This document shows, one piece after another, positions 1-64,000 of a stretch of 64,000 nt of DNA; the first letter of the stretch is position 1, and each line of letters begins with the position of its first letter. The notes beneath the pieces are model-generated. The model was not told the origin of the DNA. It saw only the letters and a list, made by a program, of their open reading frames with translations, and did no database searches. This DNA is from an uncultured Verrucomicrobiae bacterium (GTDB lineage: Bacteria; Verrucomicrobiota; Verrucomicrobiia; Chthoniobacterales; JAFAMB01). The DNA is taken from positions 704,001-768,000 of the forward strand of contig CAWEXO010000011.1 of assembly GCA_963813025.1 (NCBI GenBank). The letters are read 5' to 3'. The translations under genes were made by a program, and so were the position numbers.

Positions 1-1
1 C

Positions 2-442
2 GAAGCATTCGGTTCGCCGTTCCTTGTTCAAATCGAAAACAATGTCTTCGCCCAAATCGGGCTGGTCATGATGATCGGGTTAGTGGCCAAGAACGCGATC
101 CTGATTGTCGGATATGCCAAAGCCGAATACGAGAAAGGTCTTTCCCTAGTCGACGCCGCGCTCACGGGAGCGCGACTCCGCCTGCGGCCAATCTTAATGA
201 CTTCCTTCGCGTTTATCCTCGGTTGTCTGCCGCTCTGGACGGCGTTCGGCTCGGGCGCGCTAGCCCGAAAAATCATGGGGACGACCGTGATTGGAGGAAT
301 GCTCGCGGCAAGTCTTCTCGCCGTATTTTTTATTCCTGTTAGTTTTTGTTTCGTAGAACGGCTCACGCGTGCTCGGAAGGTTGACCGCGCAAGCCAAAAC
401 CCGAGTCCGACCTTCCGATCGACAGAAGAAACCAAGTTATGA
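2..442 (+). CDS. RND efflux permease (AcrB/HAE1 family), C-terminal part, 5' truncated by window
   Basis: Open frame from base 2; motifs QIGLVMMIGLVAKNAILIV, RLRLRPILMTSFAFILG and GTTVIGGML are typical AcrB-family last TM helices. Confidence 0.9.
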   Translation, partial: EAFGSPFLVQIENNVFAQIGLVMMIGLVAKNAILIVGYAKAEYEKGLSLVDAALTGARLRLRPILMTSFAFILGCLPLWTAFGSGALARKIMGTTVIGGMLAASLLAVFFIPVSFCFVERLTRARKVDRASQNPSPTFRSTEETKL

Positions 443-801
443 TCGAAAAGACACCGTCCCGTTATGTTGTATTACTTTTTGTCGGCATGTTGGCATTGGC
501 TGCCAATGGCTTAGCGCAATCCTCGCCTGAGGAGCAGATGCGAGGAATGAGCAGCAAGCTCCAGCTTACCGAGAAGCAAAAGGTGCAGATGGCCCCGCTA
601 GTAAGGAAACAATTCCGCGATTTCAAAGCGCTCGAAGAAAACACCTCGATGGGCAAATTACAGAAGCTGCGTCAAGCTAAAGAACTGCAGGCTAATTTTC
701 ATCATGAAGCATCGAGAGTTTTGAGACCCGACCAAATGAAGAAGTTGGAAGAGATGCAGGCAGAGCGACGGGCGGGCTTAATGAGCGGCGGACGGTCCTG
801 A
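439..801 (+). CDS. Small secreted helical protein (Spy/CpxP-like?)
   Basis: Signal peptide ending GLA-Q; LQLTEKQK and VLRPDQMKKL resemble LTxxQ motifs; ATGA overlap with upstream gene. Confidence 0.55.
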   Translation: MIEKTPSRYVVLLFVGMLALAANGLAQSSPEEQMRGMSSKLQLTEKQKVQMAPLVRKQFRDFKALEENTSMGKLQKLRQAKELQANFHHEASRVLRPDQMKKLEEMQAERRAGLMSGGRS

Positions 802-909
802 CGCGGACAGTTGCCAGAAATAGGGTAAGCTCCCGGTACGTAAGGCGCAGTGCCTCCTGCGTCAGCCTTTGGTCTTGCTGACCGACCATAGATAGCCTGC
901 ACACTCGGT

Positions 910-1102
910 CTCGCAACGTGGCTTAGTTTGCTCGCTAGTTAGACTCTGTGCTGGTAGGGCGAAAACTCATCTGAGCCTTCGGCGAAGACTCGTTTGAGCC
1001 GGACCCGGAAGGTCGCAGCGCCGAAGACGGCTCAAACAAGTTCTCGCTGAGGCTCGAATAAATTTCGCCCCTACCGGACCTGGACCGAACGACGTTGCGA
1101 GA
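910..1102. repeat. REPIN-like long palindrome (GTAGGGCGA family)
   Basis: Nested inverted arms tctcgcaacgt/acgttgcgaga, ggtagggcgaaa/tttcgcccctacc and tttgagccg/cggctcaaa; related copies at about 5695-5730, 29656-29731 and 59234-59400. Confidence 0.8.
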
Positions 1103-1137
1103 AGCGCCGCGAATTCTCGCCTTATCGGCACGATTAG

Positions 1138-2157
1138 TCAGGCGATAGGATCACTGAGCAGCTCCCAGCTGTTGGTTTTAGCCGATTGGAAAAGTGCCTC
1201 GATGGTTGCCATGTTCCGAATCGAATTTTCCAAGGGTACGGGTACTTCGAAACCCTCGCGGATACTTTTCGAGAATTGATCTCCTTGGACCGTGTACTGA
1301 TCGCAAACTGGAAGCTCCACTATCTCCGCACTGCGCCCGGAAAGATCGGTGCCGTCATCGACAAAAATCCGGCAGGGCCGATCCGGCGGAGCATTGAACG
1401 GAATTTCAATTTCGATCCGCCCTTTTGTTCCCAGGATCTGCACCCGTTGGTAAGGCACGAGTTGAGTGCCGCAGGTAAAGACACAATGACCTGACGGAAA
1501 TTGCAGAAGCGCCGAACTAAGGCGATCGGTGCCCATCTCCGGATCTCGTTCGATGAGACCGGCGACTCGCATTGGTTCTTCGCTAAAGATCAAGCGCGAG
1601 GTGAAAACCAGGTAGCAGCCAATGTCCAGGAGCGCTCCACCGCCATAATCCGCGATGTTCCGGATATTTTTGGGATCCTGGTTCAAGTAGCTAAATCCGC
1701 CGATGATGGAGCGAACCGGTCCAATCCGGCCGCTCCGAACGAGATTGAATGCCTTGAGCCACTGGGGATGGGTGCGCACCATAAACGCTTCCCCGATTTT
1801 CCGGTTGGTACGGTCCCGGACAGCCAGGAGAGACAACGCTTCTTTAACCGTTAGGCTGATCGGCTTTTCGCAAAGCACATGCTTACCGGCCTCCGCCGCT
1901 TTGATCGACCACGGCACATGAAGATGATTCGGAAGCGGATTGTAGATCGCCTCGATTTTGGGATCAGCTAATAATTCTTCGTACGAGCCATAGATTTTCT
2001 CGATGCCCAATGCTTCTGCGATCGGTCGAGCTTTGTCTGGGGCTCGTGAAGCGAGCGCAACCACTCGTGAGTACTCACCTTTCTGCATGGCGGGAATAAC
2101 CTTCTGCAGAGCGATTTTCGCGGCCCCAAGCACACCCCAACTGACTTTATCATTCAT
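1138..2157 (-). CDS. Gfo/Idh/MocA family oxidoreductase
   Basis: WGVLGAAKIA Rossmann start, AGKHVLCEKP, GGGALLDIGCY. Confidence 0.92.
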   Translation of the reverse strand: MNDKVSWGVLGAAKIALQKVIPAMQKGEYSRVVALASRAPDKARPIAEALGIEKIYGSYEELLADPKIEAIYNPLPNHLHVPWSIKAAEAGKHVLCEKPISLTVKEALSLLAVRDRTNRKIGEAFMVRTHPQWLKAFNLVRSGRIGPVRSIIGGFSYLNQDPKNIRNIADYGGGALLDIGCYLVFTSRLIFSEEPMRVAGLIERDPEMGTDRLSSALLQFPSGHCVFTCGTQLVPYQRVQILGTKGRIEIEIPFNAPPDRPCRIFVDDGTDLSGRSAEIVELPVCDQYTVQGDQFSKSIREGFEVPVPLENSIRNMATIEALFQSAKTNSWELLSDPIA

Positions 2158-2255
2158 GGTGTTCTTGTTACTTCGATTGACTCAACACTACCAGAAGATA
2201 ACTGCAATAATCAGGGTTGCGACATTGGCTTTCCGGACAAAACAAAAAAAACTGG

Positions 2256-2498
2256 TTAACAGAAGGTCACAAAGGTCGCAGCGCGGGCGTAGCCGCAACC
2301 AAAGCGGCCGCGCAGTCCACGGACAGGCTGGAAGCCTGTGCCACTTTTCCACCCTGACACCGGCATCTTGCCCGTGAACCTTCAAACTGTTCAGCTCCTC
2401 GCAAATCCTCGCAGGAAAACAACATTTTCACGGACAGTAGTACAAAAGATGAAAGATTTGATGCTTCTTCTTTGCGATCTCTGCGACCTCCTGTTCAA
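2256..2498. repeat. MITE-like element with terminal inverted repeats and nested REP-like motifs
   Basis: ttaacagaaggtcacaaaggtcgca versus tttgcgatctctgcgacctcctgttcaa; internal acaggctggaagcctgt palindrome with variants at about 15337 and 18361. Confidence 0.6.
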
Positions 2499-2617
2499 GC
2501 TACTATTTCTTATCGTCTTGGGATCTCACTCAGTCCACGATAAAGGTTCACCAGGCATCTCGGAGCCCACACAAGATCGGAAGAACTCGATCCATCCGCA
2601 CGAGATTCGCTCCGCGA

Positions 2618-3850
2618 TCAGGCGGCTAAGACGTCATTGACGGGGATCCCGCGCAAGTCGAATACCCGGAAGATAGTCTCCTCGATCAGGTTATTCGGGC
2701 AGGACGCTCCGGCCGTAATGCCGATCGTTAACGGCCCGGCCGGGAGCCAATTCTCGGTCACAATCTCGGATTTGAGATGGAGATCATAATGAGTGATGTG
2801 CGCACTGCTGGTCAGCTTGTCCGCACCCTTGATGAAGTAGGTGGGCAGTTTGGCTTCGCCCATCTCCGCCAGATGCGAAGTGTTGGAACTGTTATAGCCT
2901 CCGACTACGAGGAGCAGATCCATCCGTTCCTTTAAAAGCTGGTATAGCGCATCCTGCCGCTCCTGGGTAGCGCCGCAAATCGTGTCGAAAAATCGGAAGT
3001 TCTTTGCTCCCTCCGCGGGGCCGTCCCGATCCAGAATCGCCTGCCGGATTCGCCGCTGCACTTCTTCGGTCTCGCCGCGCAGCATCGTCGTCTGATTCGC
3101 TACGCCGATCGCGCGGAGGTCGCGGTCCGGATCGAAATCCGGCGAATGAGCATTGCGGAAGCGTTCCAGAAAGGCTTCCTTGCTTCCCCCGTACCGGATG
3201 TAATCGCAGACATAATCGGTATCGGCCAGCGTGAGCACCACGAGATAATGTCCTCCGCCTGCACCCAACGCCCGCGAGGCGGTCGCTTTCGTCTCTTCAT
3301 GTTCGGCCTTGCCATGAATGATCGAGGTTACTTTTTCGACCGCGTTCTGCCGGACCCGCTTCCAGACACTCATCACATCGCCGCAAGTCGTGTCCACAAT
3401 CTGACAGCCGCAAGCGCGGATCCGGGAGAGTGTCTCCAGATCAGTTCCAAAAGCTGGAACGATCACGATGTCGTCTGCTCGCAAATCGGCAATCTCGGCT
3501 TCTTTCTGCAAGCCGATGAGATTCTTGATGCCCATTGCGGCGATCTGCTCGTTGACCAGCGGGTTGTGAATGATCTCGCCGAGAATAAACAAGCGACGAT
3601 CAGCAAAGACTCGCCTGGCCGCATAAGCCAAGTCAATCGCCCGTTCGACACCGTAGCAAAAGCCAAACTGTTTGGCGAGGAGCATGGTGGTGTCGCGGAC
3701 CGTCAGAATGCCGCCGGTAGCGCGCAATCGCTCGACGATCACGCTGCGATAGTGCGACTCGACTTGCTCCTGGACGCGGGTCATGACGTCCGGAGTGCGG
3801 AGATTAATTTTCTTAGGATGGACGGCTGCAGAGGAGGAAGGCGTAGGCAT
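2618..3850 (-). CDS. ispH: 4-hydroxy-3-methylbut-2-enyl diphosphate reductase
   Basis: FGFCYGVERAI, GEIIHNP, VDTTC, DTICGATQERQ, GGYNSSNT, GITAGASCP. Confidence 0.96.
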   Translation of the reverse strand: MPTPSSSAAVHPKKINLRTPDVMTRVQEQVESHYRSVIVERLRATGGILTVRDTTMLLAKQFGFCYGVERAIDLAYAARRVFADRRLFILGEIIHNPLVNEQIAAMGIKNLIGLQKEAEIADLRADDIVIVPAFGTDLETLSRIRACGCQIVDTTCGDVMSVWKRVRQNAVEKVTSIIHGKAEHEETKATASRALGAGGGHYLVVLTLADTDYVCDYIRYGGSKEAFLERFRNAHSPDFDPDRDLRAIGVANQTTMLRGETEEVQRRIRQAILDRDGPAEGAKNFRFFDTICGATQERQDALYQLLKERMDLLLVVGGYNSSNTSHLAEMGEAKLPTYFIKGADKLTSSAHITHYDLHLKSEIVTENWLPAGPLTIGITAGASCPNNLIEETIFRVFDLRGIPVNDVLAA

Positions 3851-3908
3851 CGGCGGAAACTAAACGAGTCTAAACGAGCCTAACCGAGTTTGCCCGGCCA
3901 TGCAGCTG

Positions 3909-4589
3909 TTAAGTTTGCGGAACGAGCAGCGGTCCCGGAATCGGAGCAAAAGCCTTGTCAGAGGTCAGGATCGCCGCCGGAAGATCCGGGTCATTGTAAT
4001 CAGCGGGACGAGGCGCGGTTTTGCCGATCGTAGCGTCCTCGGGTTGACTGCGCGCAATGTTCACGGGCGTACCGATATGGACCAGTGCGAAAAATTTAGG
4101 AGCGGCTTGCGGATGGAGACGCAAACAACCATGTGAGTGAGGGATTGGCCAGACAGCGCCCTGATGGAACCCGTAAGCCGGCTTGAATCCAACCCAGTAA
4201 GCCATCGGATAACCGACATAATGATAACCGGGACCAGGTTTGTGATCGCTGGTACCAACTCGGAAGTCGTTGCCGCGGACCCAGAATCCATAACTGCTCG
4301 ACCGTTTTCGCGGGATCTTTTCAGTAACGCGATAAGAGCCCGTCGGCGTAACCGCGCCCGCCTTCCCGATCGTGGTTGGAGTGACCAGCAGCGGACGATT
4401 GCCTTCCATGACATAGACCATGCGATTTTCCAGGGAAACCTTGACGCGAACGTTGTCCGGATTTTTCGGCTTATAAGCCACGACCGTGTAAGGCTTTTTT
4501 CCCAGTGTTAATGGAGTATTGCAACCGGTCAGCAAGACGGATCCTGCGAGACCAAGCAAGGCGAGGGTGCGAAGGCAAATACTTCTCAT
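3909..4589 (-). CDS. L,D-transpeptidase (YkuD) lipoprotein
   Basis: Lipobox LLTGC; catalytic GFHQG...SHGCLRL. Confidence 0.88.
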   Translation of the reverse strand: MRSICLRTLALLGLAGSVLLTGCNTPLTLGKKPYTVVAYKPKNPDNVRVKVSLENRMVYVMEGNRPLLVTPTTIGKAGAVTPTGSYRVTEKIPRKRSSSYGFWVRGNDFRVGTSDHKPGPGYHYVGYPMAYWVGFKPAYGFHQGAVWPIPHSHGCLRLHPQAAPKFFALVHIGTPVNIARSQPEDATIGKTAPRPADYNDPDLPAAILTSDKAFAPIPGPLLVPQT

Positions 4590-4617
4590 ACGGGCTGAAT
4601 TGGGTCTATTTTAGCGG

Positions 4618-5670
4618 ATGCCGGGAATTTGCAAGAAGCAAAAATGGTCAGAGGAAGCCGGACCAAAACCATTTACTGATCTCAAGCGGATCCGGTATTG
4701 GTTTGAATGGATCGGTGTCAGTTTCTTTGCGAGGCTCATTCCCAGCCTGCCGCTGCCTTTGGTGCGCTTACTGGCCAGCTTGGCTGGAGCGCTCTATTAT
4801 CGCTTCGATGCCAAAACGCGTGCCGTAATCCGGGCAAATCTGAAAGCGGCTCTGGGTGAAAGCCGGTCTGCGGCGGAACGCGAAGACATCGGACGAAAGT
4901 CCGTACAGATATTTGCGCGCAGCTTTCTCGAGCTCTTTTGGACGCCTCGGCTGAATCTCCGGAACCTGTCGAAAGTGGCTTCTTTCGAAGAGCCGGCCGC
5001 GTTCGCGCAGATGATGGCCGAGGGGCGTCAGGCCGCTATTTTCGTGACCATGCATTTTGGTAATTTTGAATGGGGCAGCGCACTGCTCGGCTTCAATGGC
5101 TGTCCCGGGCAGGTGCTGACCCAACGCTTTAAGAACGATCGCCTGACTCCGATCTTCGCCCGCTTCCGCGAAATCTCCGGTTCTAAAGTGATCACGCGCG
5201 AACGCTCTATGATTCGCTTATTGAAGCTGGTGCGCCAACGGAAAACGGTTGGCATTTTGGTTGATCTCACGCTGAAGATGGAAGATCCCGGAATGATCAT
5301 CGACGTTTTCGGCATGAAAATGCGGACGACGTTGCTCCATGCGGTGTTGCACCGGCGGACCGGCGTCCCGATCCAGCCCTTCCTTACGCTGCCGCGAGCT
5401 GATGGAGGATGGCTCGTGCGCTTGTTCCCGCCGCTGAGCTTCCCCGCCGGGGCGTCCGATCAGGAGATCGTGCAGGCTTGTTGGGACCTGTTCGAGCCCG
5501 TGATCCGGCAGTACCCCGAGCAATGGCTATGGAGCTATAAACATTGGCGTTATCGCCCTGCTTTAGCGGAGCGGACTTATCCGTTTTACGCCAAGGTATC
5601 GGAAGCGTTTGAAAGAGAATTGGCCGCTCAGGAGAGGGCCTCTGAGGAAGGCGCGTGCAGCTCCTCCTGA
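4618..5670 (+). CDS. Lipid A biosynthesis acyltransferase (LpxL/HtrB family)
   Basis: HFGNFEW, GILVD, PEQWLWSYKHWR; start codon uncertain. Confidence 0.88.
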   Translation: MPGICKKQKWSEEAGPKPFTDLKRIRYWFEWIGVSFFARLIPSLPLPLVRLLASLAGALYYRFDAKTRAVIRANLKAALGESRSAAEREDIGRKSVQIFARSFLELFWTPRLNLRNLSKVASFEEPAAFAQMMAEGRQAAIFVTMHFGNFEWGSALLGFNGCPGQVLTQRFKNDRLTPIFARFREISGSKVITRERSMIRLLKLVRQRKTVGILVDLTLKMEDPGMIIDVFGMKMRTTLLHAVLHRRTGVPIQPFLTLPRADGGWLVRLFPPLSFPAGASDQEIVQACWDLFEPVIRQYPEQWLWSYKHWRYRPALAERTYPFYAKVSEAFERELAAQERASEEGACSSS

Positions 5671-5766
5671 GAGGCTGTCTTGCAACATTCCGCTGGTCCA
5701 GGACCGGTAGGGCGCAAATTCATTCGAGCGCGGTCTTTGCATTTTGCGCCTTACTATAGGACGCGT

Positions 5767-7380
5767 TTAGTGCCTTGCCTGGTCAGCAGATCTTTTCCGA
5801 TACATCTCCCGGAACGGATGTTCATCCAACAGATTCGGTTCGATGCCTCCGAATTTCACGGAGTCATAGATCTGGATTCCCATGTAGAAATAGAGGGGAC
5901 AAATCGGTGTCCCCCGGTTGAGCAGAAGATCTTCGGCTTGGGCGAAAATCTGCAAACGCTTCCGCTCGTTTGATTCGCGCGCGGCCGCTTCGATGAGGCC
6001 ATCGTAAGCGGCATCGCTCCAGCCGGTCCGGTTGTTGCCACCATGCGAGACGAAACAATCCAGGAACGTGTTTGGGTCGTTGTAATCGCCAACCCAGCTG
6101 GACCGGGCAAAATCGTAGTCAAGCCGATTCAGAGAGTTCAAATACACTTTCCATTCTTGTTTAGCCAATTGTACGTGAACGCCAAGCTCGGTCGCCAGCA
6201 TGCTCTGGATCTCGACGGCAATGTCTTCGTTGAGTTTTTTGCTGTCGTAGAGGTAGGTAACTGTCGGGAATCCCTTTCCATTCGGGTAGCCGGCGGCCGT
6301 CAGAAGTTCACGGGCGCGCTGAGGGTCGCGCTGAAACGTCTTTGGCGGTTGATACTGATGCGCTATTCCCGAAGGGGTGAAGGAGTAAGCCGGCGGTTCG
6401 CCCGCCTGAGTTATCTTGTGGACGATTCTCTCGCGATCGATGACCATTGAGAATGCTTGGCGCACCCGTGTATCGTTGAACGGCGCTCGAGTGACGTTGA
6501 AGCGGATAAAGTAAGTCCCCAAGAAAGGAGCGGCATGGAAATCAGGCCGCTTCCGTAATTCCGGAATCAGGGAGGGAGGAGTCAAACCTTTATCCAGAAT
6601 CAGGTCGGCCACCTTGGAAGCGTAGAAGTTGTAGGCGGTGATGGAATTGTCGATTGGCAGCGCGTCGATCGTTTCCAGCCGGACATGATCCCGGTCCCAG
6701 TAGGTTGGATTTTTTTTAAAGCGAATCCGGTAATTCAGACGCCAATCTTCTAGTAAGAACGGCCCGTCGTTAACCAGGTGGCCCGGTTTCAGCCATTCTT
6801 CGCCGGCCTGCTTGATGCTCGGAAGATAGACGGGCGCAAAGGTGGCAATGGCGCAAAGATCCAGAAAATACGGTGTGGGCGAGGTCAATTCGACACGCAA
6901 GGTGCGCTCGTCCAGGGCCTTGACCCCGACCTGGCCGAAATCTTTCAGCTTCCCTTCGTTGAAAGCCTGCGCGTTCACGATGTGGTAAAACAGGTAGGCG
7001 TATTCCGAAGCCGTTTCTGGCAGGAGCACGCGTCTCCAGGAATTGAGAAAGTCTTGCGCGGTGACCGGCTGCCCGTTGCTCCATTTTACTCCTGGACGGA
7101 GCTGAAAGGTGTAGGTCCGTTTGTCGTCCGAAATGACCCAGCTCTGGGCAACAGCCGGCTGTGCCTGACCAAACCGGTCGAAATGTAAGAGCCCGTCGAA
7201 CAGGGCGTAAACCAGCCGCATTTCTAGCTGGCCGGTGACCACGGCCGGATCGAGGGACTCCGGCTCTGCCCCGTTCAGGATGACTAGATCAGCCCGTTTT
7301 TCGGCCGGCTTGCATCCAGCAAGTACGAGCAGTGTCAACGCTAACCAGATCGGAAAACGAGCTCTGATCCGTCGCCGCAC
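5767..7380 (-). CDS. Peptide ABC transporter substrate-binding lipoprotein (OppA family)
   Basis: Lipobox LAGC; EPESLDP, YTFQLRPGVKWSNG, WVGDYNDP. Confidence 0.92.
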   Translation of the reverse strand: MRRRIRARFPIWLALTLLVLAGCKPAEKRADLVILNGAEPESLDPAVVTGQLEMRLVYALFDGLLHFDRFGQAQPAVAQSWVISDDKRTYTFQLRPGVKWSNGQPVTAQDFLNSWRRVLLPETASEYAYLFYHIVNAQAFNEGKLKDFGQVGVKALDERTLRVELTSPTPYFLDLCAIATFAPVYLPSIKQAGEEWLKPGHLVNDGPFLLEDWRLNYRIRFKKNPTYWDRDHVRLETIDALPIDNSITAYNFYASKVADLILDKGLTPPSLIPELRKRPDFHAAPFLGTYFIRFNVTRAPFNDTRVRQAFSMVIDRERIVHKITQAGEPPAYSFTPSGIAHQYQPPKTFQRDPQRARELLTAAGYPNGKGFPTVTYLYDSKKLNEDIAVEIQSMLATELGVHVQLAKQEWKVYLNSLNRLDYDFARSSWVGDYNDPNTFLDCFVSHGGNNRTGWSDAAYDGLIEAAARESNERKRLQIFAQAEDLLLNRGTPICPLYFYMGIQIYDSVKFGGIEPNLLDEHPFREMYRKRSADQARH

Positions 7381-7386
7381 AAAGAA

Positions 7387-7926
7387 CTATTTTGCCGGGG
7401 TACCGCTCCCCGGTGTGGGGTTTTTCGGAGGAGCAGCCATTGGTGTGGCTGGCGAAGCAGCGGGCGGGGGTGTGGTTGTGGCAGTCGCTGTGGTTACGGA
7501 TGCTGGACTAGAGGCGGACGCATGCGTCGCCAGCGGGGTTGTCAACGGTGCCGGACTGCCAGTAGCTCCAGGGTTTGCCGCAACTGCTGGTGAAGCCGCG
7601 GTAACAGCCGGAGCGGGATGCGCCGGTGCGGCGGCGCTTGCCTTTCTGGCTTCGCTTTCCAAAAGACCGACCCGCCGTTCGAGTCCTTGCCGGGCGGTCA
7701 GGACCGTCAAGAGCAATGTCACCCCGAAAAAAGCGATTCCCAGATATACCGTGGCTTTTGTCAGCACAGTTGTGGTCTGAGCGCCGAAGATGTTTTCCGT
7801 CATCCCTGAGCCGAAAGCGGCGCCCAAGCCTTCGCTGCGCGGTCTCTGCATCAACACTACAAGGGTCAAGAGGATGCAGACGATCACGAGAACCACGAGC
7901 AGGAAAGGGATGAGGATCGACAGCAT
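7387..7926 (-). CDS. secG: Preprotein translocase subunit SecG with Pro/Ala/Thr-rich tail
   Basis: VVLMQRPRSEGLGAAFG...LTKAT; start placed at MLSILIPF. Confidence 0.88.
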   Translation of the reverse strand: MLSILIPFLLVVLVIVCILLTLVVLMQRPRSEGLGAAFGSGMTENIFGAQTTTVLTKATVYLGIAFFGVTLLLTVLTARQGLERRVGLLESEARKASAAAPAHPAPAVTAASPAVAANPGATGSPAPLTTPLATHASASSPASVTTATATTTPPPAASPATPMAAPPKNPTPGSGTPAK

Positions 7927-8060
7927 AAGAGCGGGAATATGTGCACTGGTTTCCGGGAAAAGCAAGTGGGTGCGCTGAGGAGCGGAGGCCAGTCCCAGTG
8001 CTCTGCTTGACACTGCGGGCTATTGGCAGCGAGACTCATTGCTGCACGAGTAAATCCTTC

Positions 8061-8873
8061 ATGGCCGAAGAGACCCAGAGAGTCACGGCACCGGACCGGC
8101 GCCAGCTGTCGGCCGCGATGAATTTCTTTTTAAAGCAGACACTTCCGCGCTTCGACGTCGAATCTTGTGCCAAGGCCATCCTTTTCACCTTGGATCAATT
8201 CTTTCCTGCGAAGTCCTTGATGGCCTATCTCTGGCATCCGGTCCATGAAGCTAATCAGCGCGTTTTTCTGCATTTGGCGGACGGCGTAGTCTCGCGCACA
8301 CTCCAGGTGTTTCCAGACGCGACGGCGATCCGTTCGGAAAAAGCACGCAAGAACTCAGATGATCTGGATTTGATCGCTCATCGTTCGCTGCAGTCATTCC
8401 GATTGGACCCGGAGGCGCATAACCTTTTGGAGCTGGCCGGTTGTCGTGGCGCGGTTGAAGGTCGTTTTCGTTATTACGGAAAGCCCTTTCTCTGGGTCAT
8501 TCTGGGCGTAGCTAATCCGCGGGTACTCCGGGAATCGGCGGCCGAGGAGTTTCTCCTGCTTTTCAGCCGGTGTTGTCTCGTCTCTTTGCACGGCGCCTAC
8601 ATTGCGGAGTCCGATGAAGGACGGGATCGGTCGCGCGAGTTGAATAACACCAATCTGAGCCTCACGCTGCAATGGTTTCACTCTGTCCTGCGCCACCTCA
8701 ATCTTGGACTGCTCGATCTGCAAACTGGTGAGAAGGCCGAGGCGCAAAGCGCCCTGGAACGTGCGTCAACGGTCGCCAGCCTCTGCCTGGCACAGCTGTT
8801 GTGGTACATGCGCGAGAGGACGGGCGCGGCATCAACTGAAGCCACGGTAGTGCGGAGTGCGGAAGAAAGCTAA
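8061..8873 (+). CDS. Hypothetical protein
   Basis: 270-aa ORF divergent from secG, fills the gap; no motif recognised. Confidence 0.6.
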   Translation: MAEETQRVTAPDRRQLSAAMNFFLKQTLPRFDVESCAKAILFTLDQFFPAKSLMAYLWHPVHEANQRVFLHLADGVVSRTLQVFPDATAIRSEKARKNSDDLDLIAHRSLQSFRLDPEAHNLLELAGCRGAVEGRFRYYGKPFLWVILGVANPRVLRESAAEEFLLLFSRCCLVSLHGAYIAESDEGRDRSRELNNTNLSLTLQWFHSVLRHLNLGLLDLQTGEKAEAQSALERASTVASLCLAQLLWYMRERTGAASTEATVVRSAEES

Positions 8874-8874
8874 C

Positions 8875-9132
8875 GGAGTGTCAGTGCCAGTGCTGGTGCT
8901 AGAGTCAGTGCCAGTGTGTGCGGCAGGCTCAGTTCGAGCTCGACACGTTCCCGAAGCGAGAAACCTACGGGTTAAGCAGTCAGCTCCGTCGCGCGGCCGT
9001 CTCTGTTCCGAGTTGCTGGTGGACACCGATGAGATCGGACGAATGTGTAACGGATTGACCAACGTTTTGCGCCGCCCGCGATCCCGCCGACCCAACTAGC
9101 ACTGGCACTGACACTGGCACTAACACTGACTC
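8875..9132 (+). mobile_element. Miniature element: internally deleted four-helix-bundle gene remnant between inverted hexamer-repeat arms (copy 1)
   Basis: Left arm (agtgyc)n, right arm (grcact)n; interior translates LDTFPKRETYGLSSQLRRAAVSVPS then DEIGRMCNGLTNVLR. Confidence 0.75.
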
Positions 9133-9150
9133 TGTGGTTCCGTGCTCGCC

Positions 9151-11274
9151 ATGATTCGCCTTCTGCTAGTTTTTCTGGTGACGGCCACCGTCAGCTTGGC
9201 CTCCGGTCTCCCCTATCCCGAAGCGAAGAAAGGGGATGTGGTTGACGACTATCATGGCACAAAGGTCGCCGACCCCTACCGCTGGTTGGAGGCTCTGGAT
9301 TCACCGGAAACTGGCGCCTGGATCAAAGCGCAGAATCAAATCACCGCCGGCTATCTCAGCACATTGCCCGACCGGAGCTATTTCCGGGAACAGCTCAAGA
9401 AATTCTGGAACTTTGAGCGCTACACGACTCCGATCTGGGAAGGGGGCCGCTACATTTTTCGCCGAAACGACGGGCTCCAGAATCAGAGTCTCATTTATAC
9501 GGTCCGCCAATTGCAGGACACGCCCAAGCTGGTGCTCGATCCGAATCAAATGTCCGCCGATGGAACGGTAGCAGTCACCGCTCTCGAGCTGAGTCACGAC
9601 GGCAACTTGCTGGCTTATTCCGTCGCGGCCAGTGGGTCTGATTGGACCGAGATCCACGTCCGAGATCTCACGACCAATAAAGACCGGCCAGACGTGATCA
9701 AATGGGTGAAGTTCTCCGAACCCGCCTGGACGCACGATAACCGTGGTTTTTTTTATGCGCGATTTCCCGAGGCGGTCCCCGGCCAAGACCAGACCTTTGC
9801 AGCCCTGAAAAATCAGAAGCTTTATTATCATCGCCTGGGCGATCCCCAGGAGAAAGACACCCTGATCTATGAAAGACCCGGCCAGCCGAAGGAGTTCTTC
9901 TCTGGCTACGTAACCGAAGACGGGCGCTACCTTCTCGTCTCAATCGAGTCAGATGCCGGCGAGAAAAATCTTCTTTACTACAAAGATCTCAAACAGCCCG
10001 ATCAGCCGGAGCTCACCGGACCGCTGGTTGCCTTGATCGAGAAATACGAGAACGCGTACCGGCCGGTCGAGGTGGTGGATAACCAGCTCTATGTGCAAAC
10101 CGATAAGGACGCTCCCCGCTATCGCGTGCTGCGGACCGATTTGAGTCAGCAAGATCATCAGTGGACAGAGGTCGTACCGGAAACCAAAGACCTGCTCGAA
10201 AGCGCTGACATCATCGGCGGCAAATTTGTCCTGAACTACCTGGTTGACGCCAAGAGCGAACTGAAAGTCGCCGGAATGGACGGCAAAGTCGAGCGTAGCA
10301 TCCCGCTGCCGACACTTGGCGCAGTTTCTGCGGTTTCCGGGAACGTGTCGCGGCCTGAGCTGTTTTACGCTTTCACCTCTTTTCTGTATCCGCCTACGAT
10401 TTTCCGTTACGACATTGATTCTGCCCGCAACGAGATCTTTCGCCAGCCCCAGCTGGACTTTTCACCGGACGCGTTTGAGACCGAGCAGGTCTTCTTTCAT
10501 TCGAAAGACGGCACCTCAGTCCCAATGTTCGTGGTCAAAGCTCGGGGAACGAACCTGGACGGAAAAAATCCGGTCTATCTGACCGGGTATGGCGGGTTCA
10601 ACGTTTCGATCAAACCACAGTTCTCCGTGCCCGCGCTTTGCTGGATAATAAAGGGCGGTGTCTTTGCTGTGCCGAATCTGCGGGGTGGGGGTGAATATGG
10701 GCGAACTTGGCACGAAGCTGGAATCAAGGAACGTAAGCAAAATGTGTTCGATGATTTTCGCGCGGCGGCGGAGACGCTGATTAAAGAAAAGTACACTGAA
10801 CCTGGCCGCTTGGGAATCGTGGGTGCTTCGAATGGGGGGTTATTAGTGGGAGCGACACTGACCCAGCATCCGGAACTGCTCGGTGCCGCCGTTGCGGAGG
10901 TAGGAGTCCTCGATATGCTGCGCTATCACAAATTCACCGTCGGATGGGCATGGGCGTCGGACTACGGCACATCCGATGACCCGGAAGTGTTCAAGTATCT
11001 GATTCGGTATTCCCCGCTCCAGAACGTCAAACCAGGTACTTGTTATCCCCCAACCCTGATCACGACAGCCGATCACGATGATCGGGTGTTTCCGGCGCAT
11101 TCGTTCAAGTTTGCCGCGGCTCTGCAGGCGGCGCAAAGCTGCCCTAACCCGATCGTGATCCGGATCGAAACGAAAGCCGGACACGGCAGCGGAAAGCCAT
11201 TGTCGAAGGTGATCGACGAAGAGACGGACGTACTGGCGTTTCTGTGGAAAAACCTGGCGCAACCCGCACGTTAG
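9151..11274 (+). CDS. Prolyl oligopeptidase (S9A), secreted
   Basis: VADPYRWLE, NLRGGGEYG, catalytic GASNGG, DHDDRV, AGHG; signal peptide. Confidence 0.96.
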   Translation: MIRLLLVFLVTATVSLASGLPYPEAKKGDVVDDYHGTKVADPYRWLEALDSPETGAWIKAQNQITAGYLSTLPDRSYFREQLKKFWNFERYTTPIWEGGRYIFRRNDGLQNQSLIYTVRQLQDTPKLVLDPNQMSADGTVAVTALELSHDGNLLAYSVAASGSDWTEIHVRDLTTNKDRPDVIKWVKFSEPAWTHDNRGFFYARFPEAVPGQDQTFAALKNQKLYYHRLGDPQEKDTLIYERPGQPKEFFSGYVTEDGRYLLVSIESDAGEKNLLYYKDLKQPDQPELTGPLVALIEKYENAYRPVEVVDNQLYVQTDKDAPRYRVLRTDLSQQDHQWTEVVPETKDLLESADIIGGKFVLNYLVDAKSELKVAGMDGKVERSIPLPTLGAVSAVSGNVSRPELFYAFTSFLYPPTIFRYDIDSARNEIFRQPQLDFSPDAFETEQVFFHSKDGTSVPMFVVKARGTNLDGKNPVYLTGYGGFNVSIKPQFSVPALCWIIKGGVFAVPNLRGGGEYGRTWHEAGIKERKQNVFDDFRAAAETLIKEKYTEPGRLGIVGASNGGLLVGATLTQHPELLGAAVAEVGVLDMLRYHKFTVGWAWASDYGTSDDPEVFKYLIRYSPLQNVKPGTCYPPTLITTADHDDRVFPAHSFKFAAALQAAQSCPNPIVIRIETKAGHGSGKPLSKVIDEETDVLAFLWKNLAQPAR

Positions 11275-11524
11275 TTAGTTAGGAGTGCCAGTGCCAGTGC
11301 CAGTGCTAGGTCAGTGTCAGTGTCAGTGCCGGTGTGGATGCGTACGAGAGACTCGGTTCCAGCTTGACACCTTCTCGAGGCGGGAAATGTACGGTTTAAG
11401 CAGTCAGCGCCGTCGCGCGGCCGTTTCTTCTGAGTGACCTCGCGGAGGGTACACCGAGGATATCGGACGAATGTATAACGGACTCATCAACGTCTTGCGC
11501 TGCCCGCGATCCGCCGGCACCAAC

Positions 11525-12646
11525 TAGTGCAATAAGTCGGTGACTAGTTGTGCGATTATGTTGTACGCTATCTGGCGTGAGTTTAGGCAGAATTGTGTTG
11601 GCGCCGCCTGAGCGGCGTGAATTGAAGCGCAGGGCGCGGAAACGGTCTCTGGCGATGGAGTTAGTCAAACGTGCAGAGGTCATTTTGATGTTGGCATCAG
11701 GTCATTCTTACCGGGAAGTTCGGCAGCGGCTGGATTGCAGTGATGAGTATATCCGGGAGTGGAAGAAGCGCTTTCAAGAGGAGCGGTTGGCGGGACTCGA
11801 TTCGCGTTATCGCGGTAGTCCACGCCGAACCCGTACAGCTGAGACCGAGGCGCGTATCTTGGAACTCACGCGTCAGGGTCCCAAGGACGGTACGACCCAC
11901 TGGAGCAGCTATCGGCTGGCAAAAGATCTGGGCATTAGCCAGTCGAGCGTGAGCCGTGTCTGGCGCCATTTCGGCATTCAGCCTCATCGGCTGCGTGGTT
12001 ACATGGCCAGCGATGATCCTGAGTTTAAAGAGAAGGCGGCAGATATCATTGGCTTGTATCTTGAGCCACCGGTAAACGCCGCGGTCTTCTGCGTCGATGA
12101 GAAGAGCGCTATCCAAGCGCTCGATCGACTTGACCCAGTTTTGCCTCTTTCCCCCGGCCGAGCTGAACGACATGGCTTTGAGTATTTTCGTCACGGCACC
12201 CTCTCACTGTATGCGGCGCTCGACACTCGCACCGGCGACGTTATGGGAAAGACCACCGCTAGGCATACCAGTGCTGAGTTTGTCGGCTTTCTCGGCCAGA
12301 TCGTCGCCAGCCAGCCCGATGGCCGAGAGATTCACATCGTCGCCGACAACTTGAGCGCACATAAAACCAAGCATGTTTTCGAGTTCCTCCAGGCCAATCC
12401 AACGGTTCGGATCCACTACACCCCGACCTATTCCAGTTGGCTCAATCAAGTCGAGATCTGGTTTTCCAAAATCCAACGCGATGTCATCGCTCGCGGAATC
12501 TTCACTTCTACAACCGACCTCTCCAGAAAGCTGATTCGCTACATCAGGCAGTACAACAAAACCGCCACACCCTTCCGCTGGAGATATAAGAATGCCGATC
12601 ATCGCATTAAACAAGTCACTCAACGAGGCTCTGACTCACTGCACTA
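11525..12646 (+). mobile_element. IS630 family element
   Basis: Imperfect terminal IRs ctagtgcaataagtc / gactcactgcactag; CTAG (TA duplication) at both ends. Confidence 0.9.
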
Positions 12647-12647
12647 G
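11550..12647 (+). CDS. IS630 family transposase
   Basis: FCVDEKSAIQA, EYFRHGTLSL, IVADNLSAHK, YSSWLNQVEIWF. Confidence 0.95.
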   Translation: MRLCCTLSGVSLGRIVLAPPERRELKRRARKRSLAMELVKRAEVILMLASGHSYREVRQRLDCSDEYIREWKKRFQEERLAGLDSRYRGSPRRTRTAETEARILELTRQGPKDGTTHWSSYRLAKDLGISQSSVSRVWRHFGIQPHRLRGYMASDDPEFKEKAADIIGLYLEPPVNAAVFCVDEKSAIQALDRLDPVLPLSPGRAERHGFEYFRHGTLSLYAALDTRTGDVMGKTTARHTSAEFVGFLGQIVASQPDGREIHIVADNLSAHKTKHVFEFLQANPTVRIHYTPTYSSWLNQVEIWFSKIQRDVIARGIFTSTTDLSRKLIRYIRQYNKTATPFRWRYKNADHRIKQVTQRGSDSLH

Positions 12648-12665
12648 CACTAGCACTAACAGACG

Positions 12666-13166
12666 CTAGTAGAAGTGCTTGATCTCGGCGATCATGCGGC
12701 GCACATGCGCATAGTCTTGCCGCGGCTTGAGGATACGGTAACTCTGCCAAGGATCACCCCAACGAAGGATTTGAATCGTCACCCGACGCACTCCCCAATC
12801 GTTCATCTCGTTCCGCGTTGGACAATAGAGATCGATCGTGTTCCGACCGGCTAAATCCCAACCGTAGTCGTCGATTCGATAGATCTGACCGGTCGCAAGG
12901 ATCATGAACTGTGTACCGAGCGGCCAACGCGACCAGTCCGCCGCCGCGCTGCGCATTTCCGCGTTCTGCAGCACAGAGCCCGCAGCGCTCAGATTACTAT
13001 AAGGCAGATGATCGGTCTCGGTATGGGTGTACGCCGTGGTCCTGACTTTCATAAACTGGCTGCGCCTCAGCGGCGGCTCGTAGGTCGGCAGTTGGCGTTC
13101 AGCGCACCCAACAAGAAAGAGAGCCGCTCCTGTCAAGGCAGCGAGCGAGGCGACTCGGTGCTTCAT
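12666..13166 (-). CDS. 3D (Asp-Asp-Asp) domain lipoprotein
   Basis: Lipobox LVGC; RTTAYT, AAADWSRWPLGT, IDDYG, TIDLY. Confidence 0.8.
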   Translation of the reverse strand: MKHRVASLAALTGAALFLVGCAERQLPTYEPPLRRSQFMKVRTTAYTHTETDHLPYSNLSAAGSVLQNAEMRSAAADWSRWPLGTQFMILATGQIYRIDDYGWDLAGRNTIDLYCPTRNEMNDWGVRRVTIQILRWGDPWQSYRILKPRQDYAHVRRMIAEIKHFY

Positions 13167-13323
13167 GTGCGCGGATCATAGCGGGTTTCTAAGCGAACGT
13201 TCAATGTTTACGTTATGGGTAATTGAAGAGCGCGGGAGTGCCTGAGTTCGTTTGTTTGCCCAGCTGTTTCGTTATTTCGTTGCGTTGCATTTCCGCGGAG
13301 TTTGGCCTAAGAAACGTCCCGAG

Positions 13324-14415
13324 ATGTGGAACCCTTGGATCATTCGTACAAGCCTGATCGCTTCTTGGCTGGTCGGCGCACCCTGGCCGAGCGCTGGTCA
13401 GAACAGCACGGTTTGGCGCGAGGCACCGGTGCAACCAGCGCCGCTGAATTCCTTTGGATCAGAACCAACCACCCGACCGTCGTGGTTCAACAGCGTGGCC
13501 GACGATCCGGAGCAGGCTCGCGGATTGGCGGAATACCCGGCGGATGCTCCGCCGACCATCGCCAGCTCAGCGATGATGATCGATGCGAAAAGTGGCGAAA
13601 CACTTTTTTTCAAAAACCCCGATCTCCGGCGTCCGGTTGCCAGCACGCAGAAACTCATGACGGCGCTTCTGATCGCCGAGCACGGCGGCCTGGATGAGGC
13701 GGTGCGGGTCAGTCCCGCAGATTGTCGCGTGGAGCCGACCAAATTGTCTTTCCGCCCCGGAGAGGTCTATACCCGACGCCAGCTCTTGCCCGCGCTGTTG
13801 GTCCACAGTTGTAATGATGCCGCCCTCTGTCTGGCGCGCAACGACGCCGGGAGCATTGCCGCTTTCGCGCAGAAAATGAACGCGCGCGCCGCGATACTTC
13901 GAGCCAGCAACACGCATTTCGTCAATCCGAACGGTCTGCCTGTTCCCGGCCAGTACTCGACCGCGCGCGATATGGCGCGCATTGCTTACGTCGCTTATCA
14001 CAACGCGACGCTTCGACCCTATATGCGTTTGACCGGACTGAATTTCACTTACAACTCCGGCCGGCATCGTTTTTTGGAGGCGACCAATAAACTCATTGCG
14101 CGCTCGCCCATTTTTACCGGAATGAAGACTGGCTACACCGAAGCGTCGGGCCGCTGTCTGGTGTCGAGTGCCTCCAACGAAGGTCACGAAATCATACTGG
14201 TGCAGCTCGGAGGGACGCACAACATGCTGTTCAACGATGCGGAGCGGTTGTTACTGTGGTGGTTGGAGCGCGATGGAGGCGGCGGGGCAGAACTGGCTCG
14301 CCTGGCACACTCTGCACCGTCTGTAGGAGAAGCCGCGGTCAGCGGACAGGGGGCGGCTCGTGTTCGATGGCCAAAAACCCGCGCGGGATACCCTTCGAAT
14401 CAAGTATCGGATTGA
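13324..14415 (+). CDS. D-alanyl-D-alanine carboxypeptidase (peptidase S11)
   Basis: SxxK (ASTQK), SxN (SCN), KTG motifs; start approximate. Confidence 0.92.
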   Translation: MWNPWIIRTSLIASWLVGAPWPSAGQNSTVWREAPVQPAPLNSFGSEPTTRPSWFNSVADDPEQARGLAEYPADAPPTIASSAMMIDAKSGETLFFKNPDLRRPVASTQKLMTALLIAEHGGLDEAVRVSPADCRVEPTKLSFRPGEVYTRRQLLPALLVHSCNDAALCLARNDAGSIAAFAQKMNARAAILRASNTHFVNPNGLPVPGQYSTARDMARIAYVAYHNATLRPYMRLTGLNFTYNSGRHRFLEATNKLIARSPIFTGMKTGYTEASGRCLVSSASNEGHEIILVQLGGTHNMLFNDAERLLLWWLERDGGGGAELARLAHSAPSVGEAAVSGQGAARVRWPKTRAGYPSNQVSD

Positions 14416-14596
14416 TACCGATGGAAACGCGATAAGCGTTTCCGTTCTTGTGATAGTTGATCAGCTCTTCCCGGCACGGTTTTCCCTGTGGAATTGCGTC
14501 CCCCATGCGCGCGATCGCCGCGGGGTGGCTCCTGGGACCCTGCAGCACAGCGCCTGGCTTTTTGCCGCGCAATTCTCTCAGCCCGTAACCGCACAT
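14339..14596 (-). pseudogene. Truncated PAS domain remnant
   Basis: MCGY..ELRGKKPGAVLQGP...EELINYHKNG..Y.V...INPI is PAS-like but lacks the N-terminal strands; overlaps the carboxypeptidase tail. Confidence 0.55.
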
Positions 14597-14632
14597 CTCT
14601 GCTTTACGACTTGGTGCTGTCGCTGGATGTAG

Positions 14633-15220
14633 TCAGGTCGGACGGCCGACCACGACGTAGTCCATTCCGCCGGCCGCGGCGGCCTCAAACCCGGCAATGC
14701 TATCTTCCAGAACAACGCAGTTTCCGGCCGGCACCTCCATTCGCCGCGCAGCTTCCAAAAACATGTCGGGAAACGGTTTTCCGTGCGGCACCTGTTCCGA
14801 GGTGACGATGACCGAAAAGAATCCCTCCAGTCCGATCGCCTTCAGAGTTCGGCGCACAATCGGCAGTTCACCCCCAGAGGCGACCGCCACTTGCGCCTGC
14901 TCGCGGACTTTCCGAGCGAATTTGATGACTTCAGGGATGGGCTCGATCGCGTCGATCAAAGTGAGGTAAAGACTCTCTTTACGCGTCGCGACAACGATCG
15001 GGTCCAGTGTGGTACCGTATTGCTCGTTGAGCGCCTCGACGACTTTCGGGCTCGGCAATCCACCGAGGGAGTAAAAGATCTCTTCGTTGATCATACCATT
15101 GAACTCCGTGACCGCCTCTTTCCATGCTCGATAGTGCACCGGCATGGAGTGGGCCAGCGTTCCATCGCAATCGAAAATATACCCGTCATAGAGTTTTTGT
15201 GGCTCCGTGAAGATTCCCAT
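14633..15220 (-). CDS. HAD family phosphatase (YqaB/beta-PGM-like)
   Basis: IFDCDGTL, GKPFPD, VLEDS. Confidence 0.92.
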   Translation of the reverse strand: MGIFTEPQKLYDGYIFDCDGTLAHSMPVHYRAWKEAVTEFNGMINEEIFYSLGGLPSPKVVEALNEQYGTTLDPIVVATRKESLYLTLIDAIEPIPEVIKFARKVREQAQVAVASGGELPIVRRTLKAIGLEGFFSVIVTSEQVPHGKPFPDMFLEAARRMEVPAGNCVVLEDSIAGFEAAAAGGMDYVVVGRPT

Positions 15221-15371
15221 AGATGCGGCAGATTAGCAGAGTTGGCGAGCTTAGGAGTTCAGAATTCAATTCATTGCCTCTTCGGGACGAGAGCCAAAGT
15301 CCGACAGAGCCATGCTTGCCGGTGAAGAAAATCCTGACAAGCTGGAAGCTTGTTTTACTATGCAGGACTCG

Positions 15372-16982
15372 ATGGAATCAGCCGTGGTTACAGAGCGACA
15401 GACAATTCGGGCGACGTTGAGCAGGATCGTCGAGCTGGCCGGCCGCTATCCGTTCTGTGTTCTGGCGCTGCCCTCGATCTATCTACTCCTCCGCTATCCA
15501 ATTCTTTGGAAAGACATCGACGCGCTGGCCCAGTTGGTCTGGCGCGCGGGCGCGGTCAATATCCTCCACTATCCGCCCATCTATTGTTTCGGGGGGAGAG
15601 TTCCTTTCTGGATCGACCACGCTGTTTCCAGCCTTTTGGGTGGCGGAAAGGTTCCTCCGCTTGATCTGTTCGGTCCGCAACAGCCCACTTTACACGGCCT
15701 TTACCTTTTGATCATCGGGCAGCATCTGGCGCTGGTGCTCAGCCTGGCTTTTTTCGTGTATTCGGTCACTCCATCGGTCGCCGGACGTGGCTGGTTGACG
15801 CTCGGCACTCTTGGATTCAGCGCGTTCTATGCGAACCAGCAATGCGCCGGTTCAGAGTCCCTCAGCGTCGTTGCAATAATCCTCGTTGTCGCCTTTACGG
15901 TGCGAGTCGTGCGGGAAACCCAGCCGGGCAGTGCCAGAGAAAAATTCTGGCTGACGTGGCTCGGCTACGGCGCGAGTCTGACTCTGGCGGTTGGCACCCG
16001 GCATATCAATGTAGTGCTGGGCGCCTGCCTTCCTTTGAGTCTGCTCTTCTTTTTCGGCGGGAAAACCGGGGGATGGTCCAAAATCGTCCCTTTAGGGAGT
16101 CTCGCCGTGCTGCTTGCCGGGGGAGCGCTCTTGATCAATTTAACGCTGGCTTCGTGGCTGATCCGCTCGGTTGGCGACGAGTTCCGGACGATTACCGGGA
16201 TTGCCCTCAGCGCTCGCATCGAGGGATTCTTGAGAAAACTGCCGCCCGCCAAGCGTCGCGATCTTGCCGAAAAACTAGCCTCCCGTGAAGAAAATGCCGT
16301 GGTTCGTGCGGCGATCTTCAGCCTGGTCAACGTAGGCTCCTTTGAGCACGGCTCGGATAAAGTTATTCAACAAGCGCTGCGCGCAGCTGGCTATCCGGAA
16401 CAGAAAATCCGGTCGGAATCCGAACGGATCATTACCCGCGCGTCGCTCGCCTATCTGCGATCACTTCACCCGAAACTGATTGGTGCGATCCTCAAAGATT
16501 TTGACTACGGATTCGTGCGTTCGACAAATGGCAAACTCAGCCGGGTTCCATTCCTGGCGAATCTGGGCGCGGCCGAGCTGAGCCGGGATAATCCAGAAAT
16601 GTGGAAGCCCGTCCTTCGCTCTTTGGATCTAGCGACGGCCGCTCACGAACTGCAAAGGGCCAGGCGGGACTTTTTCCTCGGTTTTGGAGGCCGAATGCCG
16701 TTGCTCCTCCTCCTTTTGGCTGGCGCGATCCTGGGGATATCTGGCTCGCGGTTTTCCAGTCTGGGGACAGTCTCGCTCGCCCTGGTCGCGACTGGCGCGC
16801 TACTCTATCTTGTTAACTGTATCTTCATCCCGACGATTGACCGTTATACGTTGCCGCTGCTGGTGACTGGGTACGCTTCGTTCATGACAGGACTGGCAGC
16901 GTGGCTCGATCATCCGAAAGGCACTCTGCGGGAGGCTGCTGCGCGACCGATCGTCCAATCTCGCGCCAGCATTGGTCGGTAA
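15372..16982 (+). CDS. Polytopic membrane protein, GT-C-like (paralog 1 of 3)
   Basis: Many TM helices; PILWKDIDALAQ after TM1, HYPPIYC, AGSE, RHIN shared with 21562-23221 and 23218-24840. Confidence 0.7.
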   Translation: MESAVVTERQTIRATLSRIVELAGRYPFCVLALPSIYLLLRYPILWKDIDALAQLVWRAGAVNILHYPPIYCFGGRVPFWIDHAVSSLLGGGKVPPLDLFGPQQPTLHGLYLLIIGQHLALVLSLAFFVYSVTPSVAGRGWLTLGTLGFSAFYANQQCAGSESLSVVAIILVVAFTVRVVRETQPGSAREKFWLTWLGYGASLTLAVGTRHINVVLGACLPLSLLFFFGGKTGGWSKIVPLGSLAVLLAGGALLINLTLASWLIRSVGDEFRTITGIALSARIEGFLRKLPPAKRRDLAEKLASREENAVVRAAIFSLVNVGSFEHGSDKVIQQALRAAGYPEQKIRSESERIITRASLAYLRSLHPKLIGAILKDFDYGFVRSTNGKLSRVPFLANLGAAELSRDNPEMWKPVLRSLDLATAAHELQRARRDFFLGFGGRMPLLLLLLAGAILGISGSRFSSLGTVSLALVATGALLYLVNCIFIPTIDRYTLPLLVTGYASFMTGLAAWLDHPKGTLREAAARPIVQSRASIGR

Positions 16983-17130
16983 CGCGAGCGGCTCCTTGCT
17001 GGCGGATTCGAGGTTGTCTGGGTTAAAGCGGTGGGGCGAAGGTTTTTTTCGCCCCAACCGGGTGGAAGTCAGTCACACTGACGTGGTACCGGAAAAAACC
17101 GAGCGCCGGCTTAGCGCCGAGACAGCGGCG

Positions 17131-17514
17131 CTATTCCAGCTTAATCTTCCGCGGCTTGACGCTTTCCGCTTTCGGCAGCGTTACGATTAAAACGCCGTTC
17201 TCGACACGCGCGCTAATCTTTGTCGTGTCAATTGAGGCATCTAGTTCATACGAACGCCGGTAATCAAAGGGCCGTCTTTCTGAATAAATCAGCTCACCGG
17301 CCGGTTGAAGCTGCTTACGGTGACCCTCAAGCACCAGATCGCCATTCTCGACGGTGACTTCGATGCCGTCCTTATCAACGCCGGGCATCTCAGCGCGCAG
17401 AACGTATCCGTCCGCTGTGGACTCGATGTCCGCCAGCGGAGCCACATAATAACGCCCTTCGCTTTGGTTGCGAACGGGTACTGCTTGGTTCTCTTGTTTC
17501 GCAAGGGTGTTCAT
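17131..17514 (-). CDS. Hsp20/alpha-crystallin small heat shock protein
   Basis: PLADI, AEMPGV, NGVLIVTLPK. Confidence 0.93.
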   Translation of the reverse strand: MNTLAKQENQAVPVRNQSEGRYYVAPLADIESTADGYVLRAEMPGVDKDGIEVTVENGDLVLEGHRKQLQPAGELIYSERRPFDYRRSYELDASIDTTKISARVENGVLIVTLPKAESVKPRKIKLE

Positions 17515-17557
17515 AGATTTTTCAATTTGTGGGATCCGCGGGTGCGGATCCGAAGGT

Positions 17558-18019
17558 TTAATTCAGAGAGACTTCGATCTGCTTCGGTTTTGCCTCTTCG
17601 GCCTTGGGCAGCACAATCTGCAGGATGCCGTCCTGGTAAGACGCCTTAACCTTGCTGGCATCAACCGGCGCCGGCAGAGTGATTGTTCGCTGGAAGCTGC
17701 CAGAGAAACGCTCGCTGCGAAGCCCTTCGTCGTCTTTTTCCTCCCTATTGCGGTTGCCAGAGATGGTCAGGGCGTCGCCTTGCAATGAAATATCGACGTC
17801 CTCTTTTTTCATTCCTGGCAGGTCAACCAGAACAGTGAACTCGTCGCGGTCCTGGTAAAGATCGAGCGGCGGAGCCCAGCTGCGGAACGAAGCGTTCAAA
17901 CGGCTGACGGGATCCACGGCAGGATCGAACAAACGGTTCATCTCTTCCCGGAGCGAGTTGAAGCGCTCAAACACGCTCGGAAGACCGGATTCCGGATAAC
18001 GATAACGGATCAGATTCAT
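17558..18019 (-). CDS. Hsp20/alpha-crystallin small heat shock protein
   Basis: WAPPLDLY, DLPGM, ERFSGSFQRTITLP, DGILQIVLPK. Confidence 0.95.
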   Translation of the reverse strand: MNLIRYRYPESGLPSVFERFNSLREEMNRLFDPAVDPVSRLNASFRSWAPPLDLYQDRDEFTVLVDLPGMKKEDVDISLQGDALTISGNRNREEKDDEGLRSERFSGSFQRTITLPAPVDASKVKASYQDGILQIVLPKAEEAKPKQIEVSLN

Positions 18020-18058
18020 AAGTTTAGAGGTTTTCAGAAGTAAACAGAGACCGTAAGA

Positions 18059-18075
18059 AGCTTTTCGTATGCCAA
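18059..18075 (-). promoter_or_regulatory. Candidate sigma-54 (-24/-12) promoter for hsp20 pair
   Basis: Minus strand TTGGCATACGAAAAGCT has GG-N10-GC spacing, 40 bp upstream of the ATG; -12 element is non-consensus. Confidence 0.4.
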
Positions 18076-18466
18076 AAACAGGATGATATCCCTAACCAGC
18101 TGATAATCAGGTAATTAGAACGTTCCAAATAATAAATGACCATAATACATGTGTCATAATGTCGCCATTATTCAGAAAATTGCCTAGAACCGTGTGCGCC
18201 ACTATGGCTCTTGGTCTTCTGTTCTTGTCGCACCAGTCTGTAGGGGAAAGGAGCGATAGCTGTGCTTCGTCGAAGCGTTGTCGTCGAAGAGTGGGTCTTC
18301 AGTCCTCGAGGCGCATGCCTTGCGCATGGCGAAGAGTCGGCAGCCGGGCTCTGAAAGCTCACAAGCTGGAAGCTTACCCAATCGTTGGTCGCCAAACTGT
18401 CGCGCAGGTGCCGAGGACCTGCGCAGGGTGCCGGGGCACCCGTCCCTCGGGAGGGTCCCTCCCGGG

Positions 18467-18569
18467 CGGACCTGTCCCCAAGGAACGGACCTGTCCCCAA
18501 GGAACGGACCTGTCCCCAAGGAAAGCGGACCTGTCCCCATCGGAGGTGTGGTCCCCATCGGAGGTGTGT
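18467..18569. repeat. Tandem repeat (19-bp unit x3 plus degenerate units)
   Basis: cggacctgtccccaaggaa three times, a partial fourth, then gtccccatcggaggtgtg twice. Confidence 0.85.
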
Positions 18570-18776
18570 CTGGCAGCGGAGGGACCGGAGCACGGACGAG
18601 GGCATCCGCGCTACGGGACGCGTATGCCTCGCGCGCCACTGCGGGGTGACCTTTCCCCACAACCGGGCGACGCTTGGACAGCCAAAGAGTACAGCCCGGC
18701 CGCTTTCGAAAAATGAGCTTCGACCTAGGTTTAGAATGGCGAACGCTCTGGTGTTCAGGTCAGATTGTTTGAGCTT

Positions 18777-19223
18777 ATGACCATGAAACCCGACCCAGTT
18801 ACACAGATTCGTGAAGCAAAACTCGCCAAAGGTTTGACCTGGGAACAGATCGCCGAACACGTGGGCAAGTCGCCGGTGTTCCTGACCTCGGCCTGCCTCG
18901 GAGAAAACAGCTTCTCGCGTGAAGACGCGGGTAAACTGTGCGCTCTGCTCGGCCTAGACGAGACGATTGTCCGGCATCTGCAGCAATGTCCGCTGAAGGC
19001 GCAGCGCTCTCTCGCTATCCCGCAGGACCCGCTGATCTACCGTTTTCACGAGATTACGCTGGTCTATGGTGAGACTATCAAAGAGCTTATCCACGAGAAG
19101 TTCGGGGATGGCATCATGAGCGCGATCGACTTCACGATCGACGTCGACAAAGTGGAAGATCCTAAAGGCGATCGCGTGAAAGTGACGATGTGCGGCAAGT
19201 TCCTCCCGTACAAGAAATGGTGA
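18777..19223 (+). CDS. cynS: Cyanate hydratase (cyanase)
   Basis: PQDPLIYRFHE, IHEKFGDGIMSAIDF, GKFLPY. Confidence 0.96.
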   Translation: MTMKPDPVTQIREAKLAKGLTWEQIAEHVGKSPVFLTSACLGENSFSREDAGKLCALLGLDETIVRHLQQCPLKAQRSLAIPQDPLIYRFHEITLVYGETIKELIHEKFGDGIMSAIDFTIDVDKVEDPKGDRVKVTMCGKFLPYKKW

Positions 19224-19226
19224 CTG

Positions 19227-19547
19227 ATGAAGGCGAGTGAGCAAATTCATGAGGCTGTGATGAGCTGGTCCGGTGTAACGGCGCGGCCTCATCGCTTCGG
19301 TGGCACCGAATATCGTTTGGAACGCCGAGAGCTTGGACACGTTCACGGGGATTACCTGATCGATATTCCGTTTCCCAAAAACGTTCGAAACGAACTGATA
19401 GCCGCGGGGTTAGCCGAGCCGCACCATATCTTGCCAGAAAGTGGTTGGATAAGTTTCTACATCAAACAAACCGACCAGGTGGAGGCAGCGATAGCATTGC
19501 TCCGTCGCTCGTACGATTTAGCGATCGCTCGGAAAGCCGCGAATTAG
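19227..19547 (+). CDS. DUF5519/luciferase-like family protein
   Basis: PHRFGGTEY, ELGHVHG, DIPFP, PHHILPESGWISF. Confidence 0.8.
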   Translation: MKASEQIHEAVMSWSGVTARPHRFGGTEYRLERRELGHVHGDYLIDIPFPKNVRNELIAAGLAEPHHILPESGWISFYIKQTDQVEAAIALLRRSYDLAIARKAAN

Positions 19548-19637
19548 AGCGTCTCTTTGACCCGAGGAATCCCGTTTGAAAAATTCGGGAAATGCCTTAT
19601 CGCAGCCGATGACCGGTTTCGGCTTCCCGGACAATCC

Positions 19638-20876
19638 ATGAGTGAACCCGCAGGTACAACTGAGCGCTCCAGACACGGTGACGCCAGCCTGAGCGAGGTC
19701 GAGACGGCGGCGAAGAAAGTCGAAATCTCCATCGTTATGCCGTGCCTCAATGAGGAGGGAACGATTGGCAAATGCATCGAAAAAGCACGTCGCTGGATCG
19801 AGCTCAGGCAGCTGGAGGCGGAGATTATCGTAGCTGATAACGGCAGCATTGACGCTTCCCGACAAATCGCGGCAGCCAATGGAGCCAGGATTTGTTCCGT
19901 GCCCGAGCCGGGCTACGGTTGCGCTCTGATGGGCGGCATCCAGATAGCTCGGGGCCAATATGTCATCATGGGGGACGCCGATGACAGCTACGATTTTTCG
20001 AACCTGGACGGATTTCTGGAAAAATTGCGAGCTGGCTTTGACCTCGTTCAGGGATGTCGCCTCGCTGCTGGTGGCGGCAAAATTATGCCGGACGCCATGC
20101 CCTTTCTGCATCGGTGGCTCGGCAACCCTTTGTTCAGCCTGCTGGCTCGGGTTTGGTTTGGTGCACCGATAAACGACGTCAATTGCGGTTTACGGGGGTT
20201 TTCGGCCAACTTTTATCGGACGCTCAATATGCAGTGTGCCGGAATGGAGTTCGCAGTGGAGATGGTGATAAAGGCCTGTCTTTCCGGGGCGCGCATGACT
20301 GAAGTACCAATTACCCTCCATCGCGACGGGCGCATTAATCAGCGGCCGCACCTGCGGACTTTTCGAGACGGCTGGCGCACCCTTCGTTTTTTTCTCATGT
20401 TCAGCCCGCGTTGGTTATTCGTCATTCCAGGGCTTATCCTCGTGGTGGTAGGGCTTTCGGCGTACGCGATTTTATTGCCCGGAACTTTTTTTATCGGCCG
20501 AATCGGTCTCGATATTCACACGCTGCTTTTTGCCGCGGCCCTGATTATTGTTGGATTCGATGCGGTTGCCTTTGGCTTTTTCACCCGGGTCTTTGCAGCT
20601 TCGGCCCGGTTGATGCCGGGCGAATCTGTTTTCAATCGGTTGAACGAACAATTGACGCTCGAGATCGGGCTGATCGGATCCGCGCTGTTTTTGTCGATCG
20701 GAGCGATCCTTGCTCTCGTGGCGTTTCTCCACTGGCGCGCCACTGATTTCGGGGCTCTGGATTCTGGCGCGTCTGTTCGTTTAGTCGTGAGCAGCACGAC
20801 GCTGCTTATCCTGGGTTTCCAAATGGCATTTGCAACGTTTTTTCTAAGTATTCTCAACCTGCAGCGCCGCGGATGA
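19638..20876 (+). CDS. GT2 glycosyltransferase, polyprenol-phosphate sugar synthase-like, with C-terminal TM helices
   Basis: ISIVMPCLNE, ADNGSID, GYGCAL, MGDADDSYD, RTFRDGWRTL. Confidence 0.92.
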   Translation: MSEPAGTTERSRHGDASLSEVETAAKKVEISIVMPCLNEEGTIGKCIEKARRWIELRQLEAEIIVADNGSIDASRQIAAANGARICSVPEPGYGCALMGGIQIARGQYVIMGDADDSYDFSNLDGFLEKLRAGFDLVQGCRLAAGGGKIMPDAMPFLHRWLGNPLFSLLARVWFGAPINDVNCGLRGFSANFYRTLNMQCAGMEFAVEMVIKACLSGARMTEVPITLHRDGRINQRPHLRTFRDGWRTLRFFLMFSPRWLFVIPGLILVVVGLSAYAILLPGTFFIGRIGLDIHTLLFAAALIIVGFDAVAFGFFTRVFAASARLMPGESVFNRLNEQLTLEIGLIGSALFLSIGAILALVAFLHWRATDFGALDSGASVRLVVSSTTLLILGFQMAFATFFLSILNLQRRG

Positions 20877-21559
20877 AAGCCTACTTCGACGACTTCGCGC
20901 AGAACTACGAGAGAGTCCTTGAGCAAAGCTTAAGCGTCACCGGCGAAATGGCCGGCTTTTTTGCGAAGGCGCGGGTGATTCTGACTAGAAATATTCTGGA
21001 GCAGATGCATGCCCATCCCAGATCAGCAATTGATTTCGGCTGCGGGATTGGTACTTCGGTTCCGCTTCTGCAGAAGCTCATCGGACTAGAAGAGGTTATC
21101 GGGATCGACGTTTCGCGGGAAACCCTCGCCGAAGCGGCCAAGAGGCATCCTCAAGTCCACTTTTCCGTGCCCGGAGATTTCTCGGGATCGGTGGATCTTG
21201 TTTTTTCCAACGGAGTATTTCACCACATCGAGCCGGCGGATCGGCCTGCTGCGCTTGCCTTTATTCGGCGCGTTCTGCGCCCCGGCGGCCGCTTGGTGCT
21301 TTGGGAGAACAATCCGTGGAATCCTGGAACCCGATTCATCATGAACCGTTGCGAGTTCGATCGAGATGCTCATCTCCTTTCGATACCGTATGCTGCCCAA
21401 TTACTAAAGGCGGCTGGCTTTGCGATCCGGAGACGGACGTCGGCCTTCTTTTTTCCCCGTTGGCTGGCCGCGTTTCGTTTTCTGGAACCGTTCCTGGCCG
21501 GATCATTGCTGGGCGGGCAATACGCCCTTTTCGCGGAGAGCGGCTCAGGACGCCGTTAG
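20873..21559 (+). CDS. Class I SAM-dependent methyltransferase
   Basis: IDFGCGIG, VFHHI, LRPGG, ENNPWNP; ATGA overlap with GT2. Confidence 0.92.
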   Translation: MKAYFDDFAQNYERVLEQSLSVTGEMAGFFAKARVILTRNILEQMHAHPRSAIDFGCGIGTSVPLLQKLIGLEEVIGIDVSRETLAEAAKRHPQVHFSVPGDFSGSVDLVFSNGVFHHIEPADRPAALAFIRRVLRPGGRLVLWENNPWNPGTRFIMNRCEFDRDAHLLSIPYAAQLLKAAGFAIRRRTSAFFFPRWLAAFRFLEPFLAGSLLGGQYALFAESGSGRR

Positions 21560-21561
21560 AC

Positions 21562-23221
21562 ATGGAGCGGCACAGGAAAATTGGCGCACTGGTTTGGCGC
21601 TGGCTGATGATTGTTTTGCGCTGGGTCGGGAACCGTCCGGCATTCTGTTTGAGTCTGCCATCGGTCTATCTCCTTTTGAGCTATCCGCCGCTGTGGAAAG
21701 ACATTGATGCCTTGGCGCAGATTATCGAGCCTGCTTCAGTCACGAATATCTACCACTTTCCAGCGCTGTACTGTTTTCTTTCCCGCATCCCGATCTGGCT
21801 GGGAGACCTGCTCCAGCGGCCTCACTGGCCCAATTTATTAAGTCGGCAGTACCCGACTCTGGCTGGCCTCTACCTGTTGATTGCTTTGCAGCAGGCGGCT
21901 CTCGTGACGAGCCTTGTTCTCTTGGCGCGGACCGCTGGACGAAACCCGGTTGGTCGCGGACTCATTGTTCTGCTGCTCGCGAGCGGTTCTGGTTTATACG
22001 TGCAGGCGCAGACTTGCGGTTCGGAAGCGTGGGGGCTGATCGCGCTGGTCCTGGTATATGCCTTTGGTTTGAGGCTGTTCCGCCGAGAGACTGCAAAACG
22101 GCTGATGTGGATCGGGTACACCGGCGCGCTGCTAATCGCGACCGGTTCCAGGCACATCGACATGCTCCTCGGGTGCTGGTTGATCGTGCTCTTTGTTTTG
22201 TCCGGGCTTAGTCCAGGTGGCAATGGATTCGCTGACTCGTGGCCGTGACCGGGAATTTAAGGAGAGTGAGGACAACGCTCGGTTCAATCGGCGAGCCGAA
22301 GTTCACCACTGCTTCGTCGGCGCTGCGCTGGCTCTGATTTGCTTCGTGGCGGCACTCGGACTCAACGGGGCCATTTCGTTCGCCTTTGCGCGTGTTGCCC
22401 AGGTCGAGCCGCGGACGACCTTAGGGCGAACTTTGAGCGACCGGCTTAAAATTTTCCTCGAAGCCTGTTCGCCGGCCGAGCGGAATCTGATCGCAAATCG
22501 AGTGGCTGCGAGCGTAACGGATCCCGATGTCAAAGCTGCCGTGCTGGATCAGAATGTGATCGGCAGCTTTTACGACGGTACCGAACGGGCAATCGTCACG
22601 CGGCTGGCGGCAGAGGGTTATCAGGGAGAAGCACTCGGAGCGAAGACCGATCGGGTTATCCTGGCATCCTCGCTCGCCTACTACAGAAGCCTCCACCCGA
22701 AGTTGATCGAGGTTATTTGGCGCGATTTCTGGAAGGGTCTTGCTCGCGGAAACAATTCCGGGCTAGCCGCCGCGCCTTTTGAGCACAACCGGTTCGTCGC
22801 CGAAACGCGCTCAGCCGACCCGTCACTTTGGAAACCACTCGTGATTCTGCCGACAACTTTCGCGCCAGCCGCGCTGGTCCTGCAGCAGCGGGCCAGCAAA
22901 GACGTTTATTTAGGTTTCGGAAACCATTGGCGGTTTGGCTACCTTCTTCTCGCCGCCGCGGTTGCCGCGATTATCTTAACAATTTGGCGGGGCGCTGGTC
23001 TGAGAGTTGGCCTCCCGGTTTTGACTATTCTGGTAACCGGATTTGTGGTGTTCGGGGCAACGATGATCTGTGTTTATTACATGGAGCGTTACACAATACC
23101 TCTGGAAGTCTCGGCCTTAGCCGCTTTGAGCCTGGTCATTGGTGAGATTTGTGACTGGCCGGTCCATGGCGCCAGATCAACCGTGCGCTCCGCAGAGGAT
23201 TTTGTTTCGCAAGGCAGATGA
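21562..23221 (+). CDS. Polytopic membrane protein, GT-C-like (paralog 2), frameshift near 22200-22250
   Basis: ORFs 21562-22248 and 22193-23221 together align by eye with paralog 1 (PPLWKDIDALAQ; SLAYYRSLHPKLI; ERYTIPL). Confidence 0.7.
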
Positions 23222-24840
23222 AGAGTGCCGGCGCTAATGACACGATATTCCGGAAAGTAGGTCAGAAAGGCCTTTTGATCGCTGTTCTGGCCGCTCCGTC
23301 CATCTGGATGCTGCTGCGCTGGCCGCCGTTGTGGCGGGATGTTGACGGATTTAACCAAGTCGCATCGACCTTTGCGCCAAATGGAATTATTCACTGGTTG
23401 CCGGGTTACTGTTTGTTTGGCCGGTTGATTCTCATCGTGGGAGGTGTCCTCGGTAGCCTGCTTTCCGGACATGGGCTGCCTTATCTCTCACTGGGCACCC
23501 CGACCCTCAACGACGCCGGGATTTACAGCTTGATCATCGTCCAACACGCACTTCTGGTCGGATCGCTCGTTTACCTGCTTTGTTCCCTGACGACCCGCTT
23601 TGGGTGGCAGATAGTTTTTGGGTTATTTCTTGTGGCGACGCCCTGGATGTACGCCTTTGCCCAGTGCATCGGAAGCGAAGCATTCAGCAATCCCCTCATT
23701 ATACTCTGCGCGGCCTGCGGCTGGCGTCGTTGCCGGGAAGACGGGACTAGCCGAAAAAACCTTCTTGTGTTTTTCGGCCTGCTGGTGGCGAGTTTACTGA
23801 CACGGCAGATCAATCTTCTACTGATAACCCTTTTACCGATCGCGCTGCTCTTGTTGATGCTGCTTCAGTCGGGATGGCCGACACGATCAGCGCCGACAAA
23901 TCGGTTCCGCGAAATGCTGCCGGTGCGCGGCAAATTCCTGGTCTTTGTGATCGCCGGATGTCTGGCCGTACTCACATCGTTCGGTATTCAAACCGTTTTA
24001 TGCTGGTGTTTTCGTGTCCCGTTTCGTTCAACGCTCGGCCGCACATTTGAATGGCGGCTCCGGTATTTGCGTGATTTTCCAGCGACTGATCGGACGGCAT
24101 TGCTGACCAGGATTTCCCGGAGCTTGAACGACCCGGTGCTTGTCGCCTCGCTTGCCGACCTGGACACATCGCTACGGGGTGGAGCATCCTGGGACGATCT
24201 CTTCTTACTCCACGACTTGCAGAGACGATTGGAGGCCGCAGGCATAAAAGATCAGCGGCAACGCGATTACCTGGCCGATCAAAAACTGAACCGGCTGGCC
24301 AAAGAATTCCTGCTGCCTCCTGAGCCGTCGCTGGTCCACGCCATCATGACGGATGTAAACCGTATTCAGTTTCTGACCCAGGCTCATCTTTCCAGAGGAC
24401 CCTTTGATGGAACTGTGGTGCTGGCCAACTTCCTTGCTGAGCCGCGGTATGCTCGGTTGCGCCGGTTAACCACATTTCAGCAGCCGGCGGAGCGCCTGGT
24501 GAGTCGCTGGGAACAAAGTCCTTATCTGCAGCTGCTGAACGGCATTCCGCTCATCTGGTTGGGGCCGATCACATTCGGCATTGCTTTCTTAATCCTGCGC
24601 CGGCGGAGCAGAACAACGCTGACGGGTTTTTCCTATGTGGTTGCGTTGCTGGTGGTCGGCGGCCTTTTCGCGGTCGGCAGCTTTTCAACGACCTGTTTCG
24701 ATGCGCGCTTTCTCTTGCCGACTTATTCCTTCTGGCAGATCGCGCTGATGCTGGCAATCGCCGTCAATCTGGATGCGAGCGCCAGCCGAGCAGAGACGAT
24801 TTCGCGCTTTCAGACGGCTCGGAGCACGGCCCTACCTTGA
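23218..24840 (+). CDS. Polytopic membrane protein, GT-C-like (paralog 3)
   Basis: PPLWRDVDGFNQ, HWLPGYC, CIGSE, RQIN, RFLLP; ATGA overlap. Confidence 0.7.
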   Translation: MKSAGANDTIFRKVGQKGLLIAVLAAPSIWMLLRWPPLWRDVDGFNQVASTFAPNGIIHWLPGYCLFGRLILIVGGVLGSLLSGHGLPYLSLGTPTLNDAGIYSLIIVQHALLVGSLVYLLCSLTTRFGWQIVFGLFLVATPWMYAFAQCIGSEAFSNPLIILCAACGWRRCREDGTSRKNLLVFFGLLVASLLTRQINLLLITLLPIALLLLMLLQSGWPTRSAPTNRFREMLPVRGKFLVFVIAGCLAVLTSFGIQTVLCWCFRVPFRSTLGRTFEWRLRYLRDFPATDRTALLTRISRSLNDPVLVASLADLDTSLRGGASWDDLFLLHDLQRRLEAAGIKDQRQRDYLADQKLNRLAKEFLLPPEPSLVHAIMTDVNRIQFLTQAHLSRGPFDGTVVLANFLAEPRYARLRRLTTFQQPAERLVSRWEQSPYLQLLNGIPLIWLGPITFGIAFLILRRRSRTTLTGFSYVVALLVVGGLFAVGSFSTTCFDARFLLPTYSFWQIALMLAIAVNLDASASRAETISRFQTARSTALP

Positions 24841-24882
24841 GCCTACCAATTCGAGTTTGCCTAGTGCTTCGATTTTTGCGGG

Positions 24883-25839
24883 TTAACTAAGGGCCTGTTC
24901 CTTCAGCGAACAACTGGCGTGTTCCAGTTCGCACAGGTAACGTTCTGCTTCCATCGCGGCCGCGCAACCTTCTCCAGCCGCCGTGATCGCCTGCCGATAC
25001 ACGGGGTCAGCGACGTCGCCCGCCGCGTAAATGCCGGGGAGGTTCGTTCGGGTGCCTTTCTTCCTCAAGAGATAGCCATTCTTATCCATATCGAGCTTCC
25101 CACGGAAGGGAGCGGTGTTTGGATTGTGGCCGATCGCGACAAAAACGCATCCAACCTCAAGCCGGCTCTCCTCCTCAGTCTGCACATTCTGCAGCCGCAC
25201 TGCCTGCATTTCGCCACGCTCGTCCGGAATGTATTCGGTAACAATGGTATCCCAGATCGGTTCAATCTTTGGATTGCTCAAAGCGCGATCCTCCAGAATG
25301 GCTGAAGCTCGTAATGTATCGCGTCGATGGATGAGATAGACCTTCGACGCAAATCGCGTCAGAAAGACTGCCTCTTCACAGGCAGTATCGCCTCCTCCAA
25401 CCACGCACACGGGCACATCTCGATAAAAGGCGCCGTCACAGGTTGCGCAGGAAGTCAAGCCGTGGCCGATCAGCCGGTTCTCGTTTTTCAACCCGAGCCA
25501 ACGAGCTGAGGCGCCGCTGGCGACAATCATCGCCTGGGTCGCAATCAAGTGTTCGTCTGTTTCGAGGAGATAATGCCCGTCGTGACGAGAGAACTCCTTG
25601 AGCTCAGCGTAGCGGAAGCGGGCTCCAAACTTCTCGGCCTGCCGATGCATCTTCAGAATAAGATCCGGTCCGTCTATGCCGTCCGGGAAACCAGGGAAAT
25701 TCTCGACGAGCGTCGTCGTCGTTAGCTGTCCACCTGGTTCCCGACCTTCGAGAACCAGTGGAGACAAATTCGCTCGGGCGGCGTAGATCGCCGCCGTCAG
25801 GCCAGCGCAACCGGTACCAACGATAACAACTTTTTCCAT
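24883..25839 (-). CDS. trxB: Thioredoxin-disulfide reductase
   Basis: GTGCAGLTAAIY, GGQL, CATCDG, GGGDTA, AAGDV, YRQAITAAG. Confidence 0.96.
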   Translation of the reverse strand: MEKVVIVGTGCAGLTAAIYAARANLSPLVLEGREPGGQLTTTTLVENFPGFPDGIDGPDLILKMHRQAEKFGARFRYAELKEFSRHDGHYLLETDEHLIATQAMIVASGASARWLGLKNENRLIGHGLTSCATCDGAFYRDVPVCVVGGGDTACEEAVFLTRFASKVYLIHRRDTLRASAILEDRALSNPKIEPIWDTIVTEYIPDERGEMQAVRLQNVQTEEESRLEVGCVFVAIGHNPNTAPFRGKLDMDKNGYLLRKKGTRTNLPGIYAAGDVADPVYRQAITAAGEGCAAAMEAERYLCELEHASCSLKEQALS

Positions 25840-25902
25840 GCTTTGTTTAAGTTCCACGAAATTATCAGGGAAGCAAAAGCCTGTATCGCTCACAAATCCC
25901 TG

Positions 25903-26009
25903 GGAGCAAGGAGCTAGGATCTAGAATTCGGCACCCAGGGAATTTGGCCGCTTCCTCCGAGATCCCGACTCTAAATCCTAGATTCTAGATTCTAGTTCCT
26001 TTCTTCTCC
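25903..26009. repeat. Inverted heptamer-repeat arms around a short spacer
   Basis: ggagcaa-ggagcta-ggatcta-gaattc versus taaatcc-tagattc-tagattc-tagttcc. Confidence 0.6.
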
Positions 26010-26082
26010 CAGAATGCCGGATTCGGGACAATTTGGTTTTCCTGCTCTTCCCAGATCGGTTAAGGGAGAACACTCCATTGGC

Positions 26083-27234
26083 ATGAAGGTTTGCGATCTG
26101 ACGCAGTTCTATTCCCCATTCAGTGGAGGGGTGCGCCGTTACCTCGAGGAAAAACGCCGTTTTTGCGAGCGTCATGGTCACGAGCACATCCTGATTGTAC
26201 CGGGACCAAAAACCGAGAAGCTCGAAGAGGATCGCGCGCGCACTTATTTTCTGAGAGCTCCCCTGATCTCGAGAACCTCACGATATCGAGCCTTGTTCGA
26301 TCTCAACGCGGTCGAACAAATTCTGGAGCGGGAAAAACCGGAAATTCTGGAGACAAGCGATCCGTATCAGATTGCCTGGAAAGCCCTTGCCTCCGGAGAG
26401 GCCCTGCGGATACCGGTCGTGGGCTTTTATCACTCCCACTTCCCCGAGGCTTACATGAGGACTGCGGCAAAGTATTTTGGCGAAACGGCCGAAGCCGTCG
26501 TCATGGAGATCGCCCGTCACTATGTTCGGGCGCTCTATAATCGCTTTCGGGCGACCTTTGTGCCTTCGGAAGCGCTGGCGGCGGTTCTGAAGAGCTGGGG
26601 GTTGAAAAACGGCGTGATCGTCGAACTTGGCGTGAGGACGGAGGTCTTTCATCCCGGAAAAGACAAAATGGCGACCAGGGAGGAGCTCAGGGTGCCCTCT
26701 GATCGATTTCTCCTGCTTTACGTGGGTCGTCTCGCGCCGGATAAAAACATCAGGACACTATTCCAGGCATTTGAGGAATTGTGCCGATACCAGCCTGGGA
26801 TGTTTCACCTGCTAGTCGTTGGCGATGGCCCCTCTCGAGAACGCCTGATGACACTTCGAAAGGAAACGCGGTCCGTCACCTGGCTCAGGTACTGTTCCGA
26901 TCCGGTTGCTTTGGCAAAGATTTATCGAGCTGCCGATCTTTTCGTGCATCCGAGCGTGCAGGAAACCTTTGGCCTGGTTGCCTTGGAAAGCCAGGCCTGC
27001 GGTGTCCCGGTCATTGGTATCCGGGGTAGTTATCTCGACCGCATCATTTTCACTGACCAATCTCACTGGGCGGCGGACAACTCCAGCTCATCGCTCGCGG
27101 AAGCCATTCGAAAGATGAAGCAGAGCGATCTGCAACAACTTGGCCATCAGGCCAGTGGGCGAGTCGCTACTCGCTATTCCTGGGAAAACGTCTTTCACCG
27201 GATGTTTGACATTTATGCCCAGATCAGGGTTTAA
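26083..27234 (+). CDS. GT4 (GT-B) glycosyltransferase
   Basis: SGGVRRY, YVGRLAPDKN, ETFGLVALESQACG. Confidence 0.93.
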   Translation: MKVCDLTQFYSPFSGGVRRYLEEKRRFCERHGHEHILIVPGPKTEKLEEDRARTYFLRAPLISRTSRYRALFDLNAVEQILEREKPEILETSDPYQIAWKALASGEALRIPVVGFYHSHFPEAYMRTAAKYFGETAEAVVMEIARHYVRALYNRFRATFVPSEALAAVLKSWGLKNGVIVELGVRTEVFHPGKDKMATREELRVPSDRFLLLYVGRLAPDKNIRTLFQAFEELCRYQPGMFHLLVVGDGPSRERLMTLRKETRSVTWLRYCSDPVALAKIYRAADLFVHPSVQETFGLVALESQACGVPVIGIRGSYLDRIIFTDQSHWAADNSSSSLAEAIRKMKQSDLQQLGHQASGRVATRYSWENVFHRMFDIYAQIRV

Positions 27235-27955
27235 GTCCTTTGTGGAAGGCGAAGTTCTTGCGCCAAAGTCGTTACACGTCCGGCGATATCAATCGAGCGA
27301 TCGCTCCATCGTCCGCCAGCTTTGTTGTGACACAGGCTTTCTGGGTAATCCCATCGACCCGGTGTTTGAAGATCGCGAACTGTTTGCCGACTTTTTGACC
27401 GGTTACTATCTGCGTCACGAACCGGATTCCGCTTTCGTGCTGACGATCAACGATGAGGTCAAGGGTTACCTGCTCGGTTCTCGGCGACCGTTGAAACATC
27501 AGATCTACAGCTTGCGCCAAAATCTGGTGTTGGCCGTAAAAGCAAGTTTCCGATATTTTTACTTAAACCGGGAATCAAAGCGTTTCCTGCACTGGATGCT
27601 GCTCAATGCCCCGCGCGAAGTGCCGGCGGCACCGCGCCGAACGGGACATTTTCATATCAACCTGCTGCCCGCAGCGCGCAGCATCGAAGGCTGCCGGCTC
27701 CTGCTCGAGACTTATCTCCGATTTCTTTACGAAAAAGGGGTTAAACGCGTTTATGGCCAGATGGTCACCTTTGACGATCGGCGTGGCTACAAGCTCTTCG
27801 AGCGGTACGGATTCAGGGTGATGAACCGGTCTGAAATTACCAAATACCGGCGTTTCACGTCCCGGAACGTTTATCTCTGCACAGTAGTCAAAGAGCTGGA
27901 AGGCCGCAGCGATCGTATGCTCTTTCCGGAACGCAAGGTGAAACAGACGGGATAG
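27215..27955 (+). CDS. GNAT family N-acetyltransferase
   Basis: VRRYQSSDR, VKGYLLG, HFHINLLP, LFERYGF; start approximate. Confidence 0.75.
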   Translation: MPRSGFKSFVEGEVLAPKSLHVRRYQSSDRSIVRQLCCDTGFLGNPIDPVFEDRELFADFLTGYYLRHEPDSAFVLTINDEVKGYLLGSRRPLKHQIYSLRQNLVLAVKASFRYFYLNRESKRFLHWMLLNAPREVPAAPRRTGHFHINLLPAARSIEGCRLLLETYLRFLYEKGVKRVYGQMVTFDDRRGYKLFERYGFRVMNRSEITKYRRFTSRNVYLCTVVKELEGRSDRMLFPERKVKQTG

Positions 27956-28215
27956 GGGCTTGGCTCGGGGTGCGGGGGAACCCGCTACGCAGCGATCGTC
28001 GCGGCAGGGAAATGTGAGAAAGTGAAGAGGCCCGCGCATCGTATCAAAACGGGACGGCCACGCGCGCAATTCGCTGGCGCACAACTGCCAGATCAAACGT
28101 CTCCGGCAAAGGCGTTTCGTACTGCGTCAAGACGCTTGGGGCCAAGTCCGGACTGGAAGCAGGCGTGAGGTCGCGTCAATGAGGAGGAGCGTCTCGATCT
28201 GGACGAGCAGGAGCT

Positions 28216-29628
28216 GGTAGTGTCCGCTTTTTTGTGTGCGGGTCGATTGGTGCTTTGCTGTTTAACTCCGGGCAAGTTGTTCTGAGGACGTCAGCTCGAG
28301 CCGGCGAGACCGCCCTCCAGGCGGTCGGTCCAGCGCCGGGCGAGCTGTGAGCAACGGGCTTTGGCGTTGTTCAAGTCCTCGGCAACAACTTGCCACTTTT
28401 CTCTTTTCTTTCTCCATCACAGGCCGGCTTCCGTTGCCAGAAAGCGCTCGCCAAATTGGATGGCAAACTGGGTTGCCGCCAACTTCCAGGTGATCGGCGG
28501 ATTTTTCCATTTCTTAGTGATGTTGCGTAAGGCGAGGTAAATCAATTTAGTCGCGGCTTCATCATTGGGGAAATGACCTCTGGTTTTGAGCACCTTACGC
28601 AATTGCATGTGCAAACTCTCAATGGCGTTGGTGGTGTAAATGATCCGGCGAATCTCCACTGGATAAGCAAAGAAAGGAACCACTTGGTCCCACACTCTTC
28701 GCCAGCTCTGGACCACAGCTGGTAGTTTTTTACCCAACTCGCTTGCGGCAAATTCCTCCAACCGTTTGGCAGCTAGCTCCGCCGTCTCGGCGTTGTAAAT
28801 GCGCTTCAGTTCCCGAGCCACGGGCTGATGCTGTTTCCAGTTACAGAAGGATAGTGAGTTGCGCATCAGATGCACAATACAGGTCTGAATTTGGGTCTCG
28901 GGAAAAACCGCGGTAATGGCTTCCGGAAAACCTTTAAGCCCGTCGATGACCGCGATCAAAATATCCTCCACCCCGCGGTGTTGAAGCTCGTTCATGACCG
29001 CTAGCCAGAACTTGGCTCCTTCGGTTTGCTGGATCCACAGGCCCAGCACCTCTTTGGTGCCATCACGCTGGATCGCCAAGGCGAGGTAAACCGCTTTGTT
29101 TTTCACGTTCCTTCGTCGCGGATTTTGACCCGTAGGGCGTCAAAGAAGATCACCGGATACATCTTCTCCAGGGGTCGGTTCTGCCACTCCAGCACGTCCT
29201 CCAGGACCGAATCAGTTACCGTGCTGATCAGATCGGCCGAGACCTCCACCTTGTATTGCTCTTCTAAAAACGCCTTGATCTCCCGCACCGTCATTCGTTG
29301 GGCGTACATGGCAATGATTTTGGAATCGAAGCCACCAAAGCGTCGTTGCCCTTTGCGAATGAACCGCGGCCCTTCTCATAACCCAGGTAATGGGTCATCT
29401 CGGCTCCAAGCACCCGTTCGTACAGGCGCTTGGTAAGTTGCTCCATGATCCCTCCCGGACCGGTCAAATCTTCCGGCCGCTCGTAGCCCTTCATCAGCTC
29501 TTCAATGATCGCCGGATCGATCTCCGGCTTCCTGCTTTGCTTCCCCTGCTCTGCTTGCTCTTTTTTCTTGGTCACTTCCATCTTCTTATCTCAGGTTGTG
29601 ACCCACACACAAAATTTAAGACACCCTC
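28216..29628 (-). mobile_element. IS256 family element (defective)
   Basis: Imperfect 27-bp IRs ggtagtgtccgcttttttgtgtgcggg / cccacacacaaaatttaagacaccctc; no clean target duplication. Confidence 0.8.
28417..29581 (-). pseudogene. IS256 transposase with internal deletion and frameshift
   Basis: Three fragments: LGAEMTHYLGY; YPVIFFDALRVKIR; DGLKGF, QTCIVH, YTTNAIES; the RNG...PRDR segment is missing near 29370. Confidence 0.9.
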
Positions 29629-29745
29629 TCTGGAGCGCGTGGCTGCCGCAGATTCCGGCTCGAACGAGTCTTCGCCGAAGGCTCCTCCTTCGCTAAAGCT
29701 TCGGCGGACACGTCAAATGAATTCTCGCCCTTGTACCTTGCCCCA

Positions 29746-29970
29746 CCAATTTTTTTTCCCTTTTAAAGCCGCCCGCAAGGGCGGAACTCTGGAGGTGAAG
29801 AACTTGGCCGAGGAGGGTGGAAAACTGCCTCGCCCAAAGGTCGGTAGAACCTGTCCGGTAGATTAGTCCACCCTTCCTCGTGCCGCACCTGCATAAGACC
29901 GTACCGTATCTTAGGCCGTTCCAAACAGGGTTGGAACATAAGCCCGTGTTCACAAGGCTCTGTCAGCAGG
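29746..29970 (+). ncRNA. Predicted IS110 bridge RNA (ends approximate)
   Basis: 5' hairpin ccgccc-gcaa-gggcgg; target loop closed by 29810-29821/29867-29879 holds ctcgccc and ccggtag; donor loop closed by cctgc/gcagg holds accgtatct and acaag. Confidence 0.85.
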
Positions 29971-30026
29971 CGCGCGCCCAAGCGCTTCATCAAACAAAGA
30001 ACCAATTCAACTCGAATTCCTGTCTG

Positions 30027-31037
30027 ATGAAAAAACGCTACTGCATGGGTATTGATATGGCAAAAGCAAGCTTTGACTTTTGCCTGCTCTCCAAGAATGG
30101 CACTCGCCTGTGGCGGGGAAAGTTCAGCAATGATGCGACCGGCATTGGAGCATTTTTAGCCCAACTCCAGGCCCGCTCTTGGCCGCTCTCCCAGATCCAC
30201 TTCGCCCTGGAAGCCACCGGGGTCTACGGGAAGAGATTGATCGCCGCTCTGCACCAAGCAGGCTTGGCGGTCAGCGTGCTCAATCCCGCCCAAGTCAAAT
30301 ACTTTGCTTTCTCGGTCCTGCGCCGCACCAAAAATGATCGGGTTGATGCGGCCATCATTGCCCAGTTTTGTCTGGAGCGAAAACCACTGGCCACTCGGCC
30401 GCTGCGCCCCCTTGAGGAAGAATTCAAACTGCTGGTGCGGGAGCGCGAAAGCCGGGTTGGCGAGCTCATCCGGGAACAGAACCGGGTGAAAAAAGACCCT
30501 TACCCAATTGCGCTGCCCGAGCTTATCAGCCAACAGCGTGGCCAACGACTCGCCCAGCTCAAGAAAGAAATCGCTCAGCTGGAGTCGGCCATCTTCGGCT
30601 TAGTCGCGGCTGATCAGGCTTTAAGCCGCCAAAGCCAACTGCTGTGCTCTATTCCCGGCATTGCCCAGCTCACAGCCGCCAAGCTGCTGGCCGAGCTGGC
30701 CGGTAAAGAGTTCCAATCGGCTCGGCAGTTGGCGGCCTATGCTGGGCTGACTCCTTCTGAATTCCGTTCCGGTGTCTCGCTCTACGGCAAAACCACCCTG
30801 TGCAAAATCGGCAACGCTTTCCTGCGCAAAGCACTCTATTTGCCGGCCGCCGTTGCTCGCCGCTGGTGCAAACCCATCCAGCAATGGGCCGCAGGTCTCG
30901 AGTCGCGCAAGCTCCACTCCCTGGCTATCCGCGGTGCCGTCATGCGAAAACTCCTGCACATCGCCTTCGGTGTTCTCGCTCACCAACAACCCTACAATCC
31001 TAACCTGGCCCGCCATTCCTTAAAGCAATGCCCTTGA
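30027..31037 (+). CDS. IS110 family recombinase/transposase
   Basis: DEDD motifs GIDMAK, ALEATG, KNDRVDA; SIPGIA, AYAGLTP...SG, LRKALY. Confidence 0.95.
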   Translation: MKKRYCMGIDMAKASFDFCLLSKNGTRLWRGKFSNDATGIGAFLAQLQARSWPLSQIHFALEATGVYGKRLIAALHQAGLAVSVLNPAQVKYFAFSVLRRTKNDRVDAAIIAQFCLERKPLATRPLRPLEEEFKLLVRERESRVGELIREQNRVKKDPYPIALPELISQQRGQRLAQLKKEIAQLESAIFGLVAADQALSRQSQLLCSIPGIAQLTAAKLLAELAGKEFQSARQLAAYAGLTPSEFRSGVSLYGKTTLCKIGNAFLRKALYLPAAVARRWCKPIQQWAAGLESRKLHSLAIRGAVMRKLLHIAFGVLAHQQPYNPNLARHSLKQCP

Positions 31038-31145
31038 CATCCAAGACCGTATCTACCGGCACAAGGCCATAGATTACGTTGCAAGACAACGTATCACCGC
31101 GACAGAGAAGAACGATTTTTACGAAGCGAGGCCCGGCCTCGTTCG

Positions 31146-31664
31146 CTAGGGAGTTCTCAGCGATTGGAGCCATCGCCGCATCATGTTGGTTTCAGTCCCT
31201 ACGGGGCCGGTATTAGGTCCCCGAGACGCCCGGGAGCCGGTATCAACCAGCCGCTGCGAACCGCTGGCCACGATGCGACCGGATGGATCTCGGAGCACAT
31301 AATCAAACGCTAGCCTGGCGGGGGTTCTAGTTCGAACAACTCTCACCGATTGCGGTCCGGTTGTCCGCCGGCCCGCGAGATCGATATTCGTGAAGCGAAG
31401 GTCAAGCGTATGAGCCGGAAATCGCCTGGCCATCACGGGTAGGAGCGCGCTGGTGACGTTCTGGGTAAAAACCGTCGACGAATGTTGGAAATCGCGATTG
31501 TTGATACGAAAGTCAGTAAATCTTCCTGGATCAACATAATCGATGGTCACCACCGCGGGAGCAGAAGGGGTGCCAGGCGCGGCGGTCCGAGTGGTGGTGG
31601 AGGTGCAACCGAAGTTACTAATGATCAACGCGAACGCGCCTATCGCGACTAATGATAGTTTCAT
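31146..31664 (-). CDS. DUF3016 domain lipoprotein
   Basis: YVDPGRFTDF, LRFTNIDLAG, RLAFDYVLRD; Cys after hydrophobic leader. Confidence 0.7.
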   Translation of the reverse strand: MKLSLVAIGAFALIISNFGCTSTTTRTAAPGTPSAPAVVTIDYVDPGRFTDFRINNRDFQHSSTVFTQNVTSALLPVMARRFPAHTLDLRFTNIDLAGRRTTGPQSVRVVRTRTPARLAFDYVLRDPSGRIVASGSQRLVDTGSRASRGPNTGPVGTETNMMRRWLQSLRTP

Positions 31665-32267
31665 AACACACTGACTATCTTTTGCTAATAATTCGGTTCC
31701 AGTTTGCCTGCCAGCAGTAGCCCACCGCGATCGGGCTAACACGCGGATTGCTGCAACAGGCGCACAAAGAGTCGATCGTTTCACAGAGGGTTGGCCGGCC
31801 AGTCAGCCCGAATAGTTACAGCGTGTGCCCGGCCAAGCAAGAAAATACTGGTATCATCTGCTCACCTTAACTCCGTTTGGCTGAAAGCGCTAAATTACCT
31901 CGGTGACAAAATAGACGATGTCCGATTCTTTTTCGGCATTATCTGCGCCATTGGTTTCTTTGATCTTCACGAAGCCTCTGGACTCATAGAATTCACGGGC
32001 AACCTCATTTCTCTGGAAGGTTCAGGCATTCAGTGGCGAGAACGCAGCGCAACCTCCAAAAGAGCTGTCCCAATCCCACGTCGCTGAACGCCGGGCAGCA
32101 CATACAGCTGATCTATCCAATCTTTTCGATAGGCGACAATGCCGAGCAACATCGCGTCTTCAAACGCACCCCAGACTGCTGCGTAGCCGGCCGGGTAAAA
32201 CCGTTAGTTTCGAAAACGAAAACTTTTCTGGACTCTCTTCGAACGATTCTTCTAGACTCGTTCGAGC

Positions 32268-32849
32268 ATGGTCGCCCTAACCCCCCCACTGAACCAAGTC
32301 CCTTTTAAAAAATGGAAACCGCGACTGGCGCTGATTCTGTTGATGGCGGCGTTCTCGAGCTGTTCAACTGTGACTGTACGAACCGACCATGACCCGAGAG
32401 CGGATTTTTCCAGGTACCGCACTTACGCCTTCGGTCCTCTTTCGCGGAACGCTTTGGCGATCAGTCCTGGTGTGCGAGCCCAAATCGAGACTTCGATTGA
32501 CCAGGGTCTAGCTGCCCGAGGCCTTCGCCGAGCCGCGCGCCCGGACTTCTTCGTGGCTTATCATGTAACGACCCGGGAACAGATCTCTGTCCAGACGTTC
32601 CATGACTGGGGTCGTTGGGGCGTGGGTGGACCTCGGTGGAATTATTATGCGCTTTGGCGTGGATCTCCGACGATGACGAGCTATGTCCACCGGTCTACCA
32701 TCGGGACTCTCGTGGTGGATTTTGTCGATGCCAGAACCGATCGATCTTTCTGGCGCGGAATTACCACCGGCACGGTTCGAGGTGCGCAAACGAACCGGCG
32801 AAATGTCGCGGACGCGATTAGTCGGATGTTACAAAACTTTCCACCTTAG
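32268..32849 (+). CDS. DUF4136 domain lipoprotein
   Basis: DHDPRADFSRYRTYAF, GTLVVDFVDART..FWRG. Confidence 0.85.
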   Translation: MVALTPPLNQVPFKKWKPRLALILLMAAFSSCSTVTVRTDHDPRADFSRYRTYAFGPLSRNALAISPGVRAQIETSIDQGLAARGLRRAARPDFFVAYHVTTREQISVQTFHDWGRWGVGGPRWNYYALWRGSPTMTSYVHRSTIGTLVVDFVDARTDRSFWRGITTGTVRGAQTNRRNVADAISRMLQNFPP

Positions 32850-33041
32850 CCTGCATCGCTCGCAAATCTTAGAGATTTGCGAGCGATACAAGCTCTTGCA
32901 GCAGATTCTCCGGCTGGGCCGGAGAGTTCTGCTGCTTTGTTTGAGAGAAGAGTTTAGCGTCAAAAAGGATTGTTCAGTTACCAAACTCTCGTGCATCAAT
33001 CGGGTCAGGACGCGCAACATTTTGGCACTGACACCGACTAC

Positions 33042-33338
33042 CTACGGCTCCTTTTTGGTTTTTGCTCTCATCCTCGCAATGATTCTCCAGGCGAAGATTA
33101 CCAGAAGCGAGCCAAGGAAAGCGGCGATCAGATCTTCGAAGGTGACCTTCAGCTCCCCGAGCCCGAGGTTAATTCTAAAGAGCCGGAACAGCTCGCCGCC
33201 AATAACGGCGCCGATCATGCCGATCACAAAGTTCGTCCAGCGGCCCAGACCCTCCTTTTTAAAAGTTACAGCCCGACCCGCGAGCGTGCCGGCAAAACCG
33301 CCGACAACTATCCAGACAATGAGTTGCCCAATGTTCAT
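33042..33338 (-). CDS. GlsB/YeaQ/YmgE (transglycosylase-associated) membrane protein
   Basis: WIVVGGFAGTLA, IGMIGAVIGG, AAFLGSLLV. Confidence 0.85.
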   Translation of the reverse strand: MNIGQLIVWIVVGGFAGTLAGRAVTFKKEGLGRWTNFVIGMIGAVIGGELFRLFRINLGLGELKVTFEDLIAAFLGSLLVIFAWRIIARMRAKTKKEP

Positions 33339-33394
33339 GGTTTGGCGATGACGCGACCAAAGAGCATACACATTCGCCTATCCGAAAACATCAT

Positions 33395-35038
33395 TCAATT
33401 TCCGGCCAGCATTGCCAGGGCGAGTAAGACCGCAACCACGATAAGCGAGAGACTGGCGACTGGCCATTGTCGCAAAAGATTGTCCAAATGCTCCATGGCC
33501 GCTCCGCAGCTCGATGTGGCGCGGGCCGCACTTCTTCCCGCGACCACGATATCTCCCTCTGGTATCCGCGGGAGGCGATCCCTCCATCGCCCGAGTCCGA
33601 CGAACAGCACGAAGCCGCCAAGAATCGGCCACAACGCGCTCCAAAGAACCGCTGGAACGAAGATATCGGAGGGGGCGCCCAGGCCCGCGGCCGGATACAA
33701 AGCCCAGGGAACCGCGATGGCAGCGACCGCGATCATCAGCCAGGGGATAGCGAACCTGACCGGCGCCGCTTGCTGGGGATCCTTTGACGCGCTCCGCATA
33801 AGCTGGCGTAAGAAGTGAAACATGAGAAGCGACGACCCGACCGCCGACAGGCCGGCGAGGGTGCCCACCAAACCTTCGCCCAGAGTGCTCTTCACCGCTA
33901 ACTTGGCATGAGCACCGCCGGTCAGAGGCAGCCCGCCGAGACTAAGCGCAAGCGCCGCCGCCAGCGACAGCACTAACCACCAACGGCGGCTTCCGGTGAG
34001 GCTGACCACGCCGACTGCGAGGAATAAACCGCCTTTCACCAGAACATGATGCGCCGCGTAGTAGGCTGTCTGCAGCGCAGCTCCTCCATCGCCGGCCATT
34101 TGACCCATGCCGAGCACCGTGGCGATGAACCCCATCTGGCTCACGCTCGAATAGGCGAGCACCGCCTTGGGATTGGATTGGGTAATGCCGACGATGACTC
34201 CGTAAAAGCCAGTGAACAGTCCGACGGAAACCAACGTGCCGCCCCAGCGCGACAGTGCCACTCCCAGCGGTAAAAACCGGATCAGCCCGATGACTCCGGC
34301 CTTTACGCCGGCCCCGCTCAGCACAGCTGCGGCCGGGACAGGCGCCGCGGCGTAGGTCAATGGCATCCAGAAATGGATCGGAACAAGGGCGATTTTCATT
34401 GCAAACCCAGCAATCACCAGAGCAAGCGCGGCGGTTCGCCACGGAGAGCCCGGCAGCGCTGCCATGACATCGCTGATCAACAGGCTGCCATGCGCCGAGG
34501 TGGCCGCGAGCAGCACAAAACCCATGAGGAGCAAGGTCTCGCTTAACAACGCAAAAGCTGTATAGAGCGCACCGGCCCGCTGGGCGTTCGGTGTGCCTTC
34601 GTGGATAACGAGGCCGTACGCGGGGAGACTGGCCAAGGCGAAGAAAAAGAAAAAACCAGCCAGGTCAGCCGCCACGAAGACGCCGAGACTGCCTGTCAGC
34701 GTCAGCAACCAGCAGACCGTGAAACGGCTCCTGTTCGGCGTGTCCCTCAGAAACGCCGAGGCGTAAGCGCCGGCAACGATCCAGAGGAGCGCTGCTACCC
34801 CCAACAACATCGCACCCGGTCCGTCTAGCGCGAGCGTCATGAGGTAGAACCTAGGGTCCGGGATAAATGGGGGCGCATTGACCGCGAATAACGAGGCAGC
34901 GACCGCCGGCATCGGGGCAAAAGCCACTAGCGCCGGCATGCGATTCCGGAGATCCCGAAAGAGGCAAGCAAGCAGCATGGCGGCCGGCGTGGCGAGCGAG
35001 GCGACAAGCAATAGCGCGCTGAATGGTAAGTTTTTCAT
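33395..35038 (-). CDS. Mrp antiporter MrpD/A-like proton-translocating subunit (second copy)
   Basis: KIALVPIHFWMP, AAVLSG..VK, LAYSSVSQMG; ATGA overlap with upstream gene. Confidence 0.85.
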   Translation of the reverse strand: MKNLPFSALLLVASLATPAAMLLACLFRDLRNRMPALVAFAPMPAVAASLFAVNAPPFIPDPRFYLMTLALDGPGAMLLGVAALLWIVAGAYASAFLRDTPNRSRFTVCWLLTLTGSLGVFVAADLAGFFFFFALASLPAYGLVIHEGTPNAQRAGALYTAFALLSETLLLMGFVLLAATSAHGSLLISDVMAALPGSPWRTAALALVIAGFAMKIALVPIHFWMPLTYAAAPVPAAAVLSGAGVKAGVIGLIRFLPLGVALSRWGGTLVSVGLFTGFYGVIVGITQSNPKAVLAYSSVSQMGFIATVLGMGQMAGDGGAALQTAYYAAHHVLVKGGLFLAVGVVSLTGSRRWWLVLSLAAALALSLGGLPLTGGAHAKLAVKSTLGEGLVGTLAGLSAVGSSLLMFHFLRQLMRSASKDPQQAAPVRFAIPWLMIAVAAIAVPWALYPAAGLGAPSDIFVPAVLWSALWPILGGFVLFVGLGRWRDRLPRIPEGDIVVAGRSAARATSSCGAAMEHLDNLLRQWPVASLSLIVVAVLLALAMLAGN

Positions 35039-36567
35039 GGCAAAGCGACCCCGGATGCAGGTGGGCGACCAATCTTTAGCAGTGCGATCGGTTTCTGGGG
35101 GAGCAGTCCGACAAGCAGCGAACAGAGAGCAAGGGCCACGACCACCAACTCGTGCCGCCGGGAAACTTCCGCGCACAGGACCAGTGGTTCTTCGGGTTCG
35201 GCGAGTGCCGGCGCAAGGACCCGGAACATATATCCACCGGCGAGCAATCCTCCGAAAAGGATTACCGGTGCCCACCACCATTGGCCCGTGATGACCGTAG
35301 CGGTTAGCAACAGCCACTTTGTCACGAAACCTCCGCTCGGTGGCACTCCGACGAGCGAGAGCGCTCCAATCCCAAAACCGAAGACGGTCACAGGTAGAAC
35401 CCGTCCAACGCCGCGGAGACCGGCGATACGATCATGGCCGAGTGCACTGGCGATCAGCCCCGAGGCCATGAACATGGAGGCCTTGGCAAACGCGTGCGAG
35501 ATGGCCTGGAACATGCCCCCGGAAAGAGCGGCATCCAGTCCGGCCTGCGTCCGGCCGGGACCGGCGGCGAGCGGGAACATGAGAAACAGGTACCCGATCT
35601 GTGCCACCGTCGAATAAGCGATCAGGAGCTTTAGCCGTGCCTGCCGGAGCGCGAGCACACTGCCGACCAGGATAGCGGCTGAACCAAGAACGCCAAGAAT
35701 TTGCGCCGCACCCTCGAGTGGCAACCGCGGCATGACGTCAAACCAGAGGCGGACGATGAGAAAAAACGACGCTTTGACCACTAAAGCAGAGAGCAGAGCG
35801 CTGGCGGCTGGTGGGGCGCCGGCATGCGCTGGCGGTAACCAAAGATGGAGTGGAAAGAGCGCGGTTTTCACGATTAGTCCCGCGGTCATCAGCGCGGCTT
35901 CAAGCCAAACAAGAGACCCGGGACGGATCTGTTCAGAGAGAACGACGATATCGAGCGTACCGTACTCACCATAAAGCAGCGCGGTGCCGAGCAGGTAAAG
36001 CACGGACCCGAGAAGCGCAAAGAACAAGTAGCGCAGTGCGGTGATCAGTGTTCCCGGACTGCCTTCTAGATAGACCAGCGGTACTGCGGCGAAGGTGACC
36101 AGCTCTAGCGCCACGTAAAGATTAAAAAGATCGCCGCCTAGAAAGATACTGTTCATCGCGGCCCAAACCGCAAGCAGCAGGGCCCAAAAGATCAACGAGG
36201 TGCGGGTCTCGGGCCTCCCGGGCGGGACCTGGAATTTTGCAGGCGCGTACAAACCCGCGGCGCAAATCACGATAGCGGTTGTGGCGAGCATGGCGGCGGA
36301 AAGGCCATCAGCGCGCAGCGCCACTCCAAGTGGCGGAGTCCACCTGCCCAGGAAATAGGTCAGGGTATTACCGGTCCGCCAGACGACCATTGCGATTGCT
36401 ATGGCGATCCCCAGTCCAGCCGGCAGCAGGAGCAGCGCGATACCCCGGGCGTACCGCCCGCCGGTCACGAAAGCGAGCAACAAACCCGCGACAGGCAGCA
36501 CGATGGCGAGCACGAGAAGGAAGCCACCTGCTGAGGACACGCCAGAAAAAGACTCGGAGAGCTGCAT
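35035..36567 (-). CDS. mrpD: Mrp antiporter subunit D
   Basis: DLFNLYVALE, KTALFPLHLWLPPAH, LIAYSTVAQIGY, HAFAKA. Confidence 0.88.
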   Translation of the reverse strand: MQLSESFSGVSSAGGFLLVLAIVLPVAGLLLAFVTGGRYARGIALLLLPAGLGIAIAIAMVVWRTGNTLTYFLGRWTPPLGVALRADGLSAAMLATTAIVICAAGLYAPAKFQVPPGRPETRTSLIFWALLLAVWAAMNSIFLGGDLFNLYVALELVTFAAVPLVYLEGSPGTLITALRYLFFALLGSVLYLLGTALLYGEYGTLDIVVLSEQIRPGSLVWLEAALMTAGLIVKTALFPLHLWLPPAHAGAPPAASALLSALVVKASFFLIVRLWFDVMPRLPLEGAAQILGVLGSAAILVGSVLALRQARLKLLIAYSTVAQIGYLFLMFPLAAGPGRTQAGLDAALSGGMFQAISHAFAKASMFMASGLIASALGHDRIAGLRGVGRVLPVTVFGFGIGALSLVGVPPSGGFVTKWLLLTATVITGQWWWAPVILFGGLLAGGYMFRVLAPALAEPEEPLVLCAEVSRRHELVVVALALCSLLVGLLPQKPIALLKIGRPPASGVALP

Positions 36568-36907
36568 CAAGGCTCGGCTTGCTCCTGGTCGGGTTTCTTC
36601 GGCGAGTCAGCCCGCAAAGACGCGCGGCCGGTCTGCTGAAAAGCCCGAGCAGCAGGGCGACTGCTAGAGCGGTAGCGGCGAAGGCCACGACAATACCGGT
36701 GATAACCATTGCCTGTGGCACGGGATCGCCGCCCAGTCCTACTGCCGTTCCCCGGCGAGCGATGACTCCGAAAATCAGGAAGACTCCGCTCCCGAGGAAG
36801 TTAAAGGAAACAATCTTGCGGAGCGGCTGCGGCTGAACAATAAGCCCGAAAAGGCCGAGACCTACCAGAATTGCGCCAGATAGTCCAAACACGATGGGTG
36901 CGCTCAT
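36567..36907 (-). CDS. mrpC: Mrp antiporter subunit C (1-bp frameshift near 36638)
   Basis: LRKIVSFN, DPVPQAMVITGIVV; restoring one base ends the ORF in a TGATG overlap with mrpD. Confidence 0.85.
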
Positions 36908-37851
36908 GGCTCGGGTGGCCGCTCCGGAGGGCCGGCTACTAACAGGCCGAGGGTTACCGCGATGGAGACCGTCAGGGCTGCTTCGATGGTGAGGATGAGC
37001 GGCTTGGCATGGGCTGGTGGATAGGCCAGGAAGCCGGACGCGAGCGCGAAGCCGGCTAACCCTGCCGCGAGAAATACCACGGTTCCGATCACCAAAAGCA
37101 GCCGCAACCAGCGGCGTGTGACTGGTGGCGGGTCAGTCAGCCCGGCGATCTTGGCCAGAATCCACATTGCTGCGACAACGGTGCCGCCTTGGAAAGCGCC
37201 TCCCGGAGCATCGGCTCCTACCCAGAAAAGATAGGTGCCAACCATAAGGCCCGCCGGGGCCAGAATTTGAGCAAGGAACTTCAATATACCATCAGGCTCC
37301 GGCACGTGGAGTCGCCCGGGCCGGCCGCCCCAGAAATCATCGGGAGCGAGAGCCCAGACGCCAATGAGGGCTAACAACAGAACGACCGTCTCCAGAAAGG
37401 TGTCGAACGCGCGAAACGCGAGCAGCACTCCGGTAACTGGATTGCCTAGACCGGTTACCGGCAGGTTGGCTAGTGCAGCCGGCGCGAGCGTGGGCGCGGG
37501 TTCCGGCAAAAGCAGGACGATAGCGGCCAGAGCAAGAGAGACACAGACGCACAGGACGGCTGCCCCCACGTGGGTAGTCAGGCCCGCTCGCTCTTCGTCG
37601 CTCTGCGCTTCGGTCCCACGCAATCGCGCGGAGGCGGCCAGCAACAGCGCGCCCGTCACCCCGCTGCCGATGGCGGCTTCGGTCAAAGCGACATCTACCG
37701 ACGAAAGCGACACCCAGGCGAGCGCCAGCAGCAAACCATAAACGACGAAACCGACGACCGATGCAAAGGTTTCGCGCACCAACGTGGCCCAGGCAGCAAC
37801 CGCGAGAATCAGCAGAGCCAGGCCGCCCTCGAGCACCAGGACGATGTTCAC
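36904..37851 (-). CDS. mrpB: Mrp antiporter subunit B (DUF4040 + MnhB)
   Basis: DVALTEAAIG, NPVTGVLLAFRAFDTFLE, PGGAFQGG; GTGA overlap. Confidence 0.85.
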   Translation of the reverse strand: MNIVLVLEGGLALLILAVAAWATLVRETFASVVGFVVYGLLLALAWVSLSSVDVALTEAAIGSGVTGALLLAASARLRGTEAQSDEERAGLTTHVGAAVLCVCVSLALAAIVLLLPEPAPTLAPAALANLPVTGLGNPVTGVLLAFRAFDTFLETVVLLLALIGVWALAPDDFWGGRPGRLHVPEPDGILKFLAQILAPAGLMVGTYLFWVGADAPGGAFQGGTVVAAMWILAKIAGLTDPPPVTRRWLRLLLVIGTVVFLAAGLAGFALASGFLAYPPAHAKPLILTIEAALTVSIAVTLGLLVAGPPERPPEP

Positions 37852-38144
37852 TTGTCCGGATCTCCTCCCTGGCGCGCGGCGCGTGCGATGAGTTGGCCGA
37901 CGCTTGCCGCGGACAGCAGCACGAGCAGCCAAACGGCGATCAGCTTCAATCCTTCAAAGAGCGACTCTGTCCGCGGCAGCAGCCCGAGCACCACGAGACC
38001 AAGGCCGAGATTGTCGGCTTTTGTCAACGCATGCAGGCGAGAGAGCGTGTCGGGAAAACGGAGCAGGCCAACAGTGCCTGCCAGGAAAAAGATGAACCCG
38101 GCTGAAACCATCACAATTGTGAAAACGTTAAGCACTAAGGTCAT
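37848..38144 (-). CDS. mrpG: Mrp antiporter subunit G
   Basis: GLLRFPD..SRLHALTK. Confidence 0.9.
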   Translation of the reverse strand: MTLVLNVFTIVMVSAGFIFFLAGTVGLLRFPDTLSRLHALTKADNLGLGLVVLGLLPRTESLFEGLKLIAVWLLVLLSAASVGQLIARAARQGGDPDK

Positions 38145-38424
38145 CCGGTTTCGAGGTGGTAGACTGGTTTGGTGGCGGCGGAATGTTCTTGATAAAGGTA
38201 ATCGATGCGAAGGCGGTCAGCAGGGCCAGCGTAAGCGCGACGTCGGCAGCAGCCTTCAGCCCGGAGGCCGAGGTTAACAACAGCAAGATAGCTATCCCGC
38301 CGGTGCCGAAAAGTTGCGTCGCCATCAGGCGGTCTACGTGACTCGGGCCGCGCAAGATGCGGAACAGGCCGAGCGCTACGACTACCAGCACGCCGCCAGC
38401 GGCGACGAACAAGAAATCAGACAT
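38128..38424 (-). CDS. mrpF: Mrp antiporter subunit F
   Basis: RILRGP..VDR, DVALTLALL. Confidence 0.88.
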   Translation of the reverse strand: MSDFLFVAAGGVLVVVALGLFRILRGPSHVDRLMATQLFGTGGIAILLLLTSASGLKAAADVALTLALLTAFASITFIKNIPPPPNQSTTSKPDDLSA

Positions 38425-38929
38425 GGGTGTTTTTGGTTCCCAACGCTCGGATCAGCCTCGCCTCGTCCTCCGCCATGTGGTCCAACAAAGGCTGACTCGT
38501 ATCGAGGCAGTGCATGACGAGTCTTCCCTGCCCGTCCAGTCCAGCGGGCACTGAGCCCGGCATCAGGCTTGTCATGGCGCAGAAAACACTTCGAGCCGGA
38601 GACGGAGCAAGGCGGCAGGAGAAGGTCATGAAGCCCGGTTTGAGAGGCAATCGAGGATCGAAAACACGCTTGGCTACATCCATCCCGGCGATCAGCGAGT
38701 TCCACAGAAAACGCAGCCCCATCAGAGTAAGCAAAAAAAAACGCACGCGTCCCGGTTCCGGCGGCATGAGACGAAAGCTCGTCCATGTCGCGGCCGCGGC
38801 AGTGGCCAGCCCGATGAGCAGTCCGCTCGGTTCGGTACCGCAGAGCACCAGCCAAAGGCCAAAGAAGCCGGCAGATCGGGTAATCCCAGCGCGGATAGAA
38901 CCTGAAGGATCATTGCTCGGGATGCTCAT
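38417..38929 (-). CDS. mrpE: Mrp antiporter subunit E
   Basis: DVAKRVFDP..PLKPG, SLMPGS, VMHCLD. Confidence 0.88.
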   Translation of the reverse strand: MSIPSNDPSGSIRAGITRSAGFFGLWLVLCGTEPSGLLIGLATAAAATWTSFRLMPPEPGRVRFFLLTLMGLRFLWNSLIAGMDVAKRVFDPRLPLKPGFMTFSCRLAPSPARSVFCAMTSLMPGSVPAGLDGQGRLVMHCLDTSQPLLDHMAEDEARLIRALGTKNTHV

Positions 38930-39011
38930 AAGCCTTTGGCGTCGGTCCTCGCCTTACAGCGTCTGTAGCAACGCGGGATGGCACCAGCAAGTTGAGATGT
39001 ACCCCAAACCA

Positions 39012-39863
39012 TCATAGCGAAACCACTTGCACAGAGACCTCCATATGATCAAAAGCGTCCGACGCGCCGGACCAAGTGCCGGAGAGTGGGGAAGCCTTCT
39101 CATGATCGCGAGCGACCGCTACCGAAACGTGTTCGGAACTGGCGAGCTTGTTATTCGTGGGATCAAATCCGCGCCAGCCTGCGCCTGGTATGTAAATCTC
39201 CGTCCAGGCGTGGGTTGCGCCGTGCTGACCTTCGCCCAGGATGATGTAGCCGGTTACAAATCGCGCGCCAAAGCCCCAGTGCCGCGCGGCCTCCATCATG
39301 AGCACGGCATAGTCGCGGCAGGACCCGGTGCCTAAAGCGAGCGTCGCGCAGGGCAGCTGTACGCCGGCTTCCTCGCGGCGAGCATATTTAAAGGATTCGT
39401 AAATACGCGTGTTCAATCTGTCGAGTAGCACATGGGTCTCGACGATCTGGCCGGGGCGGTAGAGGTCCAACAGCCATTCTTGCAGCGCCGGCCCGTCGTA
39501 GGGGTAACTCGGGAGGCGGTATTGGATGAGTTCCACCTGTTCGTTTGGTGCGTATTGGAACGGATAGGAGCGGGCGCTGGGTTCGATGACGCAATCGATT
39601 GGTTCATCATTGTACAAATCCACATTGACTTCACTCCGCAGGCTCAGTTTCTGCCCCGGCTCCGTGAATTTGATGATAGTGATTGAATTTCCGTAAACAT
39701 CACGCAACCAGCGCACGCTGGCCTTTGGATAAACGTCAAGAGATCCACTCGAGATGTGGAGATCATGCCCTTCTCGCGGCCGCAGGAGCGCATGGTGGGG
39801 ACCGAAGGTAACGGGCTTGTGGTAATAATAGTCGCTGTCGTGTGTAATGCGGATTCTTTGCAT
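39012..39863 (-). CDS. Transglutaminase-like family protein
   Basis: GSCRDYA, ARFVTGY, HAWTEIY, GFDPTN (Cys-His-Asp triad). Confidence 0.92.
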   Translation of the reverse strand: MQRIRITHDSDYYYHKPVTFGPHHALLRPREGHDLHISSGSLDVYPKASVRWLRDVYGNSITIIKFTEPGQKLSLRSEVNVDLYNDEPIDCVIEPSARSYPFQYAPNEQVELIQYRLPSYPYDGPALQEWLLDLYRPGQIVETHVLLDRLNTRIYESFKYARREEAGVQLPCATLALGTGSCRDYAVLMMEAARHWGFGARFVTGYIILGEGQHGATHAWTEIYIPGAGWRGFDPTNNKLASSEHVSVAVARDHEKASPLSGTWSGASDAFDHMEVSVQVVSL

Positions 39864-39887
39864 AGGGAGAGGATTAATGACAATCAG

Positions 39888-40871
39888 TTAAAAAGCGGCA
39901 GGCTGCGAAGCGAAGAGATTCAGTCCCAGCTGTTGGGAAAGGAACTCGGCTGTGAGCCGGCCTTTGACGCTATTTCCGAAGTTGTCGAGCGGAGGGGCAA
40001 AAGCGCCCAGTCCACCCTTACCCGGAGAGCTGGCCACCGTTCCGCCACTGACCCCGCTTTTGCCGGGTAAGCCTGTATCGTAAAGCCAGTCGCCGGAGCT
40101 TTCGTAGAGCCCGGCGGTTACCATAACGGCAAGGACGTGCTGGCAATGGATGGCATCGATGATCCGCTCTTTGGTCTGCGGGTGCACGCCTCCATTGGCC
40201 AAGGTGGCGGCCATGACCGCGATATCCTTGGCTGTCACATTCAGCGAGCATTGCCTGGTATAAATGTCGGTCGCCTGGAGAGGATCGAAATAGATCCGGC
40301 CATAGGTTTCGAGCAGTTTGGCGGTTGCCTCGTTTCGCTGGTTGGCAGATGCCTCGGATTGATACACTTCCTCGTTGAGAGCGAGATCTCTCCCGGCAAA
40401 GCGGGACAATCCCTCCTGAATAAACTGCCACTTGGCATCGGCATTCGCTCCTAGTGCGAGACTCGCAGCCGCGATCGCGCCGGCGTTCACCATTGGGTTT
40501 GTCCTCCCTTCGCCCGCCCGCTCGATCGCTTTCATCGAATTAAAGGGCAGCCCGGTGCTGTTTACGCCGAGCTTCTCGCGCGCCTGCTCTTCGCCAAGCA
40601 ATTGACAAATCAAAGCGAACACAAACGGCTTCGATACGCTCTGGATCGTGAACTCGACGTCCGTGTCCCCCGCGGCGTAGACGGTGCCTGAAGTTCCGAC
40701 CACACATACTCCGAATAGGTCGCCCGGGACCTTGGCGAGTGCCGGTATGTAATCGGCGTTCTTCCCTTCTTTGACAGATTTGAAACGCTGATGCGCCTCC
40801 GCCACCAACTCGCTGACCCGCTGGGCAGAGGACAAATGACCGGTCGAAACCGACAATGAATCGGTCAGCAT
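39888..40871 (-). CDS. glsA: Glutaminase A
   Basis: ADYIPALA, FTIQSVSKPF, NPMVNAGAI, GKSGVSGG, GNSVKG. Confidence 0.95.
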   Translation of the reverse strand: MLTDSLSVSTGHLSSAQRVSELVAEAHQRFKSVKEGKNADYIPALAKVPGDLFGVCVVGTSGTVYAAGDTDVEFTIQSVSKPFVFALICQLLGEEQAREKLGVNSTGLPFNSMKAIERAGEGRTNPMVNAGAIAAASLALGANADAKWQFIQEGLSRFAGRDLALNEEVYQSEASANQRNEATAKLLETYGRIYFDPLQATDIYTRQCSLNVTAKDIAVMAATLANGGVHPQTKERIIDAIHCQHVLAVMVTAGLYESSGDWLYDTGLPGKSGVSGGTVASSPGKGGLGAFAPPLDNFGNSVKGRLTAEFLSQQLGLNLFASQPAAF

Positions 40872-40964
40872 GACAAGGAACCTTAACCTACCGGTTTCAG
40901 GAGTCGAGCGGCGAGTAGCTGCGGGTTGGAGTGCCGGTGCCAGTGCTAGTGCTAGTGCTAGTGC

Positions 40965-42092
40965 TAGTACTTAGTTGCTTTAGTTCTTTATATTTATGAA
41001 AAATTATGATTTGTTGGATGGATGGCAACGGGTTGCATCAAACTTTCTGTGGAAAACCGCAAGCTCTTGGAGGGTTGGAGTCGAGCGCAACGGGTCGAAC
41101 ACCGGCTCAAGGTCAGGAGTCAGATTATCTTGAAGGCGGCAGCGGGCTTGAGTGGACGTGCGATTGCCAAGAGCCTGCGCATTCCCGAGGTGACGGTGAG
41201 TAAATGGCGGCGGCGCTTTGTGCGCCAAGGCCTGGCTGGCTTGGAAGACGCGCCACGCAGTGGAAAGCCGGCCAAGTATGATCAAATGACGGTCAAGCGG
41301 GTCTTGGCGCTGCTGGATGAAGATCCACCGGCGGGCTACGGGCGCTGGAATGGGCGACTGCTGGCGCAGAGTCTGGCCGATGTTTCCTCCGATCAAGTCT
41401 GGCGCATTTTGCGCCAACAAGGCATTGAATTGGAACGGCGCCGCAGCTGGTGCATTTCCACCGATCCGGAGTTTGTGCGCAAGGCCGCTGACATTGTCGG
41501 TCTTTATCTCAATCCGCCCCAGAATGCGCTCATCTTGGCCATTGATGAAAAACCAGCCATTCAAGCCCTGGAAAGAGCCCAAGGTTGGATTCGCTTGCCC
41601 AATGGCAGGGCGCTGACGGGTTTTAGCCACGAGTACAAGCGCCATGGCACCTCCACTCTCTTTGCCGCCCTCAACATTGCCAGCGGCCAAGTGCAGGCTG
41701 GTCATTACCGGCGCCAGCGCCGACGGGAATTCCTGGAGTTTATGAACCAGGTAGTTGCCGGAAATCTCGACAAAGAAATTCATGTGGTCTTAGACAACCT
41801 TGCGACCCATAAGCCAAAGCAAGATCGCTGGTTGAAGGCTCACCCCAATGTGCATTTTCATTTCACTCCAACCCACGCTTCTTGGCTCAACCAGATTGAG
41901 ATCTGGTTTAGTATCTTGAGCCGCCAAGCCCTCCAGGGGGCAAACTTCACCAGCGTGGCAGAGCTGCGCAACGCCATCGACACCTTCATCAAGAACTACA
42001 ATAACAATGCGGCTCCCTTCGAATGGACCAAATCCCAGGTACATCAGGGGAAAGTCGCCATACATATAACTAACTTACGCAATTAGGCACTA
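40965..42092 (+). mobile_element. IS630 family element
   Basis: IRs ctagtacttagttgctttagtt / aacttacgcaattaggcactag; CTAG at both ends. Confidence 0.9.
41022..42086 (+). CDS. IS630 family transposase
   Basis: AIDEKPAIQAL, EYKRHGT, VLDNLATHK, HASWLNQIEIWF. Confidence 0.95.
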   Translation: MATGCIKLSVENRKLLEGWSRAQRVEHRLKVRSQIILKAAAGLSGRAIAKSLRIPEVTVSKWRRRFVRQGLAGLEDAPRSGKPAKYDQMTVKRVLALLDEDPPAGYGRWNGRLLAQSLADVSSDQVWRILRQQGIELERRRSWCISTDPEFVRKAADIVGLYLNPPQNALILAIDEKPAIQALERAQGWIRLPNGRALTGFSHEYKRHGTSTLFAALNIASGQVQAGHYRRQRRREFLEFMNQVVAGNLDKEIHVVLDNLATHKPKQDRWLKAHPNVHFHFTPTHASWLNQIEIWFSILSRQALQGANFTSVAELRNAIDTFIKNYNNNAAPFEWTKSQVHQGKVAIHITNLRN

Positions 42093-42285
42093 GTGTCAGT
42101 GCCAGTGCTAGTTGCGAGCGATCGGACCACATTGAAGCTATTGCGACTCATACGAGATGTGGAAAGCCTTTGCGCCGTGGGTCGCTGGCACTGGCACTGA
42201 CCCATTTGCCGATGCGGAGATCGCCGTTGAAACATAATACCGGTCAGTTAGCGTGACCCGCGATGATCCATTTGATAAATCGCCC

Positions 42286-43157
42286 ATGAAGCACGTCGTC
42301 ATCACCGGCGTTTCGTCCGGCATCGGATATGCCTGTTCCAAGGTCCTGCTCGACCACGGGTTCCGCGTTTGGGAGTGTGCGCACGCAGAAGGATGCCGAC
42401 CGGGTACAGCGCGAGTTTGGGCAGAATTTTTCTCCGCTCCTCTTTGACGTGACCGATCAAGCAGCAGTGGAATCTGCCATGGCGAAGGTCGCGGAGCACC
42501 TGTCGACGAACACACTGGATGGCTTGGTGAACAACGCGGGAATCGAGGTAGCCGGCCCCCTGGCTTCTCTGTCCGCGGAGGAGTTTCGTCATCAGCTGGA
42601 GGTGAACCTGGTCGGGCCCTTTATCGTTACGAAAGCATTCTTACCGCTTCTAGGCGCGGATCCGGCCCGCCGAGGACCGCCCGGGCGAATCGTGAATATC
42701 AGCTCCGCCGGCGGCAAAATCGCCGGTCCTTTTACCGGCGCTTATTCCGCGTCCAAATTTGGATTAGAAGGTTTCTCGGAAAGCTTGCGGCGCGAATTGA
42801 TCCGGTTTGGCATTGACGTGATCATCATCGGTCCCGGCGCGGTCGTGACTCCGATCTGGCAAAAGTCCGACCAGGGGGTCACTGAGCGATTTCGTGACAC
42901 TCCTTTTGCCGAGGCCTTGAGCAAGTTTGAGCGCTATGCCTTGCAGGAGGGTGCCAAGGGCCTTCCCGCCGGAGACAATTGGAAAATCGGTCTGGCGTGC
43001 TCTGGTAGCGCCCCGACCAAAGGTGCGTTATGCCGTTATTCCGAATCGCCTCACCAACTGGACCATTCCGCGATTGCTGCCCCCAAGACTCCTCGATAAG
43101 CTGGTGGCCGGCTTCATGGGAATCAAAAGGCGCGGAGGAATCCGCGAGACGAATTAG
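42286..43157 (+). CDS. SDR family oxidoreductase (two frameshifts, near 42370 and 42975)
   Basis: ITGVSSGIG, LVNNAG, YSASK, PKVRY spread over three frames. Confidence 0.85.
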
Positions 43158-43172
43158 CAAATTAATTAAGCC

Positions 43173-44417
43173 ATGCAAGACACAAGGCGTTCCACCCTGC
43201 CGGCTTTATTTGCCCTGCTGCTGGGTTTCGGACTCATGCAGATGGGAAATACCTTGCAGGGCACGCTCCTGAGTATTCGGGGCGGAATCGAGAGTTTCTC
43301 TCCAGCGCAGATCGGTGCGGTCGGGGCAGGCTTCTGGATTGGTATCGTCGTCGGCTCGCTCCGTTGTGGAAGAATCATTCGAAATGTTGGCCACATTCGG
43401 AGCTTCCTGGCTCTGGGAGCGATCGCCTCGAGCGTGCCGCTCCTTCACTTGCTGATCCTCAATCCGGTTGCGTGGATCGTCGCTCGTTGTCTAACCGGTT
43501 TTTGCTTTGCCGGGCTGTTTATCGTCGTGGAGAGCTGGCTCAACAGCGCAGCGACCGCCGACACACGGGGTCAAATCCTTAGCGTTTACGCGATGACCGG
43601 ACTATCGGCGGGGGTCTTGGGACAACTTCTTCTTCCAGCGACTGATCCGGCGGGCTTCAGGCCATTCTGTCTGACCTCGATCATTATTGCTTTTGCCCTG
43701 GTGCCGATTGCTTTGACTCGAGCTACAGCACCGACGCCAGGCGAGCATGCCCGGATCGACCTGCGAGTGCTCTATCGACAATCGCCCTTTGCGCTCATCG
43801 CCGCGCCTCTTTGTGGAATAACGACAAGTGCGTTCTTCGTCCTCGGCCCGATCGTGGCTCAACGGCGGGGGCTGGATACGGGCGGAGTTGCGGCATTCAT
43901 GGCGAGCGGTACCCTCGGACCATTTGTGATGGCTTGGCCGGTCGGCTGGCTCTCGGATCGCCTCGACCGGCGCGTTGTGGTCATTGGGGCCGCGATCACT
44001 GCGGCAGCGACGCTCTTTGTGATGAAGCAGCTGGTACCGGAGGACGCGACGCGTTGGGTGCTTTACCTCTGCGCCGGCCTGTTCGGCGGAACGATCGTAC
44101 CGGCCTACAGCGTTGTCATGGCGCATATGAACGACTCTGTTGACCCAGGCGAATTCGTCGTCGCATCGGGCGGGCTCCTGATTATGCAGGGACTCGGTGC
44201 GACGGTTGGACCGATCATTGCCGGCTTTGCCATGGAAGCTTCGCCACAAGGCCTGGCCTATATGCTCATCGCGACGCAGCTCTTGCTGGCCACATGGGGA
44301 ATCTACCGCACGACTCGCCGGGCCGCTCCGCCCCAGACGCAGAAAGGGGCTTTCCTGGTTGAGCCGGCTGTTCCCGTGGGTACCGCGTTCGAGGCGGCCC
44401 ACTTCGGAAACCGTTAG
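43173..44417 (+). CDS. MFS transporter (YcaD-like)
   Basis: VGHIRSF, VVESWLN, GWLSDRLDRR; about 12 TM helices. Confidence 0.9.
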   Translation: MQDTRRSTLPALFALLLGFGLMQMGNTLQGTLLSIRGGIESFSPAQIGAVGAGFWIGIVVGSLRCGRIIRNVGHIRSFLALGAIASSVPLLHLLILNPVAWIVARCLTGFCFAGLFIVVESWLNSAATADTRGQILSVYAMTGLSAGVLGQLLLPATDPAGFRPFCLTSIIIAFALVPIALTRATAPTPGEHARIDLRVLYRQSPFALIAAPLCGITTSAFFVLGPIVAQRRGLDTGGVAAFMASGTLGPFVMAWPVGWLSDRLDRRVVVIGAAITAAATLFVMKQLVPEDATRWVLYLCAGLFGGTIVPAYSVVMAHMNDSVDPGEFVVASGGLLIMQGLGATVGPIIAGFAMEASPQGLAYMLIATQLLLATWGIYRTTRRAAPPQTQKGAFLVEPAVPVGTAFEAAHFGNR

Positions 44418-44902
44418 AATAGAACGTGCATGGGAGGTAGCGCGGACCGTCTCGGGTCTGTCGGACTTTGGACAGTGCGGCATTCTGAGACGATCTCCAG
44501 CGCTAGCGCGATCAATCGCTTGATGGTTTACTAACGATTTTCCGGGGGCGCGGTTAATTGGGGACAGGTCACGTTGGTAGCGCGGACGGCCTCGTCCGAA
44601 ACTCTCGTTCGCGTGCCAGTACATCGCGCAGATCCCTTTGATAGATGCGTTGGAGTGAGACGTACTGCTTGTGGGTCACGTCCGGATACGGACGAGGCCG
44701 TCCGCGCTACGAGACATACCAATGTGAGTCGGCATTCCAGATGACGCTGCACTCCTCTGACGCTTTTCCCGGACTTGACACACACCTTGAACGGCCCGTA
44801 TATCCGGTCGGTCCCCACCAAAAAGGAAAGCCGGCGAGCGAGGCTCAGGCGAGTTTTTCAGAAAATGTCAGTACAGATGCGGCGAACTGTAGGCCTGTTT
44901 TT

Positions 44903-46007
44903 GTGAGAGAATCCAAACGAAGGGACGACCGCGATCGTTGTTGGCTGGCGTTGCTGCTGGCAGGGACAGTAGCCCTGATAGCCGGTTGTCAGCGAGAAAA
45001 CAAAGTCAGCGCTCCCGAGGTGCGTCCGGTCCGAACCATCGTCGCGGAGAAAGGGAATGCCGGCGAGACGCTCACTTTGACCGGGCATATCGAGGCCGAG
45101 AACGAGGCGACACTTGGCTTTCGGATCGGGGGACGAGTGATCGAGCGCAATGTCAATGTAGGCGATCGGGTGGAACCCGGGCAGGTTCTGGCCAAGCTGG
45201 ATCCCACCACCGAGCTGAGCGCGTTACAGTCGGCGGAGGCGGGCCTTGCGGCTGCGCGCGCTTCCCTGACCCAGGCGCGGAACAACTTCGATCGGCAGCG
45301 ACAGCTTTTTCAACGAGGCATCATCAGCCGCGCCGAACAGGATCGGGCGCAAGAGGCTCTGGATGTTAGCTCAGGCTCAAGTTGAAAATGCTCTCGGCCA
45401 GCTCGCCATTTCCCAGGAACGGGTCGGCTTTACTGAATTGAAAGCCGATGCACCCGGCACGGTTACGGCTCGGGGAGCGGAACCGGGAGAAGTCGTTCAG
45501 GCGGGGCAAATGATCGTCCGAATCGCTCGCCAGGAGGGGCGCGATGCGGTGTTTGATGTGCCGGCCCAAGTCCTGCGTTCCGTGCCGAACAACGCGGAGA
45601 TTAACGTGCGACTGGTCGAGGATCCCAAAGTGATGGCCCAAGGGCGGGTGCGCGAGGTGGGTGAACAAGCCGATCCGGTTACGAGAACGTTTCAGGTCAA
45701 AATCGGGCTAATCAATCCGCCGCCCGAGATGCGTCTGGGCTCGACGGTGAATGGGAGCACGCAACTGGCCTCGGTTCCGGCCGTTGCGCTGCCTGCCTCG
45801 GCGCTTACCCGGCAGGCCGTACGGTCCGCTGTCTGGGTGGTTGATCCTGCAACGCACCTGGTGTCTCTGCGCGACGTCGAGATCGCTAATTTCTTTCCGG
45901 ATACGGTGATCGTCACCAACGGCCTGGAGAATGGTGATATCGTCGTGACGGCAGGAGTCCAGGCACTTCACCCCGGACAAAAGGTTCGCCTCCTCGAATC
46001 AACCTGA
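44903..46007 (+). CDS. RND efflux periplasmic adaptor (frameshift near 45370)
   Basis: Lipobox IAGC; LGFRIGGRV, ADPVTRTF, GDIVVTAG; start approximate. Confidence 0.88.
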
Positions 46008-46013
46008 TCAATA

Positions 46014-49000
46014 ATGAATCTCTCGGACTGGGCGCTTAAGCACCGATCCTTCGTTATCTATCTCATGGCGGCTGCGGTCGTGGCCGGCGTGTTTTCCTAT
46101 CTCCGACTCGGGCGTAGCGAGGACCCGGCGTTTGTTATAAAGACAATGGTCGTCGGCGCCGGCTGGCCGGGCGCCACACTGGACGAGACCCTCCAGCAAG
46201 TCACCGAACGACTTGAGCGCAAACTGCAGGAGACGCCGAATATTGATTTTGTCCGGAGCTTTACTCGCGCTGGACAAACGACCATCTTTGTCAACCTCCA
46301 GCAATCCACCACCGCGAAGGAAGTGCCGGACATCTGGTATCACGTTCGGAAGAGTATTGGGGATATCGAACATACGTTGCCGCCTGGAGTGGTTGGCCCC
46401 TTCTTCGATGACGAGTTCGGAGAGACGTATGGAATCATCTACGGTTTTAACGCGGACGGATTTACCCACCGCGAGGTGCGCGACTACGTCGAAGATATTC
46501 GCTCGCGGCTGTTGCACGTGCCGGATGTCTTGAAAGTCGAAGTTCTCGGGGCGCAAGAGGAGAAAGTTTTCGTTGAATTTTCAGTCCAGCAATTGGCGCG
46601 ACTCGGGATCGATCGAGCCGCGCTCATCTCCGCTTTGCAAGCGCAGAATGCTGTTATTCCCTCCGGCACGATTCAGACCGGGAACGAGAGACTATTGCTG
46701 CGCGTATCTGGCGCATTCGAGTCAGAGGCCAGTCTTTTGGCGGTCAACTTCGTTTCCAATGGGCGGTATGATTCGTTTGCGCGATATCGCGACCGTGCGC
46801 CGGGAGTACTCTGATCCTCCACAGCCGCTCTTTCGGGTAAACGGACAACCGAGCATCGGCCTGGCGATTGCGATGAGGGAGGGCGGCGATATTCTTGCGG
46901 TCGGCAGGAACGTTCGGCATCTGATGCGGGATGTTGAGGCTAATCTTCCCATCGGGATCCAACCCGTTCTGGTTGCCGATCAACCCGAGGTGGTCGACCA
47001 CGCGATCAGTGCTTTCACCGAGTCACTCTGGCAGGCGATAGTTATCATCTTGATTATAAGTTTTATTGCCCTTGGCGTTCGAGCCGGAACGATCATCGCA
47101 CTTTCGATACCGCTGACGCTCGCCCTTGTTTTGCCAGTGATGCAGGTGGCCGAGATCGATCTACAGCGAATCTCGCTGGGCGCGCTGATCATTGCGTTGA
47201 GTCTGCTGGTCGACAACGCGATGACCACCATCGATTCGATAAGCTCCCGTCTGACGGCCGGTGACGCCAAAGAGAAGGCGGCAACCTATGCCTATGACAC
47301 GCTGGCCATCCCGATGCTGACCGGGACGTTCATAACGGCGGCGGCTTTTGTTCCAATCGGTTTCGCGGCTAGCGGCGCCGGTGAGTACACCTTTTCCATT
47401 TTTGCGGTCGTCAGCATCGCTCTCCTTGTCTCCTGGTTTGTTGCCGTCCTGTTTTCGCCGTTGCTCGGGATAGCTCTCCTCAAGAAGCCCAAACCCTCCA
47501 AGTCCGGTAAGCCCAACGTAGTCTTGCGAGTGTTTCGCGGCCTGCTTGTCGGGGCGATGCGGTTTCGCTGGATCACCGTGGCGGTTACCGTTGCCTGTCT
47601 GGTCTTATCTGTCCTGGCGCTGCCGTTGGTGCCAAGGGAATTTTTTCCGGCCTCGGATCGTCCGGAGTTGCTGGTTGATATCAGGCTGCCGCAGAATGCC
47701 TCGATCTACGCGAGCGAGGCGCAGGTGAAGCGGCTGGACGGTCTTTTGAGAGGAGATCCGGATGTTCAGAGCTGGAGCAGTTATGTCGGACGGGGAGCGA
47801 TTCGGTTCTATCTGCCGCTTAACGTGGAGCTGGCGAACGATTTTTTCTCTCAGACCGTAGTGATCGCAAAAAACCTGGCGGGGCGCGAGCGCTTGCAGAA
47901 AAAGCTTGAGACTGAGCTGGCGGAACAGTTTCCCAGCGCAGTGTCGCGGGTTTCGACTTTGGGTTTGGGACCTCCGGTCGGCTGGCCGGTGCAGTATCGC
48001 GTGAGCGGTCCGGACCTCGGCCAGGTGCGGACGTTTGCTCTGCAACTCGCAGCCGTTATCGCCAAGAACCCGGGGCTCAGGCACGTGAATTTCGACTGGA
48101 TGGAACCGGCGCGCATGCTTCGGATCCGAGTCGACCAGGACCAGGCGCGACTGCTCGGTCTCAGCTCGCAAGCGATTGGGAGCGCGCTTAACGCCGTCGT
48201 TACCGGAACCCCGGTCACGCAGATACGCGATGGCATCTACCTGATCGATGTGATTGCCCGGGCGAACGATGAGCAGCGAGTTTCGCTCGCGACACTCAGC
48301 AATTTGCAGGTGCCCGTGCCGGGTGGACGCACCGTTCCCTTGAGTCAGTTTGCCAGGTTCGATTTCGCCCAGGAATACCCGTTGGTTTGGCGCCGCGACC
48401 GAGTCCCAACCCTGACGGTGCAGGCTGACTCCGTGCCTGGTGGACTGCCCGAGACCGCGGTGTCAGCTCTTGCCCCCGAGGTCGATAAACTGAACGCAAG
48501 TCTGCCGCCGCCTTACCGGATCGAGACTGGGGGGGTAGTGGAGGAGAGCGCGAAATCCCAGGCTTCTGTTGCCGCTGTGGTTCCGGTAACCTTGTTGTTG
48601 ATTATCACCTTGCTCATGATGCAATTGCACAGCTTCAATCGCATGCTCCTGGTGCTGGCGGTTGTCCCAATGGCGTTTATCGGCGTGGTTGGCGCCTTGC
48701 TCATCTTCCAAAAGCCGCTTGGCTTTGTTGCTATTCTGGGCATTCTGGCCCTCATCGGAATGGTTGCTCGCAATGCAGTTATTCTTATCGAGGAGGTCGA
48801 GGCGCAGCGCAGAGTTGGGGTGGACGCTTGGAATGCGGTCATCCAAGCATCTTTATCTCGCTTTCGTCCTATTGTGCTCACCGCTATATCGACGGTTTTG
48901 GGAATGATTCCGATTGCCGTTACCATCTTCTGGGGTCCGATGGCGTTTGCGATTATGGGCGGTTTGCTGGTAGGTACGATCCTCACCTTGATTTTTCTGC

Positions 49001-49080
49001 CCGCGCTGTACGTCGCCTGGTTCCGGGTCAAAGAACCTCGTACGCGTGAAGGAGTCCTGGCGCCGGCAACCGGAACCTGA
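46014..49080 (+). CDS. RND efflux permease (frameshift near 46762)
   Basis: MNLSDWAL, LGRSEDP, LIIALSLLVDNA, RFRPIVLTA. Confidence 0.92.
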
Positions 49081-49205
49081 ACGGTTCGTGCCCTGGAGCA
49101 GCAGAACTCTCTGGCGTAGCCGGAGCGACCGCCTGCATCACTCCCAAATCCCTGAGGATTTGCAAGCGGCGCAGGCTTATGTTCAAAACATTTTTTGCTG
49201 GCGCT

Positions 49206-50416
49206 ATGATCAACAACATTCAGGTACCCGGGTTTCTCACCGCGACAATTGCCATCATTGTGTTTTTCGTGGGTGTCGGCCTCAATCACGCGATCGCGCC
49301 GCTCCGGCGCTGGAACATTCCGGAAGCGGTGACCGGCGGCCTGCTTGCGGCGATCGTGACCCTGATCGCATACCGGTTTTTGGGTGTAGCGATTACGTTC
49401 GATCTTGGTGCCCGTGATTTGCTGTTACTCTATTTCTTTACCGGCATCGGCCTCAACGCTCGAGCTCAGCGATCTCCTTACCGGAGGACGTCCCTTTCTC
49501 GTTCTGCTGACCCTCACGGTCGTCTTCCTGATACTGCAGAACCTGATCGCAGCCGGCAGTGTTGCCGCGCTCGGTCTTCCGAAAGGGATCACTGTGCTAC
49601 TGGGTTCTGCCTCGTTGATTGGCGGACACGGCACCACCATCGCTTGGGCGCCCCTCATCCAGCAACGTTTCGGATTGGTGAACGCCATGGAGGTCGGGGT
49701 AGCCGCGGCGACGCTTGGGTTGGTAATCGCCAGCGTCGTAGGCGGGCCGGTCGCGGGGTTTCTGATCTTACGTCATGGGCTCAGAGGACCGATCGACGAG
49801 TCGCCGGTGGTCGGACTGCCGGACGTTCCCGATGCACCAGGGAATGACGACCTGAACCATATCAGCCTCCTGCGGACATTTCTGGTTCTCAACGTGGCGA
49901 TACTCCTTGGTTTCGTCGTCGATGAAGTTGTGGCGCAGCACTGGTATAAAGCTGCCTCTCTTCGTCGCTTGCATGATCGTGGCGATTATCCTCACCAATA
50001 CCATTCCGCGCTTGTTACCGCGTCTGCGCTGGCCTTCACGGAGCCCGGATCTGGCGCTCATCTCCGATCTTTCCCTGAACATTTTCCTGGCCATGTCGTT
50101 GATGAGCCTGCAGCTGTGGACGCTTGGTGGACTTGGCCCAGCGCTTGTGGTGGTCCTGGCCATCCAGACGGTAGCCACGGTCGCCTACATTGTGTTTGTC
50201 GTTTTCCCGGCAATGGGTCGCGATTACCTGGCAGCGGTGATTGCCGCCGGGTTCAGCGGCATCAGCCTCGGCGCGACACCGACCGCCATCGCCAACATGA
50301 CGGCGGTCAAGAAGGTCTATGGCGCGGCTCCGACAGCGTTCATCATCCTTCCCCTGGTGTCCGCCTTCTTCATCGACCTCGTCAATGCCTTGGTCATCGG
50401 CTTCTTCGTGCGCTGA
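49206..50416 (+). CDS. gltS: Sodium/glutamate symporter (two frameshifts)
   Basis: NIPEAVTGG, GGHGT, GATPTAIANM, LPLVSAFFIDLVNA. Confidence 0.9.
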
Positions 50417-50594
50417 CCGATGAACGTCTTGGAGTGCGCGCGAACTTGTCGCCGCTTTAGGACCGCGCGGAGCGCGGCTTAGGCCGAGGACGGAACAGCA
50501 AAGCGCCGGTTTCGGGCGAGAAGAGCCCCATACCCGCGCTCCGCGCAGATCTCAAAGCGGCGACAAGTCGCGCGCACTCCAAGACGCTCATCGG
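50417..50594. repeat. Long palindromic REPIN-like repeat between convergent genes
   Basis: ccgatgaacgtcttggagtgcgcgcgaacttgtcgccgcttt versus aaagcggcgacaagtcgcgcgcactccaagacgctcatcgg. Confidence 0.85.
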
Positions 50595-51739
50595 CCATTG
50601 GTCATCACCGTGGGCCGTATTCGCAGCATTGTCCGGCCGTAAGATTCCGCGCAAGCGAAGACCGCTTTATACACTTCGCAATAAGGGTCCTTGGCCATCA
50701 TCGTTCCAAGGGCACTGTAGGTTCGCACCGGGCAGCCGCCATGGCAGATCGAAAGATAGCGGCAGGAGAGGCAGTCTTCGTCTTGCACCAAGCGCTTCGG
50801 CCGTTCCACGAAATCTTGCCGCGCCCGGCTCGTTTTCAGCATGCGAGTGAGATCGGGTTCTTGAAAAACGTTGCCGAAAAAATATTCCGGATAGCTGGTA
50901 ACCCAGCAGTCGCACTGGGCAACTGTGCCTTTGGAGTCCACGGAAATAAATTGGTTGGAGCAGTTCTCCTTCCAGATGCAGGGAAGACGCGCCTCTTTAC
51001 CGGTGAAATGATTCATCAACCCGTCAAACGGGCCCGAGGGAAACGCCCTTCCCGTAGCCTCGCGCTATCCAGATATCGAAGAGCCCGACTAAAAAGGCGG
51101 CCAACTCGAGCATATCGAGCTTGAAATCGTCCTCGATTTGTTTTGCCGGACCACCGGGAAACGGGGTATTGACCTGGAAATCCGTCAGACCGAGTTCCTC
51201 GGTGTAATAACGGTAAAATTTTTCCGGACCTGCCTTCAGAGTGGCTTGGTGAAGCACGGCGATCACCCCGATCTCGATCCCGGCCGCTTTGGCCTCATGC
51301 AGCCTTTGTGTCCAGAGCTTGGTGTAGGCCTCCGCGCCGCCTCGGAAAAGCTTGCGATGAACATTGGGATAATCCATCGATGTTCCGAGTGAGCCGTTAA
51401 ACATCCCGTGGATCACGTCATTCCACGCGGGCGAGTAACTGATCAGATTCGTTTGCAGATAGTGAGAAAAGCGCCGTCCTCGCTTCGCGGCGGCGGAGTC
51501 CATAACCTCTCCCGCATGCGCGAACCAGTCGGGTCCCATGATCATCGCCTCGCCGCCCTGCCAGTAAATTTCGCACTCCTCGATGCGCTCTTTCTCCAAA
51601 TGGTCCAGCAAGCGCTTAGTCAACAGAGGGAACAGGCGGGTGACAGACGATGCGGCTCTTTGTGCTCAAAGCAGTAATCGCAAGCGACGTTGCATTCCGA
51701 CGTCGGAAGAAGAATGACGCTGAAAACTCGACCACTCAC
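50588..51739 (-). CDS. Radical SAM/SPASM domain protein, putative RiPP maturase (frameshifts near 51635 and 51028)
   Basis: Manual translation MSGRVFSVILLPTSECNVACDYCF (CxxxCxxC), YWQGGE, LQTN; SPASM CIWKENC...QCDC...CLSCRYLSICHGGCP...DPYC. Confidence 0.9.
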
Positions 51740-52635
51740 TGTGTATTTTGCCCCGCCCAGGTCGGGTTAGCTGGTTTGTCGAGGCGCAACCGGCCAGGTC
51801 TTCGACCGATCTCGTTTGCCGCCGCTTGAATGTCGGAAAAGAGCTCTTTTACTCCTTCACAGGAGTAAGCTGGATCCGGCCATTTGAAATAGCCGCGGCA
51901 TGGCTGTTGCCAGGGACAGGCCGCGCATTCAGCGTCCCTGTGCAAGGAGGCTGCTCAAGATGACTCTCGACAAATTCCGCGGGAGCGCCTCCGATTGGTC
52001 CGAACCGAGCCGGAGCGGGGCAACTTGGCCTGTCCATCGATATCGTACTGGAGAAAGAACGGCTGGATCTTCCTCGAGGATCATCCAGAGCGAGCCGGCG
52101 TCAGCGCCACGTAGGCGGTCGCGAGCAGCGAGTGGAAGAACTCCACCGGCGCCTCGACCGCCGGTTCATAAAGATAGAAGTCAGAGCTTCTTTGAGTTCG
52201 GTTAGGGTCGTCGGCGTATGGTTGACCCGGCAATATCCTCGGACTGGAAACCGCAAGGCTCCAGCGAGTTTGACCGCCTTGAGCAAACCGCGTCCAGCCG
52301 GGATGGTCACGCGGACGTCGTGGACTGCGCAGGCATCAACCAATCGGTAGAGGTCCGAAAACTCCGAAGCCGGGTCGGCCAGAACGATGTCAATGGAACG
52401 TCGGAGTCGCTGTGCGCCACCTCCGTCCAGGCATCCGAATCGCCCGACATCCCTTCGACCTGGAGCCACTCCAAACCGGGGAGCGGATCGCCGAGCCATC
52501 GGCAGAGTTCCTCTCGATTCCGGACAATGGCGACGAAGGGCAGATCACCTTGCGTTCTCCGCCAGAGCAGACGGCAAGATCTGAGAGGACGATGATGATC
52601 TTCCTCGGGCACGCAAATTCCAGAGGCTCACTCAC
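51736..52635 (-). CDS. SPASM-like Cys-motif partner protein lacking the SAM-binding motif (about 300 aa, several frameshifts)
   Basis: Fragments PFVAIVR, IVLADPASEFSDLY, VRVTIP..GLLKAVKLA, APVEFFHSLL, WMILEEDP, CAACPWQQPCRGYFKWPDPAYSC; GTGA overlaps at both ends. Confidence 0.65.
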
Positions 52636-52926
52636 CACCGATTGAGCCAGCTGCCCGCGACGTCGGCCACCCCAGCGGTTGATCCACCTACCCCGACGCC
52701 GAGGACCCCAGCGGTTGATCCATCCGCCGCGGCGAGGACCCCAGCGGTTGATCCAAACTCTGCGCATTGGCCTTCGGCGCGGAGGCAAGCCAAGCACGCC
52801 AGCCAGCCCGATCGCCGCAATCGCGGCCCCAGACCATTTTCCCATGCTCCGGAGAAATAGCCGCCTGTTCAGCGACTCTTTTTCGCTGTCGGAGCCTTCC
52901 GTTTCAGAAGAGGGTTGATTATTCAT
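52632..52926 (-). CDS. Putative RiPP precursor: Tat-type leader plus W-[IL]-N-R-W repeat core
   Basis: SLNRRLFLRSMGKWSGAAIAAIGLAG; three in-frame WINRWG repeats and a terminal SWLNRW-stop one base out of frame. Confidence 0.8.
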
Positions 52927-52946
52927 AACATTAAAGGGCGAGGTTC

Positions 52947-53454
52947 TTATTCTTCATCTTCAGTTCGGCGCCAGAATCGAAAAGTGCATGGCGGCGATAA
53001 GCCACTTTCCATTCTCTTTCGTGGCCGTAACCGACAGATTGAGCGGGAAGGTGAAATCTGTTTCCGTCCTTCTTTCCACTGACGTTGCCTGACGTCATCA
53101 TCCAACCCATGTCCGATCGCGAGTGCGCCGACGCTCGAACTCGTATTCGAAATTTTGTTCTCCAACGTCGAAGCCTTCAAAGAGATGTTCGATGGGCCGC
53201 TTTGAGTTCATCCGGACCCGACCAGATTTCCCCGGGACCGGTGCCCATCATGGCCGCTTTCTGGGAAAGGACAGCCATCACTCCATCCAGGTCGTGGTTT
53301 GTAAAAGCCGCGTCGTGCGCGTCGAGCAGAGCGCGAAGCGGCGCTAACTCGGGATTCTCCGGTTCTGCGTAGGCGTCTGCGCACTCGCAGCGCGAAGGGA
53401 CTGCGGCGGCGCGCTGCTTGCTGCGGCCACTGTAGTAGCTGCTGTTCGGTTCAT
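52947..53454 (-). CDS. NTF2/SnoaL-like protein (several frameshifts; ends approximate)
   Basis: LLDAHDAAFTNHDLDGVMA, MGTGPGEIWSG, FPLNLSVTATKENGKWLIAAMHFS. Confidence 0.7.
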
Positions 53455-53644
53455 AAGCATTGTACACTTGTAAGCGAAGGTAATCGCTCAACAAGAGCAA
53501 ACTGAGTTCTCGCGAGGTTCTGTTTTGAGCGGCCGTTCGCTCCCGGAGGTCATTTGAGAGGGCTGGATACTGGAATTGCCTCGCAATGGCGTCAAGGGCG
53601 CTTGCGGTGTCTGAATCGCGGCTAAGGACGTCGAGAATCTTATT

Positions 53645-54552
53645 TTAAGCGAATTTCCGTCCAGTGAGTTGCTCTAATACTCGCAGCGGCGAGCTCGTCT
53701 CATTGCGCAATTGTGCGACCGGAACAAGAAAGGTTTGTTCTAGCTGATACTGGCCGCGCATCGCGGCATGCGAAACCTGGTCAGTAAAGGCAAGCCAGGT
53801 GGAGCCAGCCGGAAAGTCCAGCTCGAATCTGTTCTACCTCGGTCTGGTAGCGATCATCCATCTTCATCCGGTTATGAAGTTCGAGCATGAGATGGTCATA
53901 TGAGTGTCCGCCGGCTTTTCGTGACGTGAAGGAGCCTCAGCATACTGCTGCTTCCAAAAACCGGCCGCCTGATCGAAGAAAAAAAACGCGCAGCCATCTG
54001 TTCGAAAGGTTCGCCAACCCGCCAAACGCGTCCTCGGCCAGAGGGATTGACGTTCGTAAAGACTCGTAAAATTCGTTTTCCGTGGGTGGGTGCGGATGGG
54101 AAACTATCGACATGCAAGCGGGTGTCATCCTTTCGCCACGACGTGGCGCGACCCTCAATCTGGATCGGACGGAAACTCGTCCGTGCCCGGATCAATCCAC
54201 TTTCATAGGGAGAAGCCAAGCGCAGGACGAGATCGCGGGCGAAATCGGCAAAACGCGCAATCATCTTGCGAAGAAGTTCGGCATTCGGCGCCGAGGCGGC
54301 TGTCCCGCGGAGCGTCCGACTGCGCGGATCGTAGCTCACGTTCTTGGCCTTGCCGACGATCGCCGGAGAGAAGAGGGCGCTTTCTTCATCCGTCACGGCA
54401 AATCGGTACTGCGGGAGAAAGAGGATCTTCCCGCTCTCTAAAGCGCTGATCGCGCGGTCGACCAGACCAGCAGGAGCAGACGAATCTTGCGGCTCAATTT
54501 CGATGAGCTCAAGAGGGCTCATGCTCAGCCTCGCGGAATCCGTCGCCTTCAT
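53645..54552 (-). CDS. Kdo hydroxylase family protein (KdoO-like; frameshifts near 53900 and 53830)
   Basis: SWRKDDTRLHVDSFPS.PT.G.RILRVFTNVNP; downstream frames give YDHLMLELHNRMK and FTDQVSHAAMRGQYQLEQTF. Confidence 0.85.
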
Positions 54553-54621
54553 TCAGGTTCATTTGATTTCCGCAGCGGTGGCAATCATCTCCTCTTCCGA
54601 AGATTACCCGAGGACAGAAAC

Positions 54622-55530
54622 CTATTTTACGTCCGAAGGTGCTCCGGAAGAAAGCGCGCGCTCCGGAGAACGGCGATTTCTCGGAGGAAGGTTCGGATCG
54701 AGAAAGCCCAAAGCGTGCGGCGGTTGGATGACGCGCACGCCCTCTTTGTGTTGCGTTTCCAGAATCGATTCATGGAACTGCTGCATCTTCGTCCAGTGCA
54801 GCTTCGGGCGAAAATGATGCTCCGCGTGGTAGCCATTATTGAACCAAAGCAGGTTGTACCATTTATCGTACGAGCTGACGCCCCAGGCGATTGGCTTGTC
54901 GGGATTGCCGCCGTAATGAAGAAAGTAACCGTTCAAATACGTGCAGCAATGTCCCAGATAATAGAATGGCAGAAAGAAGAGCCAAAATTTCCAGTTCAAC
55001 ACAAAGCCGATGGCAATGGTCAGGCCAAGAATCGCGATCTCAATTAGTCCCCATCGTGCGTCGACTGGGTTTTTCCGTTTGATTTCGGCATAAATGGTCT
55101 TTGGATCTTCGCGCAAATAGCTCAGGAAAATATAGCTCCAGGGATTCTCCGCTTCGCCGTTGTGCCCGTGGCGGTAAATCGAAATCCAGTCGTGTGTATG
55201 TCCATGCTCATCTGGGCGATCACTGTTCCCCATATGGTGCCGATGATGCACGTGCTTATAAAAGGTCTGAGAAATTCCGAGCGTAACCGACTCCATGATA
55301 CTGAAGAGTCGATTGAGGATCCTGGATTTAAAAAAAGGGTTGTGAATCAGGTTGTGCGAGACGCCGTTAATATTCCATGAAACGCTGACCGAATAGATCA
55401 ATCCGAGGCAAATCAGCAGCCACCAAGGTGCGTAGGGAAAGATGAAGAACAAAGTGACAACGTAGGCAAAGTGCAAAAGGCCGCAGGCGACACAAACTGC
55501 ATCCCATTTAGAGTACGAAAGGATTTTCAT
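54622..55530 (-). CDS. Fatty acid desaturase family membrane protein
   Basis: Three His boxes HNLIH, HHRHH, HAEHH. Confidence 0.85.
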   Translation of the reverse strand: MKILSYSKWDAVCVACGLLHFAYVVTLFFIFPYAPWWLLICLGLIYSVSVSWNINGVSHNLIHNPFFKSRILNRLFSIMESVTLGISQTFYKHVHHRHHMGNSDRPDEHGHTHDWISIYRHGHNGEAENPWSYIFLSYLREDPKTIYAEIKRKNPVDARWGLIEIAILGLTIAIGFVLNWKFWLFFLPFYYLGHCCTYLNGYFLHYGGNPDKPIAWGVSSYDKWYNLLWFNNGYHAEHHFRPKLHWTKMQQFHESILETQHKEGVRVIQPPHALGFLDPNLPPRNRRSPERALSSGAPSDVK

Positions 55531-55691
55531 AACGCAGAAATCAGCTCCTAGTGCAGAGAATTAGATCCCGTCGGGGTCGAAGGATGTCAAGCGTTGTCTT
55601 GCAAGCGATTGCCAAAGGACGGGTTTTGCAAAGACAGAGAGGTCAGGTTAAGGCATCGAACGAAGGACGTTTGAACGCTTAGGTATAGTGA

Positions 55692-56177
55692 GTGAAACAG
55701 AACGCACGCTTTGTTCGGATCGCCCTCCCGCTCAAGTTGATCGCTTTGGCTTGTGGATTGTCAGCCTGCGCCGGCACCGGACGAGTGGACGAACGCGACC
55801 GCGCAATCGACACTTACGTAGTAGATGCAAACGTCACGGGTCTTGCCGAAGCGCGTGCTCGCCGCTACTGGATGGAAAATTCGAACAGGTTTCCGCCAAC
55901 GCCCTACCTTGCGGTTGATGCGACTTTAGTGTTCCCCAGCGAAGTCCAGAATTTGTGGCCTAAGCTCATCAACTCAGAAACTACGGCCAGTTTTTTTGGT
56001 CATGGGCTGGAGTCCGGCTCCTACTCAGAGCTGCAACTTTATTGCGTGCTGATCTTTGATACTCGAACCAGACAGCTAGTAGGTAACCGGGGCTACCTCG
56101 TCGTCGACCTGCCTTCACGCGGAAGCGTGGCTCGGTTTGGTCCTTACCTAGCCAGATATATTAGTGCGGGCAGGTAA
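55692..56177 (+). CDS. Hypothetical lipoprotein (paralog A)
   Basis: Lipobox LSAC; strongly similar to next ORF. Confidence 0.7.
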   Translation: MKQNARFVRIALPLKLIALACGLSACAGTGRVDERDRAIDTYVVDANVTGLAEARARRYWMENSNRFPPTPYLAVDATLVFPSEVQNLWPKLINSETTASFFGHGLESGSYSELQLYCVLIFDTRTRQLVGNRGYLVVDLPSRGSVARFGPYLARYISAGR

Positions 56178-56267
56178 ACTGGACTTGAATTGGTGCTCCA
56201 AGTCCGCGAGTCATATTTCCAATTGAAAACGCGTCCAGGGGAGACACTGTGAGACGCTCATAACAGT

Positions 56268-56765
56268 GTGAATGTGAATTTTTTCAGGGTCATTTTGTTC
56301 CATCGAGCATGGCCAATTGTTGTGATGGCAACGATGGCCGCCTGTGCGGAACACGCTTACTCGCGAATCGACAACCGCGACTACGCGATCGACACCTATA
56401 TCCCGAAGCCGAACGTGGTGGCTGTCAGCGAAGCACGCGTCCGCCAATTTTGGGCGCGCAACGCGGCCAGATTCGGAGGGCAGCCTCCGTACCTGGCGGT
56501 TGACGCAACGTATGTTTTTCCGAGTGAAATCGTCCAGGATCTGTGGCCAAAGCTGATCAACTCCGAAACGACCAGCAGCTTTTTTGGGCATGGCCGGGAA
56601 CAGGGATCCTATCAAGGCCTGGATATGTATTGCGTAATGATCTTCGATACGCGAACCAACCGCTTTGTTAGTGATCAGGGTTTCGTTGCGGTCAATTTAC
56701 CGACTCGAGGAACCATCGCGAGATTTGGCCCTTATTTAGCCCGGTTCATCGGTACCGGACGGTGA
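56268..56765 (+). CDS. Hypothetical lipoprotein (paralog B)
   Basis: MAAC lipobox-like; shares YLAVDAT, LWPKLINSETT, IFDTRT, ARFGPYLAR with paralog A. Confidence 0.7.
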   Translation: MNVNFFRVILFHRAWPIVVMATMAACAEHAYSRIDNRDYAIDTYIPKPNVVAVSEARVRQFWARNAARFGGQPPYLAVDATYVFPSEIVQDLWPKLINSETTSSFFGHGREQGSYQGLDMYCVMIFDTRTNRFVSDQGFVAVNLPTRGTIARFGPYLARFIGTGR

Positions 56766-56892
56766 GAAATGTGGGCGCAGTCGAAAACGGGACCTTCCGC
56801 CTTTTTCAGGGCGAGGCGTTGTGCAAGACAATCTGTTGCTGGTCGTTTCATTTTGTCCCTCAAAAGGCTTAAGTTAGCGTTTGAGTTGATCC

Positions 56893-57657
56893 ATGCTGAC
56901 AAAACGCATCATACCTTGCCTCGATGTCACGGCCGGTCGAGTGGTCAAAGGCACCAAGTTCCTGCAGTTGCGCGACGCCGGTGACCCGGTCGAATGCGCG
57001 ATGGAGTACAATCGCCAAGGCGCTGATGAGCTGGTCTTTCTGGACATCACGGCATCTTCCGACGAGCGCCGAACAATGATCGAAGTCGTGGAGCGCACGG
57101 CGGAGCAATGTTTCATGCCGTTGACGGTGGGTGGAGGAATTCGCAAGGCGAGCGATGTGCGCGACATGCTCCTGGCTGGCGCGGATAAGGTCAGCATCAA
57201 CACCTCGGCAATCAATGATCCGCGGTTGATCAGCGAGGCGGCGGAAACTTTCGGTGTCCAATGCATTGTGGTAGCAATCGACGCGAAACGCACCGAGCCC
57301 GGCCAATGGCTGGTCTACACCCACGGCGGGCGCCGGCCGACCTCGCTCGATGCTGTGCGCTGGGCGCGCGAGGCCGAAGAACGCGGTGCCGGCGAAATTC
57401 TGTTGACCAGCATGGACGCGGACGGAACAAAGGACGGCTATGATCTCGGACTCACCGCTGCGGTGGCCGACAGCATTGGCATTCCGGTGATCGCGAGCGG
57501 CGGCGCGGGCACCCTGCAACATCTGGCCGATGTGCTCGTAACTGGGCACGCCGATGCGGTCTTGGCCGCCAGCATTTTTCATTTTGGCGAATACACGATT
57601 GGGGAAGCGAAAGCCTACTTGGCGGAGCGGGGGGTAGCGGTGCGGACTAGCGGATAG
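56893..57657 (+). CDS. hisF: Imidazole glycerol phosphate synthase subunit HisF
   Basis: [38 protein letters not shown]. Confidence 0.97.
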
Positions 57658-57726
57658 CGGACGGCCAATGGCCGATGGCCGACCGGCGATTGCGTCCGGG
57701 TGCTTGGCTGGGCTACCTTATTCCAG

Positions 57727-58182
57727 GTGAAGGAAATACTCGTCCCGGTCGACTTTTCGGACGTCACCATCAAGGTGGTCAAGGTGGCGGCGCATCTCGC
57801 GGAGCCGTTCAAAAGCCGGATTCTCTTGATGCATGTCGCGGAGACGGCTACGCCGATGGCCACAATCGGCGCCGCGCCGGATGTGGTGCCGGTCCCTCCG
57901 GCCACGGACAACGCGGTACGCTCCGATACCCATGAGCGCTTGGCGCGTCTAAAGGAGCTTTTCACTTCGGTCGGCCTGGAGTCATCAGTCATCGCTCTCG
58001 AGGGTCCGCCGATTGATCATATCATGGCGCAAGCCGAGGCGTCGCGCGTCGACCTCATTGTCCTCGGATCCCATAATCGGGGTCCGCTCTATCATCTCTT
58101 TGCCGGTGGCGTAATTGAAGGCATCCTGAAACGAGCTCGCTGCCCCGTGCTTATCGTGCCGTTGTCGGGAAACGCGCCGTGA
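57727..58182 (+). CDS. Universal stress protein
   Basis: ILVPVDFS, DLIVLGSH, CPVLIVP. Confidence 0.92.
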   Translation: MKEILVPVDFSDVTIKVVKVAAHLAEPFKSRILLMHVAETATPMATIGAAPDVVPVPPATDNAVRSDTHERLARLKELFTSVGLESSVIALEGPPIDHIMAQAEASRVDLIVLGSHNRGPLYHLFAGGVIEGILKRARCPVLIVPLSGNAP

Positions 58183-59183
58183 ATTTCGCTACCTTGCCCG
58201 GCCTCGCTGTCCTGAATCCACAAGGTCGTGATCCGGATCAGACATTCCTGGAAGGCCCGGGGGATCCGAATGGGGAGCAGCATCCTCCGATTAACTACCA
58301 TGGTTATGCGGCGTGTTCCGCCGGCGGCTTTTACCGCACGGTTTCCCTGGCCGCTCGGCACCGCAATGTCTTGCTCCTCCTTCGCCGTGATTTGGGCAGA
58401 GCGGCCCGTGCACTGGAGACCTTAAAAGAACATGGCTGTTTTGTGGCGATTGCTTTTAAGGAAGCGGGCGCCTTCCAGGTGGAAGCTAATCTCGGTCGCG
58501 TAGGGCATTACGAAAAATTCCGGCGGTTGGCTGCCCGGGCCGACCTCTGTCTCTCGAGCACGCCGGACTTGATTCCAATTTACGCGGCGGTTTGCCGTAA
58601 CGTGGCCTTTGTGCCAACACCCTACCCCTTGGATTTCGAGAGCTGGACCTTTGCGCGGGATCCGAGCGGGCGGCAGGGGATTTTTCTGGGCACTCGGGAA
58701 CTGGATGTCCCTTCACGTCATCACCTTCTTTTGCTCGCGGCCGCAAGAACTCTTCCCTACTCGCTGAGCGTGATTGGACCAGAACAGGGCCGGCTCACGC
58801 GCCTGGTAGAAAATCTCGGGTTTCCTGGCGACCATGTGAGAATACACCCGCACCTTGCGTATCTGGAGTATTTGCGCTTAATCGCGCAGCATCGGATCAT
58901 TTTCCAGTTCGATAGCAGTTTGGTGCCGGGACAAGTTGCGGGCGATGGAGCGCTCTGCGGTGTCCTGACAGTTGGTGGCAACGGGGCGATCGAGCGTTTG
59001 ATCTGTCCATTTCTAAATGGGCACAGCAAAGACTTCAACGAGCTCATCGAGCTGGCTCGGCGGCTGATGATTGATGAGCAGTTTTACCGCGAGCAGCTCC
59101 TGGTGATGGAAAGAAGCGCGCGGGACCTGATCAGCTTTCAGGCCGTGCGCGCGCTGCTGGCAAGCTTGTTTCCCGGGCTTTGA
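58179..59183 (+). CDS. Hypothetical protein, possibly GT-B glycosyltransferase-like
   Basis: 334-aa ORF with GTGA overlap; YLEYLRLIAQH, GQVAGDGALCG..VGG resemble a GT-B C-terminus. Confidence 0.55.
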   Translation: MNFATLPGLAVLNPQGRDPDQTFLEGPGDPNGEQHPPINYHGYAACSAGGFYRTVSLAARHRNVLLLLRRDLGRAARALETLKEHGCFVAIAFKEAGAFQVEANLGRVGHYEKFRRLAARADLCLSSTPDLIPIYAAVCRNVAFVPTPYPLDFESWTFARDPSGRQGIFLGTRELDVPSRHHLLLLAAARTLPYSLSVIGPEQGRLTRLVENLGFPGDHVRIHPHLAYLEYLRLIAQHRIIFQFDSSLVPGQVAGDGALCGVLTVGGNGAIERLICPFLNGHSKDFNELIELARRLMIDEQFYREQLLVMERSARDLISFQAVRALLASLFPGL

Positions 59184-59233
59184 GTTTGGGCGGTGCTTGA
59201 GCAAAGAGGGTGCCTCGCGGTGTCTTTTGCCCC

Positions 59234-59400
59234 TGTGCCGGTAGGGCGATCCGCCTTGGCGGACGAGCGCCAGGCGAGATCTTGTTTGATGTGTCCGCCA
59301 TAGCCTTGGCGAAGACGGAGCCGTCTTGGGAAGTGGCAACTCCGGCGTCCGGCTCAAACCAGTCTTCGCTAAAGCTCAGATAAATTTTCGCCCTGCCGAC
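59234..59400. repeat. REPIN-like palindrome (GTAGGGCGA family) with nested second REP type
   Basis: ccggtagggcga ... ccggctcaaaccagtcttcgctaaagctcagataaattttcgccctgccg matches the 953-1002 arm reversed; internal gtgtccgccatagc motif also at 63205-63238 and, inverted, at about 29684-29714. Confidence 0.8.
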
Positions 59401-59482
59401 GCAGGCCAGAAACACATGGCGAGACAACTGACAAATTTTCGGCCTACCAAAAACCGGCTCTCGGTTGTAATTTACTGCTTTC

Positions 59483-59947
59483 GTGGCCCACTCTTTACAC
59501 ATCCAATCTTCGCCGCTTGTTGAGTTAAATCTTGAGTCGATCCTGTCCCTGTTACGATCACGCGGGATGCGGATCACCAAGAGTCGCAAACAGGTTCTGG
59601 CCGCGCTGCTGCGAGCAAAACGGCCGGTCTCGCTGGACGAGATTCAGCACGGCTCAAGAACGACCGAATGCGCGCCTGATTACGTCACCGTTTTCCGGAT
59701 TCTGAGTCTGTTGCTCGAACTTGGCTTGGCCCAAAAGGTGAATTTAGGCAGATCGTGCAGTTATTTTGAGTTGATCGATCCGCAACAACACTACGACCAC
59801 ATCGTCTGCACCGAATGCGGGAAAGTAACGTTAATGGTCGACGCCTGTCCGGTGGAAAAGTTCGAGCGCAGCATCGAGAAACGTTACGGATACTCTGAAC
59901 TGCGGCATTCGCTCGAGTTTTTCGGAAAATGCCAGGAGTGCGTCTGA
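59483..59947 (+). CDS. Fur family transcriptional regulator
   Basis: GMRITKSR, TVFRIL, HYDHIVCTECG, GKCQEC. Confidence 0.9.
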   Translation: MAHSLHIQSSPLVELNLESILSLLRSRGMRITKSRKQVLAALLRAKRPVSLDEIQHGSRTTECAPDYVTVFRILSLLLELGLAQKVNLGRSCSYFELIDPQQHYDHIVCTECGKVTLMVDACPVEKFERSIEKRYGYSELRHSLEFFGKCQECV

Positions 59948-59965
59948 ACCGGAGCCGGCGGTCGG

Positions 59966-61303
59966 ATGAAAGATCTCTTCGATGACCCGAAAGACCCGAC
60001 GCCGGAGTCTTTCAGCGAGGTCGCCGGTGTTCCTTTAGCCACGCGGATGCGCCCGGCAAATCTCGATGAGTATGTCGGACAACAACACATTCTCGCTCCG
60101 GGCAGACTTTTGCGGCGAGCGATTGAGGCGGACCGAATAGCCTCAATTCTGCTTTATGGTCCTCCCGGGGTCGGAAAAACAAGCCTCGCTCAGGTAATTG
60201 CCGCGAGCACAAAAAGTCATTTCGAACGGCTCAGCGGAGTGGAAAGTTCGGTCGCGGATATCCGGCGTGTGGCCGGTTCGGCCGCGTTGCGACTGAAAAC
60301 CAGCGGTGTCAAAACGATCCTGTTCATCGACGAGATCCATCGGTTTAACAAAGCCCAGCAGGATGTGCTCCTGCCTGACGTAGAGAATGGCATCGTCCGA
60401 TTAATCGGCGCGACGACTCTGAATCCCTTCTTCTATGTCAACAGCCCATTGGTATCGCGTTCCCAGATTTTTCAGCTTGAGCCGCTCACGGACGCGGATC
60501 TGGTCACCTTGATGCAGCGTGCGCTCGCTGACCCGCAGCGTGGTTTAGGTCGGTACCGAGTGAGAGTCGACGAGGAAGCGCTGCAGTTTCTGGCGACCTC
60601 TAGCGAAGGCGACGCCCGGCGGGCCTTGAACGCCCTAGAAATTGCGGTGCTCACTACCGCGCCGGGTCAGGACCAGACGATCGTAGTGACTCGCGGCATT
60701 GCCGCAGAGAGTATTCAGAAAAAGGCCGTAGTGTATGATGCCGACGATACCGGGCATTACGACACCATCAGCGCCTTCATCAAGAGCGTGCGCGGTTCTG
60801 ATCCGGACGCCGCACTGTATTGGTTGGCCAAGATGCTTTACGCCGGCGAAGACGTGCGGTTTATTGCGCGCCGGATCGTCATCGCGGCATCTGAAGACGT
60901 TGGCATGGCCGATCCGCAGGCTCTCCTGGTGGCGGTTGCCGCCCAGCAGGCGGTCGAGTTTGTCGGTTTGCCGGAGGCACGAATTCCGCTGGCGCACGCG
61001 GCGGTTTACCTGGCGACGGCGCCAAAGAGCAATCGGGCGTACGCCGGTCTCAATCAGGCAACCTCCGATGTGGAGAAAGGCCGAGTGCTGCCGGTGCCAA
61101 AATATCTTCGCGGATCGGGTTCGAAGCTTCTCGGGGAAGGCGACGGCTACAAATATGCGCACGATTATGAAGGCGCCTACGTAGCTCAGGCCTATGTGCC
61201 AGAAGGCCGAACCTATTATCTGCCCAGCGATAACGGTTTTGAGAAACAGATCAGAGAAAGGCTCGAGCATTGGCGCCGGCTGTTTGAGGAACAATCAAAA
61301 TGA
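59966..61303 (+). CDS. rarA: Replication-associated recombination protein A
   Basis: PLATRMRP, GPPGVGKT, FIDEIHRFNKAQQD, SAFIKSVRGSDPDAALYWLA. Confidence 0.96.
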   Translation: MKDLFDDPKDPTPESFSEVAGVPLATRMRPANLDEYVGQQHILAPGRLLRRAIEADRIASILLYGPPGVGKTSLAQVIAASTKSHFERLSGVESSVADIRRVAGSAALRLKTSGVKTILFIDEIHRFNKAQQDVLLPDVENGIVRLIGATTLNPFFYVNSPLVSRSQIFQLEPLTDADLVTLMQRALADPQRGLGRYRVRVDEEALQFLATSSEGDARRALNALEIAVLTTAPGQDQTIVVTRGIAAESIQKKAVVYDADDTGHYDTISAFIKSVRGSDPDAALYWLAKMLYAGEDVRFIARRIVIAASEDVGMADPQALLVAVAAQQAVEFVGLPEARIPLAHAAVYLATAPKSNRAYAGLNQATSDVEKGRVLPVPKYLRGSGSKLLGEGDGYKYAHDYEGAYVAQAYVPEGRTYYLPSDNGFEKQIRERLEHWRRLFEEQSK

Positions 61304-63099
61304 AAAGCTTTTTTGGTTCGTTGTTAGGCACTCTGGTTGCCATGTTTCTCTGCGTCGCCGGGCTGGCCTTCATTTTGCTTTTGTTGATAGGTCTGGCGGC
61401 GCTCCGGGGTAACAAAGCGTTTCAGGTAACCAATAATTCTTTGCTGGTCTTTGATGTTTCCGCGCCGATCAATGATGCGCCGCCCGAGCCATCCCTGGCC
61501 GCCGCTCTGAGCCAGGGACCAACGGGTCAGGAACCTACCCTCACCCTGCGTGAAGTGCTCACCGGTATTGACAGGGCCGCCACCGATAAGCGGATCAAGG
61601 GGATATTTCTGACCGGCAACGTCACGCCATCCGGTTACGCCTCTGGGTACGCTGCGCTCAAGGAAATACGGGAAGCGCTTCTTCGATTCAAAAAACACGG
61701 CAAACCCGTGTACGCCTATCTCCTCGTGCCGATGGCCCCGACTCTTTACCTGGCCTCCGTGGCTGACAGAATTTTTATTGATCCGCAGGGGGCTATGCTG
61801 GTTCATGGACCGGCGGCCGTGCGCCTTTATTTTGCGGATGCATTTCAAAAATATGGGATCGGAGTCCAAGTCACCCGAGTCGGCAAATACAAGTCGGCAG
61901 TCGAGCCATTCATCACAGACAAAATGAGTCCGGCCGATCGCGAGCAAACGCAGACGCTGTTGGCCGATCTCTGGTTCGAGATCAGCTCGGCGATCGAGGA
62001 ATCTCGCAAGCTTCCCAAAGGCGCTCTGCAGCAGATGATCTCGCAGGAGGGTCTGATCGATCCGCAAGCAGCGGTGAAAGCCAGTCTGGGAACCGACCTG
62101 GTCTCTCTCCCGCAAGTCGTTGCCGAACTCGAAAAGCAGTACGGCACCGACTCGGCAAAGAACACCTTTCCGCAGGTGGCTCTTGATACCTATGTGAACA
62201 GTCTGGAATCCAGCCGGCGCGCAGTGAACGGGCCGAAGGTCGCGATCGTCTATGCGGAGGGCGATATCGTCGATGGTGAAGGTCAACCCGGCGAGATCGG
62301 CGGAGACAAACTTGCCCGCCAGATTCACTCCTTGGCGGCGGACAACTCGGTAAAGGCAATTCTGTTGCGGGTAAACAGTCCCGGCGGCAGTGCCCTGGCG
62401 TCAGAAGTGATTCGACGGGAACTGCAGCGAGCGGCTCCGACGAAGCCGGTGATCGTTTCCATGGGTACCGTGGCGGCCTCGGGCGGCTACTGGATTACGA
62501 CGGCTGCGAGCCAGGTATTCGCGGAACCGACCACTATTACCGGGAGCATCGGTGTCTTTGGACTACTTTTTAACATCCAGAAGCTCGCCAATGATCATGG
62601 GGTAACCTTTGACTCGGCTACCACGACCCCTTTTGATTTGCTTGGCACGATCTCGCGTCCGCAAAGCCCGGCCGAACTCGCGGCGATCCAGAAAGTCATT
62701 GACAAGATCTATGATGATTTCATTGAGCGAGTCTCTAAGGCGCGCAAAATTCCTGCGGAACAGGTCAATGAAATTGCGCAGGGAAGGGTTTGGGCCGGTT
62801 CGGAAGCGCTGAAACTCAAGCTGGTGGACGAAGTCGGCGGGCTACGGGAAGCCTTGGCTTACGCCGGCAACAAAGTCGGCCTGGGGGAACATCCTTCTTT
62901 TGTCGAGTACCCGGCTCGGCAGGAACTTGAGCAAAAGATCGTGGAGCTCCTTCGCGGCCGCCAACGTCCGCCGGTCACCAAACTAGGTGTTCTCGGAAGC
63001 GCGCTGGAAGAGTTTAAAGAGGATCTCAAGAGCCTGAACTCCTTGAACGATCCAGAGCACGCGTACGCCCGGCTTCCAATCGGCATCCATTGGGAGTGA
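61300..63099 (+). CDS. sppA: Signal peptide peptidase SppA, 67-kDa type
   Basis: VGKYKSAVEP, RVNSPGGS, AASGGY, TITGSIGV, AQGRVW. Confidence 0.95.
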   Translation: MKSFFGSLLGTLVAMFLCVAGLAFILLLLIGLAALRGNKAFQVTNNSLLVFDVSAPINDAPPEPSLAAALSQGPTGQEPTLTLREVLTGIDRAATDKRIKGIFLTGNVTPSGYASGYAALKEIREALLRFKKHGKPVYAYLLVPMAPTLYLASVADRIFIDPQGAMLVHGPAAVRLYFADAFQKYGIGVQVTRVGKYKSAVEPFITDKMSPADREQTQTLLADLWFEISSAIEESRKLPKGALQQMISQEGLIDPQAAVKASLGTDLVSLPQVVAELEKQYGTDSAKNTFPQVALDTYVNSLESSRRAVNGPKVAIVYAEGDIVDGEGQPGEIGGDKLARQIHSLAADNSVKAILLRVNSPGGSALASEVIRRELQRAAPTKPVIVSMGTVAASGGYWITTAASQVFAEPTTITGSIGVFGLLFNIQKLANDHGVTFDSATTTPFDLLGTISRPQSPAELAAIQKVIDKIYDDFIERVSKARKIPAEQVNEIAQGRVWAGSEALKLKLVDEVGGLREALAYAGNKVGLGEHPSFVEYPARQELEQKIVELLRGRQRPPVTKLGVLGSALEEFKEDLKSLNSLNDPEHAYARLPIGIHWE

Positions 63100-63378
63100 G
63101 AGGGGCACTGCTCGTCCTGATCGAGATGTAATCCAACAATAAGGAGGTCAAGCGGGAGCTTGCCCCTGCCGACCTTGGGTGTTGCAGGACCAAGCTCTTT
63201 CTCTGACGTGTCCGCCATAGCTTCAGCGACGGAGGAGGCGGAAGTTGGGTGGGGACGGACTTCTGCGCGGTAGGGATGAGCTCCGGCTCGTCCGAATCGC
63301 GAATTGCCTTGCGCTGAGACGGTCAAGCAGGAGCTGGCACAGGGACGTAGACCCTCCCGGGGTCCTCCGCGACATCGC

Positions 63379-64000
63379 TCAACCGTGAAAGGCCCGTCCT
63401 TCCTGGTACATCCGCAGCCGGTCCTGCATGCCAGCCAGTTGCTCTTTCCGATCGTCCGCATCGAGCCGCTGCATGGCCCAGCTCTGATATTTCTGCGCAT
63501 CGGCGAAATCGCCGCTTTCGGCATAGGCCGCCGCCAGAGTGTCGATCGCAAAAGAGTTTGTCCATTGGCTGAGAGTGCAGGCCCGGAGAGCGAGTGAAAC
63601 CGCCTTCCTGCCATTGCGGACCCGCGAATCACTCGCGGTAGCCAACATCCAGGCCAGGTCATTCAGGGTTCCGGGATCATTCGGCTGCAGCTTGACCGCT
63701 GCTTCCAAAGATTGGCGCGCCTCCGGATAACGCCCAGACTCGATACAGCTCCGGCCTTTGCTTTCGTAAAGCTCCGCCAGGAGAGCGGGCGAGACGTTAT
63801 CCTTTCGCGCCAGGCGAATACTGGTGTCGATAAGTTGCAGCGCCTCATCCTCTCGTTTGGCCAAAGTCAGGACCGCCGCCTTCAAGAAGTACGCGCGCCA
63901 ATTCCGAGGGTTCGTGGCAATCACCTGGTCGATGATGTTCAGGGCGTCGTTGACGTTGCCGGCCTGGGCCAGTTTAAAAGCATCATCCAGCGCTGCTTGA
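63379..64000 (-). CDS. Tetratricopeptide repeat protein, 5' truncated by window
   Basis: LNDLAWMLAT..RNGRKAV, IDTLAAAYAESGDF; frame stays open towards the window end. Confidence 0.85.
   Translation of the reverse strand, partial: QAALDDAFKLAQAGNVNDALNIIDQVIATNPRNWRAYFLKAAVLTLAKREDEALQLIDTSIRLARKDNVSPALLAELYESKGRSCIESGRYPEARQSLEAAVKLQPNDPGTLNDLAWMLATASDSRVRNGRKAVSLALRACTLSQWTNSFAIDTLAAAYAESGDFADAQKYQSWAMQRLDADDRKEQLAGMQDRLRMYQEGRAFHG

Follow-up and report, generated by a model that had tools for sequence, protein, structure and literature searches.

Among the closest described relatives of the locus studied here is IS621 of Escherichia coli, whose recombinase is guided by a bridge RNA (Durrant et al. 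2024, PMC11208160; Hiraizumi et al. 2024, PMC11208158; PDB 8wt6). In elements of the IS110 group the left end is long and the right end short, whereas the IS1111 group shows the opposite arrangement; the latter are recognized by a long right end that carries the guide RNA and by subterminal inverted repeats of 7-17 bp (PMC11208160). The catalytic residues of the IS621 recombinase are D11, E60, D102, D105 and S241 (PMC11208158). In both loops formed by IS621's bridge RNA, the 5' strand has the same sense as the DNA, and pairs with its bottom strand, while the 3' strand is antisense; all of these guides include the core, and the right donor guide is discontiguous, with 9 nt on 7 bases (PMC11208160).

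The insertion sites of such elements are described as well. IS621 inserts into REP elements (PMC11208160), as does ISPpu9 (PMC12288879). ISPpu9 and ISPpu10 of Pseudomonas putida are multicopy IS110-family elements located in REP-type repeats (PMC12288879; 10.64898/2026.03.19.712850), and for ISPpu9 a MITE-like derivative moved by the transposase in trans has been proposed. Thousands of bridge-RNA orthologues have already been predicted (PMC11208160). In a full-text literature search on bridge RNA, Verrucomicrobiota were not discussed by name.

We describe an element of this kind in the metagenome-assembled genome (MAG) of a soil Verrucomicrobiota bacterium, which comprises 4.42 Mb in 16 contigs and is 80% complete. 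The window, that is, the whole stretch of 64,000 nucleotides that was analysed, contains at 29730-31054 a 1.3-kb IS110-group element with a CT core at both borders, as read from the sequence of 29500-31300. With a probability of roughly nine in ten, we consider it to be an autonomous, IS621-like insertion sequence of the IS110 group that carries its own target- and donor-guiding bridge RNA. Its layout is that of the group: a left end of 295 nt, a right end of 15 nt, CT on both sides, and no terminal inverted repeats. The element starts with CTTGTAC at 29730; its left flank reads ..AATTCTCGCC, with TCTCGCC at 29723-29729, and its right flank reads ACCGG... A preliminary description of this DNA had given the borders, a target, a donor and four guide matches, and each of these strings and coordinates agrees base for base with our own reading. 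The features are collected in Table 1.

Table 1. Features of the element and its immediate flanks, in coordinates of the window.
Feature	Position	Strand	Remarks
Left target half (LT) TTCTCGCC	29722..29729	+	arm portion of REP-like repeat; flank ..TTYTCGC(C/T) in 13/13 copies or derivatives
Core dinucleotide CT, left copy	29730..29731	+	single CT in empty sites
Left non-coding end (LE), 295 nt, encodes bridge RNA (predicted)	29732..30026	+	
TACCTT, -10 box of RE-LE circle-junction promoter (predicted)	29734..29739	+	predicted from sequence
Bridge RNA (predicted), as bounded by family covariance model R1	29764..29976	+	229.7 bits, match by construction
5' stem-loop GCCGCCC-GCAA-GGGCGGA	29768..29786	+	5/6 pairs with compensatory change in wider set
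Target-binding stem-loop (TBL), internal loop	29805..29885	+	helix 2: both-sided change in 14/16 pairs
Left target guide CUCGCCC	29829..29835	+	same sense as LT + core C, would pair with bottom strand
Right target guide CCGGUAG	29855..29861	+	reverse complement of CT+ACCGG (31053-59), would pair with top strand
AU 3' of right target guide	29862..29863	+	would occupy the place of the IS621 TBL handshake guide (PMC11208158)
Donor-binding stem-loop (DBL), internal loop	29886..29974	+	helices 5, 6, 8: both-sided change in 15/15 pairs
Left donor guide ACCGUAUCU	29903..29911	+	same sense as right end + CT
Right donor guide GU[UC]ACAAG	29948..29956	+	9 nt, discontiguous pairing with 7 donor bases CTTGTAC
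Recombinase gene, 336 aa + stop	30027..31037	+	catalytic D10, E62, D104, D107, S248
TTGACA, -35 box of junction promoter (predicted)	31034..31039	+	overlaps stop codon; predicted from sequence
Right non-coding end (RE), 15 nt	31038..31052	+	terminates in left donor half ACCGTAT (31046-52)
Core dinucleotide CT, right copy	31053..31054	+	
Right target half (RT) ACCGG	31055..31059	+	

The recombinase frame is the sole long frame of the element. Its product matches both domains of the family, PF01548 (DEDD_Tnp_IS110; 110.4 bits against a cut-off of 29; 9e-32) and PF02371 (Transposase_20; 78 bits against a cut-off of 21.3; 7e-22), and the IS621 transposase (8wt6) can be aligned with it from end to end (E 2.4e-46). 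D10, E62, D104, D107 and S248-G249 stand opposite D11, E60, D102, D105 and S241-G242 of IS621, so that all five catalytic residues are identical; the five are also invariant among 9 homologues. At the level of its sequence, the DEDD/Ser recombinase gene is intact.

The bridge RNA predicted in the left end has two internal loops, each closed by a stem. In the first loop, the CTCGCCC of the left target guide is identical to 29724-29730, that is, to six flank bases and the core C. This guide is short (6+1 nt) and matches the first core base only, since at the second the RNA has an A against the core T. The AU that follows the right target guide is complementary to positions 6-7 of the donor, the AT of ACCGTAT. 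In the second loop, the left donor guide, ACCGTATCT at the DNA level, is identical to 31046-31054. The ACAAG at 29952-29956 is the reverse complement of 29730-29734, and with G29948 and U29949, which stand beyond the unpaired [UC], the match grows discontiguously to cover all of CTTGTAC. When the mononucleotides of the 295-nt left end were shuffled 200,000 times, the four guide strings turned up at frequencies of 0.034, 0.019, 0.0012 and 0.25, with a product of about 2e-7. When folded as a single sequence, the left end forms a 5' hairpin, then a stem-closed loop holding the two target strings, and then a second domain of the same kind (z = -2.8). An additional long-range helix, CUUGGC/GCCAAG, may enclose the two loops. 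Inspection by eye of the DBL handshake position shows that the G which follows the right donor guide can pair with target position 7, a C, in this element, but not in the L074 lineage, whose position 7 is a G.

Relatives of the element allow us to compare each guide with the DNA that it would recognize. We drew them from whole genomes within the same family and order, of which 12 of 61 gave a match, G000 included (the one genome of the same genus was without a match); from GTDB contigs, with 23 loci that bear the labels Verrucomicrobiota, Chthoniobacterales or uncultured Verrucomicrobiae, besides a few distant loci; and from metagenome contigs, with 66 loci. From 94 matches we kept 63 distinct insertions. 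The right target guide was scored against the 7-nt right target, that is, CT and the five bases that follow. It shows no mismatch in 40 of 50 distinct insertions, and in the other ten there are one (four insertions), two (four) or three mismatches (two); all four scorable copies of the relative G015 have two mismatches. The comparison covers 17 variants of the guide, such as CTACCGG, CTACCGT, CTACCGA, CTACGGG, CTCCGGG, CTTTGTG, CTACAAG and CTCCAGG. If each guide is counted once, the mean number of mismatches is 0.29 versus 2.38 for shuffled pairings, a value that 0 of 10,000 shuffles reach. In three lineages one position of the right guide shows the same change from G to C (CUAGC).

For the left target guide a comparison in fixed register is misleading, because some lineages have the guide displaced by a single base. 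Our measure is the exact run that ends at the core C, in any register, with the shuffles treated under the same rule. Over 21 distinct guide regions the mean exact run is 5.4 versus 3.3 when shuffled, and 0 of 5,000 shuffles are as high; the rows L048 and L080, whose left ends were called wrongly, are included in these counts. The donor guides, too, change together with the ends of the element. The left donor guide turns from ACCGUAUCU into ACCCUAUCU in step with the right end in five loci (L080, L095, L097, L103, L107), and the right donor guide turns from GU..ACAAG into AU..ACAAG where the left end CTTGTAC has become CTTGTAT (the L027 group, L111, L112, L121, L128); the remaining donor guide variants (L086, L087, L102, L082, L083) are compatible with G-U wobble. 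The target loop is variable, with 17 right and 21 left guide variants, whereas the donor loop is nearly fixed. Because the guides covary with the flanks across relatives, we conclude that the guides are used.

Within the genome itself there are seven full-length copies, which are 99-100% identical and in which all frames are open, and six further copies that are deleted, interrupted or partial. CT is present at both ends in all copies. Among 13 copies or derivatives the left flank reads ..TCGCC in 12 and ..TCGCT in one, and the right flank reads ACCGG in 12 of the 12 that have a right end; the preliminary description had named different ends in other copies, or flanks at odds with the guides, as the observation that would speak against it, and it withstands this check. 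The DEDD domain of IS110 has 39 matches in the genome, which fall into several score groups, and this suggests that several IS110 lineages are present.

The sequence TCGCCCTACCGG, which joins the left half, one CT and the right half of the target, has 95 unoccupied occurrences in the genome, where our own arithmetic for a uniform sequence gives an expectation of about 0.5. These sites are found within a conserved repeat, ..GGCTCAAACAAGTTCTCGCT..GGCTCGAATAAATTT-TCGCCCTACCGG-CGCAGG.., which is often present as inverted pairs spaced 115-126 bases apart. Such an inverted pair folds as one long hairpin, with -98 kcal/mol for the example at C1:93341-93500. Since the sites lie in a repeat that forms inverted, hairpin-folding pairs, the target forms, judging from the sequence, the outer tip of both arms in a palindromic, REP-like unit.

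It is important to ask whether these copies still move. The element could be a real IS110 relative whose copies are now inactive relics, with a bridge RNA that is a fossil and a spread that is due to duplication or to recombination between repeats. Several copies are indeed deleted or interrupted, the assembly is a MAG at 80% completeness, no RNA run turned up among the sequencing runs, and in the short, fragmentary contigs of DNA sequencing runs neither circle-junction nor empty-site joints were seen, the one joint recorded being a replaced stretch of a relative. However, seven copies are 99-100% identical, have open frames and retain every catalytic residue; the copies occupy different loci, each placed precisely on a site that matches the guides and bordered by CT at either end; and across many diverged lineages the guides have kept their match to the target. 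We consider it quite improbable that the copies are relics. The element is intact and was probably active recently.

Two of the deleted copies bear on the question of who can be mobilised. The derivatives at G000 C15:123618-124629 and C9:218159-219171 are 99.4% identical and have an internal deletion in common, by which about residues 84-185 of the recombinase are lost, including D104 and D107; they occupy different guide-matching sites. One possible, though rather doubtful, reading is that such bridge-RNA-carrying deletion derivatives are non-autonomous mobile elements; given the shared deletion and the different sites, these two would then have moved when catalysis was already lost, with their own bridge RNA in cis and with a recombinase supplied in trans by the 82-90% diverged full-length family. 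If this were true, the donor loop and the ends, and not the cognate protein, would decide which elements can be mobilised, and natural 'RNA-only' IS110 MITEs would exist.

The evidence that the left end encodes a structured RNA comes from covariation. For 49 distinct left-end sequences that align well (A2), the consensus fold from RNAalifold contains the 5' stem-loop together with the target-binding domain, and 9 of its pairs are compensatory. The donor loop was not recovered by RNAalifold on MAFFT alignments; the donor-binding stems, placed by hand, also covary. A covariance model of the hand-completed structure, R1, was used to realign 55 sequences, distant ones included (A3). The structure in A3 has 8 helices, with 96.3% of cells paired and compensatory change in 39 of 47 pairs, counts that are inflated because the alignment was fitted to the model's structure. 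As a control, 0 of 500 shuffles reach the observed values, a count that, like the shuffle counts given for the guides, is not a probability because related sequences are not independent; in a second control, in which partners were slid by 1-3 columns, pairing is 37-55%. R1 was also applied to 19 more distant loci, whose proteins have 30-45% identity to the 336-aa recombinase. In 15 of them, one being an IS621-family element, it matches over its full length at E <= 0.03, immediately upstream of the recombinase gene and in the same orientation; the tool itself describes its E-values as rough.

These results allow us to weigh a second alternative, according to which the left end serves merely as leader or promoter for the recombinase mRNA, or belongs to a longer protein of 385 aa that begins at GTG 29880, and its matches to the flanks and ends are motifs of protein-DNA recognition that recur within the element. 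An in-frame ORF does reach upstream to 29880, a database entry calls a 363-aa product (P0001), and a search of 29400-31400 with Rfam 15 at E <= 10 found no bridge-RNA family, with two chance snoRNA-like matches only. But the N-terminus MKKRY.. (ATG 30027) is invariant in homologues and aligns with the start of IS621, on which ground the extended 385-aa ORF was rejected. Furthermore, neither a coding nor a protein-binding region has need of compensatory change in so large a share of stem pairs, and each loop holds one same-sense and one antisense guide, as in the solved IS621 complex. We regard this alternative as very improbable. There is almost no chance that the element belongs instead to the IS1111 (seekRNA) branch, with a guide RNA downstream of the gene and long subterminal inverted repeats: both branches have the same two Pfam domains, but here the structured RNA lies upstream of the gene, in a left end of 295 nt, and a guide-bearing downstream RNA cannot fit in a right end of only 15 nt, so that membership in this group was rejected.

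For the autonomous, RNA-guided element that we favor, the following mechanism can be proposed. By homology to IS621, the element would excise as a circle. The junction of RE and LE would then join TTGACA to TACCTT across 17 nt, and so form a promoter for the bridge RNA of about 210 nt and for the recombinase. The recombinase would bind the bridge RNA, whose first loop would pair with the target TCGCC-CT-ACCGG (its 5' side with the bottom strand and its 3' side with the top strand) and whose second loop would do so with the junction of the donor, ACCGTAT-CT-TGTAC. The circle would finally be inserted when the serine mediates an exchange of strands at the CT core; and with a natural target in each arm of the REP-like repeat, the element would have many harmless landing sites. 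Expression of the RNA, its binding by the recombinase and its programmability are what we infer from the homology.

The promoter can be examined across the family. The spacer across the RE-LE junction is 17 nt in 19 of 20 distinct family end pairs, as it is here. The -35 boxes of the family read TTGAC[TACG], and the -10 boxes read TA[CT]CTT in 17 of the 20 end pairs, in a survey whose right ends were chosen by a regular expression that already demanded TT[GT]AC. The sequence fits a sigma-70-type promoter that would be rebuilt at the circle junction. An E. coli element of the IS621 family, L140, has ends of the same geometry, with TTGCAG, 17 nt and TATTAT.

Our understanding of the bridge-RNA system is unchanged by this element. 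What it adds is a well-documented bridge recombinase of Verrucomicrobiota, with its protein, a full predicted RNA, a donor, a natural target of 12-13 bp and the 95 natural landing sites, together with a natural series of guide variants, at least 17 for the right guide and 14-21 for the left, whose scaffold is almost uniform. The whole collection could be a test bed for guide rules and for mismatch tolerance, or yield an orthogonal recombinase.

The element is a textbook IS110-group bridge-recombinase element of an already known kind, described in 2024, and its comparison with IS621 can be made directly. A blastn search of the element against E. coli genomes gave no match. With tblastn, the protein found on plasmids E. 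coli records labelled 'IS110-like element IS621 family transposase', at 35% identity, and L140, one such annotated element, was used for the comparison. Its left end begins CT-TGTATTATCC and its right end closes with ACAGTATCT, which gives the donor ACAGTATCT/CTTGTAT. The RNA of L140 reads ..AUCGGGCCU-UGGGUUCUAACCUGU-UGCGUAG-AUUUAUG.., and the RNA here reads ..CUCGCCCA-AAGGUCGGUAGAACCUGU-CCGGUAG-AUUAGUC... Aligning a covariance model to the IS621 bridge RNA was a check that the preliminary description had proposed. R1 matches L140:411-594 along its entire length, though with a weak score (16.3 bits; E-values of 3e-5 for this locus and 7e-4 in a 44-kb search), and both target and both donor guides fall in the same columns as in our family.

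The likeness to IS621 includes the fold of the recombinase and its catalytic residues, the CT core, and the long left and short right end. It includes an RNA with a 5' stem-loop followed by target- and donor-binding internal loops, in which the 5' strands are same-sense and the 3' strands antisense, with the left target guide here covering the first core base only. Further points in common are the discontiguous, 9-on-7 right donor guide, the AU after the right target guide at the place of a handshake guide, the 17-nt spacer of the predicted junction promoter, and a target of the REP type. The scaffold AACCUGU-[guide]-UAGAUU is common to L140 and to the RNA here, and the donors are nearly the same, ACCGTAT-CT-TGTAC here and ACAGTAT-CT-TGTAT in L140. 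The preliminary description had recognized an IS621 bridge-RNA layout, and had pointed to a likeness of donor and scaffold; the latter is borne out by L140, and for the former the protein, the anatomy, the RNA architecture and the strand rule of the four guides agree with PMC11208160 and PMC11208158.

There are also differences from IS621. The protein is only 35% identical and the element resides in Verrucomicrobiota, its relatives being Verrucomicrobiota MAGs, which fits the distant lineage that had been suggested for it. The element has a target of its own, TCGCC-CT-ACCGG, which is not that of IS621. In addition, the left target guide is shorter here and leaves the core T uncovered, the RNA has a predicted length of about 210 nt versus 177 nt, and the RNA here has the possible extra helix CUUGGC/GCCAAG.

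Other known systems can be compared as well. The ISCro4 transposase (PDB 9t56) aligns with the protein end to end (E 1.3e-44), in a comparison of the proteins. IS1111 elements and their seekRNAs have the same recombinase domains and RNA-guided targeting, but they carry the guide RNA in a right end that is long and is accompanied by long subterminal inverted repeats, as opposed to a right end of 15 nt here. ISPpu9 and ISPpu10 resemble the present case in that several IS110-family copies lie within REP-type repeats, although both the host and the repeat are different. Moreover, the derivatives here are internal deletions that retain the bridge RNA, and not a separate small-RNA module downstream.

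The landing site of the IS110 element in the window is a family of REP-like palindromic repeats. The 12-mer TCGCCCTACCGG, which marks this family, has 95 unoccupied occurrences across the source genome (G000), one of them within the window itself (see table). Inverted pairs of the 12-mer are frequent, with a spacing of 115-126 bases, and such paired repeats give a predicted hairpin about 130 nt long, with a free energy of -98 kcal/mol in one example.

Coordinates of features in the window and of deletion derivatives in the source genome (G000)
Feature	Location	Strand	Description
Mutator/IS256-type transposase (PF00872)	window 28417-29581	-	directly left of the IS110 insertion
Predicted helix CUUGGC/GCCCAAG	window 29803-29808 and 29977-29983		alignment columns 39-44 and 244-250
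DUF3016 protein (PF11454, 1.5e-18), 212 aa	window 31146-31784	-	right-hand neighbour of the IS110 element
Copy of the 12-mer TCGCCCTACCGG	window 59238-59249	-	REP-like palindromic repeat family
Internal-deletion derivative	C15:123618-124629		diverged sub-lineage
Internal-deletion derivative	C9:218159-219171		diverged sub-lineage
Internal-deletion derivative	C12:154616-155247		diverged sub-lineage
Internal-deletion derivative	C14:420615-421125		diverged sub-lineage

The transposase gene to the left of the element is probably a pseudogene, because its reading is broken over at least three frames (in pieces of 229, 68 and 96 aa). The 40-nt left flank of the element is found in identical form at the C13:237818 copy. 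On the other side, the DUF3016 protein, which apparently carries a hydrophobic stretch at its N-terminus, is unrelated to the IS110 element.

When the left ends of relatives are aligned and folded by RNAalifold, a long-range helix is predicted around both binding loops of the bridge RNA. This helix shows a single compensatory pair (C-G to U-A); the local closing stem UGGC/GCCG is an alternative that competes with it.

In the right target guide, one and the same change (..GGUAG becoming ..GCUAG) appears repeatedly, in three lineages, being carried by L011 (a derivative on contig C9 of the source genome), by L023, L034, L038 and L041 (all in the relative G015), and by L090. With the variant guide, the second base past the core becomes a C-C mismatch, although the flanks still read CTACC; a mismatch at this position may be tolerated or selected. 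In L025, a genomic copy from the relative G028, the left end is degraded (..AACCGTGTGTTAG), whereas L121, which represents that lineage in a metagenome, retains an intact left end, CT|TGTATCT, together with a 9-nt match of its left target guide (TCGCAACCC).

The IS110 DEDD domain has 39 matches across the whole source genome, one of them at C11:492102-492536. Since these matches split into several score groups, each of up to ten near-identical copies, our results suggest that several IS110-family lineages coexist in a single 4.4-Mb genome. Among the copies of the window's element, one sub-lineage has diverged, with identities of 90% at the left end and 82% over the right part; it is seen solely as the four internal-deletion derivatives, which retain both ends together with the bridge RNA. 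The C15 and C9 derivatives are 99.4% identical and have one deletion in common, but they occupy separate target sites; the former still has an open frame of 290 aa, lacking D104 and D107. Other altered copies (C8:36966-38210 and C9:67089-69147) comprise a 99% copy that has lost 78 bp, in frame, from its coiled-coil region, and another whose interior carries about 1.45 kb in place of about 715 bp. This replacement holds two open frames, of 123 and 370 aa, which by eye look like an IS3-type orfA/orfB pair.

Follow-up and report, generated by a model that had tools for sequence, protein, structure and literature searches.

A candidate family of Tat-exported, Trp-Asn-crosslinked repeat peptides encoded beside a radical SAM/SPASM enzyme in Verrucomicrobiota

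On the minus strand of the window, the 64,000-nucleotide stretch of DNA from an uncultured Verrucomicrobiae bacterium that was analysed here, a short gene at 52632..52926 joins an export-type N-terminus to a row of Trp-Ile-Asn units and is readable only across three frames in the assembly. The locus raises the question of what such a gene encodes and whether a copy in this state can be read at all. Judged from the sequence, it is moderately probable that the gene encodes a RiPP precursor whose repeats would be converted into Trp-Asn cyclophanes and whose product would be exported by the Tat system and released by signal-peptidase cleavage, these elements being taken as one joint reading.

The mechanical ORF containing the precursor (52926..52390, minus strand, ATG at 52926) spans 178 aa and reads M..ESLNRRLFLRSMGKWSGAAIAAIGLAG.., then VWINRWGPRRGGWINRWGPRRRGRWINRWGGRRRG; a direct family scan of the window's ORFs assigned it no relevant Pfam or NCBIfam family. 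Its first 94 residues comprise an acidic N-terminus, NRRLFLR, GKWSGAAIAAIGLAG, thirteen residues VLGLPPRRRPMRR and three WINRWG units. Read along the minus strand, the precursor gene itself consists of four frame pieces. Piece 1 (52798..52926) carries the ATG, the acidic n-region and RRLFLR, which frame translation places at 52866-52849, and then GKWSGAAIAAIGLAG; the NRRLFLR motif with its hydrophobic stretch, given in a preliminary description of this DNA, is thus present. Piece 2 (52757..52792), WLASAPKANAQS, contains the end of the h-region and an AxA-type signal-peptidase site. The second frame also contains AWLASAPKANAQS, in which W to S covers 52792-52757 and the ANA of the putative AxA site covers 52771-52763. 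Piece 3 (52654..52755) is again in the first frame and encodes three W-I-N-R-W-G units with Pro, Arg and Gly linkers, and piece 4 (52632..52655), in the third frame, encodes G-S-W-L-N-R-W before a TGA at 52634-52632. Three units of the WxN type therefore stand in frame and one in a shifted frame. The peptide repeats are encoded by three 36-nt direct DNA repeats (52655..52759, given without strand) that start at 52655, 52691 and 52724 with spacings of 36 and 33 nt; copies 2 and 3 are 78% and 72% identical to copy 1. Their common core begins at 52669, 52705 and 52738 and recovers the in-frame repeats, 36 and 33 bp apart, described earlier. Two plus-strand ORFs over the same region (72 and 79 aa) were set aside, since they mirror the conserved gene on the minus strand.

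Homologs were searched with the first 94 residues of the window's ORF as the query. Of the 316 candidates from this search, 167 proteins had E<=10, the best with an E-value of 6e-39, and by this measure of homology the gene and its motifs are more than chance. A profile search of 1.84 billion cluster representatives gave 226 hits at E<=0.001, 98 of them at E<=1e-10. More than 100 intact forms of 94-107 aa share the pattern ...GLAG-x-WLA-x-AP-x-x-x-A-(G/Q)-x-WINRW... and a W-x-N-R-W-stop end. The 28 homologs that were aligned (94-118 aa) read RRLFLR-x-x-GKWSGAAIAA-x(4-5)-G-x-WLA-x-AP-x-x-x-A-(G/Q)-x-W-I-N-R... and end in W-[I/L/V]-N-R-W-stop.

These intact homologs match the frame-switched reading of the window, where the order of frames that fits the family is first, second, first and third. 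At the position of piece 2 they carry AWLASAP..KAQ and similar stretches, and the intact ones read WLA-x-AP-x-x-x-A there, as expected from the proposed shifted-frame reading with its AxA site. Piece 4 corresponds to the conserved C-terminus of the family and comes into frame when one G is dropped from the run 52656-52654. The SWLNRW end seen previously is accordingly of the family type, with WxN[RW]W at the C-terminus of 111 of the 120 listed homologs and several visibly frame-shifted entries among the exceptions. The corrected sequence has the usual form of this family, 94-107 aa long; the long unrelated ORF that was set up earlier as its alternative was not found. A DNA alignment of the window's precursor to four relatives placed the frame changes. 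The first, near 52794, is a gain of two bases (or the loss of one), the second is an additional base somewhere from 52765 to 52756, and the third is a surplus G in the run 52656-52654. The three 1-bp corrections envisaged before hold in so far as the frame switches match more than 100 intact homologs; the first change is not a clean single-base one. Since changes 1 and 2 sum to three bases, a single long ORF persists with thirteen wrong residues mid-way, and the loss of the true stop by change 3 lets it continue into the next gene. Homologs carry Q-S, Q-V or G-I, not R-V, as the residues that link the AxA site to the first Trp. Homolog-based lengths for the window's precursor are ~54 aa for the signal or leader and ~42 aa for the core.

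The motifs are well conserved over the family. RRxF[LIVM] occurs in 115 of the 120 listed homologs (KR replaces RR in four), a small-x-Ala (AxA-type) site just ahead of the first Trp in 113, and at least three WxN units likewise in 113; conservation of the first two was the point on which the initial interpretation had staked itself, and it stands. Among 138 small new representatives, the RR motif is found in 121, a [GK][KR]WS-type motif in 126 and at least three WxN units in 102. Of two genome samples, the informative one was that of the window's order, where the precursor was detected in 29 of 301 genomes, the window's genome included, with 20/39 in its own family, 6/39 in a second, 1/1 and 1/8 in two more and none in twelve families. 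A phylum-wide sample, with up to 12 candidates scored per genome, gave 0 of 400 other genomes at E<=1e-5.

The N-terminus resembles an export signal with unusual constraint. The twin-arginine consensus is S/T-R-R-x-F-L-K. NRRLFLR fits this consensus and is followed by an Ala/Gly-rich h-region of ~17 residues and then by the AxA site; the genome of the window also encodes TatC (191.4 bits, G000:C9:41111-41752). Curated models respond unevenly: TIGR01409 (cut-off 16.7) is passed by 3 of 28 distant members at 17.3-19.3 bits, with one more at 15.5, and by none of eight close ones; Pfam TAT_signal matches none of three close homologs, and close homologs match a formate-dehydrogenase Tat-target model weakly (E 0.016-0.2). 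The Tat assignment is made because of the motif, not because of a model score. In alignment A1 the leader has 11 invariant positions (R22, F24, L25, G29, K30, W31, S32, A34, A35, A38 and A54), which is more than usual for signal peptides. This number of invariant positions suggests that the leader is also recognised by the maturation enzymes; the precursor N-terminus of ~54 residues would be a Tat signal peptide and probably an enzyme leader as well.

The composition of signal and core was calculated for the 108 of 120 homologs that passed a filter (family C-terminus and GKWS motif). Median lengths are 54 aa for the signal and 49 aa for the core. Each core contains 2-7 W-[I/V/L]-N units (median 5), and the core medians are 7 Trp, 8 Arg+Lys (range 2-14), 15.5 Gly and 0 acidic residues. 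In the 509 repeat units of this set, position 2 is I or V in 492, and position 4 is R in 406 and Gly in 75; position 5 varies among W, R and G, leaving Trp and Asn as the invariant repeat positions. Distant members are Gly-rich with few charges. The Arg/Trp-rich cationic core that had been proposed is therefore a property of the window's sub-clade, where the core has ~15 Arg and 8 Trp, whereas the family-wide core is Gly-rich and has 2-14 Arg+Lys. The antimicrobial activity suggested along with it would be a reading of composition and applies only to that sub-clade.

Gene neighbourhoods were compared in 45 loci obtained by a pattern scan, with one genome per species. To judge from their record titles, almost all belong to Verrucomicrobiota and they include two cultured strains, Chthoniobacter flavus Ellin428 (L041) and Verrucomicrobium sp. 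BvORR034 (L047). The usual cassette order is a secreted SnoaL-like protein, the precursor, a 285-aa protein (B285) and a radical SAM/SPASM enzyme. In the closest relative, L004, all four genes are intact and abut or overlap (SnoaL-like 6443-6979, precursor 7001-7291, B285 7292-8149 and the radical SAM enzyme 8146-9321). The SnoaL-like gene stands directly upstream of the precursor in 41 of the 45 loci; the automated count of 39 was raised by two loci (L009 and L014) in which it overlaps the precursor start by a few bases. Downstream of the precursor, B285 is found in 28 loci, the radical SAM gene in 27 and both in 27, and one locus (L008) stops at a contig edge. In 27 of the 45 loci, precursor, B285 and radical SAM gene lie in tandem with overlapping or abutting reading frames. 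Clustering of the ORFs of the 45 loci revealed no conserved protease or transporter, and no further gene family common to more than 14 loci.

The radical SAM/SPASM maturase gene (50588..51751, minus strand, downstream of the precursor) is divided into three frame pieces in the window, with CNVACDYC in the ORF 51739..51620 and the SPASM domain in the ORF 51019..50588. The CxxxCxxC and SPASM cysteines are invariant in the maturase family. Scored on the intact protein of L004, the maturase falls below every curated NCBIfam cut-off compared. Its best models are anSME TIGR03942 (144.7 bits, cut-off 349.45), DynA NF041298 (137.3, cut-off 450), DarW NF041300 and DarE NF038005 (124.2 and 112, both with a cut-off of 650) and GrrM/OscB TIGR04261 (73.8, cut-off 310); YhhB NF041707, FxsB TIGR04269 and XyeB TIGR04496 gave 64 (cut-off 445), 53.1 (cut-off 370) and 44.6 (cut-off 450). 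The closest solved relatives by sequence are anSME (PDB 4k37, 88 bits) and the triceptide synthase ChlB (46.6 bits). anSME acts in the cytoplasm on a protein carrying an export signal. The present system shares with anSME the best sequence match of its maturase and differs from it in that the maturase remains under the anSME cut-off and the window's precursor has neither Cys nor the sulfatase Cys/Ser-x-Pro-x-Arg motif; there is also no sulfatase gene in the conserved cassette of the 45 loci.

The B285 gene (51736..52612, minus strand) occupies at least four frame pieces in the window, as traced by tblastn, and encodes a radical-SAM/SPASM-like protein without CxxxCxxC. The intact relatives match no Pfam or NCBIfam family, and the window's pieces none of relevance. 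The cysteines of the SAM cluster are absent, the enzyme reading ...LPTSECNVACDYCF where B285 reads ...LPSSLAEKAGDLPF, and the C-terminal tail has an invariant C-x2-C-x5-C-x12-C. An AlphaFold model of B285 from 13 sequences (pLDDT 86, pTM 0.83) has its best fold matches, by Foldseek, in ChlB (PDB 9gm3 and 9gmc; E 5e-6, TM 0.56) and anSME. ChlB is thus both the best fold match of B285 and a sequence relative of the maturase; B285 differs from it in the loss of CxxxCxxC, keeping only the C-terminal cysteines. A language-model look-up placed B285 among small clusters automatically named radical SAM. The predicted complex of the radical SAM enzyme, B285 and the precursor scored 0.78, compared with 0.73 in a control with the radical SAM enzyme replaced, and is counted neither for nor against any reading. 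Upstream of the precursor, the SnoaL-like (SgcJ/EcaC, DUF4440) gene (52960..53500, minus strand, at least two frame pieces in the window) encodes a protein that matches Pfam SnoaL_3/DUF4440 and the SgcJ/EcaC family. Its N-terminal signal M-N-R-R-E-A-I... has RR in 22 of 38 ORFs and RK in 8 of 38. Because it carries a signal of its own, this protein is expected in the same compartment as the mature peptide.

In the proposed pathway, the radical SAM/SPASM enzyme would crosslink each W-[I/V]-N unit in the cytoplasm, possibly assisted by B285, which lacks the SAM cluster. Triceptides are defined by an aromatic-X-X motif in the available text of PMC11499958, and the loci show at sequence level both a repeated aromatic-X-X in the core and an adjoining radical SAM/SPASM gene (27 of 45). 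According to the available part of PMC11002830, OscB joins Trp C7 to the C-beta of Asn or Asp at i,i+2, and XncB joins Trp C6 to the C-beta of Arg or Asn. Together with this precedent, the invariant Trp and the invariant Asn two residues on make Trp-Asn cyclophanes the likeliest product, and the link most likely joins the Trp ring to the Asn C-beta in a three-residue cyclophane, as in triceptides. The general Tat system would then export the bulky multi-ring peptide, signal peptidase I would cut after the conserved AxA site, and a core of ~42 aa would be freed into the periplasm, where the secreted SnoaL-like protein is also expected. The available text of PMC11626156 describes signal peptides as rare in RiPP precursors and, as its authors' own statement, expects macrocyclic peptides to be poor Sec substrates, which provides a rationale for a Tat signal on the precursor.

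The function of the product can be approached from its destination. In a cell with two membranes Tat delivers only to the periplasm, and for that reason the product is no less likely to act in the periplasm or envelope than as a secreted antibiotic. The tight pairing of the precursor with the SnoaL-like gene, kept even where the enzymes are elsewhere, would, by way of speculation, suit a partner, carrier or immunity role for that protein. A more elaborate scenario is possible, and we advance it tentatively: Tat would be used since Sec could not take so bulky a product, a single sequence would serve as both Tat signal and maturase leader, B285 would bind this signal and hold the precursor until all its W-x-N units are crosslinked, and in the periplasm the peptide would be received or neutralised by the SnoaL-like protein. 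Tat-exported redox enzymes have signal-binding chaperones, the proposed analogue of such a role for B285.

Several other explanations were weighed against this joint reading. It is unlikely, although worth keeping in view, that the same logic applies with another radical SAM reaction, be it a Trp-Arg link, a larger ring, an ether link, epimerisation or anSME-like C-beta chemistry. The maturase is indeed closer to the models of anSME, DynA, DarW and DarE than to those of the named triceptide synthases, Arg is the usual residue after Asn (406 of the 509 units), and a radical SAM enzyme that crosslinks Trp-C5 to Arg-C-gamma, WprB, is published (PMC11851443, available text). However, it is Trp and Asn that never vary, with Gly at position 4 in 75 units and W, R or G at position 5, and W-x-N is given in the accessible portion of PMC11002830 as a proven substrate motif of OscB and XncB. 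We rate it as highly improbable that the peptide is an unmodified secreted repeat protein and that the adjoining enzymes act on some other target. This idea draws on the 12-13 of 45 loci that have the precursor and the SnoaL-like gene with no enzymes nearby; against it stand the tandem arrangement of precursor, B285 and radical SAM gene with overlapping or abutting frames in 27 of 45 loci, the presence of B285 elsewhere in four of five genomes whose precursor locus has no adjacent enzymes (the fifth being a 1.2-Mb bin), and a lack of any other conserved candidate substrate in the loci. 

Two further alternatives concern the N-terminus and the integrity of the gene. That the N-terminus is a Sec-type signal or a purely cytoplasmic leader, with RR serving enzyme recognition, seems quite improbable. 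It would account for the silence of the curated Tat models on close homologs, for the KR variants in 4 of 120 and for the [GK][KR]WS motif after RRxFL, whose conservation, far above that of usual signal peptides, suggests a recognition role, and it has a precedent in bufferins, RiPPs that use a Sec signal (PMC11626156, as far as its available text goes). On the other hand, RRxF[LIVM] in 115 of 120 homologs, the h-region of ~17 residues and the AxA site would be unneeded in a cytoplasmic leader, TIGR01409 is passed by three distant members, and multi-ring peptides are expected, in the same portion of PMC11626156, to cross SecY poorly. The remaining alternative, that the window's cassette is a decaying pseudogene cluster rather than an assembly artefact, is improbable. 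Comparison of the window with L004 located one frame break in an AcrB-type pump gene, two in GltS, two in the radical SAM gene, at least three in B285, three in the precursor, at least one in the SnoaL-like gene and two in KdoO, all except that of the pump within 49.1-54.6 kb. Decay would explain three frame changes within the 295 nt of the precursor and at least 13 in the 49.1-54.6 kb interval, as well as the nature of the indels, which are of 1-2 bases and mostly single inserted bases outside long homopolymers. It fits less well with breaks that also strike GltS, KdoO and the AcrB-type pump, with the absence of premature stops inside the frame pieces, and with the abundance of frame-shifted versions of this GC-rich repeat gene among database entries. 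A desaturase-like gene and two others are intact. Local clustering and the 86-95% amino-acid identity of the pieces to the same-genus relative (radical SAM enzyme, GltS, KdoO and AcrB) fit a locally poor consensus better than decay, and the frame breaks are most likely consensus errors of the assembly. The low completeness estimate of 80% was not accepted as pointing to assembly error, since a genome of the same genus whose cassette is intact has 79%.

With the reading as a Tat-exported, crosslinked RiPP retained, the family can be set beside known systems. It resembles the GrrA/OscA1-GrrM/OscB triceptides in its repeated aromatic-X-X motif (here W-[I/V]-N), its Gly-rich C-terminal core and the adjoining radical SAM/SPASM enzyme. 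The likeness to GrrA is confined to the repeats: against TIGR04260 (GrrA/OscA1, cut-off 31 bits) the best of 36 members (8 close and 28 distant) reached 22.3 bits, in the repeat region only, and the enzyme scores 73.8 against 310. GrrA ranges over Cyanobacteria. The present family, in contrast, is found in Verrucomicrobiota and adds a Tat-type signal, a radical SAM paralogue without the SAM cluster and a secreted SnoaL-like partner. DynA, DarE and DarW are among the best models of the maturase, which nevertheless stays under their cut-offs, and dynobactin and darobactin precursors have one short core where 3-8 repeats are present here. To our knowledge, those precursors have no signal peptide. 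In dynobactin, Trp C6 is joined to the C-beta of Asn (PMC11002830, available text). Bufferins, according to the available text of PMC11626156, are alike in having a general-secretion signal instead of a dedicated exporter and leader protease and in giving a periplasmic product; they differ in their Sec signal, MNIO enzymes, Cys-derived thiooxazoles and known copper-binding role.

No curated Pfam or NCBIfam family covers the precursor, B285 or the maturase clade. The literature search returned no report joining a Tat signal to a natural radical SAM RiPP, although the triceptide landscape paper (JACS 2022) or its supplements may list the cluster; it returned nothing on triceptides together with twin-arginine, nor on Chthoniobacter with radical SAM and SPASM. 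PMC10288494 mentions neither Verrucomicrobia nor signal peptides nor Tat. Within the literature searched, Tat export of a RiPP appeared only as an engineering trick (PMC5686179, in its available text). A Tat-exported crosslinked peptide is thus probably a design so far undescribed for such peptides, within the literature searched.

A RiPP pathway normally requires a leader protease and an exporter of its own; reliance on a general secretion signal has been demonstrated so far for Sec, in bufferins. If the reading is true, a natural family that combines a Tat-type signal with radical SAM crosslinking would make clear how rigid peptides with several rings are exported by cells. Its cassette, compact at four genes, would lend itself to the production and secretion of cyclophane peptides, and the triceptide field would gain a maturase clade and a type of partner protein that are both new. 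Cultured strains (L041 and L047) carry the family, which makes it accessible to tests at the bench.

Comparison with the closest relative locus, L004 from the same genus, revealed at least 13 frame breaks, mainly single-base insertions, clustered at positions 49100-54600 of the window. The affected genes are seven adjacent ones: those for GltS, the putative radical SAM/SPASM maturase (rSAM), the radical-SAM/SPASM-like protein B285, the precursor itself (minus strand, 52926-52632), a SnoaL-like protein, the Kdo hydroxylase KdoO and one end of an AcrB-type pump. The genes flanking this cluster are intact in the same comparison. Many database entries of the precursor family are also visibly frame-shifted (e.g., P0204, P0208, P0225, P0050 and P0059), and in some of the shifted entries the break falls at the same place within the signal as in the window copy. 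Assemblies appear liable to carry indel calls in the GC-rich repeat gene of the precursor.

In 41 of the 45 precursor loci, the SnoaL-like gene (L004:6443-6979, corresponding to window positions 52960-53500) is the immediate upstream neighbour of the precursor, also where the locus lacks the enzyme genes of the cassette, and its product carries a signal of its own containing RR or RK. In a database protein of 123 aa, P0071, a signal of this SnoaL-partner type (MNRREAI...) runs straight into a core of WINRWG repeats. This protein may be a natural hybrid, or it may instead have arisen by deletion or as an assembly artefact. B285 (285 aa; L004:7292-8149, window 51736-52612) has a radical-SAM/SPASM-like fold and lacks the CxxxCxxC motif, its C-x2-C-x5-C-x12-C tail is invariant, and no Pfam or NCBIfam family matched it. 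The KdoO gene and a fatty-acid-desaturase-like gene (window 53651-55530) adjoin the cassette in both the window and L004; in the remaining loci, neither gene is conserved.

The repeat part of the precursor profile matched five large proteins of 521-1289 aa (P0171, P0209, P0211, P0264 and P0265), with 4-9 stretches in each. Judging from these profile matches, Gly-rich W-x-N-type repeats may also occur within big proteins. The N-termini of two distant family members, P0168 and P0175, weakly matched TIGR04117, the Cys-Xaa-Xaa-Xaa repeat radical SAM target protein (E-values of 0.0085 and 0.049, respectively), and this weak likeness hints at a leader type common to families of rSAM targets.
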